A stretch of 64,000 nucleotides of DNA from Ignavibacteriota bacterium. Lineage in GTDB: Bacteria; Bacteroidota; Ignavibacteria; UBA10030; CAVZMI01. A program made the translations under genes and the position numbers. Under the pieces are notes generated by a model. It was given only the letters and a program-made list of their open reading frames with translations. It was not told the origin of the DNA and made no database searches. The first letter of the stretch is position 1. Every line of letters starts with the position of its first letter. This document shows, piece after piece, positions 1-64,000 of this stretch. The stretch is taken from contig CAVZMI010000038.1 of NCBI GenBank assembly GCA_963776275.1, positions 37,239 through 101,238 on the forward strand, read 5' to 3'.

Positions 1-751
1 CGGCGGTAAGTTGTTTCTGCGCAAAGAGCACCAATCCGAATACAATCCCGGTAGCAACAACACCTCCGATGAATCCCTGGATGATTCCTTCGATGATAAA
101 CGGGGTCCGGATGAAACTGCGGGTGGCGCCGACGAGCTTCATTGTCTCGATGATCGCCCGTTTCGAGTAGATTGCCAGGCGGATGGTGTTCGACACAAGC
201 ATGATGGCGGACAGACTTATGATGAGACCGAGCGAGAGTGTAATAAGGAAGACTGTCTTTGTCCGCTTATCAAGAAATTCGAGCAGGCTTTTCCGATAAA
301 TGATATCGGTAATGCCGGGGATGGCACTGATTCTTTTACTTATGGCCTCGACATGGACTGTCGTCTTGTACCCGTTCTTAAGGGATATCTTAAACGAGGG
401 AGGAAGGGGATTGAAATTAAGCACGCTTGTAATATCCTCTCCGAATTCCTGTTTGAAAACGCGTGCTGCTTCTTCTTTAGATACGAAGCGGAGTGTGTCG
501 ATCCCTTTCACCTGTTGAATCTGCATCCTCAACGAATCGATCACCGCTTGTGTAACGGGCTCTTCAAGAAAGACTTCCAGTTCCACCCGGTTGCGTATGG
601 AATCGATGAGTCGGTTTGCATTCGATGTGACTATGGCGAAGATTGCCAGGAGAATGAGAGCGATACAGATCGTGATGATAGAAATTGTCATCGACAGTTT
701 TGCTCTCTGGAATCCGGAAAACCCTTCCCGCAAAATATATGCTGTGCTCAC
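1..751 (-). CDS. ftsX: Cell division permease FtsX (3' end runs off window)
   Basis: Not in the ORF track. Manual minus-strand translation from GTG at 751 (AGGAG RBS upstream) gives MSTAYILREGFSGFQRAKLSMTISI...VSNTIRLAIYSKRAIIETMKLVGATRSFIRTPFIIEG, the FtsX signature. Confidence 0.9.
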   Translation of the reverse strand, partial: MSTAYILREGFSGFQRAKLSMTISIITICIALILLAIFAIVTSNANRLIDSIRNRVELEVFLEEPVTQAVIDSLRMQIQQVKGIDTLRFVSKEEAARVFKQEFGEDITSVLNFNPLPPSFKISLKNGYKTTVHVEAISKRISAIPGITDIIYRKSLLEFLDKRTKTVFLITLSLGLIISLSAIMLVSNTIRLAIYSKRAIIETMKLVGATRSFIRTPFIIEGIIQGFIGGVVATGIVFGLVLFAQKQLTA

Positions 752-760
752 AGGACACTC

Positions 761-1600
761 CTATACTTTGGTATATGAACCGAGGATTCGAAGATGCGAT
801 GTCACGTCACCAAGTGCTTCAAGGGCATGCCGGCAGTTTTTTTCTGCAATGCTTCCGCTGAAATCGAGATAGAAAAGATATTCCCATGGCTTTCCCATTA
901 TTGGCCGTGACTCTATTTTTTCGAGATCGATGTTCCGGAGTGCGAAAACGCTCAACGCCTTGAAGAGTGCCCCCGGAATACTCTTAAGCGAAAAAATGAT
1001 TGACGTCTTCGCATTGTTCTTCACAGAGATCGGTCGACGGGATAATACGAGGAAGCGTGTGTAATTATGGTGGTTGCTTTCGATCCCGCGTTTCAGAATG
1101 TGCAATCCATATAACTGTGCGGCTGTGGCGCTGGCAATTGCCGCGGCGTTTCGCATCCGCTGCTCGCTGATCATTTTTGCCGAACCTGCAGTATCATAGA
1201 CGGCGACGATTTCCACATTATGCAGTGTCTGGAGATATTGGTCGCACTGACCTAACGCCTGCGGATGGGAATACACATGCCGGATGTCACTGAGCTTCAC
1301 TCCGGGTATTGCCATCAACATGTGACTTACCCGAAGCTTCACTTCTCCTATAATATTGAGCGGGTACCGGTCGAGAAGATCATAGTTCTCGTGAACGCTG
1401 CCAAAAAGTGAATTTTCGATCGGTATAATACCGGCATTCACTTCTTTTTTGTGAACGGCGTCAAAGACTTTTGCGAACGAAGCATAGGGTCTGGACACAG
1501 CCGCCGGCGTATGATTGAGCGATGCACAGTATGCGGATGCCGCCTCTTCGCTGAAGGCTCCGTGTTCGCCCTGAAATGCTATCGTAAGTCTCTTTGGCAT
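761..1600 (-). CDS. pheA: Prephenate dehydratase
   Basis: AFQGEHGAFSE, IPIENS, SHPQALGQC, NYTRF and ACT-domain IESRP motifs. Confidence 0.95.
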   Translation of the reverse strand: MPKRLTIAFQGEHGAFSEEAASAYCASLNHTPAAVSRPYASFAKVFDAVHKKEVNAGIIPIENSLFGSVHENYDLLDRYPLNIIGEVKLRVSHMLMAIPGVKLSDIRHVYSHPQALGQCDQYLQTLHNVEIVAVYDTAGSAKMISEQRMRNAAAIASATAAQLYGLHILKRGIESNHHNYTRFLVLSRRPISVKNNAKTSIIFSLKSIPGALFKALSVFALRNIDLEKIESRPIMGKPWEYLFYLDFSGSIAEKNCRHALEALGDVTSHLRILGSYTKV

Positions 1601-1638
1601 AATAAGTTTGAAAAAAAACTATAAATATTTCTGATGTA

Positions 1639-1801
1639 TGACCTGTCCGCCGAAGTCCAACACCGGTGGATGGAGGCGGATTGTTGATTTATGAGTTTAA
1701 TAAAGTACAAAGATTTTTTCGGCCGGTAGTATTCGATCATCCGATTATAGAAAAGAGACAGCCGACGCCACTCATAAATCAAAGATCATCGATCATAAAT
1801 C
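1639..1801. repeat. Intergenic palindromic REP-like unit (CCTGTCCGCCGAAG...GGAGGCGGA) plus degenerate heptamer run (ATAAATC AAAGATC ATCGATC ATAAATC)
   Basis: TCCGCC/GGCGGA inverted pair and 7-nt periodicity read directly. Confidence 0.5.
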
Positions 1802-1812
1802 TCTTGGCTTTC

Positions 1813-2328
1813 CTAAAAATTCGATTCGTCTCTCCAGCGCGCAATTTTCCAGATGCTCTGCTGTGTCAGCCGGGTGACATTGAAATTCGCGTATCCGTTC
1901 ACACGTATAATATCGCTAGGATTGAATGTTACGGTCATTGAAAAACTCCGGGTAACGTTTATGTTCAATGAATCGCCGGAAAATGAAACCGTGTTGTTCC
2001 AGATCAGGTCGAGGTTTTGTGCATTCATAAATAGTCCGTATGTCGTGCGCATATCCTCATCCCGTCCCCAGCTGATATCAATGCCGTTGTCATAATCACG
2101 ATAGACAAACGCAAAATTCTGATCGAGGAGCTGTCCGTATATTGTTGAATCTTTAAATGTGTATGCGTATTGAAAATTGCGGAAGACTCCTTCGAGGGTT
2201 CGTTGATCGCCCAGAATCGAGTTCGAAACTTCAGTCGATGTATCCAGCTCCGGTGCAAATGGATTCGCACACCCCGCGGTGAGGCTGGCGACAAAAAATA
2301 TTATAATAAGAATCCGATGCACAATCAT
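1813..2328 (-). CDS. Hypothetical lipoprotein (possible NTF2-like fold)
   Basis: Signal peptide with LTAGC lipobox; overlaps upstream ORF by ATGA. Confidence 0.7.
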   Translation of the reverse strand: MIVHRILIIIFFVASLTAGCANPFAPELDTSTEVSNSILGDQRTLEGVFRNFQYAYTFKDSTIYGQLLDQNFAFVYRDYDNGIDISWGRDEDMRTTYGLFMNAQNLDLIWNNTVSFSGDSLNINVTRSFSMTVTFNPSDIIRVNGYANFNVTRLTQQSIWKIARWRDESNF

Positions 2329-2948
2329 GAGCTAAACCGCGCTTTCAGGTCGCTCCAGCTAAAATCGTTCCCTGTTGCATTGTCGATCCATCGGTGAATG
2401 GCCCAATTGTTATTTCGATCGACTGAAAGTAAAAACAGAAGTGTGCCCTGTGCCTGCGTCTTAATATCCTGTACCGTGTGTGGAATGATCAGCTTATATG
2501 TTGCAGTGTATACGGCAGAATCGGACTGGATGCTTAATTGGGCATCGGTTAGGATCAGCGCCGATTCCTCCCCCGTTGGGATTCTGGAGCACAGGTTCTC
2601 GAAATACGTCCGCTCCGATGTAAGATTCCAATCATGAAAAATAGCACTGTAAGCGGTTTGGGCACTCTGGGCCGCCTGAAATGAAAAACTATAATTCGAG
2701 AATGTTGAGTCGACAAAACAATTGATATAGTTTTCAGTGTTGCGTTCACGGATTGCGTTCATGAGGTTATCGATTACAATACTCGGCAACGTCGGTGGAA
2801 CAAACGACGAACTGGACTCCGATGGTTTTTCCGGCGTCCGAGTATTAAGTATATTGCACCCCTGAAAAATAAAAAACCCACCGATACATACACTAACGAT
2901 CCACCCGGGTTTCCTGATAAACCAAAGAGCGCCTAGCCGTATGTTCAC
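2325..2948 (-). CDS. Hypothetical lipoprotein, probable paralog of 1813-2328
   Basis: FQGC lipobox; shares a Y..(L/C)....F.F, W...(D/E) and W.I.RW.D pattern with its neighbour. Confidence 0.65.
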
Positions 2949-3541
2949 AATGATATTCGCCCCTCCAACGCTCGTGACAGGGTTGCCTCGTCGGCAAATT
3001 CAAGATCGCTCCCGATCGGAAGACCCCGGGCAATACGCGAAACCTTAATACCCAGCGGTTTTATGAGTCGCGACAGGTAAATTGTTGTCGCCTCTCCTTC
3101 GGTATTTGGATTCATTGCCAGGATGACCTCTGTTATCTCACCCGTGATACGATTCAGTAATTCTTTAATTTTTAAATCTTCCGGACCAATCCCATCAAGC
3201 GGTGAAAGGGCTCCTCCGAGCACATGATATAACCCGCGGAATTCATTCGTTTTTTCTATTGCTATGACGTCGCTGGGTTCTTCAACGACACAGATGATAG
3301 ATCGTTCACGTTTCTGACTCGAGCAAATAACACACGGATCGATCTCTGTAATATTCGAACAGGTCGAGCAATATCTTACCTTATCTTTAACATCGACCAG
3401 TGACCGGGCAAGAGCGACGACATCCTCCCGGGATTGTTTGAGAATGTAGAGGGCAAATCGTTGCGCCGTTTTTCGGCCTACGCCGGGGAGCTGCCCGAGT
3501 TGTTCGATTAGTTGTTCGACGGATTCACTTGTAAAAAGCAT
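2945..3541 (-). CDS. recR: Recombination protein RecR
   Basis: [11 protein letters not shown] HhH, C4 zinc finger, ICVVEE TOPRIM, YHVLGG. Confidence 0.97.
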
Positions 3542-3542
3542 T

Positions 3543-3878
3543 TTACAAACCAGGAATATTCAATCCGGGGATGTTCGGAATCATTCCAGCCGTTGCTTTT
3601 TGCATTTCAGCATTTGCTAATGCAGCGGCGTCATCGAGCGCTTTATTAACTCCCGCCACGATAAGATCTTCCAGCATCTCTTTTTCTTCAGGTTTGATTA
3701 CCTCTTTTTCAATTTCTATCTTGACAATCTGCTGTTTTCCCGACGCTGTCACTTTGACCATGCCGCCTCCAGCTTCGGCCACGATAGTCTTTGAACCGAG
3801 TTCGGCCTGAACCTGTGCAATTCGTTCTTGCATCTGCTGGACTTGCTTCATCATTCCCTGCATTCCGCCTTTGAGCAT
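3543..3878 (-). CDS. ybaB: YbaB/EbfC nucleoid-associated protein (start moved to 3878 by RBS)
   Basis: [33 protein letters not shown]; typical adjacency to recR. Confidence 0.93.
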
Positions 3879-3942
3879 CAGCGATATCCTTTCATTTTCA
3901 AAATATTCCATCACTTCGACTAAATGTAACTTTTACTCTGAG

Positions 3943-4007
3943 AAATATATCATAATTAATAGGGAAAGTCAAAATACCTTGACTTTCCATACCAAAAAAC
4001 TTACATT
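3943..4007. promoter_or_regulatory. Back-to-back divergent sigma70-like promoters for ybaB-recR and uppS-bamA
   Basis: GGAAAGTCAA-N6-TTGACTTTCC inverted repeat (3963-3988). Plus strand TTGACT-17-TACATT; minus strand TTGACT-17-TATATT. Confidence 0.6.
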
Positions 4008-4051
4008 TATGAACACTTTTTATGTTTTATTGATCTCTTTATGGGGTACGC

Positions 4052-4891
4052 GTGGGGAAGAAGTATAACGCACCGACACCTGCAGATAAAGCTTTTCAAG
4101 ATAATCTAAAGGAAAAGGGTGCCATCCCAAACCATATAGCAATTATCATGGACGGGAATGGCCGATGGGCAAAGGAGCGGGGACTTCCCCGTGTTGCCGG
4201 TCACCGCGAAGGAGTAAATTCTGTCCGCGATATCGTTGAGGTATGCGGACAGCTGGGAATTAAATACCTTACTCTGTTTGCATTTTCGACTGAAAACTGG
4301 AAGCGTCCGAAGAATGAAGTCTCGGTTTTAATGCGGCTTCTTGTCAAGTCGCTGCGTGATGAAACAGACCGGTTACTCGCGAATAACGTGCGCCTCCGGA
4401 CGGTTGGCGATACAGCATCGTTGCCAAAAGATGTGCAGGAAGAACTCCTATTTTCGGTTGAAAAAACAAAGAAGAATACGGGTCTGATGCTTGTCCTTGC
4501 ACTCAGTTACAGCGGCCGGTGGGATATTGTGAACGCCATTCGAAGAATTGCTCGTGCCGTTGAGCACTATGAAATACGCAGCAACGACGTAACAGAAAAG
4601 GTCATTTCTTCGTATCTGACGACACACGATATTCCCGATCCTGATCTTTTAATCCGTACCAGTGGCGAATTCCGTTTAAGCAATTTTTTACTCTGGGAAC
4701 TTGCATATACCGAAATTCATATAACCCGGTGTTATTGGCCTGAATTCCGTCGTGCACATCTGTATGATGCTATCCGCGATTATCAACAGCGGGAACGGCG
4801 GTTCGGCCTTGTGAGCGAACAACTCACCCAACATCGATCTTCAGGAATTTCGAAAGTCGAAAGGCTAGCCAAACGTGCCGTACGTGTCTAA
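4052..4891 (+). CDS. uppS: Undecaprenyl diphosphate synthase (isoprenyl transferase)
   Basis: HIAIIMDGNGRWA, FSTENWKR, DPDLLIRTSGEFRLSNFLLW. Confidence 0.97.
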   Translation: MGKKYNAPTPADKAFQDNLKEKGAIPNHIAIIMDGNGRWAKERGLPRVAGHREGVNSVRDIVEVCGQLGIKYLTLFAFSTENWKRPKNEVSVLMRLLVKSLRDETDRLLANNVRLRTVGDTASLPKDVQEELLFSVEKTKKNTGLMLVLALSYSGRWDIVNAIRRIARAVEHYEIRSNDVTEKVISSYLTTHDIPDPDLLIRTSGEFRLSNFLLWELAYTEIHITRCYWPEFRRAHLYDAIRDYQQRERRFGLVSEQLTQHRSSGISKVERLAKRAVRV

Positions 4892-7265
4892 AATCCTCCT
4901 CATATTTCTGGTTGCAAGTCTGGTAGTCCCGTACCGACTCATTGCTCAGCCAAAACAACCCGAGGTATATAAGATTCTGGGGATTTCGGTCGAAGGCAAT
5001 TCGAGCGCGGAGCCTGCCGCGATTATCGGGAATTCGGGATTGAAAATCGGCGACGATCTTACAATACCCGGGGATCAAACAACGCGAGCAATTCAGGCTC
5101 TCTGGCGGTTGAGAATTTTCTCCGATATCCAGATCGCTATCGAAAATAGGGTGAGTGCAGGTATTTTCCTTGTTATTAAAGTGAAGGAATATCCACGCCT
5201 CGAACGGATAGACTACGTTGGTAATGATGAGCTCAACGCGGACGACCTGAACAAGAAGGTCACTGTGATCAAAGGACAGCTCCTGACACCATCGGAGATC
5301 AACCGTATCGTCAAGGCTATGAAAAAAGCCTATGAAGAAGAAGGATATCTCCAGGTATCGATTGTTCCAACTTTGACTGAAGCCCCCGATGCGAATGCTA
5401 ATAAACGAAGCATCCTCCGGTTTACGATTGACGAAGGTCGCCAGCTGCGTGTCGGTGAAATCCGATTTACGGGGAATACAACGGTCAGCGCAAGTACGTT
5501 GAAAGGGGAAATGAAAGAAACATCCGAGAGGACATGGTGGAAATTCTGGAACAGTGCAAGACTGGATAAGAAGAAATACGAAGACGACAAGAAATTAATC
5601 ATCACCTACTATAAAAAGAATGGATATCGCGACGCGGAGATTCTCTCGGATTCAATATATTATGATCCAGATGTCGACAATCTTGTAGTGCAAGTCAATC
5701 TCTATGAAGGTCCGCAATATTATATCCGTTCAATCGTATTTGAGGGAAGTACGATTTTTAAGGAAGAAGCATTGCTCGAAATTATCGGCATGAAAAAGGG
5801 GGATGTGTTGAACGGAGAGAAATTCCAAGAGAACCTTTATGGAAATCAAGAACAGACAGATGTCTTATCGGCATATCGCAACGCCGGGTATTTGCTGATT
5901 CGTCCTGATCTTCAACTGATGCGTGCTGCGGAGGATAGTCTTGATATCGTCATCCGATTTGTAGAAGGCAACCAATTCACCGTCCGATATGTCGAGGTGC
6001 AGGGGAATACCAAGACCAAAGACAAAGTGGTGCGACGCGAGTTGTATACACGGCCGGGAGACAAATTCAGCCAGGCGGCAATTATGCGAAGCTTCCGGCA
6101 GCTTCAACAGCTCCAGTACTTCAATCCGGAGAAAATCAAGCCGGATTATAAATTGGTTGACGATAAAACTGTCGACATTGTTTATGAGGTTGAGGAAAAA
6201 TCAAGCGATACCTTCAATACTTCTATCGGATATAGTCAGGCCTGGGGACTGATGGGCTCATTCGGAATCACATTTAATAATTTTTCGCTTTCCGACCCGC
6301 TGGCAGGTGGAGGGGGACAAACACTCAACTTCGACTGGCAATTCGGCGAGGCAAGCCGGTACCGGACATTCTCAATCAGCTTTACCGAACCCTGGTTGAT
6401 GGATGTTCCGACGACACTTGGTGTATCGCTCTTCGATACACGGCAGAATTACGGATATGACTATCGCATGACGGGTGCCTCGCTCCGAGTTGGTCGTCGT
6501 TTCCGCTGGCCCGATGATTATTTTCGCGGCGACTGGACATTCCGCTTTCAGCAATACGATGTTGTTCAAGGGCTCGGTCTCTACTCGACTGGCCAGTATA
6601 GTCAGTTCAGTCTCGGCCAGGTCATTCAGCGCAACAGCATCGATAATCCGATTTTCCCGACAACGGGCTCGAGCATTGCTTTGAATATCGAAATCTCCGG
6701 AAAACCGCTTCCCGGCCGTGCATATTATCAAAAAGCGCAATTCAGCACGGCATGGTACACACCCCTGTTCAACAGCCAGAAACTTGCATTCGCGCTCACG
6801 ACGGACTGGGGAATCATCAATCGACCGTCGCTCGAGGCATTTGTTCCTCTGACGGAAGTATTTTATATGGGTGGAACGGGTCTCGGGTATTATAACACTA
6901 CACCGTTGCGCGGTTATGACGATCGAATTATCGGACCGAGAAGCAGCCTCGGAGCAGAGCTTGGCGGGTTGGCGATGGTTAAGTACACTGCCGAAATAAG
7001 GTATAATGTTTCGCTTAGTCCGATTCCAATTTACCTTCTTGTTTTTGCCGAAGCGGGAAATGTGTGGAAAGATTTTCAATCAATCGATCCATTCCAGCTT
7101 TATCGTTCGGCGGGTTTCGGAGCGCGACTCATGATCAATCCAATCGGGATGGTCGGCTTTGACTATGGATTCGGATTTGACGATGCTTCCGGTGGAACGA
7201 ACGGTCTTCCTGATGGCAACCGGGATGGCTGGAAGTTCCATTTCCAATTCGGAAGAGGATTCTAG
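4875..7265 (+). CDS. bamA: Outer membrane protein assembly factor BamA
   Basis: POTRA repeats (GNTKTKDKVVRREL), LRGY motif, C-terminal FHFQFGRGF. Confidence 0.95.
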   Translation: MPYVSKILLIFLVASLVVPYRLIAQPKQPEVYKILGISVEGNSSAEPAAIIGNSGLKIGDDLTIPGDQTTRAIQALWRLRIFSDIQIAIENRVSAGIFLVIKVKEYPRLERIDYVGNDELNADDLNKKVTVIKGQLLTPSEINRIVKAMKKAYEEEGYLQVSIVPTLTEAPDANANKRSILRFTIDEGRQLRVGEIRFTGNTTVSASTLKGEMKETSERTWWKFWNSARLDKKKYEDDKKLIITYYKKNGYRDAEILSDSIYYDPDVDNLVVQVNLYEGPQYYIRSIVFEGSTIFKEEALLEIIGMKKGDVLNGEKFQENLYGNQEQTDVLSAYRNAGYLLIRPDLQLMRAAEDSLDIVIRFVEGNQFTVRYVEVQGNTKTKDKVVRRELYTRPGDKFSQAAIMRSFRQLQQLQYFNPEKIKPDYKLVDDKTVDIVYEVEEKSSDTFNTSIGYSQAWGLMGSFGITFNNFSLSDPLAGGGGQTLNFDWQFGEASRYRTFSISFTEPWLMDVPTTLGVSLFDTRQNYGYDYRMTGASLRVGRRFRWPDDYFRGDWTFRFQQYDVVQGLGLYSTGQYSQFSLGQVIQRNSIDNPIFPTTGSSIALNIEISGKPLPGRAYYQKAQFSTAWYTPLFNSQKLAFALTTDWGIINRPSLEAFVPLTEVFYMGGTGLGYYNTTPLRGYDDRIIGPRSSLGAELGGLAMVKYTAEIRYNVSLSPIPIYLLVFAEAGNVWKDFQSIDPFQLYRSAGFGARLMINPIGMVGFDYGFGFDDASGGTNGLPDGNRDGWKFHFQFGRGF

Positions 7266-7282
7266 TCTGTTTGGATGGCTGG

Positions 7283-7458
7283 GAAATTGTGAATTGTGAG
7301 TTGTGAATGGTGAGTGTTTAGAAGAGCCGGGACTATGAAAGATACAAAAAAAGACACATGGAAAATTTTTTACACGCAATAATCACAACACATAATTCGC
7401 TACAAAATATTTCGCTATTTATACATTCACAAATCAAAATTCACAATTCATAATTTAC
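7283..7458. repeat. Inverted pair of heptamer tandem runs (GAATTGT-like / ATTCACA-like)
   Basis: gaaattgtgaattgtgagttgtgaatggtgag near 7283 mirrored by attcacaaatcaaaattcacaattcataatttac near 7425. Confidence 0.65.
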
Positions 7459-7469
7459 AAGAGGGAAAC

Positions 7470-8004
7470 GTGAAGACAGCACATTGGTTAATCATTGGTA
7501 TGCTGATCTGCCTCGTGGCAGTCGGCGGAAAAACTTTTTCACAGCAAAAATCCGGCTTTGTAAATTCTCAGACAATTCTTAATGAATTGCCAGAGGCTCA
7601 GGAAGCGCAAAAGAAGCTTAATGCGATTGTTCAGGCCGTCCAGGATACGCTGGAAAAAATGCAGAAAGATTTTCAAACGAAATACGAAGATTATCAAAAG
7701 AAGCAGGCGATGATGACCGATGCGGCAAAAAAAGAACAGGAACAGAAGCTTGTTGAGCAGGACCGAACAGATCAAACAATTCCAGCAGGTGAAATTCAGT
7801 CAGACCGGCGAAATTGCGCAGCAGCGTGAAAAGATATTTGCTCCGGTTCGCGAAAAGATTGTGAAGGCGATTCAATCGGTTGCAAAGGAAGAAAAAATGG
7901 TTTTTGTATTTGATAAGACTCCTGAAGGTTCGATGGTTTTGTATGCAGAACCGACCTTAGATCTCACATACAAAGTTTTAGATCGTATGAAAAGAGGTAA
8001 GTAA
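7470..8004 (+). CDS. skp: OmpH/Skp chaperone split by a +1 frameshift near 7761 (probable sequencing error)
   Basis: ORF 7470 gives the signal peptide and GFVNSQTILNELPEAQ; ORF 7720 gives VFVFDK...DLTYKVLDRM. Confidence 0.85.
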
Positions 8005-8052
8005 TTTTTATTGAGTTTCAGTGTATCATTCTATTTTTCGAAGGATGTAACA

Positions 8053-8619
8053 ATGAAAGCGACTTTTCCCCGGGTCATTCCCGTACTCTCGAGCAATAGG
8101 CTTACGAGTTTTTGGCTTGCCATGCTCTGTGTATTCTGTATCTTACCGATACTCGTTCACGCGCAGGTGAAAATTGGTTACATCGATAGCGAAGCAATCA
8201 TGAAGAAACTTCCGGAAGCACAGGATGCGCAGAAAACGCTTGACCAAATAGTATCAGGGTGGCAGGATGAACTAAACAAAATGCAGTCACAATGGCAGAA
8301 GAAGTTTGAAGAATATGATCGGCGTAAACTGATCATGAGCGACCAGAGCCGGGCGACAGCCGAACGGGAATTAATGGATCTTGAGAAAAAAGTCAGCGAT
8401 TTCCGCACACAAAAGTTCGGTCCGAATGGAGAGATGCTTGCGAAACAGACCGAGATGATGAAGCCTGTTCAGGATAAAGTGTTCAAAGCTATCCAGGATG
8501 TTGCAATCGCCGAGAACTGTGACTATGTGTTCGATAAAAGCGGTCAGATTCTTCTCCTCTATGCTAATGATAAATATGACCTGACCTCAAAAGTACTTGC
8601 CAAACTTAACGTCAAGTAA
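8053..8619 (+). CDS. skp: OmpH/Skp chaperone (second copy)
   Basis: KIGYIDSEAI, DYVFDKS, YDLTSKVL; AAGGA upstream of ATG 8053. Confidence 0.9.
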   Translation: MKATFPRVIPVLSSNRLTSFWLAMLCVFCILPILVHAQVKIGYIDSEAIMKKLPEAQDAQKTLDQIVSGWQDELNKMQSQWQKKFEEYDRRKLIMSDQSRATAERELMDLEKKVSDFRTQKFGPNGEMLAKQTEMMKPVQDKVFKAIQDVAIAENCDYVFDKSGQILLLYANDKYDLTSKVLAKLNVK

Positions 8620-8632
8620 AACTGATTGCCAT

Positions 8633-9694
8633 ATGAATCTCCGTGACATCGCTGTGCTCCTAGAAGGTGAACTTGTCGGGAACGGGGAAACCGAGATAGT
8701 CAACGTCATGAAGATCGAAGAGGCAGTCGAGGGAACAATAACTTTTCTCGCGAATTCCCGCTATCAGAAATTTCTCGATACAACGGGCGCGTCGGCTGTC
8801 ATTATCCAAAAATCTGTGGATATAGCAACCATAAAACGCCCGGTTCCGTTCTCCTATATCAAAGTCGCCGATCCGTATTTTTCGTTTCTCCGGCTGCTCG
8901 TTCATTTTCACCCGCCGGCGCCGCCGCTCGCCCCGGGGATTCATTCGACGGCCGTCATTGCACCGTCAGCAGAAATCGGGAAGGACGCTGCCATCGGCGC
9001 GTATGTCGTGATCGGTGAACGATGCCGGATCGGTGAAGGAACGATCATACTTCATGGGACTGTCATCGGGGATGACGTAACCATCGGTTCACAGACCCTG
9101 CTCTATGCCAATATTTCAATACGGGAAGGTTGCCACATTGGGAGTCGCGTCATTATTCACCCGGGTACCGTAGTCGGAAGCGATGGGTTCGGATTTGCTC
9201 CCCGGCCCGATGGAACATATGAAAAAATTCCCCAGATGGGAATTGTTGTAATCGAAGACAACGTCGAGATCGGCGCAAATTGTACACTCGATCGTGCAAC
9301 GATGGGCGAAACGCGCGTCAAACGTGGGACAAAACTTGATAATCTCATTCAAGTGGCGCACAATGTTGTCATCGGTGAGAATACAGTCATGGCGGCACAG
9401 TCCGGGATTTCCGGAAGCACAAAGATCGGTAAAAACGTGATGGTAGGAGGACAGGTGGGATTTACAGGTCATCTCGATATAGCCGACCGGACATTTGTCG
9501 GTGCACAATCCGGCATAGCGAAATCGATTCCAGAAGCAGGTAAATCTTTTTTTGGATCTCCGGCAAAAGAAAAAATGGTCGCAGCCCGTATCGAGGGTTC
9601 GCTGCGCAATCTTCCTGAGGCACTCAAGCAGATCGCAGAGCTTGAAAAAAGAATCGCATCGCTCGAAGAGAAATTGAAAAATAAAAAAGAATAG
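8633..9694 (+). CDS. lpxD: UDP-3-O-(3-hydroxyacyl)glucosamine N-acyltransferase
   Basis: Hexapeptide repeats, GSDGFGF, KLDNLIQVAHN. Confidence 0.96.
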   Translation: MNLRDIAVLLEGELVGNGETEIVNVMKIEEAVEGTITFLANSRYQKFLDTTGASAVIIQKSVDIATIKRPVPFSYIKVADPYFSFLRLLVHFHPPAPPLAPGIHSTAVIAPSAEIGKDAAIGAYVVIGERCRIGEGTIILHGTVIGDDVTIGSQTLLYANISIREGCHIGSRVIIHPGTVVGSDGFGFAPRPDGTYEKIPQMGIVVIEDNVEIGANCTLDRATMGETRVKRGTKLDNLIQVAHNVVIGENTVMAAQSGISGSTKIGKNVMVGGQVGFTGHLDIADRTFVGAQSGIAKSIPEAGKSFFGSPAKEKMVAARIEGSLRNLPEALKQIAELEKRIASLEEKLKNKKE

Positions 9695-9701
9695 CTTTTA
9701 T

Positions 9702-9828
9702 AAACTCCGTGTCCTCTTCTTTCCCCTTTGTGTACTCTGTGGTAATATTTTTAACATAGATAAAAAGAAAACCACGGAGGACACAGAGATGTTTTTAAAA
9801 TAGCTTTCAGGGGCGAGGACACAGAGTA
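9702..9828. repeat. Inverted repeat element, CTCYGTG / CACRGAG family (copy 1)
   Basis: ctccgtgtcctc...ctctgtggt mirrored by accacggaggacacagag...gaggacacagag. Confidence 0.7.
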
Positions 9829-9874
9829 GGAGTAGCTTCTGATTTTTTAATAATTAACAAACGGAAGGACCCCG

Positions 9875-11290
9875 ATGCTTGTACAGCAACAAACAATCAA
9901 AGCGCCCGTCTCATATTCCGGAGTCGGCCTTCATACCGGTAATCAGTGCACTATGCGGTTTATTCCCGCACCCGAAAATTACGGCATTCGATTTAAACGA
10001 ATCGATGTAGGAGGAACACCAGAAATTCCGGCCGATATCGACCATGTTGTCGATATTGCTCGCGGTACGACGCTAGCCGTTGGCGATATCCGTGTTCATA
10101 CCGTCGAACATGTTCTTGCCGCGCTTGCCGGATTGCAGATCGATAACGTGATGATCGAACTCGGTAACAGCGAGCCGCCCGTTGGTGACGGAAGCTCGCT
10201 GCCTTATGTTGAGGCGCTCCTTAGTGTCGGACTCGAACGCCAGGATGCACCAAAAGATTTCCTCGTGATCGATGAGACGATTCAATATTCCGATGAAAAC
10301 CGTGGTGTCGAGATTGTTGCCCTGCCCACCGACGATTACCGGATCACGGTGATGGTTGATTATCACAATCCGGCTTTGGGGAGCCAGCATACGGGTCTTT
10401 TTAATCTTGAAAAAGAATTTGTCAAGGATTTCGCACCGGCACGAACATTCTGTTTCCTTCACGAGGTCGAGCTGCTCCGCGAAGCGGGATTAATCAGGGG
10501 AGGAAATCTCGATAATGCCGTTGTGATCGTCGATCGGGAGCTTTCTGACGAAGAAATCAAGACATTATCGGTGAAACTCGGCATCGAACAGGCTGTCATC
10601 CTTGGAACGAATGGTATTCTTAATAATAAATCGCTTCGATTCAAGAACGAGCCGGCACGACACAAACTGCTCGACATGATGGGCGATCTCGCACTTATCG
10701 GAGTACCGCTCAAAGCGCAAATCCTCGCTGCGCGGCCCGGTCATGCCGCCAACATCGAGTTCGTACGGAAAATTCGTAAGCTCTATCAGCAGAAAAAACT
10801 TGTTAAGAAATACCAGCATGAGAAAATAGAGGGAGTGGTGTTCGATGTTAATGCAATCAAGCGAATACTCCCACACCGGTATCCGTTTCTTCTCATTGAT
10901 AAAATCATCGAGTTTGTTCTCGACGAAAAGGTTGTCGGTGTAAAGAATATCACGGCCAACGAGCCGTTCTTTGAGGGCCATTTCCCCGGTCAACCGGTGA
11001 TGCCGGGTGTTCTTATCATCGAAGCCATGGCACAGACCGGTGGAATTTTGCTGCTGAATGGTTTGGAGAATCCGGGTTCGAAGCTGGCGTTTTTCCTGGG
11101 TATCAATAATGCAAAATTCCGGAAGCCGGTTCTCCCGGGCGATACGCTGGTGCTGGAACTGCAAATGGTCAGCAAGCGGTCAAGGATATCAATCATGACC
11201 GGCAAAGCCTATGTCGATGGCACGCTCGTTGCCGAAGCGGAGCTTTCGGCCATGATCACTGATCGGAATATTCCGGCTGAACAGATGTAA
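9875..11290 (+). CDS. lpxC-fabZ: Bifunctional LpxC deacetylase / FabZ dehydratase
   Basis: GVGLHTG, TVEHVLAAL, RHKLLD, then LPHRYPFLLID and GHFPGQPVMPGVL. Confidence 0.96.
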   Translation: MLVQQQTIKAPVSYSGVGLHTGNQCTMRFIPAPENYGIRFKRIDVGGTPEIPADIDHVVDIARGTTLAVGDIRVHTVEHVLAALAGLQIDNVMIELGNSEPPVGDGSSLPYVEALLSVGLERQDAPKDFLVIDETIQYSDENRGVEIVALPTDDYRITVMVDYHNPALGSQHTGLFNLEKEFVKDFAPARTFCFLHEVELLREAGLIRGGNLDNAVVIVDRELSDEEIKTLSVKLGIEQAVILGTNGILNNKSLRFKNEPARHKLLDMMGDLALIGVPLKAQILAARPGHAANIEFVRKIRKLYQQKKLVKKYQHEKIEGVVFDVNAIKRILPHRYPFLLIDKIIEFVLDEKVVGVKNITANEPFFEGHFPGQPVMPGVLIIEAMAQTGGILLLNGLENPGSKLAFFLGINNAKFRKPVLPGDTLVLELQMVSKRSRISIMTGKAYVDGTLVAEAELSAMITDRNIPAEQM

Positions 11291-11402
11291 GAAAAAGGAT
11301 AAGAAAGAGGAAAAGGTAAAGGTTAAGATAGAGATCAAGAAATAGTCCCGAAGGCCTACGGCCCGTAGGGGACACCGTATTTATAGAAGTACCGACCGTA
11401 TG
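11291..11402. repeat. Purine-rich hexamer run followed by nested palindromic REP-like unit (GTCCC..CCTACGG-CCGTAGG..GGAC)
   Basis: aaggtaaaggttaagatagagatcaag and gtcccgaaggcctacggcccgtaggggac. Confidence 0.5.
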
Positions 11403-11448
11403 AGGTCAAAATTACATAACAAAAGACGAAAGAAAAACAAGTTCATTT

Positions 11449-12258
11449 ATGCCTCTTACAATCGATTCTCATGCAATCATCAGCCCGAAGGCCGTTCTTG
11501 GTGATAATGTCGCTGTCGGGCCTTTTACCGTCGTTGAAGATGATGTAGTTATTGGAAACAATACAGTGATTGCACGGCATGCATTGATCTCTTCAGGTTC
11601 ACGGATCGGGAATGACTGCATTATTCATCACGGTGCCGCAATCGGAGGTCCGCCGCAGGATTTGAAATATAAAAATGAAAAAACGGAATTAATCATCGGC
11701 GACCGTACCATCATCCGCGAGTTCACAACGCTGCATCGTGGAACAACCGCGCACTGGAAAACAGTCATCGGCAGCGATACGTTTATCATGGCCTATGCTC
11801 ACGTCTCCCATGACAGCTCAATAGGAAGTCATTGCATCATCGCAGGTTCGGTGACGATGGGCGGACACGTAGAGGTCGAAGACTGGGCAATCGTAGGAGG
11901 ATTGACGGCCATTCACCAGTTTATTAAAATCGGCGGACATGCAATGGTCGGCGGTAATACAGGAGTAGGAAAAGATGTCCCACCCTACGTAATGGCTGCG
12001 AATGAACCATTCCGGTACGAAGGTTTAAATATTATCGGACTGAGACGAAGAGGATTTCAGAGTGATATTATCGACGCCCTGAAAGCTGCCTACGGAATTT
12101 TGTATTCCGGTAAGTATAATGTCTCTGTAGCAGTCGAACATATCAGGCAGGAAGTTCCCCAGATTCCGGAAGTTCTCAATGTCATAGAATTTATCACACA
12201 AAAAAGTACGCGTGGAATCGTCCCCGGTCCGTGGATGGCACACGCTGCAGGTTCATGA
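11449..12258 (+). CDS. lpxA: Acyl-ACP--UDP-GlcNAc O-acyltransferase
   Basis: PQDLKY, IREFTTLHRGT, YAHVSHD, GLRRRGF. Confidence 0.95.
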   Translation: MPLTIDSHAIISPKAVLGDNVAVGPFTVVEDDVVIGNNTVIARHALISSGSRIGNDCIIHHGAAIGGPPQDLKYKNEKTELIIGDRTIIREFTTLHRGTTAHWKTVIGSDTFIMAYAHVSHDSSIGSHCIIAGSVTMGGHVEVEDWAIVGGLTAIHQFIKIGGHAMVGGNTGVGKDVPPYVMAANEPFRYEGLNIIGLRRRGFQSDIIDALKAAYGILYSGKYNVSVAVEHIRQEVPQIPEVLNVIEFITQKSTRGIVPGPWMAHAAGS

Positions 12259-13031
12259 TCTGGCAATTCCTCAATACTGGAGCACAGAACGGGCAGTCCA
12301 ATATGGATATTGATATGGAGCTTGCCCGCAGGCTTCAACAGCGGCTGGGGAACCAAACACTCCGCCTCTACAGTTGGCGACCATATGCGATTTCTCTCGG
12401 GTTCAATCAACGCATCGATGATATTGATGTCGGTGCATGCGCGGCCGCGGGTATCGGTATAGTCCGTCGGCCCACAGGAGGGCGCGCTATTCTCCATGGA
12501 GAAGAACTGACCTACAGCGTGGTGATGTATTCCGAAGGAAGAAATACTATGAAGGCATATCACGATATTGGAACGGCTCTTATTCGTGGTTTGCAGAAAC
12601 TCCATCCTGAAATTCATATGGGGCAGCTTCAGCCCGATTTCCCCGCCCTCTATCGCCAACCTTCTTCTGTGCCCTGTTTCAGCAGTACTGCCCGTTACGA
12701 GATACAATATCACGGAAAGAAATTGGTCGGCAGTGCACAGCGGCGTTTCACGGTCGTATCTCGACAGAGTCGGGACGAGCCGGAAATCATTCTTCAGCAC
12801 GGGTCGATTCTAATCGGACCCGAACATCGCCGTCTGGCAGAATTCATTCGACCGGGAAGAACGACAACCGAAAGCATCCGGCAAACAATTATCGATAGAA
12901 CGACCGAACTTTCGACTATTCTTCAAAGACGGGTTTCGTTTGATGAGGTTGCAGAAGTAGTCAGGAATGGATTTGAGGAAGAATGGAATATAGCTTTTGA
13001 ACATTCAACAACAGAAAGTGTGACGGTATGA
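12255..13031 (+). CDS. Lipoate-protein ligase A / LipM family
   Basis: VRRPTGGRAILH, KKLVGSAQRR, LQHGSI. Confidence 0.9.
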   Translation: MIWQFLNTGAQNGQSNMDIDMELARRLQQRLGNQTLRLYSWRPYAISLGFNQRIDDIDVGACAAAGIGIVRRPTGGRAILHGEELTYSVVMYSEGRNTMKAYHDIGTALIRGLQKLHPEIHMGQLQPDFPALYRQPSSVPCFSSTARYEIQYHGKKLVGSAQRRFTVVSRQSRDEPEIILQHGSILIGPEHRRLAEFIRPGRTTTESIRQTIIDRTTELSTILQRRVSFDEVAEVVRNGFEEEWNIAFEHSTTESVTV

Positions 13032-13843
13032 ATGCTCCGGGTAAGTATAAAAAGATTACCTCGAAAACAATTCGAGAGATGAAGAAACAGGGAGAAAAAA
13101 TCGTTGCGCTGACCGCATACGATTTTCTTCTTGCTAGGTTACTCGATAAGAGCGGGATCGATATTGTGCTCGTAGGCGACTCGCTCTCTAATGTTTTTCA
13201 GGGCAACGAAACGACATTGCCAGTAACGGTTGATGAAATGATCTATCATACAAAAGCAGTGCGGCGCGGAGTGCACCGAGCGATGGTCGTCGTCGACATG
13301 CCATTCCTCTCATATCAGATTAATGAAGAAGAGGCGCTGCGGAATTGCGGAAGGGTACTCAAAGAGAGCGGTGCCGAGGCGGTGAAAATCGAGGGCGGTA
13401 ATGTTATCGCATCGGTTGTGAAACGGCTTGTTGCAGCTGGAATCCCGGTGATGGGACATCTGGGACTTACACCGCAGTCGATTCACGTCTTTGGAGGGTA
13501 TGATCTTCAGGCGCGGAATTCTGAGGCGGCTGTGGAGCTATTGGACGATGCGCACGCGCTTCAGGATGCCGGTGCATTTGCGATCGTTCTTGAAAAAATC
13601 CCTGCGAAAGTTGCGATCGATGTATCGCGCTCGCTTGAAATACCTACCATTGGAATCGGTGCCGGTGCCGGATGCGACGGCCAGGTGCTGGTAACATATG
13701 ATATGCTCGGATTGAACGAAGAATTCCGTCCGAAATTCGTCCGCCACTATATCGAGGGTTCGAAATTGTTCTCCGATGCCTTCGAACGGTTTATCAATGA
13801 TGTTAAGAAAGGCAAGTACCCCTCGGAAAGCGAAAGCTACTAG
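13028..13843 (+). CDS. panB: 3-methyl-2-oxobutanoate hydroxymethyltransferase
   Basis: LTAYD, LVGDS, MGHLGLTPQS, IGIGAG...DGQVLV. Confidence 0.97.
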   Translation: MNAPGKYKKITSKTIREMKKQGEKIVALTAYDFLLARLLDKSGIDIVLVGDSLSNVFQGNETTLPVTVDEMIYHTKAVRRGVHRAMVVVDMPFLSYQINEEEALRNCGRVLKESGAEAVKIEGGNVIASVVKRLVAAGIPVMGHLGLTPQSIHVFGGYDLQARNSEAAVELLDDAHALQDAGAFAIVLEKIPAKVAIDVSRSLEIPTIGIGAGAGCDGQVLVTYDMLGLNEEFRPKFVRHYIEGSKLFSDAFERFINDVKKGKYPSESESY

Positions 13844-13847
13844 CTAA

Positions 13848-13984
13848 TGTGCCCCCACTCTGTGTCCTTATAAATCGGATTTTAGATCTCTGTGAACTCC
13901 GTGGTTATATTTTATCAATGGGAAAATATAAACCCAGAGCCTACAGAGTACTCTAAAAACAATCGTAAACGAGGGCACAGAGTA
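13848..13984. repeat. CTCYGTG / CACRGAG family inverted element (copy 2, degenerate)
   Basis: ctctgtgtcc, ctctgtgaactccgtggtt ... gagggcacagag. Confidence 0.55.
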
Positions 13985-14094
13985 TTATCCTTCACTGTAG
14001 ACCCTACATCAAGTTTGAAGAATTTACAAGGATAAATATCCCCATCTTTATCTAATAATAGAAAGACTATTTTCCCATCCTGTAACATATTAAT

Positions 14095-14156
14095 AATCAA
14101 TAACTTATAGCTTTTCAAAGAACCAGACTTCTCTTTTTCTCTGGCACGTTCTTAGC
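14095..14156 (+). promoter_or_regulatory. IHF site plus sigma54 (-24/-12) promoter of TPR gene
   Basis: AATCAATAACTTA (14095-14107) matches WATCAANNNNTTR; TGGCACGTTCTTAGC (14142-14156) has GG-N10-GC. Confidence 0.6.
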
Positions 14157-14195
14157 GTATATATATTCCAGAAATCTGGAAAAGGAGCGACGAAC

Positions 14196-14996
14196 ATGAA
14201 AACGACAGGGAACATGCAGGAGAAGATGGGAAAAAACATGATGCGCATGTTGGTGGGTGTTTTCTTTGTCATGCTTGTCGGTGGGACGGCAAGCTTAATG
14301 GGTGGGAGAGGAAGCGATCTCTACGCGCCGGAATTCCGGACTCTACGTGAAGAGCTGGCGGAAGGCGGAAACGTCGCTCGTGCAATCCGGATTTACAGAA
14401 TGTTTGTGAAGGTCGACGATGAAGATCTCTTTGCACATTATGAATTGGGGAACGCTTATATATACGCAGGGGAATATGCAAAAGCCGAGGGTGAATATCG
14501 TCGTGCTATTAGTCTCGATCCGAAATTTAGTCCTGCATATGCGGGGTTGGGAAATGCGCTGGTGATGAGGAGCAAAGCAGAGGAAGCGCAGAGAGTGTAC
14601 GAGCAATCCATCGAGATCTCGAAAAATGAACTGAGAACAAGTGTAACTCTGTGGACGATGGTTGCTCAAACTGGCAGCATTGAAGTAGCGATCAGGGCAT
14701 TCAAATACAAACTCGAGAGCAAAGGACAACTGGGTAGTTCCTATCTCGGGCTCGGGATTGCCCAGGCTGCCAGTCGGATGAATCAGGACGCGATTCGGTC
14801 ATTTCAAATGGCACTTCGGTATTCCCCTTCGCTCTATCAGGCATATGTTCAGTTAGGAAAAGTGTACGAATCGATGGGAGAGCATACAAAAGCTCTTGCA
14901 TTGTTTGCCAAGGCCTCAAAACTCGATCAATCTACGAAAAATGCTCGGTATACTCCATATACTGCACCGGTAACACTTTTAGCGTCAGCCAGATAG
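14196..14996 (+). CDS. Exported tetratricopeptide repeat protein
   Basis: Hydrophobic N-terminus; TPR helices (AHYELGNAY..AEGEYRRAISLDP, AYVQLGKVY). Confidence 0.85.
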   Translation: MKTTGNMQEKMGKNMMRMLVGVFFVMLVGGTASLMGGRGSDLYAPEFRTLREELAEGGNVARAIRIYRMFVKVDDEDLFAHYELGNAYIYAGEYAKAEGEYRRAISLDPKFSPAYAGLGNALVMRSKAEEAQRVYEQSIEISKNELRTSVTLWTMVAQTGSIEVAIRAFKYKLESKGQLGSSYLGLGIAQAASRMNQDAIRSFQMALRYSPSLYQAYVQLGKVYESMGEHTKALALFAKASKLDQSTKNARYTPYTAPVTLLASAR

Positions 14997-15019
14997 GTAT
15001 TCATTAGTCCTCCTCATTT

Positions 15020-15059
15020 AGAGCGCACCTCGAATGGAATCGAGCGTGCGCTTTTTTTA
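15020..15059 (+). terminator. Intrinsic terminator after TPR gene
   Basis: GAGCGCAC..TCGA/TCGA..GTGCGCT stem followed by T-run. Confidence 0.7.
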
Positions 15060-15062
15060 TCC

Positions 15063-15150
15063 AGTCACGGAGTGACGGTAGCAAATAATCCACGACGGAA
15101 TTCGTGGGGATATCTAAAGCCACATCACTCAAAGAGCCACGGAGTGGCGA
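15063..15150. repeat. REP-like palindrome cluster (GTCACGGAGTGAC / CCACGA-TCGTGG / GCCACGGAGTGGC)
   Basis: Three short hairpins; the first and last are related. Confidence 0.55.
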
Positions 15151-15363
15151 AAGAACTTAGAAGCTGTAAACCCTTCAAAAGCTTTGAAAAATCTATAAGA
15201 ATTGCATACTTCTCAGAATCCCTCAGAATTTCTCCCTTTTAAATGTCTCCATATCGCACTTGTTTTCAATGGCTTAGGTGATGATCAGGAATGATAGCTC
15301 CCGGATGAACCTGGCATGCTATTGGAACCTTTTTTGATAGTAATAAGTGGGAGGAAACAGTAC

Positions 15364-15798
15364 ATGAATATTAAATCAACACGTAGATGGATTTTCGTTG
15401 CATTTGCATGGGTAGCAGTGATCTATGTGGGTACGAGTTCTCCGTTGATGGCCGGGACGGTAACCAGAGCGTTATTCGGTAATTATGATGGGATGATACG
15501 TTCTCTCGGGCATATGTGCGAATTTTTCATACTGACGTTCATACTTTATGGAATACTCACCTCGCGTCGGTTATACGGGTGGAAAGGCGTAGCTCTTGTG
15601 CTATTTATTGCAGCAGTCGTTGCATTCCTGGATGAATATCACCAGCTTTTTGTTCCGGGGAGAAGTTATAAAAATGTCGATATTGTAAAAGATATGATTG
15701 GCGTCTGTAGTGCGCTTGTAATGGCTAAAATCCCTCAGATAAGGAGAAAGATATTCAATGAGAAGCCGCGATACCGGCGTGTTGCATATTACATATAA
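15364..15798 (+). CDS. VanZ-family membrane protein
   Basis: GHMCEFFIL and FLDEYHQLFVPGRS..DIVKD motifs; GGGAGG RBS before 15364. Confidence 0.85.
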   Translation: MNIKSTRRWIFVAFAWVAVIYVGTSSPLMAGTVTRALFGNYDGMIRSLGHMCEFFILTFILYGILTSRRLYGWKGVALVLFIAAVVAFLDEYHQLFVPGRSYKNVDIVKDMIGVCSALVMAKIPQIRRKIFNEKPRYRRVAYYI

Positions 15799-15835
15799 GT
15801 CTAAAACCATATAAATTCTCTTTAAATTCATCTCT

Positions 15836-15868
15836 GACGCGCGTTCATAAGGACGCGTTTTTTTTTGA
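15836..15868 (+). terminator. Intrinsic terminator after VanZ gene
   Basis: ACGCG(C)GT..ACGCGT stem plus long T-run. Confidence 0.55.
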
Positions 15869-15914
15869 TTATTCGATAATCGTATTATTTGAGGGAAATA
15901 CATTTCATAATTCC

Positions 15915-16050
15915 TTGACTTTTATCACAGATTTTTTAAAATTAATGTAATTAACGTGGCAGACCGCGTTTAGGCTTTAAAAAAGCTGGAACTGCCTCCC
16001 CCTCCGGATTGTTGGCTCTATGGTTTTCGGAGAGCCGGTGGGGAGAACCC
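15915..16050 (+). promoter_or_regulatory. Promoter and structured leader of the polysaccharide locus (ops-like hairpin)
   Basis: TTGACT-16-TAAAAT; AACGTGG-CAGA-CCGCGTT hairpin; second long stem CTCCCC..GGCTCT/AGAGCC..GGGGAG. Confidence 0.45.
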
Positions 16051-16146
16051 ATAAAAAAGTACTTTCCTTGCGAGAATTTTCGTTTTTTATTGTTGTTGAC
16101 TATCATACGTTTCGGTGAATAAACTAAAAGAAAGGTATACTGGGGC

Positions 16147-18504
16147 ATGAGTTCTCAAAGCAAAGTGACGTACATGGGAGAATTGGACTTCCATGATTAT
16201 TATCAAATCATCTACCGCGGCCGCTGGATCATCCTCTTCTGCTTTCTCGCCATAGTGCTTGCGACAGCTGTCTATACGTTCTCAAGCAATTTTATTTATC
16301 AATCGACCGCCTCCGTGTCTGTCGATCTTCGAAATCCTTTGACCCGCATGAAAACAATCGGGACTACACAGGAATACCCGATTTATGATCCCGAGCGTAT
16401 AGTGAAAAATGAGGTCGAAGTTCTCAAGTCCCGTTTTCTTGCGTATGCGCTGGCAAAAGAGCTGTTAAAGCGAGAATATATAGATTCGATTTCTAAAGAA
16501 CCCATCCGGATCATCCATCGTAACCGCGATGGTAGTGCCCCGCTCATGGATGCGGATATCATCACACTCCTTATTCAATCGGATATTACAATCACTCCGA
16601 GCAGGGATGCTGACTTTATCGAAATTACAGCACGTAGTAGTACGCCCCAGGAAGCCGCATTATTGGCGAATATGTATGTTGATGCCTATTTTAACAATAA
16701 TGTGTCGGCGAGCCGGCTGCGATCGCGGAGCGTTCGTGAATTCTTGGAGGGACAGGTCAAGGCAAAACAGGTAGAACTCACATCGGCTGAGTTAGCGCAG
16801 AAAGATTTCATGGAACGTGAACGGATTGTATCGCTCGATGATGAATCAAAAAAGATCATTGATATTCTTTCGCGCTTCCAGGCGGCACGGGATGAGGCAA
16901 TGATTGAATCAGAAGCAATCGGGAGACTATTGGTTTCTTATCAGGACCAGCTCGAACTGGTTGAACCGCAAACCGCGAAAAATATTGCCTCGGCAGGAGA
17001 TAAATATATCGAACAACTCCAGACAGAAATTGCTCGTCTCGAGGTCAATCGCGATGTTATTATTGCTCAGAATCCACAGACGGCATCCCTGCAGATATAT
17101 AACCAGCAGCTTCGCGAAACAGAAAATCAGATAAATTCTCTCCGTGAAAAACTGAAAGAAAAGACCGATGAATTAATGAAGACCTCCATTCCGGACCAGC
17201 CTTCAAGTGGACAAACGGGAGCATTTGGATATATCAGAGTATTGAAAGAAAGGATTATCGATTGTCAGATTAAAAAGCAGGCTTACAATTCACGTATCAA
17301 GATCCTGACCGAAATAATCAGGCAGTATGAAGGACAATTCAATCGTCTGCCGGGCCGTAGTATGAGGTATGCGCAACTTCAGCGTAATAAATCGACGAGT
17401 GAAAAAGTGTACCTGATGGTCTCGGAAAAATTTCAGGAAGCATTCATTGCAGAGCAGTCGGAATTTGGTTATATCAATGTTCTTGATCGAGCCGAACCTG
17501 CCTTTCAGCCCGTGAGCCCGAAAATTTTCATGAATATGGCGTTGGCAGTGTTAGGAGGGATTATCCTCGGCCTCGGAGTTGTTATTTTGCGCGAGTTAAT
17601 CGACAGCCGTGTCCGTAGTCCCGAAGATGTGAAGAAACAGGGATTGGTAACACTGGCGCTCGTCCATAATTTTGATACTATTCAGGAAGTTAAAGAAAAT
17701 ATTATGGGGGGAAATGGGAGCGGATACCCTTCCGGTGAATTTCAAAATGGAGCAATGAATCTTAAGAAGTCGCTCGTCGTCTATTATAATCCAATGTCGC
17801 CGGTCGCCGAGTCGTTCCGACGGCTGCGTACGAGTCTCTTTTTTGCATCGCCTGAAAAACCCCTCAAGAGCATACTTGTTACAAGTGCAGAACCGTCAGA
17901 AGGTAAGACAACGATTGTAGCAAATCTTGCATTGACGTATGCTCAATTAGGGAAAAAGACGCTTATAGTCGATGGCGATCTTCGCCGGGGGGCGTTGCAT
18001 AAGTTTATCGGTGGAGAAAAATCGCCCGGACTTACGGAGTTTTTGACCGAAGAATCAAAATTTGATTCTGTTATTGCGAAAACGAACATCGATGATCTAT
18101 CGTTCGTCGGATGCGGATTGCATTCACCGAATCCTGCAGAACTTTTAAGTACTCCTCTGATGCATTCCTTCAAAAAAAGCACTGAAAAAGCATACGATCT
18201 GGTGATCTACGATTCGTCGCCTCTCCTTCTGGTCACAGATGGCCTAGTTCTTGCCTCACTTGTTGATGGAGTGATTCTCGTGGTACAATCCGGAGAAACT
18301 CGGACTGCAGTACTTGAAAAGTCTATTGAAATGTTGCAACAGGTTGGAGCTAATATTATTGGTGTTGTAGTAAACCGATTCGATTATCGCAGCACACTTC
18401 ATTCATACTACAAATCATATACATATTATACATATGAAGCTCCGGGCGAAGAGAATGGAAAAACAAGGCAAAGCCGGAAACGTAAAGAAGTGAAGAGGGC
18501 ATAA
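16147..18504 (+). CDS. wzc: Polysaccharide co-polymerase / BY-kinase (Wzc/GumC)
   Basis: Two TM segments flanking a coiled periplasmic domain, AESFRRLRT, Walker A SEGKTT, IVDGDLRR, Tyr-rich tail. Confidence 0.93.
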   Translation: MSSQSKVTYMGELDFHDYYQIIYRGRWIILFCFLAIVLATAVYTFSSNFIYQSTASVSVDLRNPLTRMKTIGTTQEYPIYDPERIVKNEVEVLKSRFLAYALAKELLKREYIDSISKEPIRIIHRNRDGSAPLMDADIITLLIQSDITITPSRDADFIEITARSSTPQEAALLANMYVDAYFNNNVSASRLRSRSVREFLEGQVKAKQVELTSAELAQKDFMERERIVSLDDESKKIIDILSRFQAARDEAMIESEAIGRLLVSYQDQLELVEPQTAKNIASAGDKYIEQLQTEIARLEVNRDVIIAQNPQTASLQIYNQQLRETENQINSLREKLKEKTDELMKTSIPDQPSSGQTGAFGYIRVLKERIIDCQIKKQAYNSRIKILTEIIRQYEGQFNRLPGRSMRYAQLQRNKSTSEKVYLMVSEKFQEAFIAEQSEFGYINVLDRAEPAFQPVSPKIFMNMALAVLGGIILGLGVVILRELIDSRVRSPEDVKKQGLVTLALVHNFDTIQEVKENIMGGNGSGYPSGEFQNGAMNLKKSLVVYYNPMSPVAESFRRLRTSLFFASPEKPLKSILVTSAEPSEGKTTIVANLALTYAQLGKKTLIVDGDLRRGALHKFIGGEKSPGLTEFLTEESKFDSVIAKTNIDDLSFVGCGLHSPNPAELLSTPLMHSFKKSTEKAYDLVIYDSSPLLLVTDGLVLASLVDGVILVVQSGETRTAVLEKSIEMLQQVGANIIGVVVNRFDYRSTLHSYYKSYTYYTYEAPGEENGKTRQSRKRKEVKRA

Positions 18505-18557
18505 TACTGAATAGATATCATGTAATTTACTTTAACGCTGACAGAGGAAACGTCGAT

Positions 18558-19046
18558 ATGAGTAACACAAAAAGGATAATTTTCGCTATTCTGCTTTGTC
18601 TTTTTTCAATTTCTTTTACCCAATCACAGGTCGCTACTGTTATTGGAAGTACATCTTTTTATAAACTTACAAAGCCAGGCGAGTACTCGATCACTGTAAA
18701 TCTATGGGGGTATGTTCGGAACCCTGGACGGTATGAAGTACCCAGCGATTGTGATATTGTTCAATTAATATCCTTCGCCGGTGGTCCGTCGAACCATGCC
18801 GATCTGGAAAATATAAAATTATATCGTATACGTCCGGACTCCGGCTTGATATCGAAGCAGGATCTCACCTTAGTCAACCTGGAGGATATGCTAAGGTCAA
18901 AGAATCGGCCGATCCTTCTCCAACATAGTGATACCATCATCCTTGAACCGACAAGCTACCCATTCTGGATGGATGTCCTTGCAGTTTTTAGAGATGTTTC
19001 CTGGATTATTTATTCGGTAGCGGTCGTATATCAAATTTTGAAGTGA
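18558..19046 (+). CDS. SLBB-domain polysaccharide export protein (short Wza-like)
   Basis: VNLWGYVRNPGRYEV..LISFAGG SLBB motif, signal peptide, C-terminal amphipathic/hydrophobic helix. Confidence 0.75.
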   Translation: MSNTKRIIFAILLCLFSISFTQSQVATVIGSTSFYKLTKPGEYSITVNLWGYVRNPGRYEVPSDCDIVQLISFAGGPSNHADLENIKLYRIRPDSGLISKQDLTLVNLEDMLRSKNRPILLQHSDTIILEPTSYPFWMDVLAVFRDVSWIIYSVAVVYQILK

Positions 19047-19167
19047 TCTTAATATAAAATTATTGTTTCATTCGAAGAAATTTGTAGAATATAAATTTTT
19101 CGCCTTACTCCATGGTAGTATCCACGAACAGATCTATGAGTAATGCTCTGGTGTTGAAAGGAGATCT

Positions 19168-20418
19168 GTGAGGGTTGTTCATCTCAGTACAGATGATATA
19201 CAAGGTGGAGCGGCGATTGCTGCTTTTCGGATACATCGCGGTCTATGTGAAGCGGGTATTGATTCGGTCATGCTTGTCGGAAAAAAGCTGACCGAGGATG
19301 TTCGTGTGATTTGTTCGACATCACGTTTTCATGAAGGGATGCGGATCATCCGGCGGAATATTGATTCGATCCCTTTTCGTTTTTATAAACGCCGCTGGTC
19401 GCTCGGATGGCTGCCGTCAACCATCCATCGACGCATAAATGAATTACACCCCGATATAGTTCATATCCATCTTGTCTCCGACGGTTTTCTTCCTCTCCGG
19501 TTATTGCAGAAATTAAAAATCCCGATTGTATGGACGATGCACGATATGTGGGCATTCACAGGAGGATGTCACTACAGCAGCAATTGCACACGATATACTC
19601 AGAAGTGCGGAGCTTGTCCCCAATTATACTCACATCGTGAATCGGATCTGACACGGTTTGGATGGTCGATGAAGGCATCAGCCGTGAAGAAGCTGAATAT
19701 GACCGTGGTTGGTCCGAGCCTCTGGATGGCCCAATGTGCTCAAAGCAGTAGTGTCTTTCAACATGTATCCGTAATGAATATTCCCTATGGCCTTGACCTG
19801 AAGGAATTCAAACCTATCGATCAGACCACAGCCCGTACCATTCTGGGTCTCCCAAAAGATAAACGGTTACTTCTGTTCGGCGGTATGAGTCCCACCGATG
19901 ACCCGAGAAAAGGATTTCGACAGCTGATCGAAGCGTTACAGAATGATGAGATCCGGAAGAAAATGAGCGATGTCGAGGTAATCATTTTTGGGGCTTCGCA
20001 GTTGAATTCGCAATTATCTCTTCCGCTGAAAACTCATTTTATGGGTCGTGTCCACGATACAAGCAGCCTGAACCTCATCTACTCAGCTTCGGATGCATTC
20101 GTTGCTCCTTCGCTTGAAGAGAATCTTGCCAATACAGTACTTGAGTCCCTTGCCAGCGGTACGCCAGTCATTGCATTCCGCATCGGCGGTATGCCCGACA
20201 TGATCAGGCACAATGAGAATGGATATCTCGCTGCTCCACTCGATCCGGCAGATCTCGCAATGGGGATCAACTGGGTGTTATCTGAAAAGAATCGCCTTGA
20301 GAAACTCCGGATAAATGCACGACGCACGATCGAAGAGAAGTTCGATATCCGAGATGTTGCACGGCAGTATAGTGAATTGTACTCTCAAATGTCGTCAGTA
20401 ACAGTCCCCTCTCTCTGA
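19168..20418 (+). CDS. Glycosyltransferase family 4 (WcaC-like)
   Basis: GGAAIAA, WTMHDMWAFTGGCHY, ENLANTVLESLASGTPV. Confidence 0.9.
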   Translation: MRVVHLSTDDIQGGAAIAAFRIHRGLCEAGIDSVMLVGKKLTEDVRVICSTSRFHEGMRIIRRNIDSIPFRFYKRRWSLGWLPSTIHRRINELHPDIVHIHLVSDGFLPLRLLQKLKIPIVWTMHDMWAFTGGCHYSSNCTRYTQKCGACPQLYSHRESDLTRFGWSMKASAVKKLNMTVVGPSLWMAQCAQSSSVFQHVSVMNIPYGLDLKEFKPIDQTTARTILGLPKDKRLLLFGGMSPTDDPRKGFRQLIEALQNDEIRKKMSDVEVIIFGASQLNSQLSLPLKTHFMGRVHDTSSLNLIYSASDAFVAPSLEENLANTVLESLASGTPVIAFRIGGMPDMIRHNENGYLAAPLDPADLAMGINWVLSEKNRLEKLRINARRTIEEKFDIRDVARQYSELYSQMSSVTVPSL

Positions 20419-20740
20419 GAGGGGCGTCGTCCTGAGCGAGTCCCGCCGGACTTGTCCCGAAGTTCATCGAGGGATGGCGGGACGAGTCGAAGGATGGTCG
20501 CCGTAGGGAGGGCGGGGTGTGTTAGATGGCGCTTTATGACACACCCCTATGCTTCCCCTCTCAAGAGGGGAATATTTTCTTTTTTTCAATGTTCCGTTAT
20601 CTTCATTCGAAATAATTATTTGAGCTTGGTATTTATAACAGTTGAGATAATAACAGTCCCCTCTCTTTGAGAGGGGTGGTCGCCTACGGCGACCGGGGTG
20701 TGTAAGAGAGTGCTTTATCACACACCCTCTCCATAGAGGT
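20403..20740 (-). mobile_element. Non-autonomous, internally deleted copy of the DUF559 repeat cassette at 49723-50440
   Basis: Reverse complement aligns by eye to the left repeat, the last ~50 nt of the DUF559 ORF (YKYQAQIIISNEDNGT vs YEYQAQMIISDVENET) and the right repeat including its CCTTCGACTC..TCGCTCAGGAC insert. Confidence 0.8.
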
Positions 20741-20802
20741 GTGTTTTCGATTTTCTTATATCAGGTTTTTTCTCAGTCAATTTAATTGTTAAAACCCTCG
20801 CA

Positions 20803-22134
20803 ATGAACCTTTTTTCAAAACTGACACAAAAAATAATCGCCTGGATGGGCGGTGGGACAAATTCGGCCCGAGTTCTCGCCAACCTTCAGTGGCTTGTAGC
20901 CGATCGGTTCATCCGTGCAGTTTTTGGTTTCATCATCAGCGTTCTGGTAACTCGTTACCTTGGACCCGACTATTTTGGAACGCTGAGTTATGCAGTTGCC
21001 TACGTAGGAATGTTCGCAGCATTTGCCGGTCTGGGACTTGAGACAATAGTCATCCGCGAAATTGCCAAAGATGTCTCAAAAAAAAATGTATTGCTGGGGA
21101 CAGCATTTTTCCTTAAATCCACCGCAAGTATCTTCGCATTGATCTGTATCATCGTTAGTACACTGATTTCTGATATGGATCATACAACAAAAATTCTCAT
21201 CGCGATAGTAGCAGCCGGTCTTTTTTTCAACGGGTGGGACGTCGTCGATTACTGGTTCCAGTCGCAAGTCCAATCGCGGTTCAACGTTATCGCACGGAAC
21301 GTATCGAATGTCCTTTCCATCCTTGTCAGGCTTATCCTGGTTCTCTTTCACGCGCCTTTGATTGCATTTGCAATAGCCACTGCAGTCGATACATTACTCG
21401 CGGCAGCAGCGCTGGCCATAGCTTATCTGAAGACCTCCGATCACATTCGTGAGTGGAAGATCGAATTCCTGTTGGCAAACTCATTGCTGAAAGAATCATG
21501 GCCGTTGATGCTATCGGCCTTTGCCGTCACAGTATACATGAGAGTGGATCAAATTATTTTGGGAAATTTCGGCGGGTCTCACAGCGTGGGAATTTATGCA
21601 GCCGCGGTGAAATTATCCGAGTTATGGTATTTCATTCCAATGGCGATTTCATCATCGATTTTTCCTATACTTGTTTCGTACCGGAAAGAAAATGAACAAT
21701 TATTTTATAGTAAATTTCAAAAATATTCCGCAGTGCTGGTGGTAATTTCTGTCGGTATTGCCATAGTCACTACATTATTTTCGGGTAGTATCACCCGACT
21801 TATCTACGGGGCACGGTTCAGTGAATCCGCGCCGGTTCTTGCACTGTATATATGGGCGGGAATTTTTGTGTTTATTGGCGTAGGGGCTTCAAACTGGACG
21901 ATTATCGAGGGGCGCCAGAAGATTCTTATGTATGCCACATTTGCAGGGGCAGTATCGAATGTTGTACTTAATCTATTACTCGTCCCGCGTTATCATGAAA
22001 TGGGTGCTGCAGTTGCCACTATCGTGGGTTATGCTGTTGCCGGCTATTTTACTTTTTTCGTATTGCCTGAATCAAGAAAAGTGGCTATTATATTCACAAA
22101 AGCCATCTTTTTCCCGTGGAAATATTTATTATAG
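20803..22134 (+). CDS. wzx: Wzx polysaccharide flippase
   Basis: RYLGPDYFGTLSY, RVDQIILG, VGIYAAAVKLSE; multiple TM segments. Confidence 0.92.
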   Translation: MNLFSKLTQKIIAWMGGGTNSARVLANLQWLVADRFIRAVFGFIISVLVTRYLGPDYFGTLSYAVAYVGMFAAFAGLGLETIVIREIAKDVSKKNVLLGTAFFLKSTASIFALICIIVSTLISDMDHTTKILIAIVAAGLFFNGWDVVDYWFQSQVQSRFNVIARNVSNVLSILVRLILVLFHAPLIAFAIATAVDTLLAAAALAIAYLKTSDHIREWKIEFLLANSLLKESWPLMLSAFAVTVYMRVDQIILGNFGGSHSVGIYAAAVKLSELWYFIPMAISSSIFPILVSYRKENEQLFYSKFQKYSAVLVVISVGIAIVTTLFSGSITRLIYGARFSESAPVLALYIWAGIFVFIGVGASNWTIIEGRQKILMYATFAGAVSNVVLNLLLVPRYHEMGAAVATIVGYAVAGYFTFFVLPESRKVAIIFTKAIFFPWKYLL

Positions 22135-22177
22135 TGTCTCGATTGATGGTTCGACGAGCTCACCACAAGCTCGACAC
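22135..22177. repeat. Short nested REP-like unit (GTGTCTCGA..GGTTCGACGAGCTCACC..GCTCGACAC)
   Basis: Outer GTGTC/GACAC pair enclosing an inner TTCGAC..GCTCA motif also present in the 20.4 and 50.4 kb inserts. Confidence 0.45.
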
Positions 22178-22231
22178 AGGTATTTTTTCGGATCTTTTTG
22201 CCGAATATATATAATAGTGGTATCCGAGGAT

Positions 22232-22870
22232 ATGATATATAAAATATTGAAACGATGTGCAGCGGTATGCGCTCTGATGGTATTTGAGCTGAAAGCTCTT
22301 CTGAAATCGGTCTATTCGATTGTGAAAGTGAGGCTCTGGGGGGAGAGGATACTCAATGCACGGATTGAAATCGGCAGTTCTCATCCTCGCAAGGGATTCT
22401 ATACGCTTGATCTCAGCGGGAAAGCCGATTTCCCCTTTGACTTACGGAACGGATTGCCATTCCCGGATAATTCGATCAGTACGATCTATGCAGAACATAT
22501 ACTTGAACATTTTGCATACAATGAATTTCTATATTTACTGCAGGAAGTCCGCCGCGTGCTGATTCCTGCCGGAGTATTCTCGATTGTCGTTCCCGATGTA
22601 CGCCCATTGATGATGGCATATTCTGTTCCTGAAGACGAGTTTAAGCAGCGTGTAACATATGAATATCCCGGGAATCTCAAAACGAAGCTCGATATCATCA
22701 ATTTTCTTTTCTATATGGACGGCGGTCATAAAAATGCATTTGATGCCGATAATATTACCCGTGCACTCTCTGATGCAGGTTTTGTGAATGTTCGTTCGCG
22801 TGAATTCGACCCGGAACTTGATAAGGAAGAGCGGAGAAAAAATTCGTTATATATGGAAGGCAGAAAATAA
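22232..22870 (+). CDS. Class I SAM methyltransferase (Methyltransf_11-like); start moved to 22232
   Basis: DLRNGLPFPDNS, AEHILEH, RRVLIPAG..VVPD; GAGGA RBS. Confidence 0.8.
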   Translation: MIYKILKRCAAVCALMVFELKALLKSVYSIVKVRLWGERILNARIEIGSSHPRKGFYTLDLSGKADFPFDLRNGLPFPDNSISTIYAEHILEHFAYNEFLYLLQEVRRVLIPAGVFSIVVPDVRPLMMAYSVPEDEFKQRVTYEYPGNLKTKLDIINFLFYMDGGHKNAFDADNITRALSDAGFVNVRSREFDPELDKEERRKNSLYMEGRK

Positions 22871-23709
22871 TGTCACTGAAATCATCCATAGCATCAACTC
22901 TTACACGGATCTATCGCACCCTTTTTGCACGGAGGTGCTGCTGGGAATTGAATCTCTTTCTATACGATCTGGCTCTCAGGGGAATGGGAATTCTAAATTA
23001 TGAAAACCGGGGTGTCAGTGGGGAAAAAAGATTCTTACAGGATTACTTGAGACCAAAAAACCACAGTATCGTCGTCGATGTGGGGGCGAATATTGGTGAA
23101 TACGCGAAAATGGTGATCGAAATCCAACCGACCGCCACTGTTTATGCGATTGAACCGCATCCGGTTACATTTGTGAAACTTCAACAGAATGCAGATGCCA
23201 ATAAATTCAGAGCATTTAATTTCGCCTGCGATGCACATGGCGGACAAATAACTTTATATGATTATGCAGAAAATGATGGATCGGAACATGCTTCTGTTTT
23301 TAAAGAGGCAATAATGGAATTTTATCATAAAGAGCCAGTGGCACATGTTGTCACCTTAATGACATTAGACGATTTTATGATTCAGAATACTATAGAAAAA
23401 ATCGACTTGCTCAAAATCGATGTCGAGGGGAATGAATTGAATGTTTTGAAAGGATGTACGAGGGCAATCGGGGAAGGAAAGATAAACGTGATTCATTTCG
23501 AATTCAACGAAATGAATATTCTCAGCCGGACCTATTTCAAAGACTTTATTACGGCTCTTCCGGAATATGTTTTCTTTCGTATGCTTCCCTCGGGTCTAAA
23601 GCCGATGAGGGAATACAGACCCCTTACTCATGAAATCTTCGCTTTTCAGAATATTGTCGCGATGCGTCATGCCATGATGGATGAAAAGTTTAGGGAGCTT
23701 ATTACCTAA
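22870..23709 (+). CDS. FkbM-family methyltransferase
   Basis: VDVGANIG, AIEP, LLKIDVEGNE. Confidence 0.9.
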   Translation: MSLKSSIASTLTRIYRTLFARRCCWELNLFLYDLALRGMGILNYENRGVSGEKRFLQDYLRPKNHSIVVDVGANIGEYAKMVIEIQPTATVYAIEPHPVTFVKLQQNADANKFRAFNFACDAHGGQITLYDYAENDGSEHASVFKEAIMEFYHKEPVAHVVTLMTLDDFMIQNTIEKIDLLKIDVEGNELNVLKGCTRAIGEGKINVIHFEFNEMNILSRTYFKDFITALPEYVFFRMLPSGLKPMREYRPLTHEIFAFQNIVAMRHAMMDEKFRELIT

Positions 23710-23836
23710 CAAGATTAATCTAATAAAGTTTTAATGCGATTTGGCTGGCAAAACCGAAGAAACTATATATTATACGGGTTTAAGAATCATAATTTTAAGC
23801 ATTGTACTAGGAATCAAAAACTTTCGCTTGGATTTT

Positions 23837-24764
23837 ATGCAAACGTCTTTTGACATACCCATATTATTAATCGTTTTTAACAGACCGGGGACAACGTCGA
23901 AAGTATTTAGTGTGATAAGAGAAACTAAACCGGGGCGATTATATATTGCTGCGGATGCGTTCGCGCCCCGGTATTCAAAGTGATCTCGCCGCATGTGCAA
24001 GCGTACGAGAAATAGTCGGCAATATTGATTGGCCCTGTGAAAATAAATTTCTATTTCATGAAAATAATCTTGGTTGTCGAGATTCTATGATAACGGCAAT
24101 AACGTGGTTATTCACTCATGAAGAAAGAGGAATTATCTTGGAGGACGATTGTCTGCCGGTACACTCCTTTTTTCTTTATTGTAAAGAGTTATTGGATCGG
24201 TACAAAGATAATGAAAATATTATGCATATCGGCGGGAATAATTTTCAAAATGGTAAAACACGGGGTGAGGCGAGCTATTACTTTTCTGCATTTAGTCACA
24301 ATTGGGGATGGGCTACCTGGAGACGAGCGTGGAATTTGTACGACAAGCAAGTTGATGGGCTGCAAGATTTATTACAAAAAAAATGCCTCGATAGAATTTT
24401 CAAAAGCACTATTGATCGACAGTACTGGACAATGATTTTTGGGCTTATGCGTAGAGGAGAAATTTCAATATGGGATTACCAATGGCAATTCAGTATATGG
24501 AACAATGGAGGACTTTGCATATCACCAAATAATAATTTAGTCACGAATATAGGATTCGGAGATGCTGCCACCCATACTAAAAATATCTATAGTTGGCTGG
24601 CGAATCTCCACTCAACTAATATATCAATTCCGCTTATTCATCCGATAAAAATACAACGAGATCTCGAAGCTGATGGTTATACTCAGCGTAAAATATTCCG
24701 ACCAAAACCCTTGATATTGAGAATTATCAAGAAGCTATTTACCATATTCAGAAAAAGAATTTGA
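23837..24764 (+). CDS. GT-A fold nucleotide-diphospho-sugar transferase, frameshifted near 23960
   Basis: PILLIVFNRP..LYIAAD in one frame, continuing NLGC, IILEDDC, WGWATWRRAW, NLVTNIGFG in the next. Confidence 0.8.
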
Positions 24765-24903
24765 AGTTTTTATACTTTGAATATAGCTTATAAACTTAAT
24801 AAGGACTTATCATTAAAGCATAGAGAGGGTGATGGTTCATTTTCATAAGATATATGCGCAGATAAAGAGATATGATGATCGGTCTTGATTAAACGAGGAG
24901 AAA

Positions 24904-25884
24904 ATGGCATTGCATAATACATCTAAAATATTAGAACTCAATAATCTACATCCTGTTTTCCTGGATATTGGTGCTTCAGGAAAACCGCAGGATATATTAG
25001 ATCCAATCTCTCGTCAGAGTATCTATATCGGATTCGATCCGGATACGAGAGATACTCAAGATTCCAGACCAACACAGTACTGGAAATCATTCATCATCAA
25101 TAAAGCTATCGTTACAACCGATGATGAAACTAAAACTTCTTTTTTCTTGACACGATCGCCATATTGCTCCAGTACGTTGCTGCCGGATACAAAATCGATT
25201 TGTGATTATCTTTTTTCGGATTTATTCATTGTAGAGAAAAAGATCACGGTCGATGCGATTTCTATTGATAGACTCCTTCAAGAATTAAATTTATCGGGCA
25301 TCGATTGGTTCAAGACCGACTCACAAGGAACTGATTTGCGACTTTTCAGCAGCATATCATCCCAAATTCGTTCACGTATTATGGCTGTCGATATCGAACC
25401 GGGACTTGTGGATGTTTATCAGGGAGAAGACCTATTTATTAATGCCCATCAAGTATTACTTAAGGAAGGATTTTGGCCTTCCCGGTTAAATATCGGTAAG
25501 GCAATCCGTATGAAGAGATCAAACATGGATTCATTAGTGGCAATTCATTCTCGTTTCTCAGAAAAGAGAATAAATTCTTTATTACATCCTAGCCCGATAT
25601 ATTGTGAGGCTCGATATTTAAGATCTATTGATTGGTTAGTCGATCATAATTTCAGCAAGAGAGAATATATCCTGTTATGGATTTTTGCTTTACTTGATGA
25701 TCAGCCGGGGTACGCTTTTGATATCGTAACGATGTATGAAAATCTTTTTGAACGAGATAATGTTTTTGACATCATGAGAGATGATACCCTCCGGGTGTTG
25801 AAGTCTCGAATGTCATTGCACAATCGTGTCAAACGAATCATAAAAAAAATTATACAGAAAGTTGAACGGCACTTTTTAAATTAA
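24904..25884 (+). CDS. FkbM-like methyltransferase
   Basis: FLDIGASG, GFDPD, WFKTDSQGTD. Confidence 0.7.
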   Translation: MALHNTSKILELNNLHPVFLDIGASGKPQDILDPISRQSIYIGFDPDTRDTQDSRPTQYWKSFIINKAIVTTDDETKTSFFLTRSPYCSSTLLPDTKSICDYLFSDLFIVEKKITVDAISIDRLLQELNLSGIDWFKTDSQGTDLRLFSSISSQIRSRIMAVDIEPGLVDVYQGEDLFINAHQVLLKEGFWPSRLNIGKAIRMKRSNMDSLVAIHSRFSEKRINSLLHPSPIYCEARYLRSIDWLVDHNFSKREYILLWIFALLDDQPGYAFDIVTMYENLFERDNVFDIMRDDTLRVLKSRMSLHNRVKRIIKKIIQKVERHFLN

Positions 25885-25916
25885 TAACTAATAAATTATA
25901 AAGAGTATATATAGAT

Positions 25917-26624
25917 ATGTTCCCGAAGATAAATTCAATATGCAACCATACATTCATATCTTCTATTCTCGATAAGAAATCGGTTGTTATTGATTTAGGG
26001 GCAAATGAGGGAACATTTTCTGATTCAATAGCAGATGAATTGCATTGCGATATTTTTGCGTGTGAACCAATTCCGCAACTCTATAATCAGATTAATGAGA
26101 AGCGGAGAATTAAAAAATTCCCATATTGCATTTCCCGGAAAAACGGTCCTATTTCGATAAAGATTCCGGATGATTCGTGTGCAAGTTTATATCATCCAAA
26201 CGAGGTTAAAAAAGACATTAGCATTGTTGTTGAGGGTGTCATCTATAGTTCTTTTATAAAGGAAATAAATGTCAAGAGTATAGACTTGCTGAAGGTAGAT
26301 ATCGAAGGTGCCGAGATCGATCTCTTCAATTCGATGTCAATTGCAGACTTTCAATCTCATACGCAAATTACAGTTGAATTCCATGATTTTCTTTTTCCGG
26401 AATTGAAAGAACGAATAAATCAAATTAAATTGAAAATAAAAGAGAGTGGATTCTATCAAGTCTCATTCTCACTTGACAATACGGATGTCCTGTTTATCCG
26501 GAAGAGCGCGCTTTCACTCTGGAGATATCTCTATTTAAAATATTTTCTGAAATACTATAGAAAAAGAAAAAAAATTCTTCCTCGGGTTAGATATAAATTT
26601 GAAGAGATGGTAAAATTAAAATAG
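25917..26624 (+). CDS. FkbM-family methyltransferase
   Basis: IDLGANEG, LLKVDIEGAE, QITVEFH. Confidence 0.88.
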   Translation: MFPKINSICNHTFISSILDKKSVVIDLGANEGTFSDSIADELHCDIFACEPIPQLYNQINEKRRIKKFPYCISRKNGPISIKIPDDSCASLYHPNEVKKDISIVVEGVIYSSFIKEINVKSIDLLKVDIEGAEIDLFNSMSIADFQSHTQITVEFHDFLFPELKERINQIKLKIKESGFYQVSFSLDNTDVLFIRKSALSLWRYLYLKYFLKYYRKRKKILPRVRYKFEEMVKLK

Positions 26625-26628
26625 CGAT

Positions 26629-27912
26629 ATGAATGGAATTACAGCAGAGCGTCGACGAAATACGGTAATTATATCAAATGGCCATGGTAAGTTCCATTTG
26701 ATTTACGCTGCTCAGAGTGCCGAACGACATGGTATACTTGACCAGCTCATCACAGCAGCATACCCGACTGCATTCTTAAAGTATGTGCTTCGTATTATCA
26801 CGGCAATTATCCCAAGTAACCGGTTGAAACGCTGGATGCTTCGAGAAGTGGAGGGTGTACCCGGGGAAAAAATTCGGACATGTACTCTTTCTGAACCGTT
26901 TAACCAACTTGCCGTGAAATTTCCTCAATTTGGATTTAACGGATCGAGGAAACCACAGCTCGATGCCCTTGCATTCAGGATATATCAGCGAAGTGCCATG
27001 CGATATATTAGCAACTCAAAGGCAGGGTTATATCACTGCCGTTCTGGGTATGGTGGAAGGACTATTTCCCACGCTCGGAGTAAAGGGATGGTCATTCTGG
27101 TTGACCATTCCATTGCCCACCCCCAGGCATTAATGCAATTGATAAGGAATGAAGGTGTATATAATTCTCGACTACATGTCCATCTTCCGCCAATGTGGCG
27201 ATTAGTCCAGGATGATATCGAGACTGCGGATTGGATTCTGGTGAATTCTGATTTTGTCAGGAAAACAATGGTCGACTTTGGGTGTCCGAAAGATCGAATC
27301 ATAGTTCAATATTGGGGTATTGACGCAGAAATAGAAAAATATCTGGAGAAATCAGCGAGAACACAGCGTACTGATAATACGGATATAAAATTTCTATTTG
27401 CAGGTGGAGTAGAAAAAAGAAAAGGTGCCGATCTATTGCTCGATGTCATCAGGAAATTACCACAGCATGGTTGGTCAATTACCTTAGCCGGTGGAATTGA
27501 GCAAGAACTCAAGAGTAAAATTGTAGATATTCAAAATATAAATGTGAAAGTCCTCGGTGCCATTCTCCGTCAGGATCTCATTCGCCTCATGCTCGATCAT
27601 GATGTATTCATCTTTCCGACGCTCGCAGAAGGCTCTGCCCGGGTAGTATTTGAAGCCATGGCTTCAGGGATGGCGATCATCACAACTCCGAATGCCGGTT
27701 CTGTCGTCGAACATGGAAAACATGGATACCTCATCGATCCGGGAAATCGTGAGTCACTGTATAATGCGATAATGCAATGCTTCGATAACCGGGTTGGTCT
27801 AAAAAATTTCGGTCTATCAGCACGTAAGTTGGTTCAGAATCAATATCATAGCGCTGTCTATAATGATGCGATGGCCACACTATATTCAACATTATTAACC
27901 AATAAACAATAG
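26629..27912 (+). CDS. Glycosyltransferase family 4
   Basis: KRKG, FPTLAEGSARVVFEAMASG. Confidence 0.88.
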   Translation: MNGITAERRRNTVIISNGHGKFHLIYAAQSAERHGILDQLITAAYPTAFLKYVLRIITAIIPSNRLKRWMLREVEGVPGEKIRTCTLSEPFNQLAVKFPQFGFNGSRKPQLDALAFRIYQRSAMRYISNSKAGLYHCRSGYGGRTISHARSKGMVILVDHSIAHPQALMQLIRNEGVYNSRLHVHLPPMWRLVQDDIETADWILVNSDFVRKTMVDFGCPKDRIIVQYWGIDAEIEKYLEKSARTQRTDNTDIKFLFAGGVEKRKGADLLLDVIRKLPQHGWSITLAGGIEQELKSKIVDIQNINVKVLGAILRQDLIRLMLDHDVFIFPTLAEGSARVVFEAMASGMAIITTPNAGSVVEHGKHGYLIDPGNRESLYNAIMQCFDNRVGLKNFGLSARKLVQNQYHSAVYNDAMATLYSTLLTNKQ

Positions 27913-27922
27913 AGTACCTATA

Positions 27923-29245
27923 ATGCCAGGTAATCATAGTAATGCCGTATTATCAAGAGAAGCCGACATTCCACCAAGAGTGGAAATGTTATCCGACGAA
28001 AAGTTAGGATTTTTCATGAAGGCATTTTGTTTGATTCTCCCATGTCTTAATCTTATCGAGTTTCAGATCGTCGGCAGATTATTTTTATCGGAGACCATTC
28101 TCACAATCTGTCTCCCATTGCTTCTTATTCGAAAGGGTCGGATGCTTCGTAGACCTATACCTCGGACAATAATTATTCTCGGTGTTGTGTGGCTGATATC
28201 ACAGATTATTACTGATATTATACGGGCAACGCCGTTCGAAGATTATTCCCGGGGTTGGGCAAAAATAGTATTTACGCTTATTAATTTTTCGGCCCTGTAT
28301 ATACTATTATATCAAAAACGACGTGCTATAATTTATTTTGCTATCGGCATTGCAGGTTATCAGGTCCTAGTATACTTTGTAAATCCTAGTACTGAAGCTC
28401 TTGGTCAATGGTGGAAATTTGGGTTAGGCGTTCCCATGGTAATGATTGCTGTATTAGTATTTCAGAGCCGGTTTATCAGGCGAAAACCATTGTTACCTAC
28501 CATTATTATGATGGTCTTTGCTGTTATTAGTATCAGTATGGGATCTCGATCACTTGGGGGAGCTTGTTTTTTGATGGGTTCCTATTTTTTCATTGATAAT
28601 GTTTCATTTCGTTCTCCGTTTGCCATAAAGCATTTGTCAATTGGGAATAAAATCATAATAGGTTTATCTCTCGTTGTATTTTTCTTTGGATTTCAATATA
28701 TGTACCAGAATGTTATTTCGAAAGCAGCCGTCGATGTCAAAGAAAAAGAAAAGAGTCAGAGCGAAGGGGATTATGGATTATTCCTTGGAGGGAGATCGGA
28801 AATTATCTCCTCCTTCTATGCTATCAGTGATTCTCCACTTCTGGGACATGGCTCGTGGGCAAAAAATCCCAAATATGATCAGATGATGTATCATTTCTTA
28901 CGTGATGCAGGTTATAAGCCGGGTAAAAATTTTTCGGATTTGATACCAACACATTCGCATCTTTGGGGAGCGTGGGTTGAGGCGGGTGTCCTCGGTGCGG
29001 TCTTCTGGTTGTTTATTTTTATTTTGACATTTAGGGTGTTCCTGGAGATGTATAAAGTCAACGAACCGCTAAATTTTCTCGCTGTCTTCGTCGTAGTAAC
29101 GCTTCTCTGGAGTATTTTTTTCTCACCCTATGGGGCAACAGCGCGATTTATCGAGACTTTTTTCATCATCGTTGTTATTACTGTATTAGACAATATTAAA
29201 GTACAAAAGCAATCATCAGAGAAACAACGACTCGATGCGAATTAG
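27923..29245 (+). CDS. wzy: O-antigen polymerase/ligase family membrane protein (Wzy-like)
   Basis: About 11 TM segments, GSRS, SPLLGHG, HSH..WVEAGVLG. Confidence 0.75.
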   Translation: MPGNHSNAVLSREADIPPRVEMLSDEKLGFFMKAFCLILPCLNLIEFQIVGRLFLSETILTICLPLLLIRKGRMLRRPIPRTIIILGVVWLISQIITDIIRATPFEDYSRGWAKIVFTLINFSALYILLYQKRRAIIYFAIGIAGYQVLVYFVNPSTEALGQWWKFGLGVPMVMIAVLVFQSRFIRRKPLLPTIIMMVFAVISISMGSRSLGGACFLMGSYFFIDNVSFRSPFAIKHLSIGNKIIIGLSLVVFFFGFQYMYQNVISKAAVDVKEKEKSQSEGDYGLFLGGRSEIISSFYAISDSPLLGHGSWAKNPKYDQMMYHFLRDAGYKPGKNFSDLIPTHSHLWGAWVEAGVLGAVFWLFIFILTFRVFLEMYKVNEPLNFLAVFVVVTLLWSIFFSPYGATARFIETFFIIVVITVLDNIKVQKQSSEKQRLDAN

Positions 29246-30047
29246 TATTGTCACAATTTCCTTTAATCAAGCAAATTATTTAGAGCGAGCAATACTATCG
29301 GTTCTTAATCAGGGATATCATGATCTCGAATATATCCTTGTTGATGCGGGATCGACGGATGAAAGTAAAATAATTATTGATGCCAATCGTCATCAAATAA
29401 CACAAGTGATTGAGGAAACCGATAAGGGACCCGCCGACGGATTGAACAAAGGTTTCCGATGTGCTACAGGAGAAATATTCGGTTATTTGAATGCCGATGA
29501 CGAGTACCTGCCGATCACATTTCAGAAGGTAGCTGAAATATTCTCGTCCTCACCATCCGTTGATGTCTTATGTGGGGGAGGATACATCATTGATAAAGAT
29601 GGCTGCATTATTCGGAAGATTTACAGCGATACCTTCAATCGGCGGCGTTACCTATATGGCGCTGTGACCATTTTACAACAGTCGACTTTTTTTCGCCGAG
29701 AAGCATTTGTTCAAGTCGGTGGTTTCAACATCAGAAATAAAACGTGCTGGGATGGGGAATTAATTCTCTCATTCTCACGTCAGAATAAGATAATCAAGAC
29801 AGTCAACGAATTATGGTCCGCATTCCGCCTCTACGATAAATCGATTTCAGGCTCCGGACAAACATACGATCAGTATCTTCGGGATATCGAGAGATTTTTT
29901 ATTGAAGAATATGGTCGGACAATGAATCGCCGTGATCGTCTTCTGGCATCGCTGATGCGATGTGAAAAATGGCTGATGAATCCAACTGCTCTCTACAACA
30001 GGTTCCTTGATCTTTCAGGTTTTGCCCGGAGGAGATATATTCAATGA
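29235..30047 (+). CDS. Glycosyltransferase family 2
   Basis: ISIVTISFN, VDAGSTD, YLNADD. Confidence 0.9.
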   Translation: MRISIVTISFNQANYLERAILSVLNQGYHDLEYILVDAGSTDESKIIIDANRHQITQVIEETDKGPADGLNKGFRCATGEIFGYLNADDEYLPITFQKVAEIFSSSPSVDVLCGGGYIIDKDGCIIRKIYSDTFNRRRYLYGAVTILQQSTFFRREAFVQVGGFNIRNKTCWDGELILSFSRQNKIIKTVNELWSAFRLYDKSISGSGQTYDQYLRDIERFFIEEYGRTMNRRDRLLASLMRCEKWLMNPTALYNRFLDLSGFARRRYIQ

Positions 30048-31120
30048 GAGTTGCAATACTATGGAGCCATCTCTCGGGATATCTCAATTCATGTTTCCAT
30101 GCATTGGTAGAACACCACAATGCTGAACTTTTTGTTTCATATCAGATAGAATCCGGTGAAGCCCCATTCGATGCGGGAGAATTCGTATGGCTCCAGTCAC
30201 CCTACCGATTCATCGATGAACCCGATGGTCCGGAACTTCTAAAGCGATTACAGCAATTCAATCCCGAGGTTATGCTCGTCGGTTCATGGCACGTGAAGGG
30301 ATATCGCTATGTTCTCAGACATTTCAAAGGCAAGTCTTTAAGAATAATGTTCATGGATAATCAATGGCGGGGGACACTGAAACAGCGATTAGGTGTTCTC
30401 GCGTCGCCATGGTATATTCAACCGCTCTATGAAGCGGTCTTTCTCCCGGGTGAGCGGCAGGCGGTTTTTGCAAAAAGATTCGGGTTTAACGATGGTAATA
30501 TCATTCGTGGAGGATATACATGCGACCACCCGAAATTTGCCGCTGTCAGAGAACAACGCAAAAAAGATCCGACGGTATATCCTCCGGCATTTCTCTATGT
30601 CGGTCGTCTTACCGGGGAAAAAGGAATCCGCACACTGCTGGAAGCATATCGACAATACCGGACGATGATACCGGAGCCGTTTGATCTTCTCTGCTGCGGT
30701 GAGGGAGAACTTCGCGGTGAACTTCAGAATATCGAAGGGATTCATATCACAGGATTTATTCAACCCTCTGAACTCCCTGCAATATTTTCCAAAGCGAGCT
30801 GCCTTATACTTCCAAGCATCTTCGAACCCTGGGGTGTGGTAATCCACGAAGCAACAGCTGCAGGCATGGCTGTGATATGTTCTTCGAGATGTGGTGCAAT
30901 GGTCCATCTTGTCCAACCGGGATATAATGGATACGTTGTCGAATCCGGAAATGCCAATGACCTCACGCGTGCGATGCTGCGCTATTCAAAGCTCGATCCT
31001 GAAAAACGTGTCAGTATGGGGGAACACAGTTTTTCGCTTTCGCTTCAGTACACACCGATACGGTGGGCGTTGAATCTAGTATTATTTGTAGACGAATATT
31101 TTGCCGCAAAGACCCAGTGA
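30044..31120 (+). CDS. Glycosyltransferase family 4
   Basis: YVGRLTGEKG, EPWGVVIHEA. Confidence 0.9.
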   Translation: MRVAILWSHLSGYLNSCFHALVEHHNAELFVSYQIESGEAPFDAGEFVWLQSPYRFIDEPDGPELLKRLQQFNPEVMLVGSWHVKGYRYVLRHFKGKSLRIMFMDNQWRGTLKQRLGVLASPWYIQPLYEAVFLPGERQAVFAKRFGFNDGNIIRGGYTCDHPKFAAVREQRKKDPTVYPPAFLYVGRLTGEKGIRTLLEAYRQYRTMIPEPFDLLCCGEGELRGELQNIEGIHITGFIQPSELPAIFSKASCLILPSIFEPWGVVIHEATAAGMAVICSSRCGAMVHLVQPGYNGYVVESGNANDLTRAMLRYSKLDPEKRVSMGEHSFSLSLQYTPIRWALNLVLFVDEYFAAKTQ

Positions 31121-31124
31121 TTCA

Positions 31125-31826
31125 ATGAAAACGAATAAACACATCGAGAGAAAAAGAATTCTCGTTCACCTTGGGTGCGGAACCGAAGTACAACCGTCCG
31201 ACTGGATTGATTGTGATGGGAGCTGGAATGTTCTCACCGGAAAATTCCCTTCCCCTGTACGAAAAATGATATTGAAGTGCGGACAATTGACGGGAATAAA
31301 ACTTCAAGAATGGCCCCGCCATGTTCGGTTTTTCAATTTACGTAAACGTTTCCCTTTTAACGATAGTTCGGTCGATGCAATATACGCATCCCATGTCTGG
31401 GAACACCTATCAAGGTCCGATGCAGAAAAAGCGACACAGGAATCATTCCGGGTTCTGAAAGAAGGAGCATTTCTGCGTCTGGTGGTTCCTGATTTATATT
31501 ATTTTTGTCGGTCATATGTGTCATCCAATAATGAAAACGCCGCAGACCTTTTACTGGAAGAACTCCATCTTCGGGATCGTGGGGAAAAGAAATCATTACT
31601 TGTTGGCTTATATACAACAATAATCGATTTTCACAGCCATAAATGGATGTACGATGCACGATCTCTTTCGAAACTCCTGATATCTGCAGGTTTTATTGAG
31701 GTAAGTGAAAAAAAATGTTACGAAAGCGCCATTCCAGAAATACAGCAGGTGGAAAATCCGGGAAGAGTATCAAACGAAGCAGGGATTGCAATTGAAGGCA
31801 TGAAACCTCAAAATACTTCTGGCTGA
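31125..31826 (+). CDS. Class I SAM methyltransferase (Methyltransf_11-like)
   Basis: HLGCG, ASHVWEHL, RVLKEG..LVVPD, HKWMYD. Confidence 0.85.
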   Translation: MKTNKHIERKRILVHLGCGTEVQPSDWIDCDGSWNVLTGKFPSPVRKMILKCGQLTGIKLQEWPRHVRFFNLRKRFPFNDSSVDAIYASHVWEHLSRSDAEKATQESFRVLKEGAFLRLVVPDLYYFCRSYVSSNNENAADLLLEELHLRDRGEKKSLLVGLYTTIIDFHSHKWMYDARSLSKLLISAGFIEVSEKKCYESAIPEIQQVENPGRVSNEAGIAIEGMKPQNTSG

Positions 31827-31831
31827 ACCAT

Positions 31832-33016
31832 ATGATCAGCAATGATTGGTTGCGACCAATGATAAAAAAATATTTGTGGCTGATCATCGCACTTCTGATC
31901 TATCTGCCGCAAGTATTCTTTGGCTATGGAACAGATGATGACACATATCTCGTGTTAGGTGCAGCGCAAAAAACCGTGGAGACGGGAGTTTATCACCCTT
32001 CACGCAATCCGGGTTATGTGATTTTTGAGATGACAACATGGGCTCTTGACCGGCTTGGTGGAAGTATTGCGACCAACACGGGAACAATGATCATGACTAT
32101 TTTGGCACTGGGATGTTTTTATTCCATTTGCCGCCAATTCAATATCCAACACGCCTGGTATCTCCTCGGCCTATTTATGATTCATCCTTATGTGTGGTCA
32201 AACGCCGCAGCGACTCAGGATTACATGTGGGCGCTTGGAATATTTCTTTGTGGATTCCTTCTGATGATAAAGCAACGATACACACTCGGGGCCATACTTC
32301 TCGGTCTCTCTATCGGTGTGCGCCTTTCATCAGCGTTCGCCGTAATGTGTATTATTGGGTACTTCTTATTCATCCGCGCATTCAATTGGAAAAGGTTCAT
32401 TGTTGTTTGTACAATCATTGCTTTTATCTTTGCACTGAGTTACGTGCTTTCTTTCGCGAATGCAAATTGGTCGTTAAGCTTTCTGAACCCTCATATGGGA
32501 ACAAATGAAATATGGACACCACTCCTTAAAATTGGGAAAGGTATCTATAAGAGCATTTCCTTCTGGGGTATCCAGGCTGTTATCTTTCTTGTTTTTCTAT
32601 TTTTCCACATGATGCGGAATATAAATTCTTTCAAGAGTGAACGATGGAGGGCATTGTCAATACTATCACTATCCGTGGTCATTACCTATGAGATTCTCTT
32701 CTTCATCTATCCCATCGAACCAGGATATCTATTACCGATGCTCCCATTCGTTCTCTTGCTTCTAGGGTTTGGTCTGAAAACAAGACCCGTATACCATGTG
32801 ATTTTGCTGGTTTTATTATTTTCGTCTAACTTCGTGAAAATTGATATTTTGAGACCGAATTTGCCCAGGCATGCGACTCATGCAATGGTAGGGCTATGGA
32901 TAGGAGATGGACCCTTGATTCATGATCTCCGTGTGCGATATTATCTGAAAGATTGTAAGACTATTGAACAGTGGAATCAGGTTATGATAGAATTCTGGAA
33001 GAATAATCCGGAATAA
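31832..33016 (+). CDS. Polytopic membrane protein, GT-C (PMT/ArnT-like) glycosyltransferase candidate
   Basis: DDD after TM1 followed by YHPSRNPGY; many TM helices. Confidence 0.55.
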   Translation: MISNDWLRPMIKKYLWLIIALLIYLPQVFFGYGTDDDTYLVLGAAQKTVETGVYHPSRNPGYVIFEMTTWALDRLGGSIATNTGTMIMTILALGCFYSICRQFNIQHAWYLLGLFMIHPYVWSNAAATQDYMWALGIFLCGFLLMIKQRYTLGAILLGLSIGVRLSSAFAVMCIIGYFLFIRAFNWKRFIVVCTIIAFIFALSYVLSFANANWSLSFLNPHMGTNEIWTPLLKIGKGIYKSISFWGIQAVIFLVFLFFHMMRNINSFKSERWRALSILSLSVVITYEILFFIYPIEPGYLLPMLPFVLLLLGFGLKTRPVYHVILLVLLFSSNFVKIDILRPNLPRHATHAMVGLWIGDGPLIHDLRVRYYLKDCKTIEQWNQVMIEFWKNNPE

Positions 33017-33055
33017 ATAATTCAATGCTCGTTGCCGAGCCAGTATAAGGTAAGT

Positions 33056-34207
33056 ATGGGAAAGAAGCGTTTGACAATTCTTCATGTGATTGCTGGTATC
33101 GATCGTTCGAGTGGCGGAACGACAACCGCATTGAAAAATATTCTTGAGCTCGAACAACTGCTCGGATACAACCTCGATGTTCTCGCCATTCATTCAAATG
33201 ACTCAGATGAAACAATCGGTAAGTTTGCTACGCTCCATTCCTCTGTAGCGTCGTTCCCAAAACGGTTTTCACGCTCCCGGGAAGCAAACGAATGGTTTCA
33301 CAAAAATTACAAAAAATATGATCTCGTTCACATCCACGGTATTTGGTCTTTCCTTCCTTTAGAGATAGCAAACGCGGCTCGTCGCCGGCATATACCCTAT
33401 ATCATTAGTCCCCACGGGTCTCTGGATCCATTTGACCTTCAAAAAAAGAGCATCTTAAAGAAGATACTCGGACCATTATTGGTTGCACCGATTCTTAGTG
33501 CGAGTCTCGGAATGCTAGGGACTACTACAGTAGAAGCAGAGCGATTTGTAACGTATGATACTTCGCCACGTAAGTTTGCACTACCACTTCCAGTCCCAAC
33601 TCATATCATGAAAGGGAATCGGAAGCGGTTTCGAGAACGATATTCAATTGAGAAAGACGATCTTGTATTACTTTTTCTATCACGGATAAATTATAAAAAA
33701 GGATTAAATATCCTCCTCGAAGCCCTCGCAAAGATATCAAAGGATTATCCGAATTTGAGACTTATCATCGCGGGGGCTGATAGTAGAGGATATGAAATGA
33801 AGGTTAGGAGTTGGGTACTCAAGTTCAATCTTACAAAACAGGTTTTCTTCCCAGGATTCTTAAAAGATCAAGATAAATGGGATGCATTTGCGGGAAGTGA
33901 TTGTTTCATACTCCCATCGATGAATGAAAATTTTGGTCTTGCAGTTGTTGAAGCTTTAAGTGCGGGTCTGCCGGTGATAATCTCTGATAATGTATACATT
34001 TGGAAAGATATTCTTGACGCAGAATGTTCTTGGATATGTCATTATTCGACAACTTCCCTTTTTGAAGTACTAAAGCAATTTATACATCAGAAGAAAGAGC
34101 GACGACGAAAAAGTAAACACGCTCCTGAGGCTGCTGGTATGTTTGCGCCTTCGGTGCTGGCGCCACACTATCGAAAATTTTTTGAAGAAACTATATGGCG
34201 GCCTTGA
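33056..34207 (+). CDS. Glycosyltransferase family 4
   Basis: HIHGIW, SPHG, SRINYKKG, ENFGLAVVEAL. Confidence 0.9.
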   Translation: MGKKRLTILHVIAGIDRSSGGTTTALKNILELEQLLGYNLDVLAIHSNDSDETIGKFATLHSSVASFPKRFSRSREANEWFHKNYKKYDLVHIHGIWSFLPLEIANAARRRHIPYIISPHGSLDPFDLQKKSILKKILGPLLVAPILSASLGMLGTTTVEAERFVTYDTSPRKFALPLPVPTHIMKGNRKRFRERYSIEKDDLVLLFLSRINYKKGLNILLEALAKISKDYPNLRLIIAGADSRGYEMKVRSWVLKFNLTKQVFFPGFLKDQDKWDAFAGSDCFILPSMNENFGLAVVEALSAGLPVIISDNVYIWKDILDAECSWICHYSTTSLFEVLKQFIHQKKERRRKSKHAPEAAGMFAPSVLAPHYRKFFEETIWRP

Positions 34208-34872
34208 TTAGGAAAATTGTTGACCGGTTGACTAAGAAGGGGATCATTTCGAAAACTGAAATCGCAAAATTCTTACCGGCGAATCCCATTATAATTGAAG
34301 CGGGAGCTTATATTGGCAATGATACAAAAACAATGAGCAGGCAATGGCCAGATGGATTTATTCACGCCTTCGAGCCAGTTCCGTCTATTTATTCGAAGCT
34401 AGTGAGAAACGTCCGCCGGTGTAATAATGTTCGATGCTATCCGATAGCATTAGCTAAAGAGAGTGGTTTAGTACAAATCTTTATAAGCGATGGAGAGTCC
34501 ACAGCTTCCAGTTCTCTTCTTCGGCCTAAAGAGCATTTAAAATATCATCCAAAGACTGTATTCCAGAAGCCACAATTGGTCGAGTCGACAACACTTGACG
34601 ATTGGAAAAGGCGATACAATATAGAGAAAGTTGATTTCTTATGGCTTGATACACAAGGAACCGAACTCGAGATAATGAAGAATGCACCAATTGTTATGCG
34701 GGATGTTTCAGTTATATATACTGAGGTGAGTTTGAAAGAAATGTATGAAGGTTCATCATTATACGGTGAACTAAAACGATGGTTAATGGCAGAAGGTTTT
34801 GTCGTCAAGCGAGAAGAGCTCCCATGGGAAGATATGGGGAATGTCCTATTCGTTCGAACGTCGAAGAGATAA
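34195..34872 (+). CDS. FkbM-family methyltransferase
   Basis: IEAGAYIG, AFEP, LWLDTQGTE. Confidence 0.88.
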   Translation: MAALIRKIVDRLTKKGIISKTEIAKFLPANPIIIEAGAYIGNDTKTMSRQWPDGFIHAFEPVPSIYSKLVRNVRRCNNVRCYPIALAKESGLVQIFISDGESTASSSLLRPKEHLKYHPKTVFQKPQLVESTTLDDWKRRYNIEKVDFLWLDTQGTELEIMKNAPIVMRDVSVIYTEVSLKEMYEGSSLYGELKRWLMAEGFVVKREELPWEDMGNVLFVRTSKR

Positions 34873-34875
34873 ACT

Positions 34876-35148
34876 ATGTCTATTCCGGTATTAATTCTTA
34901 TACTGACCAAAGATGAAGGGATAAATCTACCCGGATGCCTTCAGTCGGTACGGTGGTCGAATGATATTCATTATCATCTTTATGATCGTTTATCGTTATC
35001 TGCAATGCTAGCGGAAGCGGGGTCCAAAGAAGTTGCGAAGGAAAATAAGTCTGAATGCGCAATCCCCGATTGGTCACGATACAAACTTGATCTCAACCAC
35101 GTAATCATCTATAATCCATCGTCATTATTCATGGAGGCCCAAAAGTAG
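34876..35148 (+). pseudogene. Chimeric relic: GT2 N-terminus fused in frame to methyltransferase C-terminus
   Basis: First ~31 aa match 36196 ORF (LILTKDE..N.PGCL.SVRWS.DI); last ~58 aa match 38368 ORF (HY.LYDR.SL..IPDW.RYKLD..Y.P.SLFMEA.K). Confidence 0.8.
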
Positions 35149-35291
35149 CATAGTGTTCTCGGTTGCATATATTTGTAAGTGCCGAGTTTACACAACTTAT
35201 CAAGATAATTTCATCTATCTTGAAGAGAATGCTTGAGTGAACTCCAAAAGGAAGCACAACTTCAAATGAACATATTTTAGAGAATTAAAAG

Positions 35292-36071
35292 ATGATATTG
35301 ATAAAATTAAGGAAAATATACAAAAAGATTTTTAGAAGAATGCAGTTATTCTTTAAACTGAAATCGATTTTTGCGTCCGGAAAAGAATATGACAAATATG
35401 TTTCAGTTTTCAATATAGAGAACAGAGCGAATGAAATTATTGAATTAAGAATAAAAGAGGCCGGCGAGTTTCCAGTTTTCGCAAGAACTAAATCGAGCGA
35501 CCTACTTGTTTTAGCCGACACTTTTCTTGGACGGTATCATGTTCCTATTGATAACATAAATCCTGTTCAGACGATATTGGATTTGGGATGTAATGTAGGC
35601 TATACACTTAGACACTATGCTTATTTGTTTCCTGATGCAACTCTATTTGGCGTTGAAATGGATATTGACAACTATAAAATGGCTTTAAATAATAATAAAC
35701 ATCTCCCAAAATGCAAAATTGTTAATTATGCTGTATGGTTTGAAGATACAACTGTAAACTATTCAGGTATCGATGAAGAATCATTTCATATTACCGATTC
35801 GCAAGGAGTACCGGTTGAAGCGAGAACCATTGACACTTTATTGAATAATTTCGGAATAACATCTATTGATCTTTTAAAGATGGATATTGAAGGCGCCGAA
35901 GAAGAAATCTTCAGGAAAAATATGGACTGGATGAAGCATGTAAAATCTATGATCCTGGAAGTGCACAATAGTAATCTGGATGTGTATTTTTCCAAACTAG
36001 GACAGGAAGGATTCGAATGTCAGGAACATCCAAAGCACTGGTCTTCAATCTGGGCAAGAAGAAAACAATAA
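35292..36071 (+). CDS. FkbM-family methyltransferase (AT-rich)
   Basis: LDLGCNVG, LLKMDIEGAE, LEVH. Confidence 0.88.
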   Translation: MILIKLRKIYKKIFRRMQLFFKLKSIFASGKEYDKYVSVFNIENRANEIIELRIKEAGEFPVFARTKSSDLLVLADTFLGRYHVPIDNINPVQTILDLGCNVGYTLRHYAYLFPDATLFGVEMDIDNYKMALNNNKHLPKCKIVNYAVWFEDTTVNYSGIDEESFHITDSQGVPVEARTIDTLLNNFGITSIDLLKMDIEGAEEEIFRKNMDWMKHVKSMILEVHNSNLDVYFSKLGQEGFECQEHPKHWSSIWARRKQ

Positions 36072-36195
36072 TGGGTGGGGAAAAAATGAAGAGGCCAAAA
36101 ATAACAAACAAAACGGATGAGAATGTCCCGGAATGGATGATGTGTGCTGGCAATCCGTGTAAACCAATCAGACACTGTGTCATTCGATCATCATA

Positions 36196-37110
36196 ATGAT
36201 GAAGAAAAAAGGAAATACTTCGAAAAAGAAAATTGTGAAGAATCCACCTCGGGAAATCCCACGACCTTCTCTCCCTGTGTCCGTTCTCATTCTGACAAAA
36301 GACGAAGAGATGAACATTCCAGGATGCCTCGAATCCGTGCGATGGTCGGATGATATCAATGTTTATGATTCATGCTCGACGGACCGTACGGTAGCGATCG
36401 CGAAATCATTTGGGGCGAAGGTAACAAAACGTCCATTCGACAACTGGTCCTCGCATCAAAATTGGGGCCTCAGAAATATTCGATTCAAATATCCGTGGGT
36501 GCTCTATCTCGACGCCGATGAACGTGCGACACCTGAGCTGATTCAAAGCATACAGAATGTAATTATTAATCCTGGAGACAATGCTGCTTTTCGAATTAAA
36601 ATTCGATATTATTTTATGAATAGGTGGCTGAAACACGCTCAGGCGACCCCTGTTTTTGTCCGTTTCTTCCGCCCCGAGAAGCTCCGTTACGAGCGACTTG
36701 TTAATCCTGTGCCTGTCGTCGACGGGCCAATTGGAGAACTTGAGGGAGCAATCGATCATTATCCCTTCAATAAAGGAATCAGTTTCTGGTTCGAACGACA
36801 TAATTCGTACAGCACGCTCGAGGCCCGGGAGATTGTTAAACAGAAGAAAGCAGGCAAAAACAATTTTAGCATTTTTAAAGCTTTCTTTGCGAGTGACTTC
36901 AACGAGAGGCGCGTTCATCAGAAACAGTTATTTTATAAATTCCCGGCTCGTCCCATTTTTAAGTTCATTCTGCTCTATTTTTTGAAACGGGGATTTCTAG
37001 ATGGTGTTCCCGGATTCATTTATAGTGTGCTCCAGTCGATATATGAATATATGATAGTTCTGAAGGTGCGCGAGCTGATGCAACAAAAGGCAGAAAACAC
37101 AAAAATTTAA
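36196..37110 (+). CDS. Glycosyltransferase family 2 (WaaE/KdtX-like)
   Basis: SVLILTKDEE, DSCSTDRT, YLDADE, RGFLDG..G. Confidence 0.9.
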   Translation: MMKKKGNTSKKKIVKNPPREIPRPSLPVSVLILTKDEEMNIPGCLESVRWSDDINVYDSCSTDRTVAIAKSFGAKVTKRPFDNWSSHQNWGLRNIRFKYPWVLYLDADERATPELIQSIQNVIINPGDNAAFRIKIRYYFMNRWLKHAQATPVFVRFFRPEKLRYERLVNPVPVVDGPIGELEGAIDHYPFNKGISFWFERHNSYSTLEAREIVKQKKAGKNNFSIFKAFFASDFNERRVHQKQLFYKFPARPIFKFILLYFLKRGFLDGVPGFIYSVLQSIYEYMIVLKVRELMQQKAENTKI

Positions 37111-37114
37111 GATA

Positions 37115-38371
37115 ATGCGAATTCTTATCTATGGTCTGAACTTTTCTCCCGAACTCATCGGTGTTGGGAAATATACCGGCGAGTTTGCAGAGTGGCTGGC
37201 ATCGCGCGATCATGAGGTGCTTGTCGTCACAGCTCCGCCATATTATCCGCATTGGAAGGTTCAAGAAGGGTACTCATCATTTCGGTACATAAAGGAATTT
37301 CATAAAAACATACAGGTTCATCGGTGTCCATTATGGGTACCACGAAAACAATCTGCTCTGAGACGCATCATCCATCTTTTATCTTTTGCACTGTCGAGTC
37401 TGCCTGTTGTAATCTGGAAAGCATATCGATTTCGTCCATCGTTAGTAATAGTTATTGCCCCTACGATACTATGTGCTCCGGGGGGGATCATTGCCGCTCG
37501 TTTGGTAAAAGCGAAATCATGGCTACATTTTCAGGACCTTGAAATCGATGCCGCATTCGGTATTTCGCTTCTGCACGGGGGATTCATTCGGGAAGTGGTA
37601 AGGAAATGCGAGCGTTGGATACTCCGTGCATTCAACCGGGTCTCGAGTATTTCTAAAAAAATGATGGAACATATCATCACTAAGGGATGCGATCCCGATA
37701 GGACTCTTATATTCCCGAACTGGGTCGATACATCGTCAATATTTCCTATTGAAGAGAAAGTAAAAATGCGAACAGATTTTAATTTTCAAAAGGACGCATT
37801 CATTGTTTTGTATTCAGGCAATATAGGAGCCAAACAGGGATTGGACTACGTCGTTGAAGCGGCCCGGTTGTTAACCGGCTATCCGGCAATTCATTTTGTC
37901 ATCGCCGGTGATGGTACGTATCGTGAAACACTCAAGTCTCTTGCCGCCGGTATGGAGAATGTCACATTCCTTCCGTTACAACCGACCGAGCGCTTCAATG
38001 AATTCCTCAACACCGCTGATGTTCACATCATATCCCAGCTTCCAGGAATCGCGGATGCTGTGATGCCTTCAAAGCTACTGGGGATATTGGCGGTTGGTGG
38101 TATAGTTGTCGCCTCCGTTCAGAAGGGAACGGGGCTTGCTTCGCTTATTGAAGAAGTCGGTGGAATTCCAACACCGCCCGGAAGTCCGCAGAGTATTGCT
38201 GATGCTCTTGTATCGCTTTATAAAAATCCCGCTCGTGGAAAACGAATGATGGAACTGGCAAGGGAGTACGCTCTGCAACATTTTGAAAAAACAAAGATTC
38301 TTGAATCTATGGAACAGCAGATCCGGACTTTTACTGCGAGTAATATTATCGACGGTAAGGTATCTTCATGA
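37115..38371 (+). CDS. wcaI: WcaI-like glycosyltransferase family 4
   Basis: YGLNFSPELIGVGKYTGE, PPYYPHW, RCPLWVP, YSGNIGAKQGL, MPSKL. Confidence 0.85.
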   Translation: MRILIYGLNFSPELIGVGKYTGEFAEWLASRDHEVLVVTAPPYYPHWKVQEGYSSFRYIKEFHKNIQVHRCPLWVPRKQSALRRIIHLLSFALSSLPVVIWKAYRFRPSLVIVIAPTILCAPGGIIAARLVKAKSWLHFQDLEIDAAFGISLLHGGFIREVVRKCERWILRAFNRVSSISKKMMEHIITKGCDPDRTLIFPNWVDTSSIFPIEEKVKMRTDFNFQKDAFIVLYSGNIGAKQGLDYVVEAARLLTGYPAIHFVIAGDGTYRETLKSLAAGMENVTFLPLQPTERFNEFLNTADVHIISQLPGIADAVMPSKLLGILAVGGIVVASVQKGTGLASLIEEVGGIPTPPGSPQSIADALVSLYKNPARGKRMMELAREYALQHFEKTKILESMEQQIRTFTASNIIDGKVSS

Positions 38372-39234
38372 AGACACTTCCATATATAAATCTTGGTTGT
38401 GGATATAAATATCATAAAGACTGGGTGAATATTGATTTATCTCCGGACAGTTCCTATGTGAAATCGTGGGATCTTCGGAAGGGGATCCCTTTTACCGAAA
38501 ATACATTCGAAGTCGTGTATCATTCACAGGTAATTGAACATTATGAGAAGGAAGAAGCACGGAAATTCATTAAAGAGTGCTATCGTGTTCTTAAACCGGG
38601 GGGAATTATAAGAATTGTTACTCCGGATTTAGAGGATATTGTCAGGAATTATTTACGTCTCCTGGAGGTGAATATTCAACATCCGACCGAATACACAACG
38701 GCAGATTATGAATGGATGCTATTGGAATTGTATGACCAGGCAGTCCGAAATGTCGTTGGCGGTGATATGGGGAAATATTTTCAACAACCGATCATCGTCA
38801 ACGAACAATTTGTTCTTGATAGAATTGGATTTGTGGGGAAAAGGATCCGTCAGTATTATTTGGACACGGTACAACATGAAAAGGACACAACCATAAAAAA
38901 TGAATTCATAAAAGCCAAATCGTTACCGAAGAAATTATTTTACAGAAGAAAACGTATTGTGTCATTTCTACGGGAGAAGGTAATTAATTTAGTCCTGACC
39001 AGAGAAGAAAAAGAATATCTCGTAATTGGAAAATGTCGACAGAGTGGTGAAATACACTATTGGTTGTACGATAGATTTTCCCTGGGGAAGTTACTGCGCG
39101 AATCAGGTTTTAGGGATATTAAGACAATGAACCCTCACCTGAGCGACATTCCAGATTGGGATCGATACAAATTAGATGTTAAAAACGAAGAAGTTTACGA
39201 TCCAACATCACTTTTTATGGAAGCAAGAAAATAG
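38368..39234 (+). CDS. Class I SAM methyltransferase (Methyltransf_11-like)
   Basis: NLGCG, DLRKGIPF, HSQVIEH, RVLKPGG..TPDLE. Confidence 0.88.
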   Translation: MKTLPYINLGCGYKYHKDWVNIDLSPDSSYVKSWDLRKGIPFTENTFEVVYHSQVIEHYEKEEARKFIKECYRVLKPGGIIRIVTPDLEDIVRNYLRLLEVNIQHPTEYTTADYEWMLLELYDQAVRNVVGGDMGKYFQQPIIVNEQFVLDRIGFVGKRIRQYYLDTVQHEKDTTIKNEFIKAKSLPKKLFYRRKRIVSFLREKVINLVLTREEKEYLVIGKCRQSGEIHYWLYDRFSLGKLLRESGFRDIKTMNPHLSDIPDWDRYKLDVKNEEVYDPTSLFMEARK

Positions 39235-39247
39235 TAGAGATGCCTAA

Positions 39248-39940
39248 ATGAGAAGAAAACGACAAGTAAAACCAAACTATGGTGTTATCGATCATTATCT
39301 CGGTGAAAAAGGCCGTGATTACTTTGCCTGGCAAGGAGAAGATGGCATCACGCAAGCACTTTTTAATATACACCTGTGGCAACCTTTTATCTCACATGAT
39401 GACGATATCCTCGATTTCGGATGTGGTGGTGGTTTCTTGCTTAAGGTTCTTGATGGAAGAAAAAAGGTCGGCATTGAAATTAATCCTTATGCAAGAGAAA
39501 ATGCACAGAGACTTGGAATCGAAATATATTCTACCATTAATGAAGTAGAAAACAAGTTCGATAAGATTATCAGCAGTCATGCTCTTGAACACATCCCTCA
39601 TCCAAGACAGGTGCTGATGGAGTTAAAAGAGAAGCTGCGCGATGAAAAAAGCCGCCTACTACTGCTATTGCCATTAGATGATTGGAGGTCGGGTACAAAT
39701 AGGTATTACAATCCGGCAGATCAGAATATGCACCTTCATACCTGGACTCCCCAGCTGTTAGGTAACTTAATCAGCTCTTGCGGAATGAGGGTGATTGATA
39801 TCCGTCTGATACGGCATGCATGGCCTCCAAAGAAAGATTTATTATGGAAGATTTCTCATACAGTATTCCATGCGGTTGCTTTTGGGTGGTCAGTTTTGAG
39901 AAAACAGCGTCAACTATTTTGTATAGCATCGCTGAAATAG
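39248..39940 (+). CDS. Class I SAM methyltransferase
   Basis: LDFGCGGG, SHALEHIPHP. Confidence 0.87.
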   Translation: MRRKRQVKPNYGVIDHYLGEKGRDYFAWQGEDGITQALFNIHLWQPFISHDDDILDFGCGGGFLLKVLDGRKKVGIEINPYARENAQRLGIEIYSTINEVENKFDKIISSHALEHIPHPRQVLMELKEKLRDEKSRLLLLLPLDDWRSGTNRYYNPADQNMHLHTWTPQLLGNLISSCGMRVIDIRLIRHAWPPKKDLLWKISHTVFHAVAFGWSVLRKQRQLFCIASLK

Positions 39941-40065
39941 CCATTTATCGTAAATGAATTGGTAATCAACAAGTTTGGTTTCTCACACAATTTTTCCTAT
40001 CTTTTAAAAAAGGGGAGCAAGACTCACTTTATTCCCGGGAGTCGTGAGACATAAATAAGGGAGCA

Positions 40066-41470
40066 TTGCACGCCCAGATGATCCGACGTCTCTATACAAT
40101 CAATTCGTTTGTTCTTCCGGTTCTTGACATAGCAATACTTATTATTGCGTACGGCGTTTCATTTTTATTGAAACGGCCGGGTACGCACCAGGTTGCCGCT
40201 CTCGATATTTATAATACCTTTATTCTTTTCCAGATTATTTGCTGGCTGCTGATTGCCAGTTATTCAAGGCTCTATCATGAGTCTGAATCACTGCATCTCA
40301 TCCGGCATGTTACAAAGCTTTTTCGGAATTGGTTTGTTCTCCTTCTTATTTCCTTTGCGTTTATAAACCTGATTAAAGTCGGACCTCTTTTCTCACGTGC
40401 ATTCCTTCTCTATTATTATGGGTTTTTGCTTGTTGCATTGATAATCTTCCGTATGGGTCACTTTTTCCTTATGCGGCGGGGTGCGATCGGGATAAAGAGG
40501 CGAATTCTTTTTGTCGGAGGAGGGGTTGCACTGAGACAGCTCTTCGATCGGATAATTAATATACCGCATTATGCGATCGTCGGAGTCATGTCCGCTGACG
40601 ATGTGAAGGAAAAAATCAAAGTACATTCGAAGTACAGTACGAATGCGTGGGAACAATTCCTCTATAAAGAAAATGTAAATGAAGTATTACTGACGCTTTC
40701 AGGAATTGAGCGGGAAAATGTGATTGCGATCGTTAACTTCTGTGAAGAGCGAGGTATCCGCGTAACACTTGTCCCTGATTATGTGGAAACGGTCTACGGG
40801 CGTGGGTTGATGGAAGAACTCGAAGGAGTCCCCGTAGTTGCCCTTCGCAGTGAACCGCTGGATAATATAATGAATCGTTTCGTCAAACGGTCGTTCGATA
40901 TAGTATTCAGTGGACTCATCATCGTTCTTATTTTGCCGGTCGTCACAATTATCGTAGGAATTCTTATTAAATTTATTTCACACGGAACTTGTCTTTTTCC
41001 GGCAGGAGCGAACAGGCTTGAACGGAAGGGCCTTCAAAGTGTGGAAATTCAGGACAATGCACGTAACCGATCGTACAACCGCCGATAGCGTCGCTGCTGA
41101 ATTTAACGATCCTCGTATTACAAAGCTTGGAAGATTTCTTAGAAATACGAGTATCGATGAGCTTCCTCAATTCATTAATGTGTTCCGCGGCGAAATGAGC
41201 GTGGTTGGACCACGCCCTCATATGCTTACACATACCGACCAGTACCGGACGATCGTCTCGAAATACATGGTGCGACATTTTGTAAAACCCGGCATTACCG
41301 GCTGGGCACAGGTGAATGGGTACAGGGGTACGACAGATCACGTTTTTCTGATGGAAAAACGTGTAGAGTACGATATCTATTATATTGAAAATTGGAGTCT
41401 GTTATTCGATACCCAGATTATTTTTATGACCATCCTCACACTGCTTAAGGGAGACACAAGAGCGTATTAA
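40066..41470 (+). CDS. wcaJ: Undecaprenyl-phosphate sugar phosphotransferase (WcaJ-like), frameshifted near 40988
   Basis: N-terminal TMs and KRSFDI in ORF 40066; KFRTM, SIDELPQF, VVGPRP, KPGITGWAQV in ORF 41018. Confidence 0.88.
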
Positions 41471-41566
41471 AATGACTGTAGGCCCGTAGCCTGTAATGAA
41501 TTGTAAATATCGCTTTAAAAAAAACGAGAAGTGACAACCCGAGCGTTGTTTCATAAAGGAGGACAG

Positions 41567-41743
41567 AAAGCACCGTAGGTGCGATATGTTTGTAGAAAAG
41601 TAATCAATAAAATGACGAGAGCTCCGTCAGAAGCGGGATGTGGAGATTGGATGCATGAAATCAATATCCATATGCCACCCTTACAGGGTTTTCCTTCTTC
41701 TAAAAGACATTTCTATAAACATATCACCTCCTACGGGGGTTTG
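41567..41743. repeat. REPIN-like inverted doublet of CCGTAGG / CCTACGG palindromes
   Basis: aaagcaccgtaggtgcgatatgtttgtagaaa is near-complementary to tttctataaacatatcacctcctacgggggttt; a second inner pair is also present. Confidence 0.7.
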
Positions 41744-41842
41744 TCAAATATTAAATTGTGAATTGTGTCTAAGACCCGTAGACCATATTCCGCAATCCCC
41801 ATGGGCTGTAGGCATAAATCTCATTAGCAATTTAAAGAGCTT

Positions 41843-43345
41843 ATGATTGATCTTCGGTTGGCGTTTCGCAATCTTGTATGGAACCACGGAGGGAAGCTGG
41901 CAGAAATCGCGGTGGCGTTCCTCTTCTCTGTTTCCGTGGCGCGGATGCTGGGAGTCCAGCTGAATGGCACATATATTCTCCTGATTACTTTCATTCAAAC
42001 AGGCCTGCTGGTTACTTCTTACGGACTTGAAACAACGCTGCATCGCTTCGTTCCCCGATTTTGTACTGAAAAAGCGGCTCTCCGGGGTTTGTTGCGTCCC
42101 CTTCTTATATTTCGTGTCGTATTACTCCTGATTCTAGTATGTCTGCTCTTCTTCGGACTGCCGTTTCTATTCGTCTATTTCTCGATACAACCGTTTGCAC
42201 TCTCCATCGTTCTTCTATTATGTTTCTATGCGTTTCTGAACGGGATTAATAATTTCTTCGGTGCTGTTCTTATCGGTCAGTCCCGTACGCGGTTACTCTC
42301 ACTTCTCAGGGTCATTGTCCGTATTGGTGAACTGATCGGAGTCATTGTGTGCGGGATGGATGGCTTAACCATCAATGAAGTGCTGACGATCATTGTTCTC
42401 GGTGCGTTTACCAACACACTCGTTCATTGCATCGTGTCGTGGGTGGATATCGCAGGGGAAAGGGTCAAGGGTGATTCCAGGCCCGTTTTCTCATTCGCCG
42501 GGACGATGTGGCTGAATGCTTTCATTGTTTTTGTCCTTGGCAAGCAAATGGACATTCTACTCCTCGGTAAATTTGCAGTCAATGTGAACGAAATAGCTTT
42601 GTACGATATCGCCATGATGCTTGTCCAGATTGTCGTCATGGGAACGACCGTCGGAATGGGTGGGGTAATGCTTGCCACTTTCTCAGTCTTTGCGCAAGAT
42701 CAGCCGGGCGGATTCCAATCATTTTGGCGTTTCTGGGTAAAAATCACTATACTGCTAATAGTTCCCCTATTGATAATTCTTTTATATGGTGCGGATGAAA
42801 TTATCCCGCTCATTTATACATCGTCGTATGCATTGAGTAAAAACCTGGTCCGAGTTCTGGCCTGTTTCATTATTATTGAAAGATTATTCGGGAGTGGGAT
42901 GAACGCAGATGCTTTGCTGGCAATCGGGAAACAAAAAACATTACTATGGATCAGCATTCTGAGCGGAGCCCTGAATATCGTTGTCGCGCTTGTTCTCATT
43001 CCGTACTTCGGAGCACTCGGAGCCATTATCGCCACCGGCATAGCGAATTGTGTGACTTCGATTCTTTTGGCTCAGGCATTACGCCGGTACGAACATGTCG
43101 TCATTCCATTCTTTTTTTGGCTGAGAATAGTCATCATTACGTCTGCGGCGTGCAGCATACCGTATGCTCTCAACATGCTGTATCTCCCATTCATTCTCTG
43201 GTATCAGTTGATATTGATCGTGCTCTTATGGGCAGCTTTTGCAAAAGGAATCGGATTATTTTCGGAAAATGATATCCGGTGGCTTGAGAAAATGAATCCG
43301 GCAGCAATGCGTGTAGCATACTTTTTCAGAATACGTTTACCATGA
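41843..43345 (+). CDS. Second Wzx-like (MOP family) flippase
   Basis: ARMLG...G, QMDILLLG, IALYDIA, LIPYFGALGAIIAT; about 14 TM segments. Confidence 0.85.
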   Translation: MIDLRLAFRNLVWNHGGKLAEIAVAFLFSVSVARMLGVQLNGTYILLITFIQTGLLVTSYGLETTLHRFVPRFCTEKAALRGLLRPLLIFRVVLLLILVCLLFFGLPFLFVYFSIQPFALSIVLLLCFYAFLNGINNFFGAVLIGQSRTRLLSLLRVIVRIGELIGVIVCGMDGLTINEVLTIIVLGAFTNTLVHCIVSWVDIAGERVKGDSRPVFSFAGTMWLNAFIVFVLGKQMDILLLGKFAVNVNEIALYDIAMMLVQIVVMGTTVGMGGVMLATFSVFAQDQPGGFQSFWRFWVKITILLIVPLLIILLYGADEIIPLIYTSSYALSKNLVRVLACFIIIERLFGSGMNADALLAIGKQKTLLWISILSGALNIVVALVLIPYFGALGAIIATGIANCVTSILLAQALRRYEHVVIPFFFWLRIVIITSAACSIPYALNMLYLPFILWYQLILIVLLWAAFAKGIGLFSENDIRWLEKMNPAAMRVAYFFRIRLP

Positions 43346-44508
43346 AGGTCGGAATCATTACATATCGATGCGGCGGTCCGGGCGGAATTGAAGGCATTGC
43401 CTTATCGGTCGCCCGGGCGGTCAAAGTAAACGGCCATGAAGTCCGCGTTGTTTGTGCCGATCCTGTCTCTGTTCCGCCGGACATCAGTGTTACTCGCGTT
43501 GCCGCGTTCGCCAATCCCACAACTCTCCGTCATTTATCGTTCCGGATGACGAGTTCGCGGGCTGCTCGCTCACTTGGGTGCGATGTCATCCATTCTTTCG
43601 GAATGACAAAGTATTTTAATGTCTTTGCCGCACAGAGCTGTCACAAGGCCGGACTGAAAATTCTCCAGCGATATGTGAACCGGCTTATAGAAAATCCGTT
43701 CGGCAGGGGTGCCGCGAATGCGCTTGCCCTCTGGCAGGAACGTCAGAATTTTTCACCATCTCCAGCAAAGAAAATTATTGCCTGTTCTCGCCGAACAAAA
43801 AATGAAATCATCGAGGAATATAAAATCGACGAGGACCAGATCACAGTTATCCCGAATGGAATCGATCCGAAACGTTTCTGCAGAACACCGCAAAGGGAAG
43901 AATGGGGACGCGCCATGCTTCGGAGTGCCGGAATTCCGGACTCGGTTCCAACAATCCTCTTTGTGGCGAACGAATTTGCACGAAAAGGACTCGCCGCACT
44001 TATTCAATCATTACCTCTTCTGAAAGGAATATCACCACATATTTTGGTTGCCGGTAATGGAAATTCCCAGCCCTATCGGCAGCTCGCTCTACGCCTTGGG
44101 ATTGATTCTTCGGTTCATTTCCTGGGTTCTGTGATGGAAGTTGAGTGCCTGTACGCAGCTGCGGATCTCTTTGTGCTTCCGACACTCCACGAAGCTTTCG
44201 GGCTTGCTATTTCTGAAGCAATGGCAATGGGAATGCCCGTCATTGCAAGTGCCTGTGCCGGAGTGATTGAGACTATTGGGAAAGATGGGAAAAATTGTAT
44301 TGCCCTTCATGCACCAGAGGAACCCGATGATATCGCTGCTGCAATTCAACTAATGCTTGACGATAGTGAACTTCGAAACTACATCGCTCAAGCAGCTGTC
44401 ACAACAGCACAACGATTCCCCTGGAATGAAATAGCCCTACAGATAATAGAAGTGTATAAACAAACAATTTCTCATGACGACTCTGTGTCGTCTCCTGAAA
44501 GTCATTGA
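43342..44508 (+). CDS. Glycosyltransferase family 4
   Basis: GGIE, VIPNGID, RKGL, EAFGLAISEAMAMG. Confidence 0.9.
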   Translation: MKVGIITYRCGGPGGIEGIALSVARAVKVNGHEVRVVCADPVSVPPDISVTRVAAFANPTTLRHLSFRMTSSRAARSLGCDVIHSFGMTKYFNVFAAQSCHKAGLKILQRYVNRLIENPFGRGAANALALWQERQNFSPSPAKKIIACSRRTKNEIIEEYKIDEDQITVIPNGIDPKRFCRTPQREEWGRAMLRSAGIPDSVPTILFVANEFARKGLAALIQSLPLLKGISPHILVAGNGNSQPYRQLALRLGIDSSVHFLGSVMEVECLYAAADLFVLPTLHEAFGLAISEAMAMGMPVIASACAGVIETIGKDGKNCIALHAPEEPDDIAAAIQLMLDDSELRNYIAQAAVTTAQRFPWNEIALQIIEVYKQTISHDDSVSSPESH

Positions 44509-44605
44509 GAAGTTCTAAGTGGTTTCTATGGTCATATTATAAAAAGAAAAACACAGAGATCACGGAGAACGGTTGGATAGCTATTATAGGAGGACACGGA
44601 GTATA
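44478..44605. repeat. CTCYGTG / CACRGAG family inverted element (copy 3, degenerate)
   Basis: actctgtgtcgtctcc ... aaacacagagatcacggag ... ggaggacacggagt. Confidence 0.55.
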
Positions 44606-44646
44606 AAAAGCGAAAGATTTGAGTTGAAAATATTTTTTTAGTAACA

Positions 44647-45480
44647 ATGGCCCTGGATGCTCGGACATATTACCGGACGATTAAAGGGTATCACGAGATT
44701 GCCGAAAGCTCGCACGAGCGTCCAATGATTGATGCTGGACTATTACGTCGGTTTCTTCCTTACAGTGGAGTGATTGTGGATATGGGAGGAGGAACCGGCT
44801 ATAATGCCGAATTTCTTTCTCTTGCACCCGATGCCTATATCTGTGTTGATCTATCAACTGAAGGGATAAAATACGTCCGAAATCATGGACGAGGTCATGC
44901 CGTTGTTGCTGATGCGGCAGCGTTGCCGTTCCGTGATTTGAAAGTTGATACGCTCCTTTGCAGCTGGTCTTTGGAACATTTTTCGCATCCGGTAGCCGTT
45001 CTTGACGAAATGCTCCGGGTACTTCGTCCTGGGGGACGGATATTTATCTGGGGCCCCAATTGGGACAATATTTTCCGGAAGGATTTTCCACAATTTGTCC
45101 ATAAATCCCGTATTTTTATCGAAACTGTAAGGTTACGACTATTCGGCCGTATGATTTTGAACGAGATTTTTCGTGACCGGTATAATCCATTTGTTTCTCT
45201 GGATGTTGCGGCGTTTTTTGATCCGATGCGTTATATTTCATATGATACGGATGCAGTCCATTGCGTCCTCTGCCAGGAGACGGTGCATTATTTTTCAAGT
45301 CACGGATTTAAAACCATTTTTCTTTCCGATTTCCGTGATATGCTCTGGTTTATTAAAACATCGTTCTTCAGCCGTCTGTTGCGGTCTTTGCTTCGACCGG
45401 TGGTTCCATCTGTTCGTCGGATTCCTTTTTTCCGATGGTTTGTTATTCGATTTCCTTTGATTGTTGAAAAACAGAAATGA
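44647..45480 (+). CDS. Class I SAM methyltransferase
   Basis: VDMGGGTG, ADAAALPF, SLEH, RVLRPGG. Confidence 0.88.
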   Translation: MALDARTYYRTIKGYHEIAESSHERPMIDAGLLRRFLPYSGVIVDMGGGTGYNAEFLSLAPDAYICVDLSTEGIKYVRNHGRGHAVVADAAALPFRDLKVDTLLCSWSLEHFSHPVAVLDEMLRVLRPGGRIFIWGPNWDNIFRKDFPQFVHKSRIFIETVRLRLFGRMILNEIFRDRYNPFVSLDVAAFFDPMRYISYDTDAVHCVLCQETVHYFSSHGFKTIFLSDFRDMLWFIKTSFFSRLLRSLLRPVVPSVRRIPFFRWFVIRFPLIVEKQK

Positions 45481-46616
45481 AGATTGCAGTCATAGAACCT
45501 CTTGGACTCGGAGACGTTGTGCTGAGCCTTTCGGTGGTTCAAACACTGAAGAAAGCAATTCCGGACGCACAAATTGCAATGGTTGTTCAAAAATCATTGA
45601 TCGAGATTCCCGCTAATCATCCGGATGTGGACTCGGTCATTCCGATCTATAATAAGCAACCAATTCCAGTACGTTTTTTCCGGTTGGTATCGGAATTATC
45701 AAGTATCTCATTTGATATTGCATTATTGTGTCCGGGATCTCTCACCGTCGCAGTGGCTGCCGCTGCAGCCCGGATTCCCCGGCGAATCGGATCGGATCAA
45801 ACGCACGGCATGGATTTGTTTGCAAATCACATCCGATATCCCCGTCTTCAGTACCAGACGAATGGTGCATTTTTAGTCGGGATGTTTGATCGACTTGTCC
45901 GTCATGTTAACAAGCGCAGTATCGCATCGCTCTATTTCACGGATGTTGTTCCATTTGATCCGGCGAAACACGCGGCCGAAAGATTCTGCAGTTTGCTTCA
46001 TCCATTAAGGATATATGAACATCCTGTTTCTCCGAAAATCTCTCCTTCGAATGAATCCATCGTGCATGTCGAAGGAATGGGAAAAGAGTTCGGGATCCGA
46101 TGGGAGGGACGACCGGTGGCACTTGTTCCGGGAAGCCGCTGGCCCACAAAGCAATGGGGAGAGAATCATTATGCGCTGCTCGCGGTAGAGCTTATCAAAC
46201 AGTATCCTGAGAAAGATATACTTTTATGTGGCCATACTGCTGACAAGGAACTGTGTGCCCGAATTGCCGGGTTGATCGGTGCTTCATGTGTGAAAAACTT
46301 GTCGGGAATTTTGTCGCTTAATCAAATGGCCGAGGTCTTCCGTCGTTGCTCGGTGATGGTTGGGAATGATTCCGGGGCCGGGCATTGTGCTGCTGCTGTA
46401 GGAACACCGGTCGTCACATTGTTCGGTCCGACGATTCCTCAGTTTGGATTTTTTCCGTTGTCTCCGAAATCAATTGTACTCGAGGGAGAACCACTCGAAT
46501 GCCGGCCGTGCGGTCCGTATGGCGGTACTTATTGTCCTGTGAAAACACATGAGTGTATGACGACAATTTCCGTTGATAGTGTGGTGAAAGCAATCAAAAA
46601 AATAGAAGGGCCATGA
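45477..46616 (+). CDS. Glycosyltransferase family 9 (heptosyltransferase-like)
   Basis: LGDVV, PGSRWPTKQW, GNDSGAGHCAAAVGTP..FGPT, CRPC. Confidence 0.9.
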   Translation: MKIAVIEPLGLGDVVLSLSVVQTLKKAIPDAQIAMVVQKSLIEIPANHPDVDSVIPIYNKQPIPVRFFRLVSELSSISFDIALLCPGSLTVAVAAAAARIPRRIGSDQTHGMDLFANHIRYPRLQYQTNGAFLVGMFDRLVRHVNKRSIASLYFTDVVPFDPAKHAAERFCSLLHPLRIYEHPVSPKISPSNESIVHVEGMGKEFGIRWEGRPVALVPGSRWPTKQWGENHYALLAVELIKQYPEKDILLCGHTADKELCARIAGLIGASCVKNLSGILSLNQMAEVFRRCSVMVGNDSGAGHCAAAVGTPVVTLFGPTIPQFGFFPLSPKSIVLEGEPLECRPCGPYGGTYCPVKTHECMTTISVDSVVKAIKKIEGP

Positions 46617-46619
46617 CAA

Positions 46620-47852
46620 ATGAACAATGCCATCCGGAAGGTGATGAATCGGTATCAGCCCCCACTGCTCCTGTCAGTGATTCTCAGTTTCTGTCTGAGC
46701 ATCCTGTTTTCTTTCATCATCTATCCAAAAATTGAAGAACCATGTCACGCATGGCAGGATGTGGATCGATATGCGGAGATAGGTCAGAACCTGTATAACG
46801 GGAACGGTTTCCGATTTGAGGATGCCGACATGCCCACCGTTGCCCGTGGACCGATCTATCCTTTGACTATTGCCGCACTATCGTGGTTTGCCGGCAGTTA
46901 TGCGGTCTGGCATGTCCAGCTGCTTCAGGCCTTTTTCCTTGCGGGCGCATGTATTCTTGTTTTCTATGTTGCTCGACAGATTTCCCCGCCGCAATTAGCG
47001 CACTGGGTTGCTCTTGTCACAGCTCTTTATCCGCTGTTCATCTGGTATGCTGCGCGTATCTGGACGGAGACTCTTCTGGTTCTCGGCGTGAGTTTTCTTG
47101 CATACCGCCTTATAAGGTTCCATCGCGCTCCGACTTTCGGGAGGGGAATAATGCTTGGAATTGTAGTTGGATTTCTTATTCTGGTGAAAGCGGGATTTCT
47201 CCTTTTTATTCCTTTTCTTCTAGTGTATTATCTTCTGAAAAAGAATTTCAGAGCAGTGCGTCACTGTCTTTTTGCACTCGTCTGCGTCGTTGTGATCATT
47301 ATGCCGTGGACCGTCAGAAATTATCATGTCAGCGATTCCGTCATTCCGGCTGAGACAACCGCATCGTCAAATTTTCTTATCGGAAACGTCGTCGCGCGGG
47401 ATTTTTTCCAACACCCACTTTCACTGTCGATTCCGATGCAAAAGGGAACGGATGAAATTGCCCAATGGATGGACGAAGCCGATCTTTCCCCGCTCGATGC
47501 CGAAGAGGCGGCAGGTGAGAATGTCCTCAGAAAGAAGGCAATCGACTCATTCCTTTCCAATCCTGTTTTTCTCCTGCAAAAAGTCGGAACACAGGCGATT
47601 ACATTCTGGTATCTCGGTGAAACGCCGCTTAAATCAATTATTATTCTTATCGTTCAATTACCGATTCTTTTCTTTGCTGTCAGGAAAATCCTGAAAGCTG
47701 TCCGTGAAAATACTCTCGTCGTACCGCTCATTCTCATTATAACATACTGGTGGGGTGTCGCTGCTCTCTTAGTTGCCCATGCACGAATCGCGGTTCCTAT
47801 CATGCCGCTGGTTCTTCTTCTTGCTGTTTATGGATTGTATGGTCGATCATGA
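46620..47852 (+). CDS. GT-C (ArnT/PMT-like) membrane glycosyltransferase
   Basis: D..RY..IG.NL..GNGF, RGPIYP, WTETL, PWTVRNY. Confidence 0.75.
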   Translation: MNNAIRKVMNRYQPPLLLSVILSFCLSILFSFIIYPKIEEPCHAWQDVDRYAEIGQNLYNGNGFRFEDADMPTVARGPIYPLTIAALSWFAGSYAVWHVQLLQAFFLAGACILVFYVARQISPPQLAHWVALVTALYPLFIWYAARIWTETLLVLGVSFLAYRLIRFHRAPTFGRGIMLGIVVGFLILVKAGFLLFIPFLLVYYLLKKNFRAVRHCLFALVCVVVIIMPWTVRNYHVSDSVIPAETTASSNFLIGNVVARDFFQHPLSLSIPMQKGTDEIAQWMDEADLSPLDAEEAAGENVLRKKAIDSFLSNPVFLLQKVGTQAITFWYLGETPLKSIIILIVQLPILFFAVRKILKAVRENTLVVPLILIITYWWGVAALLVAHARIAVPIMPLVLLLAVYGLYGRS

Positions 47853-48963
47853 AGAATATCGTCCATACGGCGATCGTTACATTAATCAAATACCTGCGGC
47901 CGGTTCATGCAATTGATCCGGAACGAATTGCCTGTATAGAACTTAGCCGCATGGGTGATATTCTGGCGATGCTGCCGGCGCTCCGATTGCTGCGGACGAA
48001 TTTCCCCTCATCCGAAATTATTGTAGTCGTTCAACAATCTTATGCAGAACTTTTCCGGCGAATCCGGGTTGCAGATGAGGTGATCGGCATTGAGAAACGC
48101 AGGATCATTCATACGATCGACGCTCTTCGTAAGCGTGATGTCACGCTGACCTGCAGCATGAGTCCTGCGACGACGAATGCGTTATGTGCATTATTCGGGG
48201 CAAAATCCAGTATTGGATATCTGGGACCGCCGCGAACACTCCCGGGTATTCTAGATAAAAGCGTGGTATCCGGAATCGGTGCAGAGGTTATCCGGCAGGA
48301 ATATTTCAAGGAAAATATCTATCAACGGGGGGTAAAGATCTGTCGTGCGTTACGAATTCCCGTTGAACCGCTACAGGCTATCATAACAACCGATGTCGAT
48401 TGGGAACACTCGTCGCTTGATGTATTACGCTCGCTTGATTTGGCAATCCGTTCTGCCTACATTATTTTACATCCGCTTGCGGGATGGAAATATCGATCGT
48501 GGCCGGGTGATCAATGGAATCGATTGATCGAAAAAATTGTCCGGAATACATTGTTCGAATGTGTTCTAATTTCATCAAGCACTGAACGGAAGCAGCTTGA
48601 ACAAATCGTACAAAAGACACCACGGGTGCATTACGCATCCGGTCTTCCGATGGAGCATCTGGCCGTACTAATAAAGCGAAGTGCTGGATTTGTGGGGAAT
48701 GATTCGGTCCGCTCCACATGGCTGCAGCGCTCGGCACGCCGGTTATCGGATTGTTCGGCCCTGCAGCTCCGGTCTTCACGGCACCGCTCAACGGAAACGG
48801 CTTTTATTTTTATCAACAGTTGGAATGCAGTCCCTGTAATCAACGCAGATGTATCAGGCCCCATGATTCATGCATGATGCAGTTGAATCCCGATTCAATC
48901 TTTGAAACGGTTGAAAAACTCTTTGGCAAGACATCCGTTCAGGCGGGAGAACACAATACCTGA
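47849..48963 (+). CDS. Glycosyltransferase family 9, frameshifted near 48705
   Basis: RMGDI, HPLAGWKYRSW, GNDS in one frame, then (G)PLHMAAALGTP..FGP and CSPC in the next. Confidence 0.85.
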
Positions 48964-49696
48964 AGTCGACATCCTTGGAGTCCGCGTTCATCGGGTCTCC
49001 TCGGCCGATATCCAGTCGATAATCCTGAAAAGAATCCGAGAGAAAGAACGCGGATTGTTTTTGTATGTCCATTTGCATTCAATAAATCTGGCTCAGAGAG
49101 ACGGTGAGCTGCGGGACGCGCTTAATTCTGCATCGATTACCTATTGCGACGGCGAGGGAGTGCGAATCGGTGCCCGGATACTCGGCCAATCTCTTCCCGA
49201 GCGAATTCCATTGACGCGATGGATCTACCCCTTCCTTGATTTTTGCGCTCGTAATAATTTATCTGTTTATTGTGTGGGAACGGAGCAGAGGATCATTCGC
49301 CGTGCGGTCGAAATGTTGCACGATCGTGTTCCGACATTAAATATTGCGGGATATCATGATGGATATTTTCACACAACGGGAGAGGGAACGCGCGGGGTAC
49401 TTCAGGATATCCAACGCGCTCATCCGAATGTTCTCATAGTCGGAATGGGGATGCCGCGGCAGGAATTATGGATCCGCGACCATTGGGATGATCTTCATGC
49501 AGACATTATTCTGACTGCAGGTTCCTGCTTCGATTATATCGCCGGTGAAAAACAGACCTGTCCGGCATGGATGGCAGATCATGGGCTTGAGTGGCTTCAT
49601 CGTTTGCTGCGAGAGCCCCGCCATGTCTGGAGACGCTATCTTGTTGGAATACCCGTATTTCTTATTCGAGTACTCAGACAGCGAAGCAGGTTATAA
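48956..49696 (+). CDS. WecB/TagA/CpsF (WecG) glycosyltransferase; start uncertain (48902 TTG or 48956 ATA)
   Basis: CDGEG, GYHDGYF, VGMGMPRQELW, GLEWLHRL.REP..WRRYL. Confidence 0.9.
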   Translation: MPEVDILGVRVHRVSSADIQSIILKRIREKERGLFLYVHLHSINLAQRDGELRDALNSASITYCDGEGVRIGARILGQSLPERIPLTRWIYPFLDFCARNNLSVYCVGTEQRIIRRAVEMLHDRVPTLNIAGYHDGYFHTTGEGTRGVLQDIQRAHPNVLIVGMGMPRQELWIRDHWDDLHADIILTAGSCFDYIAGEKQTCPAWMADHGLEWLHRLLREPRHVWRRYLVGIPVFLIRVLRQRSRL

Positions 49697-49722
49697 ATAA
49701 TTCGGACTTGTCCAAAATAAGA

Positions 49723-49860
49723 AGAAAACGAACCATAGAAAAAAAAGAATGAAAATATTCCCCTCTTGAGAGGGGAAGCAAAGGGGTGTGTGATAAAGCG
49801 TGATCGAACACACCCCGGTCGCCTTGCGGCGACCACCCCTCTCATAGAGAGGGGACTATT
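49723..49860 (+). repeat. Left multi-hairpin direct repeat of DUF559 cassette
   Basis: TCCCCTCTTGAGAGGGGA; GGGGTGTGT..ACACACCCC; GGTCGCC..GGCGACC; CCCCTCTC..GAGAGGGG. Confidence 0.85.
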
Positions 49861-49866
49861 ATAATC

Positions 49867-50280
49867 ATGACCATTATGAAAAAATTAATATATTACAATC
49901 CCAGATTAAAAGAATTAGCCAGGAGACTTCGTAATAGCAGCACTCTTTCCGAAATTCTGCTTTGGAATGAACTCAAAGGGAAGAAGATCCGTGGTTACGA
50001 TTTTCATCGGCAAAAACCGATTGAAAATTTTATCGTCGATTTCTATTGTCCACGGTTAAATCTGGCTATTGAGATCGATGGTGAAAGTCATTTTGCAAAT
50101 GAAATAAAAGATAAGACCCGGCAAAAAGACATTGAATCGCTCGGTATCAACTTTCTTCGATTTGACGATTTAGAAATAAAGAGGGATATGGAAGGAGTAC
50201 TCAAATCTATCGAGGAATGGATTGAGAATTACGAATATCAAGCTCAAATGATTATTTCAGATGTAGAAAACGAAACATAA
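49867..50280 (+). CDS. DUF559 / Vsr-like PD-(D/E)xK endonuclease domain protein
   Basis: ARRLRNSSTLSEILLWNELK, FHRQKPI..FIVDFYC..LAIEIDGESH, LGINFLRF. Confidence 0.9.
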   Translation: MTIMKKLIYYNPRLKELARRLRNSSTLSEILLWNELKGKKIRGYDFHRQKPIENFIVDFYCPRLNLAIEIDGESHFANEIKDKTRQKDIESLGINFLRFDDLEIKRDMEGVLKSIEEWIENYEYQAQMIISDVENET

Positions 50281-50440
50281 AAAAATGAAAACACTCCCCT
50301 CTTGAGAGGGGAGGCGGAGGGGTGTGTGATAAGGCGCCATCGGACACACCCCGGTCGCCTTGCGGCGACCATCCTTCGACTCATTCCGCCTTCGGCGGAA
50401 TTCGCTCAGGACGGTGCCCTTCTCAAAGAGAGGGGACTGG
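50265..50440 (+). repeat. Right multi-hairpin direct repeat of DUF559 cassette with ~44 nt nested palindromic insert (50372-50415)
   Basis: Same four hairpins as the left repeat, plus CCTTCGACTC-ATTCCGCC ttc GGCGGAAT-TCGCTCAGGAC. Confidence 0.85.
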
Positions 50441-50515
50441 TAATAGTAAAGGCAGATTATAACTGCCATAATAGCTTGTTGGATGGTAATGGAAAAACAT
50501 AATTCATATAGGGCT

Positions 50516-53500
50516 ATGAAAACAGCATTTCAATGTTTTCTCGTGTTGTGTCTGGGAATACATATCTGCGGTGCACAACCGGCGCGGCAGTTCAATCTGC
50601 TGGCACAAACCGACCGCAGCGTTGATATCAGTTTTAAATCGCCACAGTATCTCCCTAGATCTATCATCATCGATGGCCGGGCAGCGCGTCTGTTTGAAGG
50701 AAAATACGCAACAACGCTTGAACGCGGTGTCCCACAGCTGCCGGTGTGTGGAACCCTGATTGCCCTTCCACCCGATGCGTCAACGATGAAACCGACACTC
50801 GAGATTATCGAACTTCAGCAATCATCTGAACCGGGAGGATTCGTCGCTCCTACTCCACGTGAACACCGGTTGGATAGCCTTCAGGTTCAATATTCGTACG
50901 AGCCGTCACCGGCAGTCTATAATCGTAATGCGTTTTATCCTGATCAGATTGTTGCACTTGGATCGCCAACTCTTCTCCGACATCAGCGTGTGGTAAATCT
51001 TACCATTCATCCGCTTCAATATAATCCCGTTACAGGCGAAATCAAAAGGGTGACCAAATTGGTTGTACGGGTTCATTTCGGGAATACGGCAAATCTCAAA
51101 ATGCCGTTGACACAACATGTCACCGCCGATCCTGCATTCGAAGATTTGTATCGCGAAACTATCCTCAATGCGTCCCAGGCTGCCTCATGGCAGATCGCTT
51201 CGCCACCTCGGATGGCAGCTGATTCGCTTCGGGATTGGTTCCGCCCTTATCCTGCCTTTGCGAAATTATCAGTTGTGAATGATGGAATTTATACAATAAC
51301 AGGACAACAGCTGCGAGGTGCCGGCATCCCGCTCGATGGTGTTGATCCGAAGACAATTAAAATTTTTTATTGCGGGAAGGAGATACCGATACTTGTAAAA
51401 GGTGAACTGGATGGAAAACTTGATTCGGCGGATGTGATCGAATTCTATGGTCTGCAAAATAGAGGTGCGAATGGGGCATTCCTTAGTGAATATACGGATA
51501 CGAATTCGTACTGGCTGGCATGGGGAAGCGGCAATGGTGTACGGATGATCGATAATCAAAATGCCACAGATACATCGCTCACGGTGGTGCCCGTTATATC
51601 ATGCGGTTCAGCATTTTGAGCAAGATCAAAATTATTATTGGGGTATCAATGATTATAATATCAATGATATTAGGAGAGTTCCGAGCGAGGGGTGGTACTG
51701 GACAAGTTTTTTACCGGGAGGTGGTGTTGCACAATTTCCATTCTCGCTGCCTGATGTCGATCCGGCTCATGATGCCGTACTCCGTATCCATCTTGGAGGG
51801 ATGACCGGATATTTTTCGACACCCGATCATCGATCCCGGATTTCTGTGAACGGAACAGTCATAGGGACTGTCGAATTCAATGGAAACCGAGATACCATCG
51901 CAGTTTTTTCAATACCCGCGCATATCCTTCTCTCCGGAACGAACATGATCGGGATAGAGTCTTTGGTTACAACATCAGATCCGAATGAATTTTATCTTGA
52001 TTGGTTTGAAATCGAGGGAAATTTCTCGTTTGTCGCTCACGATAACTCTCTAGCATTCTCTTCCGTTTCCGGCCCGGCGCGGTATGTCATCGGTGGAATA
52101 ACCGACTCGACTGTCTCTGTCTACGATCTGACCGCAGGCCGCACTCTCGAAAACATCACCGTTGCACAGAGCGGCACGAATTTTCAAGTCTCGTTCAATA
52201 CAAATGAAAACATCCCGCATCAATTTATCGTAATCGGTGAATCGGCAAAGAAGGTTCCGGTAAAAATTGAACAGAAAATATTCAAAGATATCCGTGCGAA
52301 TTCATCGGGAGCCGATTACATCATCATAACACACTCCGCATTTCGTTCCGCTGCAGATCGTCTTGCACAGCAACGGCATACGGAAAATTCCTTTCGGACA
52401 GCGGTCATTGACGTACAGGATATTTATGATGAATTTAATTACGGAGTATTCGCGCCTGAACCAATCAAGGATTTCATCCGGTATGCATATTCACAGTGGC
52501 CGCCGCCGGCTCCCGCATATCTTGTGATGTTCGGAGATGCGATCTGGGATTTCCGGCATATCCTTTCCGATACGCATAAGACGAATTTTGTTCCTGCCTA
52601 TGGATGTCCTCCGACAGATAACTGGTACGTTAGTTTTGATCAGGATGAGATTATTCCTTCGCTTTATGTCGGGCGTATTCCGGTTGAGAACCTTACAATA
52701 GCGAACGATTATGTAGATAAGCTTATCGAATATGACAATTACCAGTTGGGAAATTGGAACAAGCGGTTTTTGTTTATCTCAGGAGGGAATACCGATGTCG
52801 AAAAACACTCGTTCGATGGTCAGTCGATGGATTTTATCGGTCGCTTTGTCGTACCTCCTCCCATTGCTGGCATCGCAGATACCATAATGAAAACAACAAG
52901 TTCGGTTGTGGATGGGGAACATAAAGATCGCATCAGAGCAATTTATAATGAAGGTGTTGTGTTTTCTAATTTTATCGGTCATTCCGGCGGAAGATTCTGG
53001 GCTGTAGATGCCGGAGACCCGGCAACGTTGCAGAATGCCGGGAAATATGTTTTCGGTTCAAGTGTAAGCTGTAACGTCGGTTTTTTTGCCGATAACCGAT
53101 CGAATGTATATTCCGAGGATTTTATTTTTGCGCATCGTGCAGGTGCAATTGCATTCTGGGCGGGAGCAGGATTCAGCAGTTACTCGCTCGGTAGTGTTGT
53201 TACCGAATTCTTCCTGTCAGGAGTCGCAAAAGACACACTGCGTGATCTGGGAAAATTGACAACACTTGCACGCATCGGCCTCTGGACGCATTACGGTCCT
53301 TCCGATAAAATTACACCGGGCGTCAATCTCTACCCGTTGATTGGTGATCCTGCGACGCAGCTGGCGATTCCCCGGATACCCGATCTCGAGATCGCTTCGA
53401 GTGATATTCGTACAGAACCCGTCATACCGATCGAATCGGATTCAGCCGTTACTGTTTTCATTCGGCTGAGAAATTTCGGACTGGCAACAGCCGACAGTGT

Positions 53501-55879
53501 GCAAATTCACGTAGCCGATCTCTATCAAAACATGACATACGACCTCGGCACGATTTCGCTTCCGTCGGTCGGATATGCAGATTCGTTGGTGTTTCCCTGG
53601 AGGGTGAAAGGGAAAGCGGGTTCTCATTTGCTTACAGTTACGATTGATCCGGCGAATTTAATTTCCGAGGTGCGGGAAGACAACAATATTGCAGCACTGG
53701 CAGTGATGGTCGCTCCAACGAGCCTTTCTCCACTGTCACCTCTTCCCTATGGAGTTGTACCGGCAGGACCAGTTCAATTGCGAGTGACAGATCCACCCGG
53801 TGATGTTCCCGGAGGGCTGCAATTTCTTTTTGAAGTTGATACCTCAAATACATTCTCAAGTTCTCAAAAAACATCTTCGCCTCCAGTGCCTGAAGGCATC
53901 GCGGCGACCGGATGGATTACTCAAGCACTGCAACCCGGCATATATTATTGGAGAGCACGCACATATGACGGTTCTGCATATGGTGTCTGGATGAATAGCG
54001 CGTTTACGGTCTCTTCAACGATTGTGCCGAATGTGTTCCGGTGGCAGCAGCAATTCCCGTCCCTTGGAGGCGAATCTGTTTTTTCATCGACGATTCCAAT
54101 TGATAGTGGCGCCGTTCTTATACAGCAACAGCCGACGAAACTTTTTTACCGCGCTCTTGGTGCACGCGATAATACCGATAAAGATTATTATACCATAGCA
54201 CGAATTGATAACCAGACGATAACGGCTTACTGGTGGGAAGTGGGTGGAGGATTCATCGTTGTCGATGTCGATGAGAAGAGCGGAAATTACCGCTATGGGA
54301 CATTTGACAATTACAGCGAATATTTCCCGGATTCCATGGTCACGTATCTCGAATCGATTCCCACGGGACATTATGTCATGATGGGGACTATTTACCGGGG
54401 CAAAACCAATGTCTCAGAAGCTCTTTATCAGGAAATAGAGAAACTCGGATCGACAATGATACGGCAGGTGGTCGATTTTGATGCATGGTGCTTTATCGGG
54501 AGAAGAACTTCAGGCGGGGGAGTAAAAATTGTAGAAGAGCACAGTCAGACTGACTCTGCAGTTGTCGCGTATGAAATTCCCAACATTTATCGTGTCCTTA
54601 AAGGGAGTATTGAATCATCTCAGATCGGACCGGTTCGTCAGTGGTCAAAAGTTGCGTGGAGCGGTACAGCCCAGCCGTCGGTGAGCGGAATTATGGTTCA
54701 AGTACTCGGAGACCGTGGAACGAGTATTGATACTCTGCTTACATCGAGGAATGCAATGGATTCTCTTGATATTCATACCGTTGATCAACGTCTCTATCCA
54801 AAGCTCCGCCTCCTTGCAACGCTCGAGAGCTTTACGGGCGACCAGACTCCTCGATTTTCCGGGTGGCGCGTCGACTTCGTGCCATCCCCTGATCTTGCTA
54901 TCGGATCACAAACAATCAAAGTAGGCGCCGATACAGTGACGGAGGGGAATTCTGTTGATGTCGATCTCGATGTCTATAACATCGGTAATGGTGCGGCGGA
55001 TTCGATAAAAGTCCGACTTATTCGAACCGGACTGAACAATGTTCCGGTGATTGTCGACGAGAAAATAATTGATACACTACCGCCACTTCAATCTCAAAGA
55101 GTGCACTTTACACTGAGTACCGCCGGAATTACCGGCAGGCAACAGCTCAAATGCGAAGTGCAGTCGCTTGGCGTGGTTGATCAATATGAATTCGACAATA
55201 TTGCGCTCGCACAATTTACCGTACGCGGTGATTCCCTCCAGCCGAATATGGCGGTGACCTTCGACGGTGTAGAAATTGTCGATGGCGATTATGTGAGACC
55301 TGCGCCACAGATTCTTGTCACAATGAATGATAACACGGTATTCATGCCGGCTGATACGTCAACGATCTCAATTGCACTCGATACTAAAAGGATACCGTAC
55401 GCGAATAACCCGTCGCTGAATTTCACTCCACTTCCATCAGGCGGGGCACAGGCTTCTTCACACCGACCCTCAGCGATGGCGATCATACGATGAAGATCGA
55501 GGCGCACGATATCGCCGGGAATAACGCCGACAATCAAGGATCACGGACCATATCTTTTGTAGTCCAGGGTCAACAGCAGCTTCTGAACGTTTTAAATTTC
55601 CCCAATCCGTTTGCGACAGAGACGTATTTTACATTCAACTATACGGGCTCACAGCCACCGGAGGAGGCTTCGATAAAAATATTTACAGTAGCCGGACGAT
55701 TGATAAGATCAATTAAGAGTTATGGATCGGATTTACGGATCGGTTTTAATCGCATCGCCTGGGATGGAAGGGATAATGAAGGAGACGAAATCGGCAACGG
55801 CGTATATTTCTATATTCTATCGGTTCGCGCGGGAGATCAGACAGATCAGGCAAAAGGAACCGTGGCGAAGGTGCGGTAG
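50516..55879 (+). CDS. Large C25 cysteine peptidase (gingipain/PorU-like) with propeptide, CARDB-like domains and FlgD/T9SS C-terminus; frameshifts near 51592 and 55455
   Basis: Propeptide (GVPQLP, PLQYNP), ADYIIITH, DIYDEFNYG, GRIP, catalytic FIGH and SCNVG, LIGDP, EVREDNN, NFPNPF..WDGRD..NGVYFY. Confidence 0.85.
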
Positions 55880-55936
55880 GAGTCAAGCAAGTACTATGAT
55901 GTCGAGTATCTGGATTTTCTAAACATTCAGTTTGTT

Positions 55937-56201
55937 GGTAGGTCGCCCCTAATGGGGCTACAAATAGGCTACCCCTGACGGGGTATCCTGAAATGGCAGT
56001 TGATTTTTCACAAGCTCGTTTTCTTGTCGCTACTCCTGACGGAGTATCCCGATATGGCGGTTTTATTTGTGGGTTTTCTATTGATAATCGTAGAACAGTT
56101 TTAAACAAGAAACAGAATTCTCTTTAGTTCCGTAGGGACGGCCTATTGGTAAATTTTCGATAACGAAATATTAATTCCAAGCTCCGTAGGAGCGGCCTAT
56201 T
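55937..56201. repeat. Cluster of CCCCT(N)ACGGGG / CTCCGTAGGAG REP-like palindromes in both orientations
   Basis: gcccctaatggggc, acccctgacggggt, actcctgacggagt, ttccgtagggacggcctat, gctccgtaggagcggcctat. Confidence 0.7.
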
Positions 56202-56265
56202 TCCAATCACCACAGTGATTCAACATACATCGGGATGGTAGAAGTGGCAGAGATTTCAAGGTAAT

Positions 56266-56298
56266 AAAAAAAGAGCTCCAGGTGTGTGGAACTCTTCA
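56266..56298 (-). terminator. Intrinsic terminator of T9SS cargo gene 1
   Basis: AAGAG.TCCA..TGGA.CTCTT stem with an A-run on + (U-tract on -). Confidence 0.65.
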
Positions 56299-56323
56299 AC
56301 AAATAAATCCATATTAATATTCT

Positions 56324-58858
56324 TTACTTCAGCAGTATCATCTTCTTTACAGCCGAGAATTTTCCGCTCTTCAGTATGTAATAATATGTCCCTGATGACA
56401 GGTTCGTTCCGTTGAACGTCACCTTGTGGATCAGACCCGCAGGAAGAATCTCTCCGTCAACCAGTGAAGCAACTTCCTGACCGAGAGTGTTATAGACTTT
56501 CAAAGATGTCGGTGCATCATCGGGTATCGAAAATTCGATCGTCGTTATCGGATTAAACGGACTCGGATAGTTCTGACCGAGCATGAATGATTTATCCGTT
56601 GCACCCGACACCACCTCGACGACATTGCTGTATTCAAACGCACCGTCGAAATCGGTTTGTTTCAAACGGTAATTCAGTGTTCCTGAAGGTGCATTTTTAT
56701 CGGTGTACGAATACTCCTGCGGTACGGTTGTCGTGCCGTGTCCGCCCACAAATCCGATCTTTGTCCAGACTCCATCAGTAGATTGCCGCTCGATATCGAA
56801 GCCGTAATTATTTTTCTCGCTTGCGGTCTTCCATTCCAGCGTAACATCGAATTTCCTTGCCGATGCGGTGAATGAAGTGAGCTGGACAGGCAGCGGTTCA
56901 GCGCCTTCTGCAATCGTCCAGTATGAGAATTGTGCGATTCCTGTTTGTTCTACATAGCTGTTTGCACTTCCAGTCACTCTCGATGAGAATAGCTTATCCT
57001 CCCAGGCAGTTCCGTTATATCGCCATAATGTGAAGAGAGCTTCAGTCAGTCCGTTGTTCTCGGCGGTGTCGTAGTGAAGCCGGAGGGTTGATGTTACTCC
57101 GCTTCCACCATGCTGGGTGATATCATAGTATCTTTTGATTGCATATGCCGGATTACCGACCGGTATATTTGTATTCGGATAACTTGTGATTGTAATACTA
57201 TCGGGGGTTGTGGTCACGCCTGTGGGTCGCACGTACGTATTCAGGCCCTCGAAGTAATAGTTGGTTCCAGTTGCAAATGCGTGGACATGACGAACCGAGC
57301 CGTTGACAAGCCCGTTTCCGGTACGTGTACTTGTAACACGCATGATGTTCGAGCCGGTGGTCATATTGCCATCGGTCATAGTAAGTGTCGATGCAGTAAC
57401 ACTGCCGTTGGTGAGGTTTACACCGGCTGCATTATTCACTTCGAGTATGCCGTATGTGACGGTATTCGCGATAGTTTGTGCGGCGGTTCCATCATAGCTG
57501 ACTCTGCTTGTCGTATTAATATTTGGAGTACCGTTATAACCTATCGGGAAATTGCTCCCTGTAACACCGCCGGTGGTTCCGCCGACGAGCAGAGTACCCG
57601 TGGTTCCGATTGCGAGGATCTTTCCGGAAGAGTTTCCGTTCATCGTGAATGTTGAAAGATCAAGCGTTCCATTTACCGTAAGATTTCCATAGACCATAAA
57701 GCTATTCGCGATGACTGCCGTTCCCGAGAGCACGGAGAAATTTCCAATAACCGCCGAGTTGAGAGGGATAACAGCAAGATAATCCAAGTTAGGTCCACTT
57801 TCGCCTATGGCAGTCAGTCTGATGGTATTTGCACCGGCGATCAGGTTCACAGGATTGCTGTGGAGTACAGAATAATTCGTCCATTCCGGACCTACTCTTG
57901 TGAACGTCAGGCTATCGTCTGCCACGACTCCGTTAACCCTTAATTCGAGGGTACGATTGGTGGTGTCGAGAGCGTATCTAAAGATGAGTTCAGTCGTGAC
58001 GGCATTGCCTGTGTTAATAGTCCATTCAACGTAATCGCCGGTGAGATTCAGATAATCGGCGAATCCGGTTCCCGAATAGCCGGGGTGATCGTTGGCAAAT
58101 ACCGCTCCGCTCATAGTAGCGTTTTCCGCTTCGAAATATGGTCCTGAAAGAATTGAGAAAGTCGCCGTACCCGACGGTTTATTTACAACAACGTTGTTGA
58201 AAAGCATACCGCCAACAAGCGATATCGTTTGAGCGTTTGTGCTGTCGAACGTGACCGTGCCCGATGTTCCCGGCGCTAGCGTACCGTAACTTCCTGTCGA
58301 GGTCAGATCTCCGGCGATATAAATATTACCGGCTCCTGAGATATTAATGGCTGTTCGGGTATCGCTGGTTATGTTTGCGAAGGAAATGCTTCCGTTGACA
58401 TCGAGAGTCCCGCTCGTGATATTAATGCGGGTGATTCTTGTATCGTCCGTCCCCTCGTTCAAGGTGATATTTCCATTGACGGTGGCCGTGGCAGCGTTGA
58501 TGTTCCATGTTTTATTGTGGTTGTTTCCGGTCGGTGAATTGAATATGACGTTACCATTGACGGTCAGGGTTGTTCCGTCGTTCATTGTGAGTATGGAATT
58601 GTTGGCATCGTTTGCGAAGGTAAGAGTCAGACATACCGCAGCGGCGGTTATAGTGACAGTATGGTTTCCGCCAATAGTTACATCGTCAGTGATGGTTGGA
58701 GGGATTGTTGTGTTGAAGCCATTCCGTTGCCAGGTAGTCGTCCCATTCCAGTTACCGGAGTTTCGTACCGTGTATGCAGCGGATTCGAGTAACGATGGAA
58801 AGAATAAAATGATGGAAAAAACGATAAGACATAATCTCATGTATATAGTTGTATGCAT
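56324..58858 (-). CDS. T9SS-secreted beta-helix-like surface protein with inserted CBM6/CBM35-like module (paralog 1)
   Basis: Signal peptide, Gly/Thr/Asn-rich repeats, FEAENA..GYSGTGFADY..GANTIRL..PNLDYL, PLPVQLTSF, QNYPSPFNP..KKMILLK. Confidence 0.85.
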   Translation of the reverse strand: MHTTIYMRLCLIVFSIILFFPSLLESAAYTVRNSGNWNGTTTWQRNGFNTTIPPTITDDVTIGGNHTVTITAAAVCLTLTFANDANNSILTMNDGTTLTVNGNVIFNSPTGNNHNKTWNINAATATVNGNITLNEGTDDTRITRINITSGTLDVNGSISFANITSDTRTAINISGAGNIYIAGDLTSTGSYGTLAPGTSGTVTFDSTNAQTISLVGGMLFNNVVVNKPSGTATFSILSGPYFEAENATMSGAVFANDHPGYSGTGFADYLNLTGDYVEWTINTGNAVTTELIFRYALDTTNRTLELRVNGVVADDSLTFTRVGPEWTNYSVLHSNPVNLIAGANTIRLTAIGESGPNLDYLAVIPLNSAVIGNFSVLSGTAVIANSFMVYGNLTVNGTLDLSTFTMNGNSSGKILAIGTTGTLLVGGTTGGVTGSNFPIGYNGTPNINTTSRVSYDGTAAQTIANTVTYGILEVNNAAGVNLTNGSVTASTLTMTDGNMTTGSNIMRVTSTRTGNGLVNGSVRHVHAFATGTNYYFEGLNTYVRPTGVTTTPDSITITSYPNTNIPVGNPAYAIKRYYDITQHGGSGVTSTLRLHYDTAENNGLTEALFTLWRYNGTAWEDKLFSSRVTGSANSYVEQTGIAQFSYWTIAEGAEPLPVQLTSFTASARKFDVTLEWKTASEKNNYGFDIERQSTDGVWTKIGFVGGHGTTTVPQEYSYTDKNAPSGTLNYRLKQTDFDGAFEYSNVVEVVSGATDKSFMLGQNYPSPFNPITTIEFSIPDDAPTSLKVYNTLGQEVASLVDGEILPAGLIHKVTFNGTNLSSGTYYYILKSGKFSAVKKMILLK

Positions 58859-59211
58859 GGCGATCCCCCCCGCAAAAGATTTAACATTAATCATCGTATC
58901 GTAGACATAAAATTAACACTCGAGCCCTTACCCTTGATCTATCAGTTTCCCCCTATTCTATTATCGGCAGAAATCGGAAAAAATCCAGTTTTAATAATAG
59001 CAAGGTAACGGTATCCATGCCCGGGTATCGAGATTCTCTCCCATGAAGCAAGAAAATTTACGGATATGGTGATCATTACTCCCGATATACTGAATCGTCA
59101 CAAAATAAGTTGATGATTTTTTATAAAAGCAAAAGCCCCGGAGAGATGCCTTCCGAGGCTTTTTCAGTAATGAACAATAAAAGGATTTATTTACTAACAG
59201 GATAAATGTCT
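58853..59211 (-). promoter_or_regulatory. Duplicated intergenic module (terminator, conserved blocks, leader/RBS), copy 1
   Basis: Aligns with 62247-62700 in several blocks. Confidence 0.7.
59129..59165 (-). terminator. Intrinsic (bidirectional-type) terminator after paralog 2
   Basis: AAAAGCC.CGGA..TCCG.GGCTTTT. Confidence 0.7.
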
Positions 59212-62200
59212 TTATTTCAGCAGTATCATCTTCTTTACAGCCGAGAATTTTCCGCTCTTCAGTATGTAATAATATGTCCCTGATGACAGGTTCGTTCCAT
59301 TGAACGTCACCTTGTGGATCAGACCCGCAGGAAGAATCTCTCCGTCAACCAGTGAAGCAACTTCCTGACCGAGAGTGTTGTAGACTTTCAAAGAAGTAGG
59401 TGCATCATCAGGGATTGAAAATTCGATCGTCGTTGCCGGGTTAAACGGACTCGGATAATTCTGACCGAGCATGAATGATTTATCCGTTGCACCCGATAGC
59501 ACCTCGACAATCTTGCTGTATTCAAACGTACCGTCGAAATCGGTTTGTTTCAAACGGTAATTTAGTGTTCCCGAAGGTGCATTTTTATCGGTGTACGAAT
59601 ACTCCTGCGGTACGGTCGTTGTGCCGTGTCCGCCCACGAATCCGATCTTTGTCCAGACTCCATCAGTAGATTGCCGCTCGATATCGAAGCCGTAATTATT
59701 TTTCTCGCTTGCGGTCTTCCATTCCAGCGTAACGTCGAATTTCTTTGCCGATGTGGTGAATGAAGTGAGCTGGACAGGCAGCGGTCCAGCGCCTTCTGCA
59801 ATCGTCCAGTATGAGAATTGTGCGATTCCTGTTTGTTCTACATAGCTGTTTGCACTTCCAATCACTCTCGATGAAAATAGCTGATCATCCCAGGCAGTAC
59901 CATTATATCGCCATAATGTAAATGCAGATTCGTTCAGGCCGTTTTTTTCAGCCGTATCGTAATGCAATCGGAGGGTTGATGTTAGTCCGCTTCCACCATG
60001 CTGGGTGATATCATAATATCTCTTGATTGCATATGCCGGGTTACCAACCGGTATATTTGTATTCGGATAACTTGTAATTGTAATACTATCGGGGGTCGTG
60101 GTCATGCCTGTGGGTCGCACGTACGTATTAGGCCCCTCGAAGTAGTAGTAGGTTCCTGCAACGAATGGATGAATCTGCCGGATTGTGCCGATGATCAATC
60201 CATTTCCGTCGCGGTAATTAGTCACCCTCATGACATTTGCGCCGGTTGTCATGTTCCCGGAAGTCATCGTAAGTGAATTGGCCGTGATCGTCCCGTTATT
60301 GAGGTTTACACCGGCCGTGTTGTTTACTTCAAGAATTCCGTACATAATCGTATTTGCAATGGCCTGAGCGGAAGTGCCATTGTAGAGAACACGACTCGTC
60401 GAATTAATACTTGGTATCCCGGTATATCCGGTAGGGAAATTGCTTCCTGTAACTCCCCCTGTCGTGCCTCCAATCTGGAGAACGCCCGTCGGTCCAAGTG
60501 TCAATATTTTTCCCGATGAATTTCCATTGATTGTGTACGTGGAAAGATTGAACGTGCCTGTAACAGAAAGATTTCCAACGGGAGCGGTGGTCATACTTGT
60601 ATTCAATGCCACGGTTCCCGACATCAGGAGATTCCCCCACGCAAAATTATCGACCGTTTCGCTTGTACCGGCAAACTCGATTGTACCTGTGGAATATGTG
60701 CGCGTTCCTGTCCCGATATATTGTCCCACGAGATTCGAATTAGCTCTTGTGACGCGTGCAGTTCCGACGACATTCATCGGAATAGTATTAAAAGTGATCG
60801 TTTTAGTCGGTTCCGGATTTAGCGTGCCGCCACTTTCGATCGTGAAAATATCGTTACCGCTATAATTGGTAATGGTGAGGTTGACATTCGATGTCGTATA
60901 TCCTATGATTCGTGTATTGTACAGTTGGGTAAGATCATTCCCATTGATAGTTGTGTTTCCGAAACAAGTTTCGTCTGAAGGGGTATAGCCGGATCCCGTA
61001 GCATCTGCTCGGTACGACCCATTTACATTTACTATAGGTCCGAGGAACGACACTTTTACTCCTCTTCCACTTGTCCAGGCGTCAAGTGTAGCAGTCGGAT
61101 TGATGTTTACAACGCCGTTGAAGACAGCATGAAACGGTGTGGTAACAGAAGTATTATTGTATAAAGCTAAAGTAACTCCACTGTTGATAGTGAGCTCGTC
61201 GTTCACAGTAAAAATTGTGTCCGTGGCTGTAGTAGACCTTGGGGATTTTATTCCGCTCCCACTCAGTATCAGCTTTCCATACTGGATGCCGTGGTAAGGA
61301 ACATCTTGATCTCCGGCGCGATTAAACTCGACCGTACTCGCCTGGTCGAGAGAATATGTAGTGTAATTATTCGGGAAGTTGCTGGCATTCATTCCGCCGG
61401 TATTACTTCCGACAATAAGTTTTCCTGAGGCGCCGATAGTGAAGCTGTCCCGCCGGTAGCAGAGCGGTTACAGGTATATGTAACGATATCGAAAGTGCCC
61501 GAAGTTATCGTCAGGTTAGCACCAACCGTTATATTCGTTGTTGCTGTAAGTGTACCGGATGCTTTGTTCACGACGAGGTTGTTGAACGTCATTGCACCCT
61601 GGAGTCCAACAGATTGGGCACCCGTTCCATCGAATGTTATGGTCCCTGATCCTGGAGTCAAAGTTCCGTATGTACTTGATTCCGAGAGATTACCGCCGAT
61701 GGTGATATTTCCGGCTGCGTTGAAAATTATTACAGTGCGCGCATTATTTCCCGAAGTATAGCTGAGGTCACCGGCGATATCGAGAAGTGCCGCCGCATTA
61801 TTAATATTTATTTGAGCTATCCTTGTGTTACTAGTTCCGTTTCGAACGAGCGAGACATATCCACCAACCGTGACCGTTCCATTGATGGTCAATGCACTGG
61901 TATTAGTGTTACCGGGCGCATTGATAGTGATACTGCCGCTGACTGCGAGTGTGACACCGGCATTCACGGTGAGTATCCGTGCGCCGCTGTTTGTACTAAA
62001 GGTTATAGATGTACATGCTGCGTTACCAGAGACGGTGACATTATACCCTCCAACAAGTGTAACGTCGTCGTCAGCATCGGGAACGCCGTCGGCATCTGAA
62101 CCGGAAGTCAAGGTCCATGTTGCTGACGCACTCCAATCTCCAGTTGCTCTTGAACTAAAGGCGGCAGCCTCGGTTCTCGAAGGAATGAAAATTATTACAG

Positions 62201-62252
62201 AGGTGACTGCGATTAAGAAAAAGATGAATGTTGTCTTGATATAGGTATGCAT
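59212..62252 (-). CDS. T9SS-secreted beta-helix-like surface protein (paralog 2), frameshifted near 61447
   Basis: ORF 61389-62288 (signal peptide, TGDWS..TW..P.ADDDV) joins ORF 59212-61392 via SFTIGASGKLIVGSNTGG; same C-terminal domains as paralog 1. Confidence 0.82.
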
Positions 62253-62700
62253 GGCGATCCCCCGCACCAAATATTTAACATTAATCATCGTATCTGAAGA
62301 CGTAAATTCAATACTCGAGCCCTGACCATTGTTCCACCAAATATCGCTAAGGCAGGAACGATAAACAGAAGCTTTCCCCCCCTTATATTATCGTCAGAAA
62401 TTAGGAAAAATCCAATTTTAATAGTATTAAAATTATGAATTCCTTGTTTTATCACAATTTTAATAGAAAATTCCTGATCCTCGATTCGAATGATGACGGT
62501 ATCCATACCAAGGTCATCCGTTCCCTTTTCCAGGAGGTTAGAATATTTGCGGATATGGTTATTATTACTCCCGATATACTGAATCGTCATAAAATAAGTT
62601 GATGCTTTTTTATAAAAGCAAAAGCCCCGGAAAGATGCGTTCCGGGGCTTTTTCAGTAATGAACAATAAAAGAATTTATTTACTAACAGGATAAATGTCT
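62247..62700 (-). promoter_or_regulatory. Duplicated intergenic module, copy 2
   Basis: Aligns with 58853-59211, with two extra segments. Confidence 0.7.
62619..62654 (-). terminator. Intrinsic terminator after paralog 3
   Basis: AAAAGCCCCGGAA..TTCCGGGGCTTTT. Confidence 0.75.
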
Positions 62701-64000
62701 TTATTTCAACAAAATCATCTTCTTTACAGCCGAGAATTTTCCGCTCTTCAGTATATAATAATATGTCCCTGATGACAGGTTCGTTCCGTTGAACGTCACC
62801 TTGTGGATCAGACCCGCAGGAAGAATCTCTCCGTCAACCAGTGAAGCAACTTCCTGACCAAGAGTGTTATAGACTTTCAAAGATGTAGGTGCATCATCGG
62901 GTATCGAAAATTCGATCGTTGTTACCGGATTAAACGGACTCGGATAATTCTGACTGAGCATGAATGATTTATCTGTTGCACCCGATATCACCTCGACAAC
63001 ATTGCTGTATTCAAACGCACCGTCGAAATCGGTTTGTTTCAGACGATAGTTCAGTCGTCCCGAGGGTGCATTTTTATCGGTGTACGAATACTCCTGCGGT
63101 ACGGTTGTCGTGCCGTGTCCGCCCACAAATCCGATCTTTGTCCAAACTCCATCGGTAGATTGCCGTTCGATATCGAAGCCGTAATTATTTTTCTCGCTTG
63201 CAGTCTTCCATTCCAGCGTAACATCGAATTTCTTCGCCGATGCGGTGAATGAAGTGAGCTGGACAGGCAGCGGTGATGTGTTTTCCGTGATCGTCCAATA
63301 CGAGAAGTTTGCGATTCCGGTCTGTTCGACATAACTATTTGCACCAGAATTCGAGCGGGCGGAATAGCCTTGATCTTCCCAGACCGATCCGTTATATCGC
63401 CAGAGAGTGAAGAGTGCCGGATTTCTGCCGTTGAGTTCAGTTGTCGCATCGTAGTGCAGTCGCAGCGTTGCTGATAGTCCGGATCCTCCGTGTGCGGTAA
63501 TTGAATAATATCTTAATATAGCATAGCTCGAGTTACCGACGGGTATTGGTGTGTTCGGATAACTCGTGATAGTAATGCTGTCGATTGTGCCGATGCTTGC
63601 GAAGTTGAGATACGTATTCGGACCTTCGAAGGAGTAGCTGGTTCCCGTTGAGAATGAATGGACATGACGAACTGAACCGTTAACAAGCCCGTTTCCGGTT
63701 CGTGTTGTTATGACCCGCACGACGTTTGCACCGGTTGTCAGATAACCTGTATCGGTCACATTCAGAGTATTTGTTGTTACAGTCTGAGGGAGTGATACGG
63801 TCGGACTCGAGATGACAAGTGTACCATAACGAAAATTATCTACCGTTTCATTTCTTCCGGCAAATTCGATCGTACCTGTGGAGTATGTACGCGTACCGGT
63901 TCCGATATATTGTCCGACAAGGTTTGAATTTGACCGGGTCACCCGAGCGGTTCCGACGACATTCATTGCCAGCGTATTGAACGTCACGGTTACGGTTGAG
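62701..64000 (-). CDS. T9SS-secreted surface protein (paralog 3; 5' part outside window)
   Basis: Same PLPVQLTSF..QNYPSPFNP..KKMILLK C-terminus; frame open to the window edge. Confidence 0.85.
   Translation of the reverse strand, partial: STVTVTFNTLAMNVVGTARVTRSNSNLVGQYIGTGTRTYSTGTIEFAGRNETVDNFRYGTLVISSPTVSLPQTVTTNTLNVTDTGYLTTGANVVRVITTRTGNGLVNGSVRHVHSFSTGTSYSFEGPNTYLNFASIGTIDSITITSYPNTPIPVGNSSYAILRYYSITAHGGSGLSATLRLHYDATTELNGRNPALFTLWRYNGSVWEDQGYSARSNSGANSYVEQTGIANFSYWTITENTSPLPVQLTSFTASAKKFDVTLEWKTASEKNNYGFDIERQSTDGVWTKIGFVGGHGTTTVPQEYSYTDKNAPSGRLNYRLKQTDFDGAFEYSNVVEVISGATDKSFMLSQNYPSPFNPVTTIEFSIPDDAPTSLKVYNTLGQEVASLVDGEILPAGLIHKVTFNGTNLSSGTYYYILKSGKFSAVKKMILLK

What the first reader, a model, noticed from the sequence alone, without database searches (positions are those of the whole stretch)
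49723..50440. DUF559 nuclease between two multi-hairpin direct repeats: candidate transposase-free mobile or REP-amplifying element
Seen: a 137-aa DUF559/Vsr-like endonuclease gene lies between two direct repeats. Each repeat has an A-rich leader (AGAAAACGAA.CATA) and four hairpins: CCCCTCT-TG-AGAGGGG, GGGGTGTGT/ACACACCCC, GGTCGCC/GGCGACC and CCCCTCTC/GAGAGGGG. The right repeat begins inside the ORF's last codons. The cassette sits between a glycan gene and a protease gene with no functional link to either. Known: RAYT (HUH/IS200-like) transposases are flanked by, and disperse, their cognate REP palindromes; DUF559 is a PD-(D/E)xK-like family of unclear function. Inference: this is an analogous REP-plus-enzyme system built on a different nuclease fold, with the hairpins serving as DNA or RNA recognition substrates.
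Basis: partly seen in the sequence, partly recalled or inferred. Interest (0 to 1): 0.82.

Follow-up and report, generated by a model that had tools for sequence, protein, structure and literature searches.

The report
Nuclease gene cassette with triplex-forming repeat ends
A small nuclease gene of unknown function (DUF559), flanked by folded DNA repeats of a long-known but unexplained type, has been inserted between two normally overlapping genes, and the same gene-plus-repeat unit recurs in many bacterial phyla, so it looks like an undescribed kind of selfish mobile DNA.

Summary
A 137-aa DUF559 (Vsr-fold) nuclease gene at 49867..50280 lies between two direct copies of a multi-hairpin unit.

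Each motif is a CCCCTCT/AGAGGGG hairpin plus a GGGGTGTGT third strand, with extra hairpins in the second loop.

- **It is an insertion.** In four other families of the order the wecG-like stop overlaps the C25 start by 4-8 nt.
- **A second site varies.** Window 20406-20756 holds unit, ORF-tail remnant, unit. The sister genome holds one solo unit there.
- **The pairing is general.** Across 109 homologous loci from at least 12 phyla, such hairpins are enriched about 7- to 60-fold beside the gene. Of 124 tested hairpins, 100 have a perfect triplex-rule third strand.
- **Repeat type follows the protein tree.**

The best reading is a selfish DUF559/triplex-repeat cassette, with the nuclease probably acting on the folded repeats. 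The chemistry is not shown.

This genome shows no REP-like amplification: about 9 units and one intact gene.

Earlier notes of this scan report the same pairing on other DNA. My paper searches did not find it in print.

The parts
48902..49696 (+). wecG/tagA-type glycosyltransferase gene (left flank of the insertion)
   Evidence: PF03808 at E 1.6e-52. In G009, G005, G011 and G003 its stop overlaps the C25 start by 4-8 nt.
49723..49758 (+). A-rich leader of the left unit; resembles the last codons and stop of the DUF559 ORF
   Evidence: 90% identical to 50265-50285, which spans the real ORF end.
49759..49791 (+). Left forward triplex motif: hairpin CCCCTCT-tg-AGAGGGG, a 7-nt loop, then third strand GGGGTGTGT
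   Evidence: Read from the sequence. The third strand obeys C->G, T->T in 7 of 7 positions. Found by the rule-based finder (C38:86998).
49792..49807 (.). 16-nt spacer between the two third strands of the inverted pair
   Evidence: By the coordinates of TM numbers 1 and 2 in Table 1 of Holder 2015, the gap between that inverted E. coli pair works out at 16 nt.
49808..49854 (-). Left reverse triplex motif: ACACACCCC (complement of the third strand), hairpin GGTCGCC/GGCGACC inside loop 2, hairpin CCCCTCTC-ata-GAGAGGGG
   Evidence: C38:87074, 'rev'. 8 of 8 positions obey the rule on the minus strand.
49867..50280 (+). DUF559 (Vsr-fold PD-(D/E)xK) nuclease gene, 137 aa
   Evidence: PF04480 at E 3.9e-28. 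AlphaFold2 pLDDT 84. Foldseek best matches are 3hrl and the homing endonuclease I-Bth0305I, 3r3p. dN/dS against G001 is 0.25.
50265..50294 (+). Leader of the right unit; overlaps the ORF's last five codons and its stop
50295..50327 (+). Right forward triplex motif (hairpin 50296-50311, third strand 50319-50327)
   Evidence: C38:87534.
50344..50435 (-). Right reverse triplex motif, long form. Loop 2 holds the GGTCGCC/GGCGACC hairpin (50353-50370) and an extra hairpin region (50371-50416). Hairpin CCCTTCTC/GAGAGGGG has one mismatch.
50483..55493 (+). C25 (gingipain-family) protease gene, right flank; split into two frames in this assembly
   Evidence: PF08126 and PF01364. G001 has one frame of 1809 aa.
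20658..20756 (-). Site 2, unit A: short form with a degenerate first hairpin
   Evidence: nhmmer E 1.1e-37.
20571..20631 (-). Site 2: remnant of the 3' end of a DUF559 ORF, plus the leader of unit B
   Evidence: Aligns with 50240-50294. Absent from the syntenic site of G001.
20406..20570 (-). Site 2, unit B: long form. Its outer hairpin supplies the last codons and stop of the GT4 gene 19168..20418.
   Evidence: (E 6.9e-48).

Best explanation
**What it is.** This is one copy of a widespread, apparently undescribed selfish cassette. It consists of a DUF559 (Vsr-fold) nuclease gene whose ends are intrastrand-triplex motifs. Each motif is a pyrimidine/purine hairpin followed by a G/T-rich block that can lie on the purine arm as a third strand. 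This is the BoxC/PIT/TM repeat class.

**Arrangement here.** The motifs form inverted pairs, and one complete pair sits on each side of the gene. That is why the flanks look like direct repeats.

**History.** The cassette was inserted into the overlapping wecG-C25 gene junction in the ancestor of this genus. It has since been inherited vertically, with the protein under purifying selection.

**Inferred mechanism (not shown).**
- The nuclease recognises the folded repeat (hairpin/triplex or cruciform) and nicks or cuts there.
- Break repair between repeat-bearing sites copies the gene in, giving unit-gene-unit.
- Recombination between the flanking units removes the gene again, leaving solo units that still carry the ORF's tail.
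- First insertion into a repeat-free site, as at wecG-C25, needs a further step that I cannot name.
For: **Shown.**
1. *Insertion.* The stop of wecG overlaps the start of C25 by 4, 4, 4 and 8 nt in G009, G005, G011 and G003. G000 and G001 have about 790 nt there.
2. *Indel bounded by units.* G000 site 2 reads unit, ORF-tail remnant, unit. G001 has one solo unit between the same flanks.
3. *Association.* In relatives, 45 hairpins lie in 11.6 kb of flank against 5 in 78.8 kb of the rest of the loci. In 80 loci of 12 named phyla the counts are 151 in 32.3 kb against 71 in 102.9 kb.
4. *Direct flank repeats.* They exceed the 99th percentile of cross-locus controls in 10 of 30 and 26 of 70 testable loci.
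5. *Triplex rule.* 100 of 124 hairpins have a perfect third strand within 60 nt, against 24 under the reversed rule.
6. *Co-variation.* Repeat type follows the protein tree.
7. *ORF tails.* The downstream repeat starts 4-56 nt inside the ORF in 8 of 12 loci examined, so upstream and solo units carry ORF tails.
8. *Fold.* The nearest structures are 3hrl and the dimeric homing endonuclease I-Bth0305I.
9. *Intact and conserved.* D58, E69 and H75 are invariant or nearly so, and dN/dS is 0.25.
10. *Distribution.* The gene is patchy (20 of 41 genomes), multi-copy in some, and often at contig ends.
11. *E. coli.* ycjD is followed by a duplicate of its own 3' end and a TM-ECO repeat.
Against: - No activity, cleavage site or movement is shown.
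- At site 1 the cassette diverges like its neighbours (95.3% against 95.9% and 94.2% DNA identity). There is no sign of recent mobility.
- The site-2 difference could be a plain deletion between direct repeats by host recombination.
- The empty wecG-C25 junctions hold no repeat. Homing into a pre-existing repeat therefore cannot explain the first insertion.
- This genome has only about 9 units and one intact gene.
- 24 of 109 loci show no motif on either side by my finder.
- The subject's order, reverse motif upstream and forward motif downstream, is the minority. Upstream motifs are forward or double in 54 loci against reverse in 9.
- A hydrolytic PD-(D/E)xK nuclease has no known strand-transfer chemistry.
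- Tree-label clustering can arise from co-inheritance alone.
Confidence: 0.5

Rival explanations
1. **Passive-cargo model.** The triplex/hairpin units are themselves the unstable, self-spreading DNA. They spread through replication stalling, template switching and host recombination. DUF559 is a passenger or a host-useful nuclease, for example one that processes stalled forks at such structures or acts like a restriction enzyme. It is kept next to its substrate but is not the mobilising enzyme.
For: - Holder et al. 2015 link TM repeats to local genomic instability without any mobility gene (passages).
- Solo units lie beside unrelated genes.
- The C18 solo site is replaced by other repeats in G001.
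- PADLOC gives a weak match to a type II methyl-directed restriction enzyme model, E 2.2e-10.
Against: - It does not explain why one protein family out of all genes sits between these repeats in 12 phyla, with repeat type tracking the protein clade.
- It does not explain why ORF tails are attached to solo and upstream units.
Confidence: 0.22
2. **The first reader's model.** DUF559 is a RAYT-like, transposase-free enzyme that itself excises, reinserts and amplifies the hairpin units (a REP/REPIN analogue).
For: - The gene is flanked by cognate repeats.
- The empty junctions without any repeat require de novo insertion of repeat-ended DNA.
- No Y1 transposase is linked to the repeats.
Against: - Copy number here is low: 14 motifs in 3.7 Mb.
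- The Vsr fold is a hydrolytic nuclease. No covalent-intermediate residue is known for it (established knowledge of the family).
- No target-site duplication is visible at site 1.
Confidence: 0.12
3. **RNA-level model.** The units are RNA elements of the DUF559 transcript, acting as 5'/3' stabilisers, terminators or translational controls rather than as DNA structures.
For: - At site 1 the cassette lies in the sense orientation inside an operon, so the units are probably transcribed.
- The first hairpin followed by a T-run scores as a terminator on the minus strand.
Against: - No Rfam family matches.
- The third-strand rule (C->G, T->T/A, antiparallel to the purine arm) is the DNA purine-motif triplex rule and is not explained by Watson-Crick RNA folding.
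- Solo units occur without any gene.
- Site 2 lies antisense to its flanking genes.
Confidence: 0.07
4. **Integron-like model.** This is a gene cassette moved in trans by a site-specific recombinase that recognises the folded units as attC-like sites.
For: Unit-gene-unit with direct repeats, solo units and tandem arrays resemble attC cassette arrays.
Against: - No integron integrase is found. The best TIGR02249 match scores 137.6 bits against a cut-off of 265.
- No recombinase gene lies beside either site.
- The same units travel with DUF559 across phyla.
Confidence: 0.04

Closest known systems
BoxC / PIT / TM-ECO intrastrand triplex repeats (Holder et al. 2015, PMC4666352; abstract and passages read)
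   Same: - C-rich arm, loop, complementary purine arm, second loop, then a G/T-rich third block that mirrors the purine arm.
- Often found as inverted pairs; a 16-nt gap is computed here and, from the Table 1 coordinates, for E. coli TM numbers 1 and 2.
- Intergenic and associated with variable loci.
- A TM-ECO copy follows the E. coli DUF559 gene ycjD.
   Different: - Arms are 7-8 nt, not 9.
- The sequence is CCCCTCT(C)/GGGGTGTG(T), not CCCTCNCCC/GGGNGAGGG.
- Loop 2 is 7 nt, or 19-65 nt holding extra hairpins, not 3 nt.
- The paper reports no linked mobility gene and has no occurrence of 'DUF559' or 'endonuclease' (term counts).
REP/REPIN elements and their RAYT (Y1 HUH) transposases
   Same: A single small enzyme gene is flanked by its cognate structured repeats. 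Solo repeats occur elsewhere in the genome. Repeat type tracks the enzyme lineage.
   Different: - The enzyme is a Vsr-fold PD-(D/E)xK nuclease, not a Y1 HUH transposase.
- The repeats are triplex motifs.
- Copy number here is low.
- The genome's own Y1_Tnp genes (9 matches) show no such repeats in the 5 loci checked.
EDxHD homing endonucleases (I-Bth0305I; Taylor et al. 2011, PMC3239194, passages read)
   Same: The Vsr-like catalytic fold: Foldseek E 1.7e-4, TM 0.80 over the target. It is a selfish nuclease gene that spreads by break repair. I-Bth0305I is a dimer on a pseudo-palindromic target.
   Different: - The subject is free-standing and intergenic, not inside an intron or intein.
- No Pfam family matched its N-terminal 13 residues, so no NUMOD-type DNA-binding region was found.
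- Sequence similarity is marginal (E 0.17).
- The proposed target is a repeat, not a unique gene.
Vsr very-short-patch repair endonuclease
   Same: The same superfamily. Pfam groups VSR, DUF559 and DUF2726 together (passage in PMC3424549). 1vsr appears at Foldseek rank 16.
   Different: No partner cytosine methyltransferase lies next to it. The match is weak (E 0.12). The gene is flanked by repeats and is horizontally mobile.
E. coli YcjD (NCBIfam NF007294)
   Same: A stand-alone DUF559 protein of similar length, with a TM repeat and a duplicated ORF tail downstream.
   Different: It scores 57.6 bits against an equivalog cut-off of 218, so it is not an ortholog.

Membership tests
DUF559 (PF04480) | Score above Pfam's gathering threshold over the whole domain | tested here: met
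   97.9 bits against 20.6; profile positions 3-108 of 109.
DUF559 (PF04480) | Vsr-like restriction-endonuclease fold with conserved acidic and His residues | tested here: met
   AlphaFold2 pLDDT 84.4. Foldseek gives 3hrl at E 5e-6 and 3r3p at E 1.7e-4. D58 is invariant; E69 and H75 are kept in at least 90% of 23 homologs.
YcjD equivalog (NF007294) | Score above NCBIfam's equivalog cut-off | tested here: not met
   57.6 bits against 218.
Intrastrand triplex motif repeats (class II purine motif; BoxC/PIT/TM) | Pyrimidine arm, loop, fully complementary purine arm | tested here: met
   Found at 49760-49775, 49836-49854 and 50296-50311. 50417-50435 has one mismatch.
Intrastrand triplex motif repeats (class II purine motif; BoxC/PIT/TM) | Third G/T-rich block giving G.G:C and T.A:T (or A.A:T) triplets antiparallel to the purine arm | tested here: met
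   7 of 7 and 8 of 8 positions in the four site-1 motifs. Across loci, 100 of 124 hairpins are perfect, against 24 under the reversed rule.
Intrastrand triplex motif repeats (class II purine motif; BoxC/PIT/TM) | The TM-ECO consensus CCCTCNCCC N3-6 GGGNGAGGG N3 GGGNGAGGG | tested here: not met
   Arm length, sequence and loop 2 all differ (against the pattern quoted). This is a variant of the class, not TM-ECO itself.
Intrastrand triplex motif repeats (class II purine motif; BoxC/PIT/TM) | Triplex actually forms (CD, NMR or footprinting) | not testable with these tools
   Only Watson-Crick folding could be computed.
REP/RAYT system | The enzyme is a Y1 HUH (TnpA-REP) transposase | tested here: not met
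   The gene is DUF559. Y1_Tnp genes lie elsewhere and lack these repeats in 0 of 5 loci checked.
REP/RAYT system | Many dispersed solo repeats cognate to those flanking the enzyme gene | tested here: not met
   About 9 units at 6 loci; 14 triplex motifs genome-wide.
EDxHD homing endonucleases | Encoded inside a group I intron or an intein | tested here: not met
   Intergenic and free-standing, between wecG and C25.
EDxHD homing endonucleases | Cleaves the gene-less allele and is copied in by repair | not testable with these tools
   Only the occupied and solo alleles could be compared.
Integron gene cassette | An integron integrase in the genome | tested here: not met
   Best TIGR02249 score is 137.6 bits against a cut-off of 265.
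Integron gene cassette | attC with R''/L''-L'/R' boxes (GTTRRRY) | not tested
   I did not scan for these boxes.

The most novel reading that the evidence does not exclude
DUF559 is the long-missing partner enzyme of the BoxC/PIT/TM triplex repeats. On this reading it is a structure-specific nuclease that recognises the folded triplex-hairpin pair and drives insertion, copying and loss of its own gene between such repeats. Together they would form a new class of mobile element, with no transposase or integrase and with triplex-forming ends. It would span at least 12 phyla and about 20,000 protein clusters, and solo TM repeats would be its footprints.
Probability: 0.35. Interest if true: 0.88.

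Novelty: new variant of a known kind. Interest (0 to 1): 0.72.

Why it matters
- **A function for a very large family.** DUF559 has 20,198 cluster representatives at E <= 0.001 in 1.84 billion and no assigned function.
- **A partner for an unexplained repeat.** The BoxC/TM triplex repeats have been known for decades, and are tied to genomic instability, without any enzyme linked to them (Holder 2015, passages).
- **A directly testable link.** A consistent physical and evolutionary link between the two can be tested by asking whether this nuclease cuts folded triplex-hairpin DNA and whether that moves the gene.
- **Practical consequences.** Such cassettes split operons, as with wecG-C25 here. 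They donate stop codons and tails to neighbouring genes, sit in frame inside other genes, and break assemblies.

Tried and rejected
- **Rfam.** No match at E <= 1 in 49000-51000. At gathering score, the window and three solo loci gave only a tRNA.
- **Homodimer prediction.** No verdict; not used as evidence.
- **Sequencing runs.** No RNA holder is listed. The laid runs are contigs only. One 60-kb contig of X1 is G001-like and spans the whole cassette. No joint skips the gene.
- **Site-2 synteny beyond the genus.** Flippase homologs are at most 34% identical, so the polarity of the site-2 indel stays open.
- **G010 gap.** The 2.2 kb between wecG and C25 holds two more ORFs of 365 and 382 aa that look like glycosyltransferase and heptosyltransferase genes by eye (no family search run), and I saw no mobile-element gene there.
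- **Wide scan with the 23-sequence alignment.** It failed because no stretch was conserved enough. I repeated it with 8 closer sequences.
- **Phages and plasmids.** 2 of 50,697 phage records and 37 of 72,556 plasmid records, mostly large replicons, hold a relative. They are not an obvious vehicle.
- **Chance origin of the hairpins.** Rejected by the fold z-scores and the enrichment figures.
- **RAYT or integron involvement.** Rejected as described above.
- **Literature.** Searches for 'DUF559' (25 papers), 'intrastrand triplex'/'BoxC' and 'ycjD'/'potential intrastrand triplex'/'PIT elements'/'Vsr-like' found no paper linking DUF559 to these repeats. The nearest hint is a table row in Milman et al. 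2023 (PMC9881135, one passage), where DUF559 proteins are enriched 14-fold near predicted inversions. I opened no supplements. Subscription journals are not covered.
Full report
**Observation.** The window holds, at 49867..50280 (+), a 137-aa ORF that matches Pfam DUF559 (PF04480) at E 3.9e-28. It lies between a wecG/tagA-type glycosyltransferase gene (48902..49696) and a C25 protease gene (from 50483).

Both flanks carry the same composite repeat. The stretch 49743-49841 is 88% identical to 50279-50377 over 99 nt, and the leader and the last hairpin are also repeated. The right copy begins inside the ORF's last codons.

The right copy has an extra hairpin region (50371-50416) and one mismatch in its last hairpin. 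Folded as single-stranded DNA, the units score z = -8.8 and -6.8, and none of 200 shuffles folds as well.

**What the repeat is.** I read the abstract and passages of PMC4666352 and tested the idea here.

In the left unit, the hairpin CCCCTCT-tg-AGAGGGG is followed after 7 nt by GGGGTGTGT. That block is the pyrimidine arm with C replaced by G. It is therefore a third strand that can lie antiparallel on the purine arm with G.G:C and T.A:T triplets.

After a further 16 nt the mirror image follows on the other strand: ACACACCCC, the GGTCGCC/GGCGACC hairpin, then CCCCTCTC-ata-GAGAGGGG. Their two third strands can also pair with each other, and the GGTCGCC hairpin (plus the extra one on the right) sits in loop 2.

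Holder et al. describe the same inverted pairs for E. coli TM-ECO. By my reading of their Table 1 coordinates, the gap in one of those pairs is also 16 nt.

The motif here is a variant, not TM-ECO itself. Its arms are 7-8 nt, its sequence differs, and loop 2 is longer.

**The genome.** A profile of the four window copies finds the following:
- four strong copies, two at site 1 and two at a second window site;
- three copies on contig 12;
- one on contig 18, found as two pieces;
- one on contig 23.

The five copies outside the window are decayed solo units that lie between unrelated genes. My rule-based finder counts 14 triplex motifs in 3.7 Mb. There is one good DUF559 gene and one weak match.

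The genome has nine Y1_Tnp matches, but the five loci I checked carry no such hairpins. No integron integrase reaches its cut-off. This genome therefore shows no REP-like amplification.

**Second site and sister genome.** At window 20406-20756 (minus strand) there is a short unit, then about 60 nt that align with the 3' end of the DUF559 ORF and its leader, then a long unit. The same-genus genome G001 has one complete solo unit at the syntenic place, between the same flanks.

This is a repeat-bounded presence/absence difference of the gene-bearing segment. I could not determine its polarity, because homologs outside the genus are too distant.

At site 1, G001 has the same cassette: 93% identical protein, dN/dS 0.25 from 19 differences in 405 nt, and DNA identity like that of the neighbouring genes. 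Both G001 units carry an extra hairpin in loop 2 of the forward motif. Both G000 units lack it. The two flanks therefore do not evolve independently.

**Empty site.** In G009, G005, G011 and G003, which belong to four other families of the order, the wecG-like stop overlaps the C25 start by 4, 4, 4 and 8 nt. In G010, two ORFs of 365 and 382 aa that look like further sugar-transferase genes lie between them.

The roughly 790 nt between the two genes in G000 and G001 is therefore an insertion into a tightly coupled gene pair. The empty junctions hold no repeat, so the cassette brought its repeats with it.

**Generality.** In 41 genomes of the order, 20 have a relative of the protein. Several copies occur in some genomes, often at contig ends.

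| Measure | 30 loci in relatives | 80 best of 596 relatives, 12 named phyla, 52-66% identity apart from G001's own record |
|---|---|---|
| Pyrimidine-arm hairpins in flanks | 45 in 11.6 kb (±200 nt) | 151 in 32.3 kb |
| Same hairpins in the rest of the loci | 5 in 78.8 kb | 71 in 102.9 kb |
| Loci with a hairpin beside the gene | 20 upstream, 17 downstream | 66 of 80 |
| Upstream and downstream flanks are direct repeats above the 99th percentile of cross-locus controls | 10 of 30 (713 control pairs) | 26 of 70 testable |

Further results over these loci:
- In 8 of the 12 strongest cases, the downstream repeat starts 4-56 nt inside the ORF. Upstream units therefore carry a copy of an ORF tail, as in the window.
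- Of 124 informative hairpins, 100 have a perfect triplex-rule third strand within 60 nt. Under the reversed rule the count is 24. The true rule beats the reversed rule in 84 cases, loses in 3 and ties in 37.
- On a tree of 93 proteins, the hairpin type changes 31 times. Shuffled labels give 48.9 on average, and at least 43 in every one of 200 shuffles. Co-inheritance alone could give this result.
- The usual order is forward motif, gene, reverse motif. Upstream motifs are forward or double in 54 loci and reverse in 9. The subject, with a whole inverted pair on each side, is in the minority.
- 24 of 109 loci show no motif by my finder.

**E. coli.** The DUF559 gene ycjD, next to fabI, is followed by a duplicate of its own 3' end and a TM-ECO repeat.

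**The protein.**
- AlphaFold2 gives a confident model, pLDDT 84.
- Its best structural matches are 3hrl (a Neisseria DUF559-like protein), the catalytic domain of the homing endonuclease I-Bth0305I, the AbaSI/PvuRts1I nuclease domains, and Vsr at rank 16.
- I-Bth0305I is a dimer that makes a double-strand break in a pseudo-palindromic target (passages of PMC3239194).
- The conserved acidic and histidine residues are kept.
- The family is very large: 20,198 cluster representatives at E <= 0.001.
- Of eight relatives printed, six have N- or C-terminal extensions that are translated repeats. One is embedded in frame in a 762-aa protein.

**Mechanism.**

*Shown:*
- The unit is an insertion.
- It is bounded by triplex-type repeats that travel with the gene across phyla.
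- It can be present or absent between repeats.
- Solo and upstream units keep ORF tails.
- The nuclease is intact and under purifying selection.

*Inferred:*
- The nuclease acts on the folded repeat.
- Break repair between repeat-bearing sites copies the gene in.
- Recombination between flanking units removes it.

*Open:* how the repeat-ended DNA enters a site without a repeat.

The rivals are a passive-cargo model, a true RAYT-like transposase role, RNA-level function, and an integron-like cassette. Each is listed with its own test.

**Literature and novelty.** Searches for DUF559, intrastrand triplex/BoxC, ycjD, PIT elements and Vsr-like found no paper linking DUF559 to these repeats. Holder et al. 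state that they found no mobility activities near TM-ECO (passage). A table row in Milman et al. 2023 lists DUF559 proteins as enriched near predicted inversions, which fits flanking inverted repeats.

Earlier notes of this scan report the same pairing in many other genomes. I treated them as leads and tested the triplex rule, the association and the E. coli case myself.

I rate this a new variant of a known kind: a selfish nuclease gene with cognate repeats, closest in logic to REP/RAYT and to free-standing homing endonuclease genes. The bolder reading is a new class of mobile element.

Noticed in passing
window 50483-55493: The C25 protease gene is split into two overlapping frames here (50483..51619 and 51561..55493). 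G001 has one open frame of 1809 aa. This is either a frameshift or an assembly error near 51560-51620, and possibly another near the 3' end.
   Followed up: partly
window 20406-20424 and ORF 19168..20418: The GT4 glycosyltransferase gene takes its last codons and its stop codon from the outer hairpin of the site-2 repeat unit. The G001 sequence suggests the same.
   Followed up: partly
L165 1978-3089 (G001:C13), compared with G000:C18:209465-209724: Between the proline dehydrogenase and OPT transporter genes, G000 has a decayed triplex-repeat unit. G001 instead has about 1.1 kb of three tandem copies of an unrelated repeat of about 350 nt, rich in small hairpins.
   Followed up: partly
G000:C12:47650-48000, 52600-52950 and 55850-56250 (L161): The three solo units on contig 12 are embedded in a longer repeat of about 300 nt with conserved sequence on both sides. 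They lie in intergenic regions next to genes for T9SS-tailed and TonB-receptor proteins. No Rfam match.
   Followed up: partly
L086, L100, L106, L120, L132, L140, L146: In seven loci (five named Cytophagales or Cyclobacteriaceae, one Ekhidna sp., one unclassified Bacteroidetes bacterium) the DUF559 frame runs on through translated repeats (…PPSRGE…PPSKGGKGG…) into the downstream host gene without a stop. In these cases the cassette sits in frame at a gene's 5' end.
   Followed up: partly
P0001, P0053: One relative holds three tandem DUF559 domains in a single 377-aa frame. Another is embedded in frame, between translated repeats, in a 762-aa protein that looks like a restriction-modification enzyme.
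   Followed up: no
L160 5000-5900 (E. coli K-12, ycjD-fabI): ycjD ends inside a partial repeat. It is followed by a duplicate of its own last 60 nt or so, then a full TM-ECO repeat upstream of fabI.
   Followed up: partly
L032 (G001 site 1) compared with window 49776-49783 and 50312-50319: Both flanking units of G001 carry the same extra hairpin of about 24 nt in loop 2 of the forward motif, and both G000 units lack it. This points to concerted change of the two flanks, or to repeated precise gain or loss of a hairpin module.
   Followed up: partly
G000 contigs 23, 27, 28 and 12 (L168-L172): The genome holds nine Y1_Tnp (IS200/RAYT-type) matches, three or four of them full length. None of the five loci checked has the triplex repeats.
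   Followed up: partly
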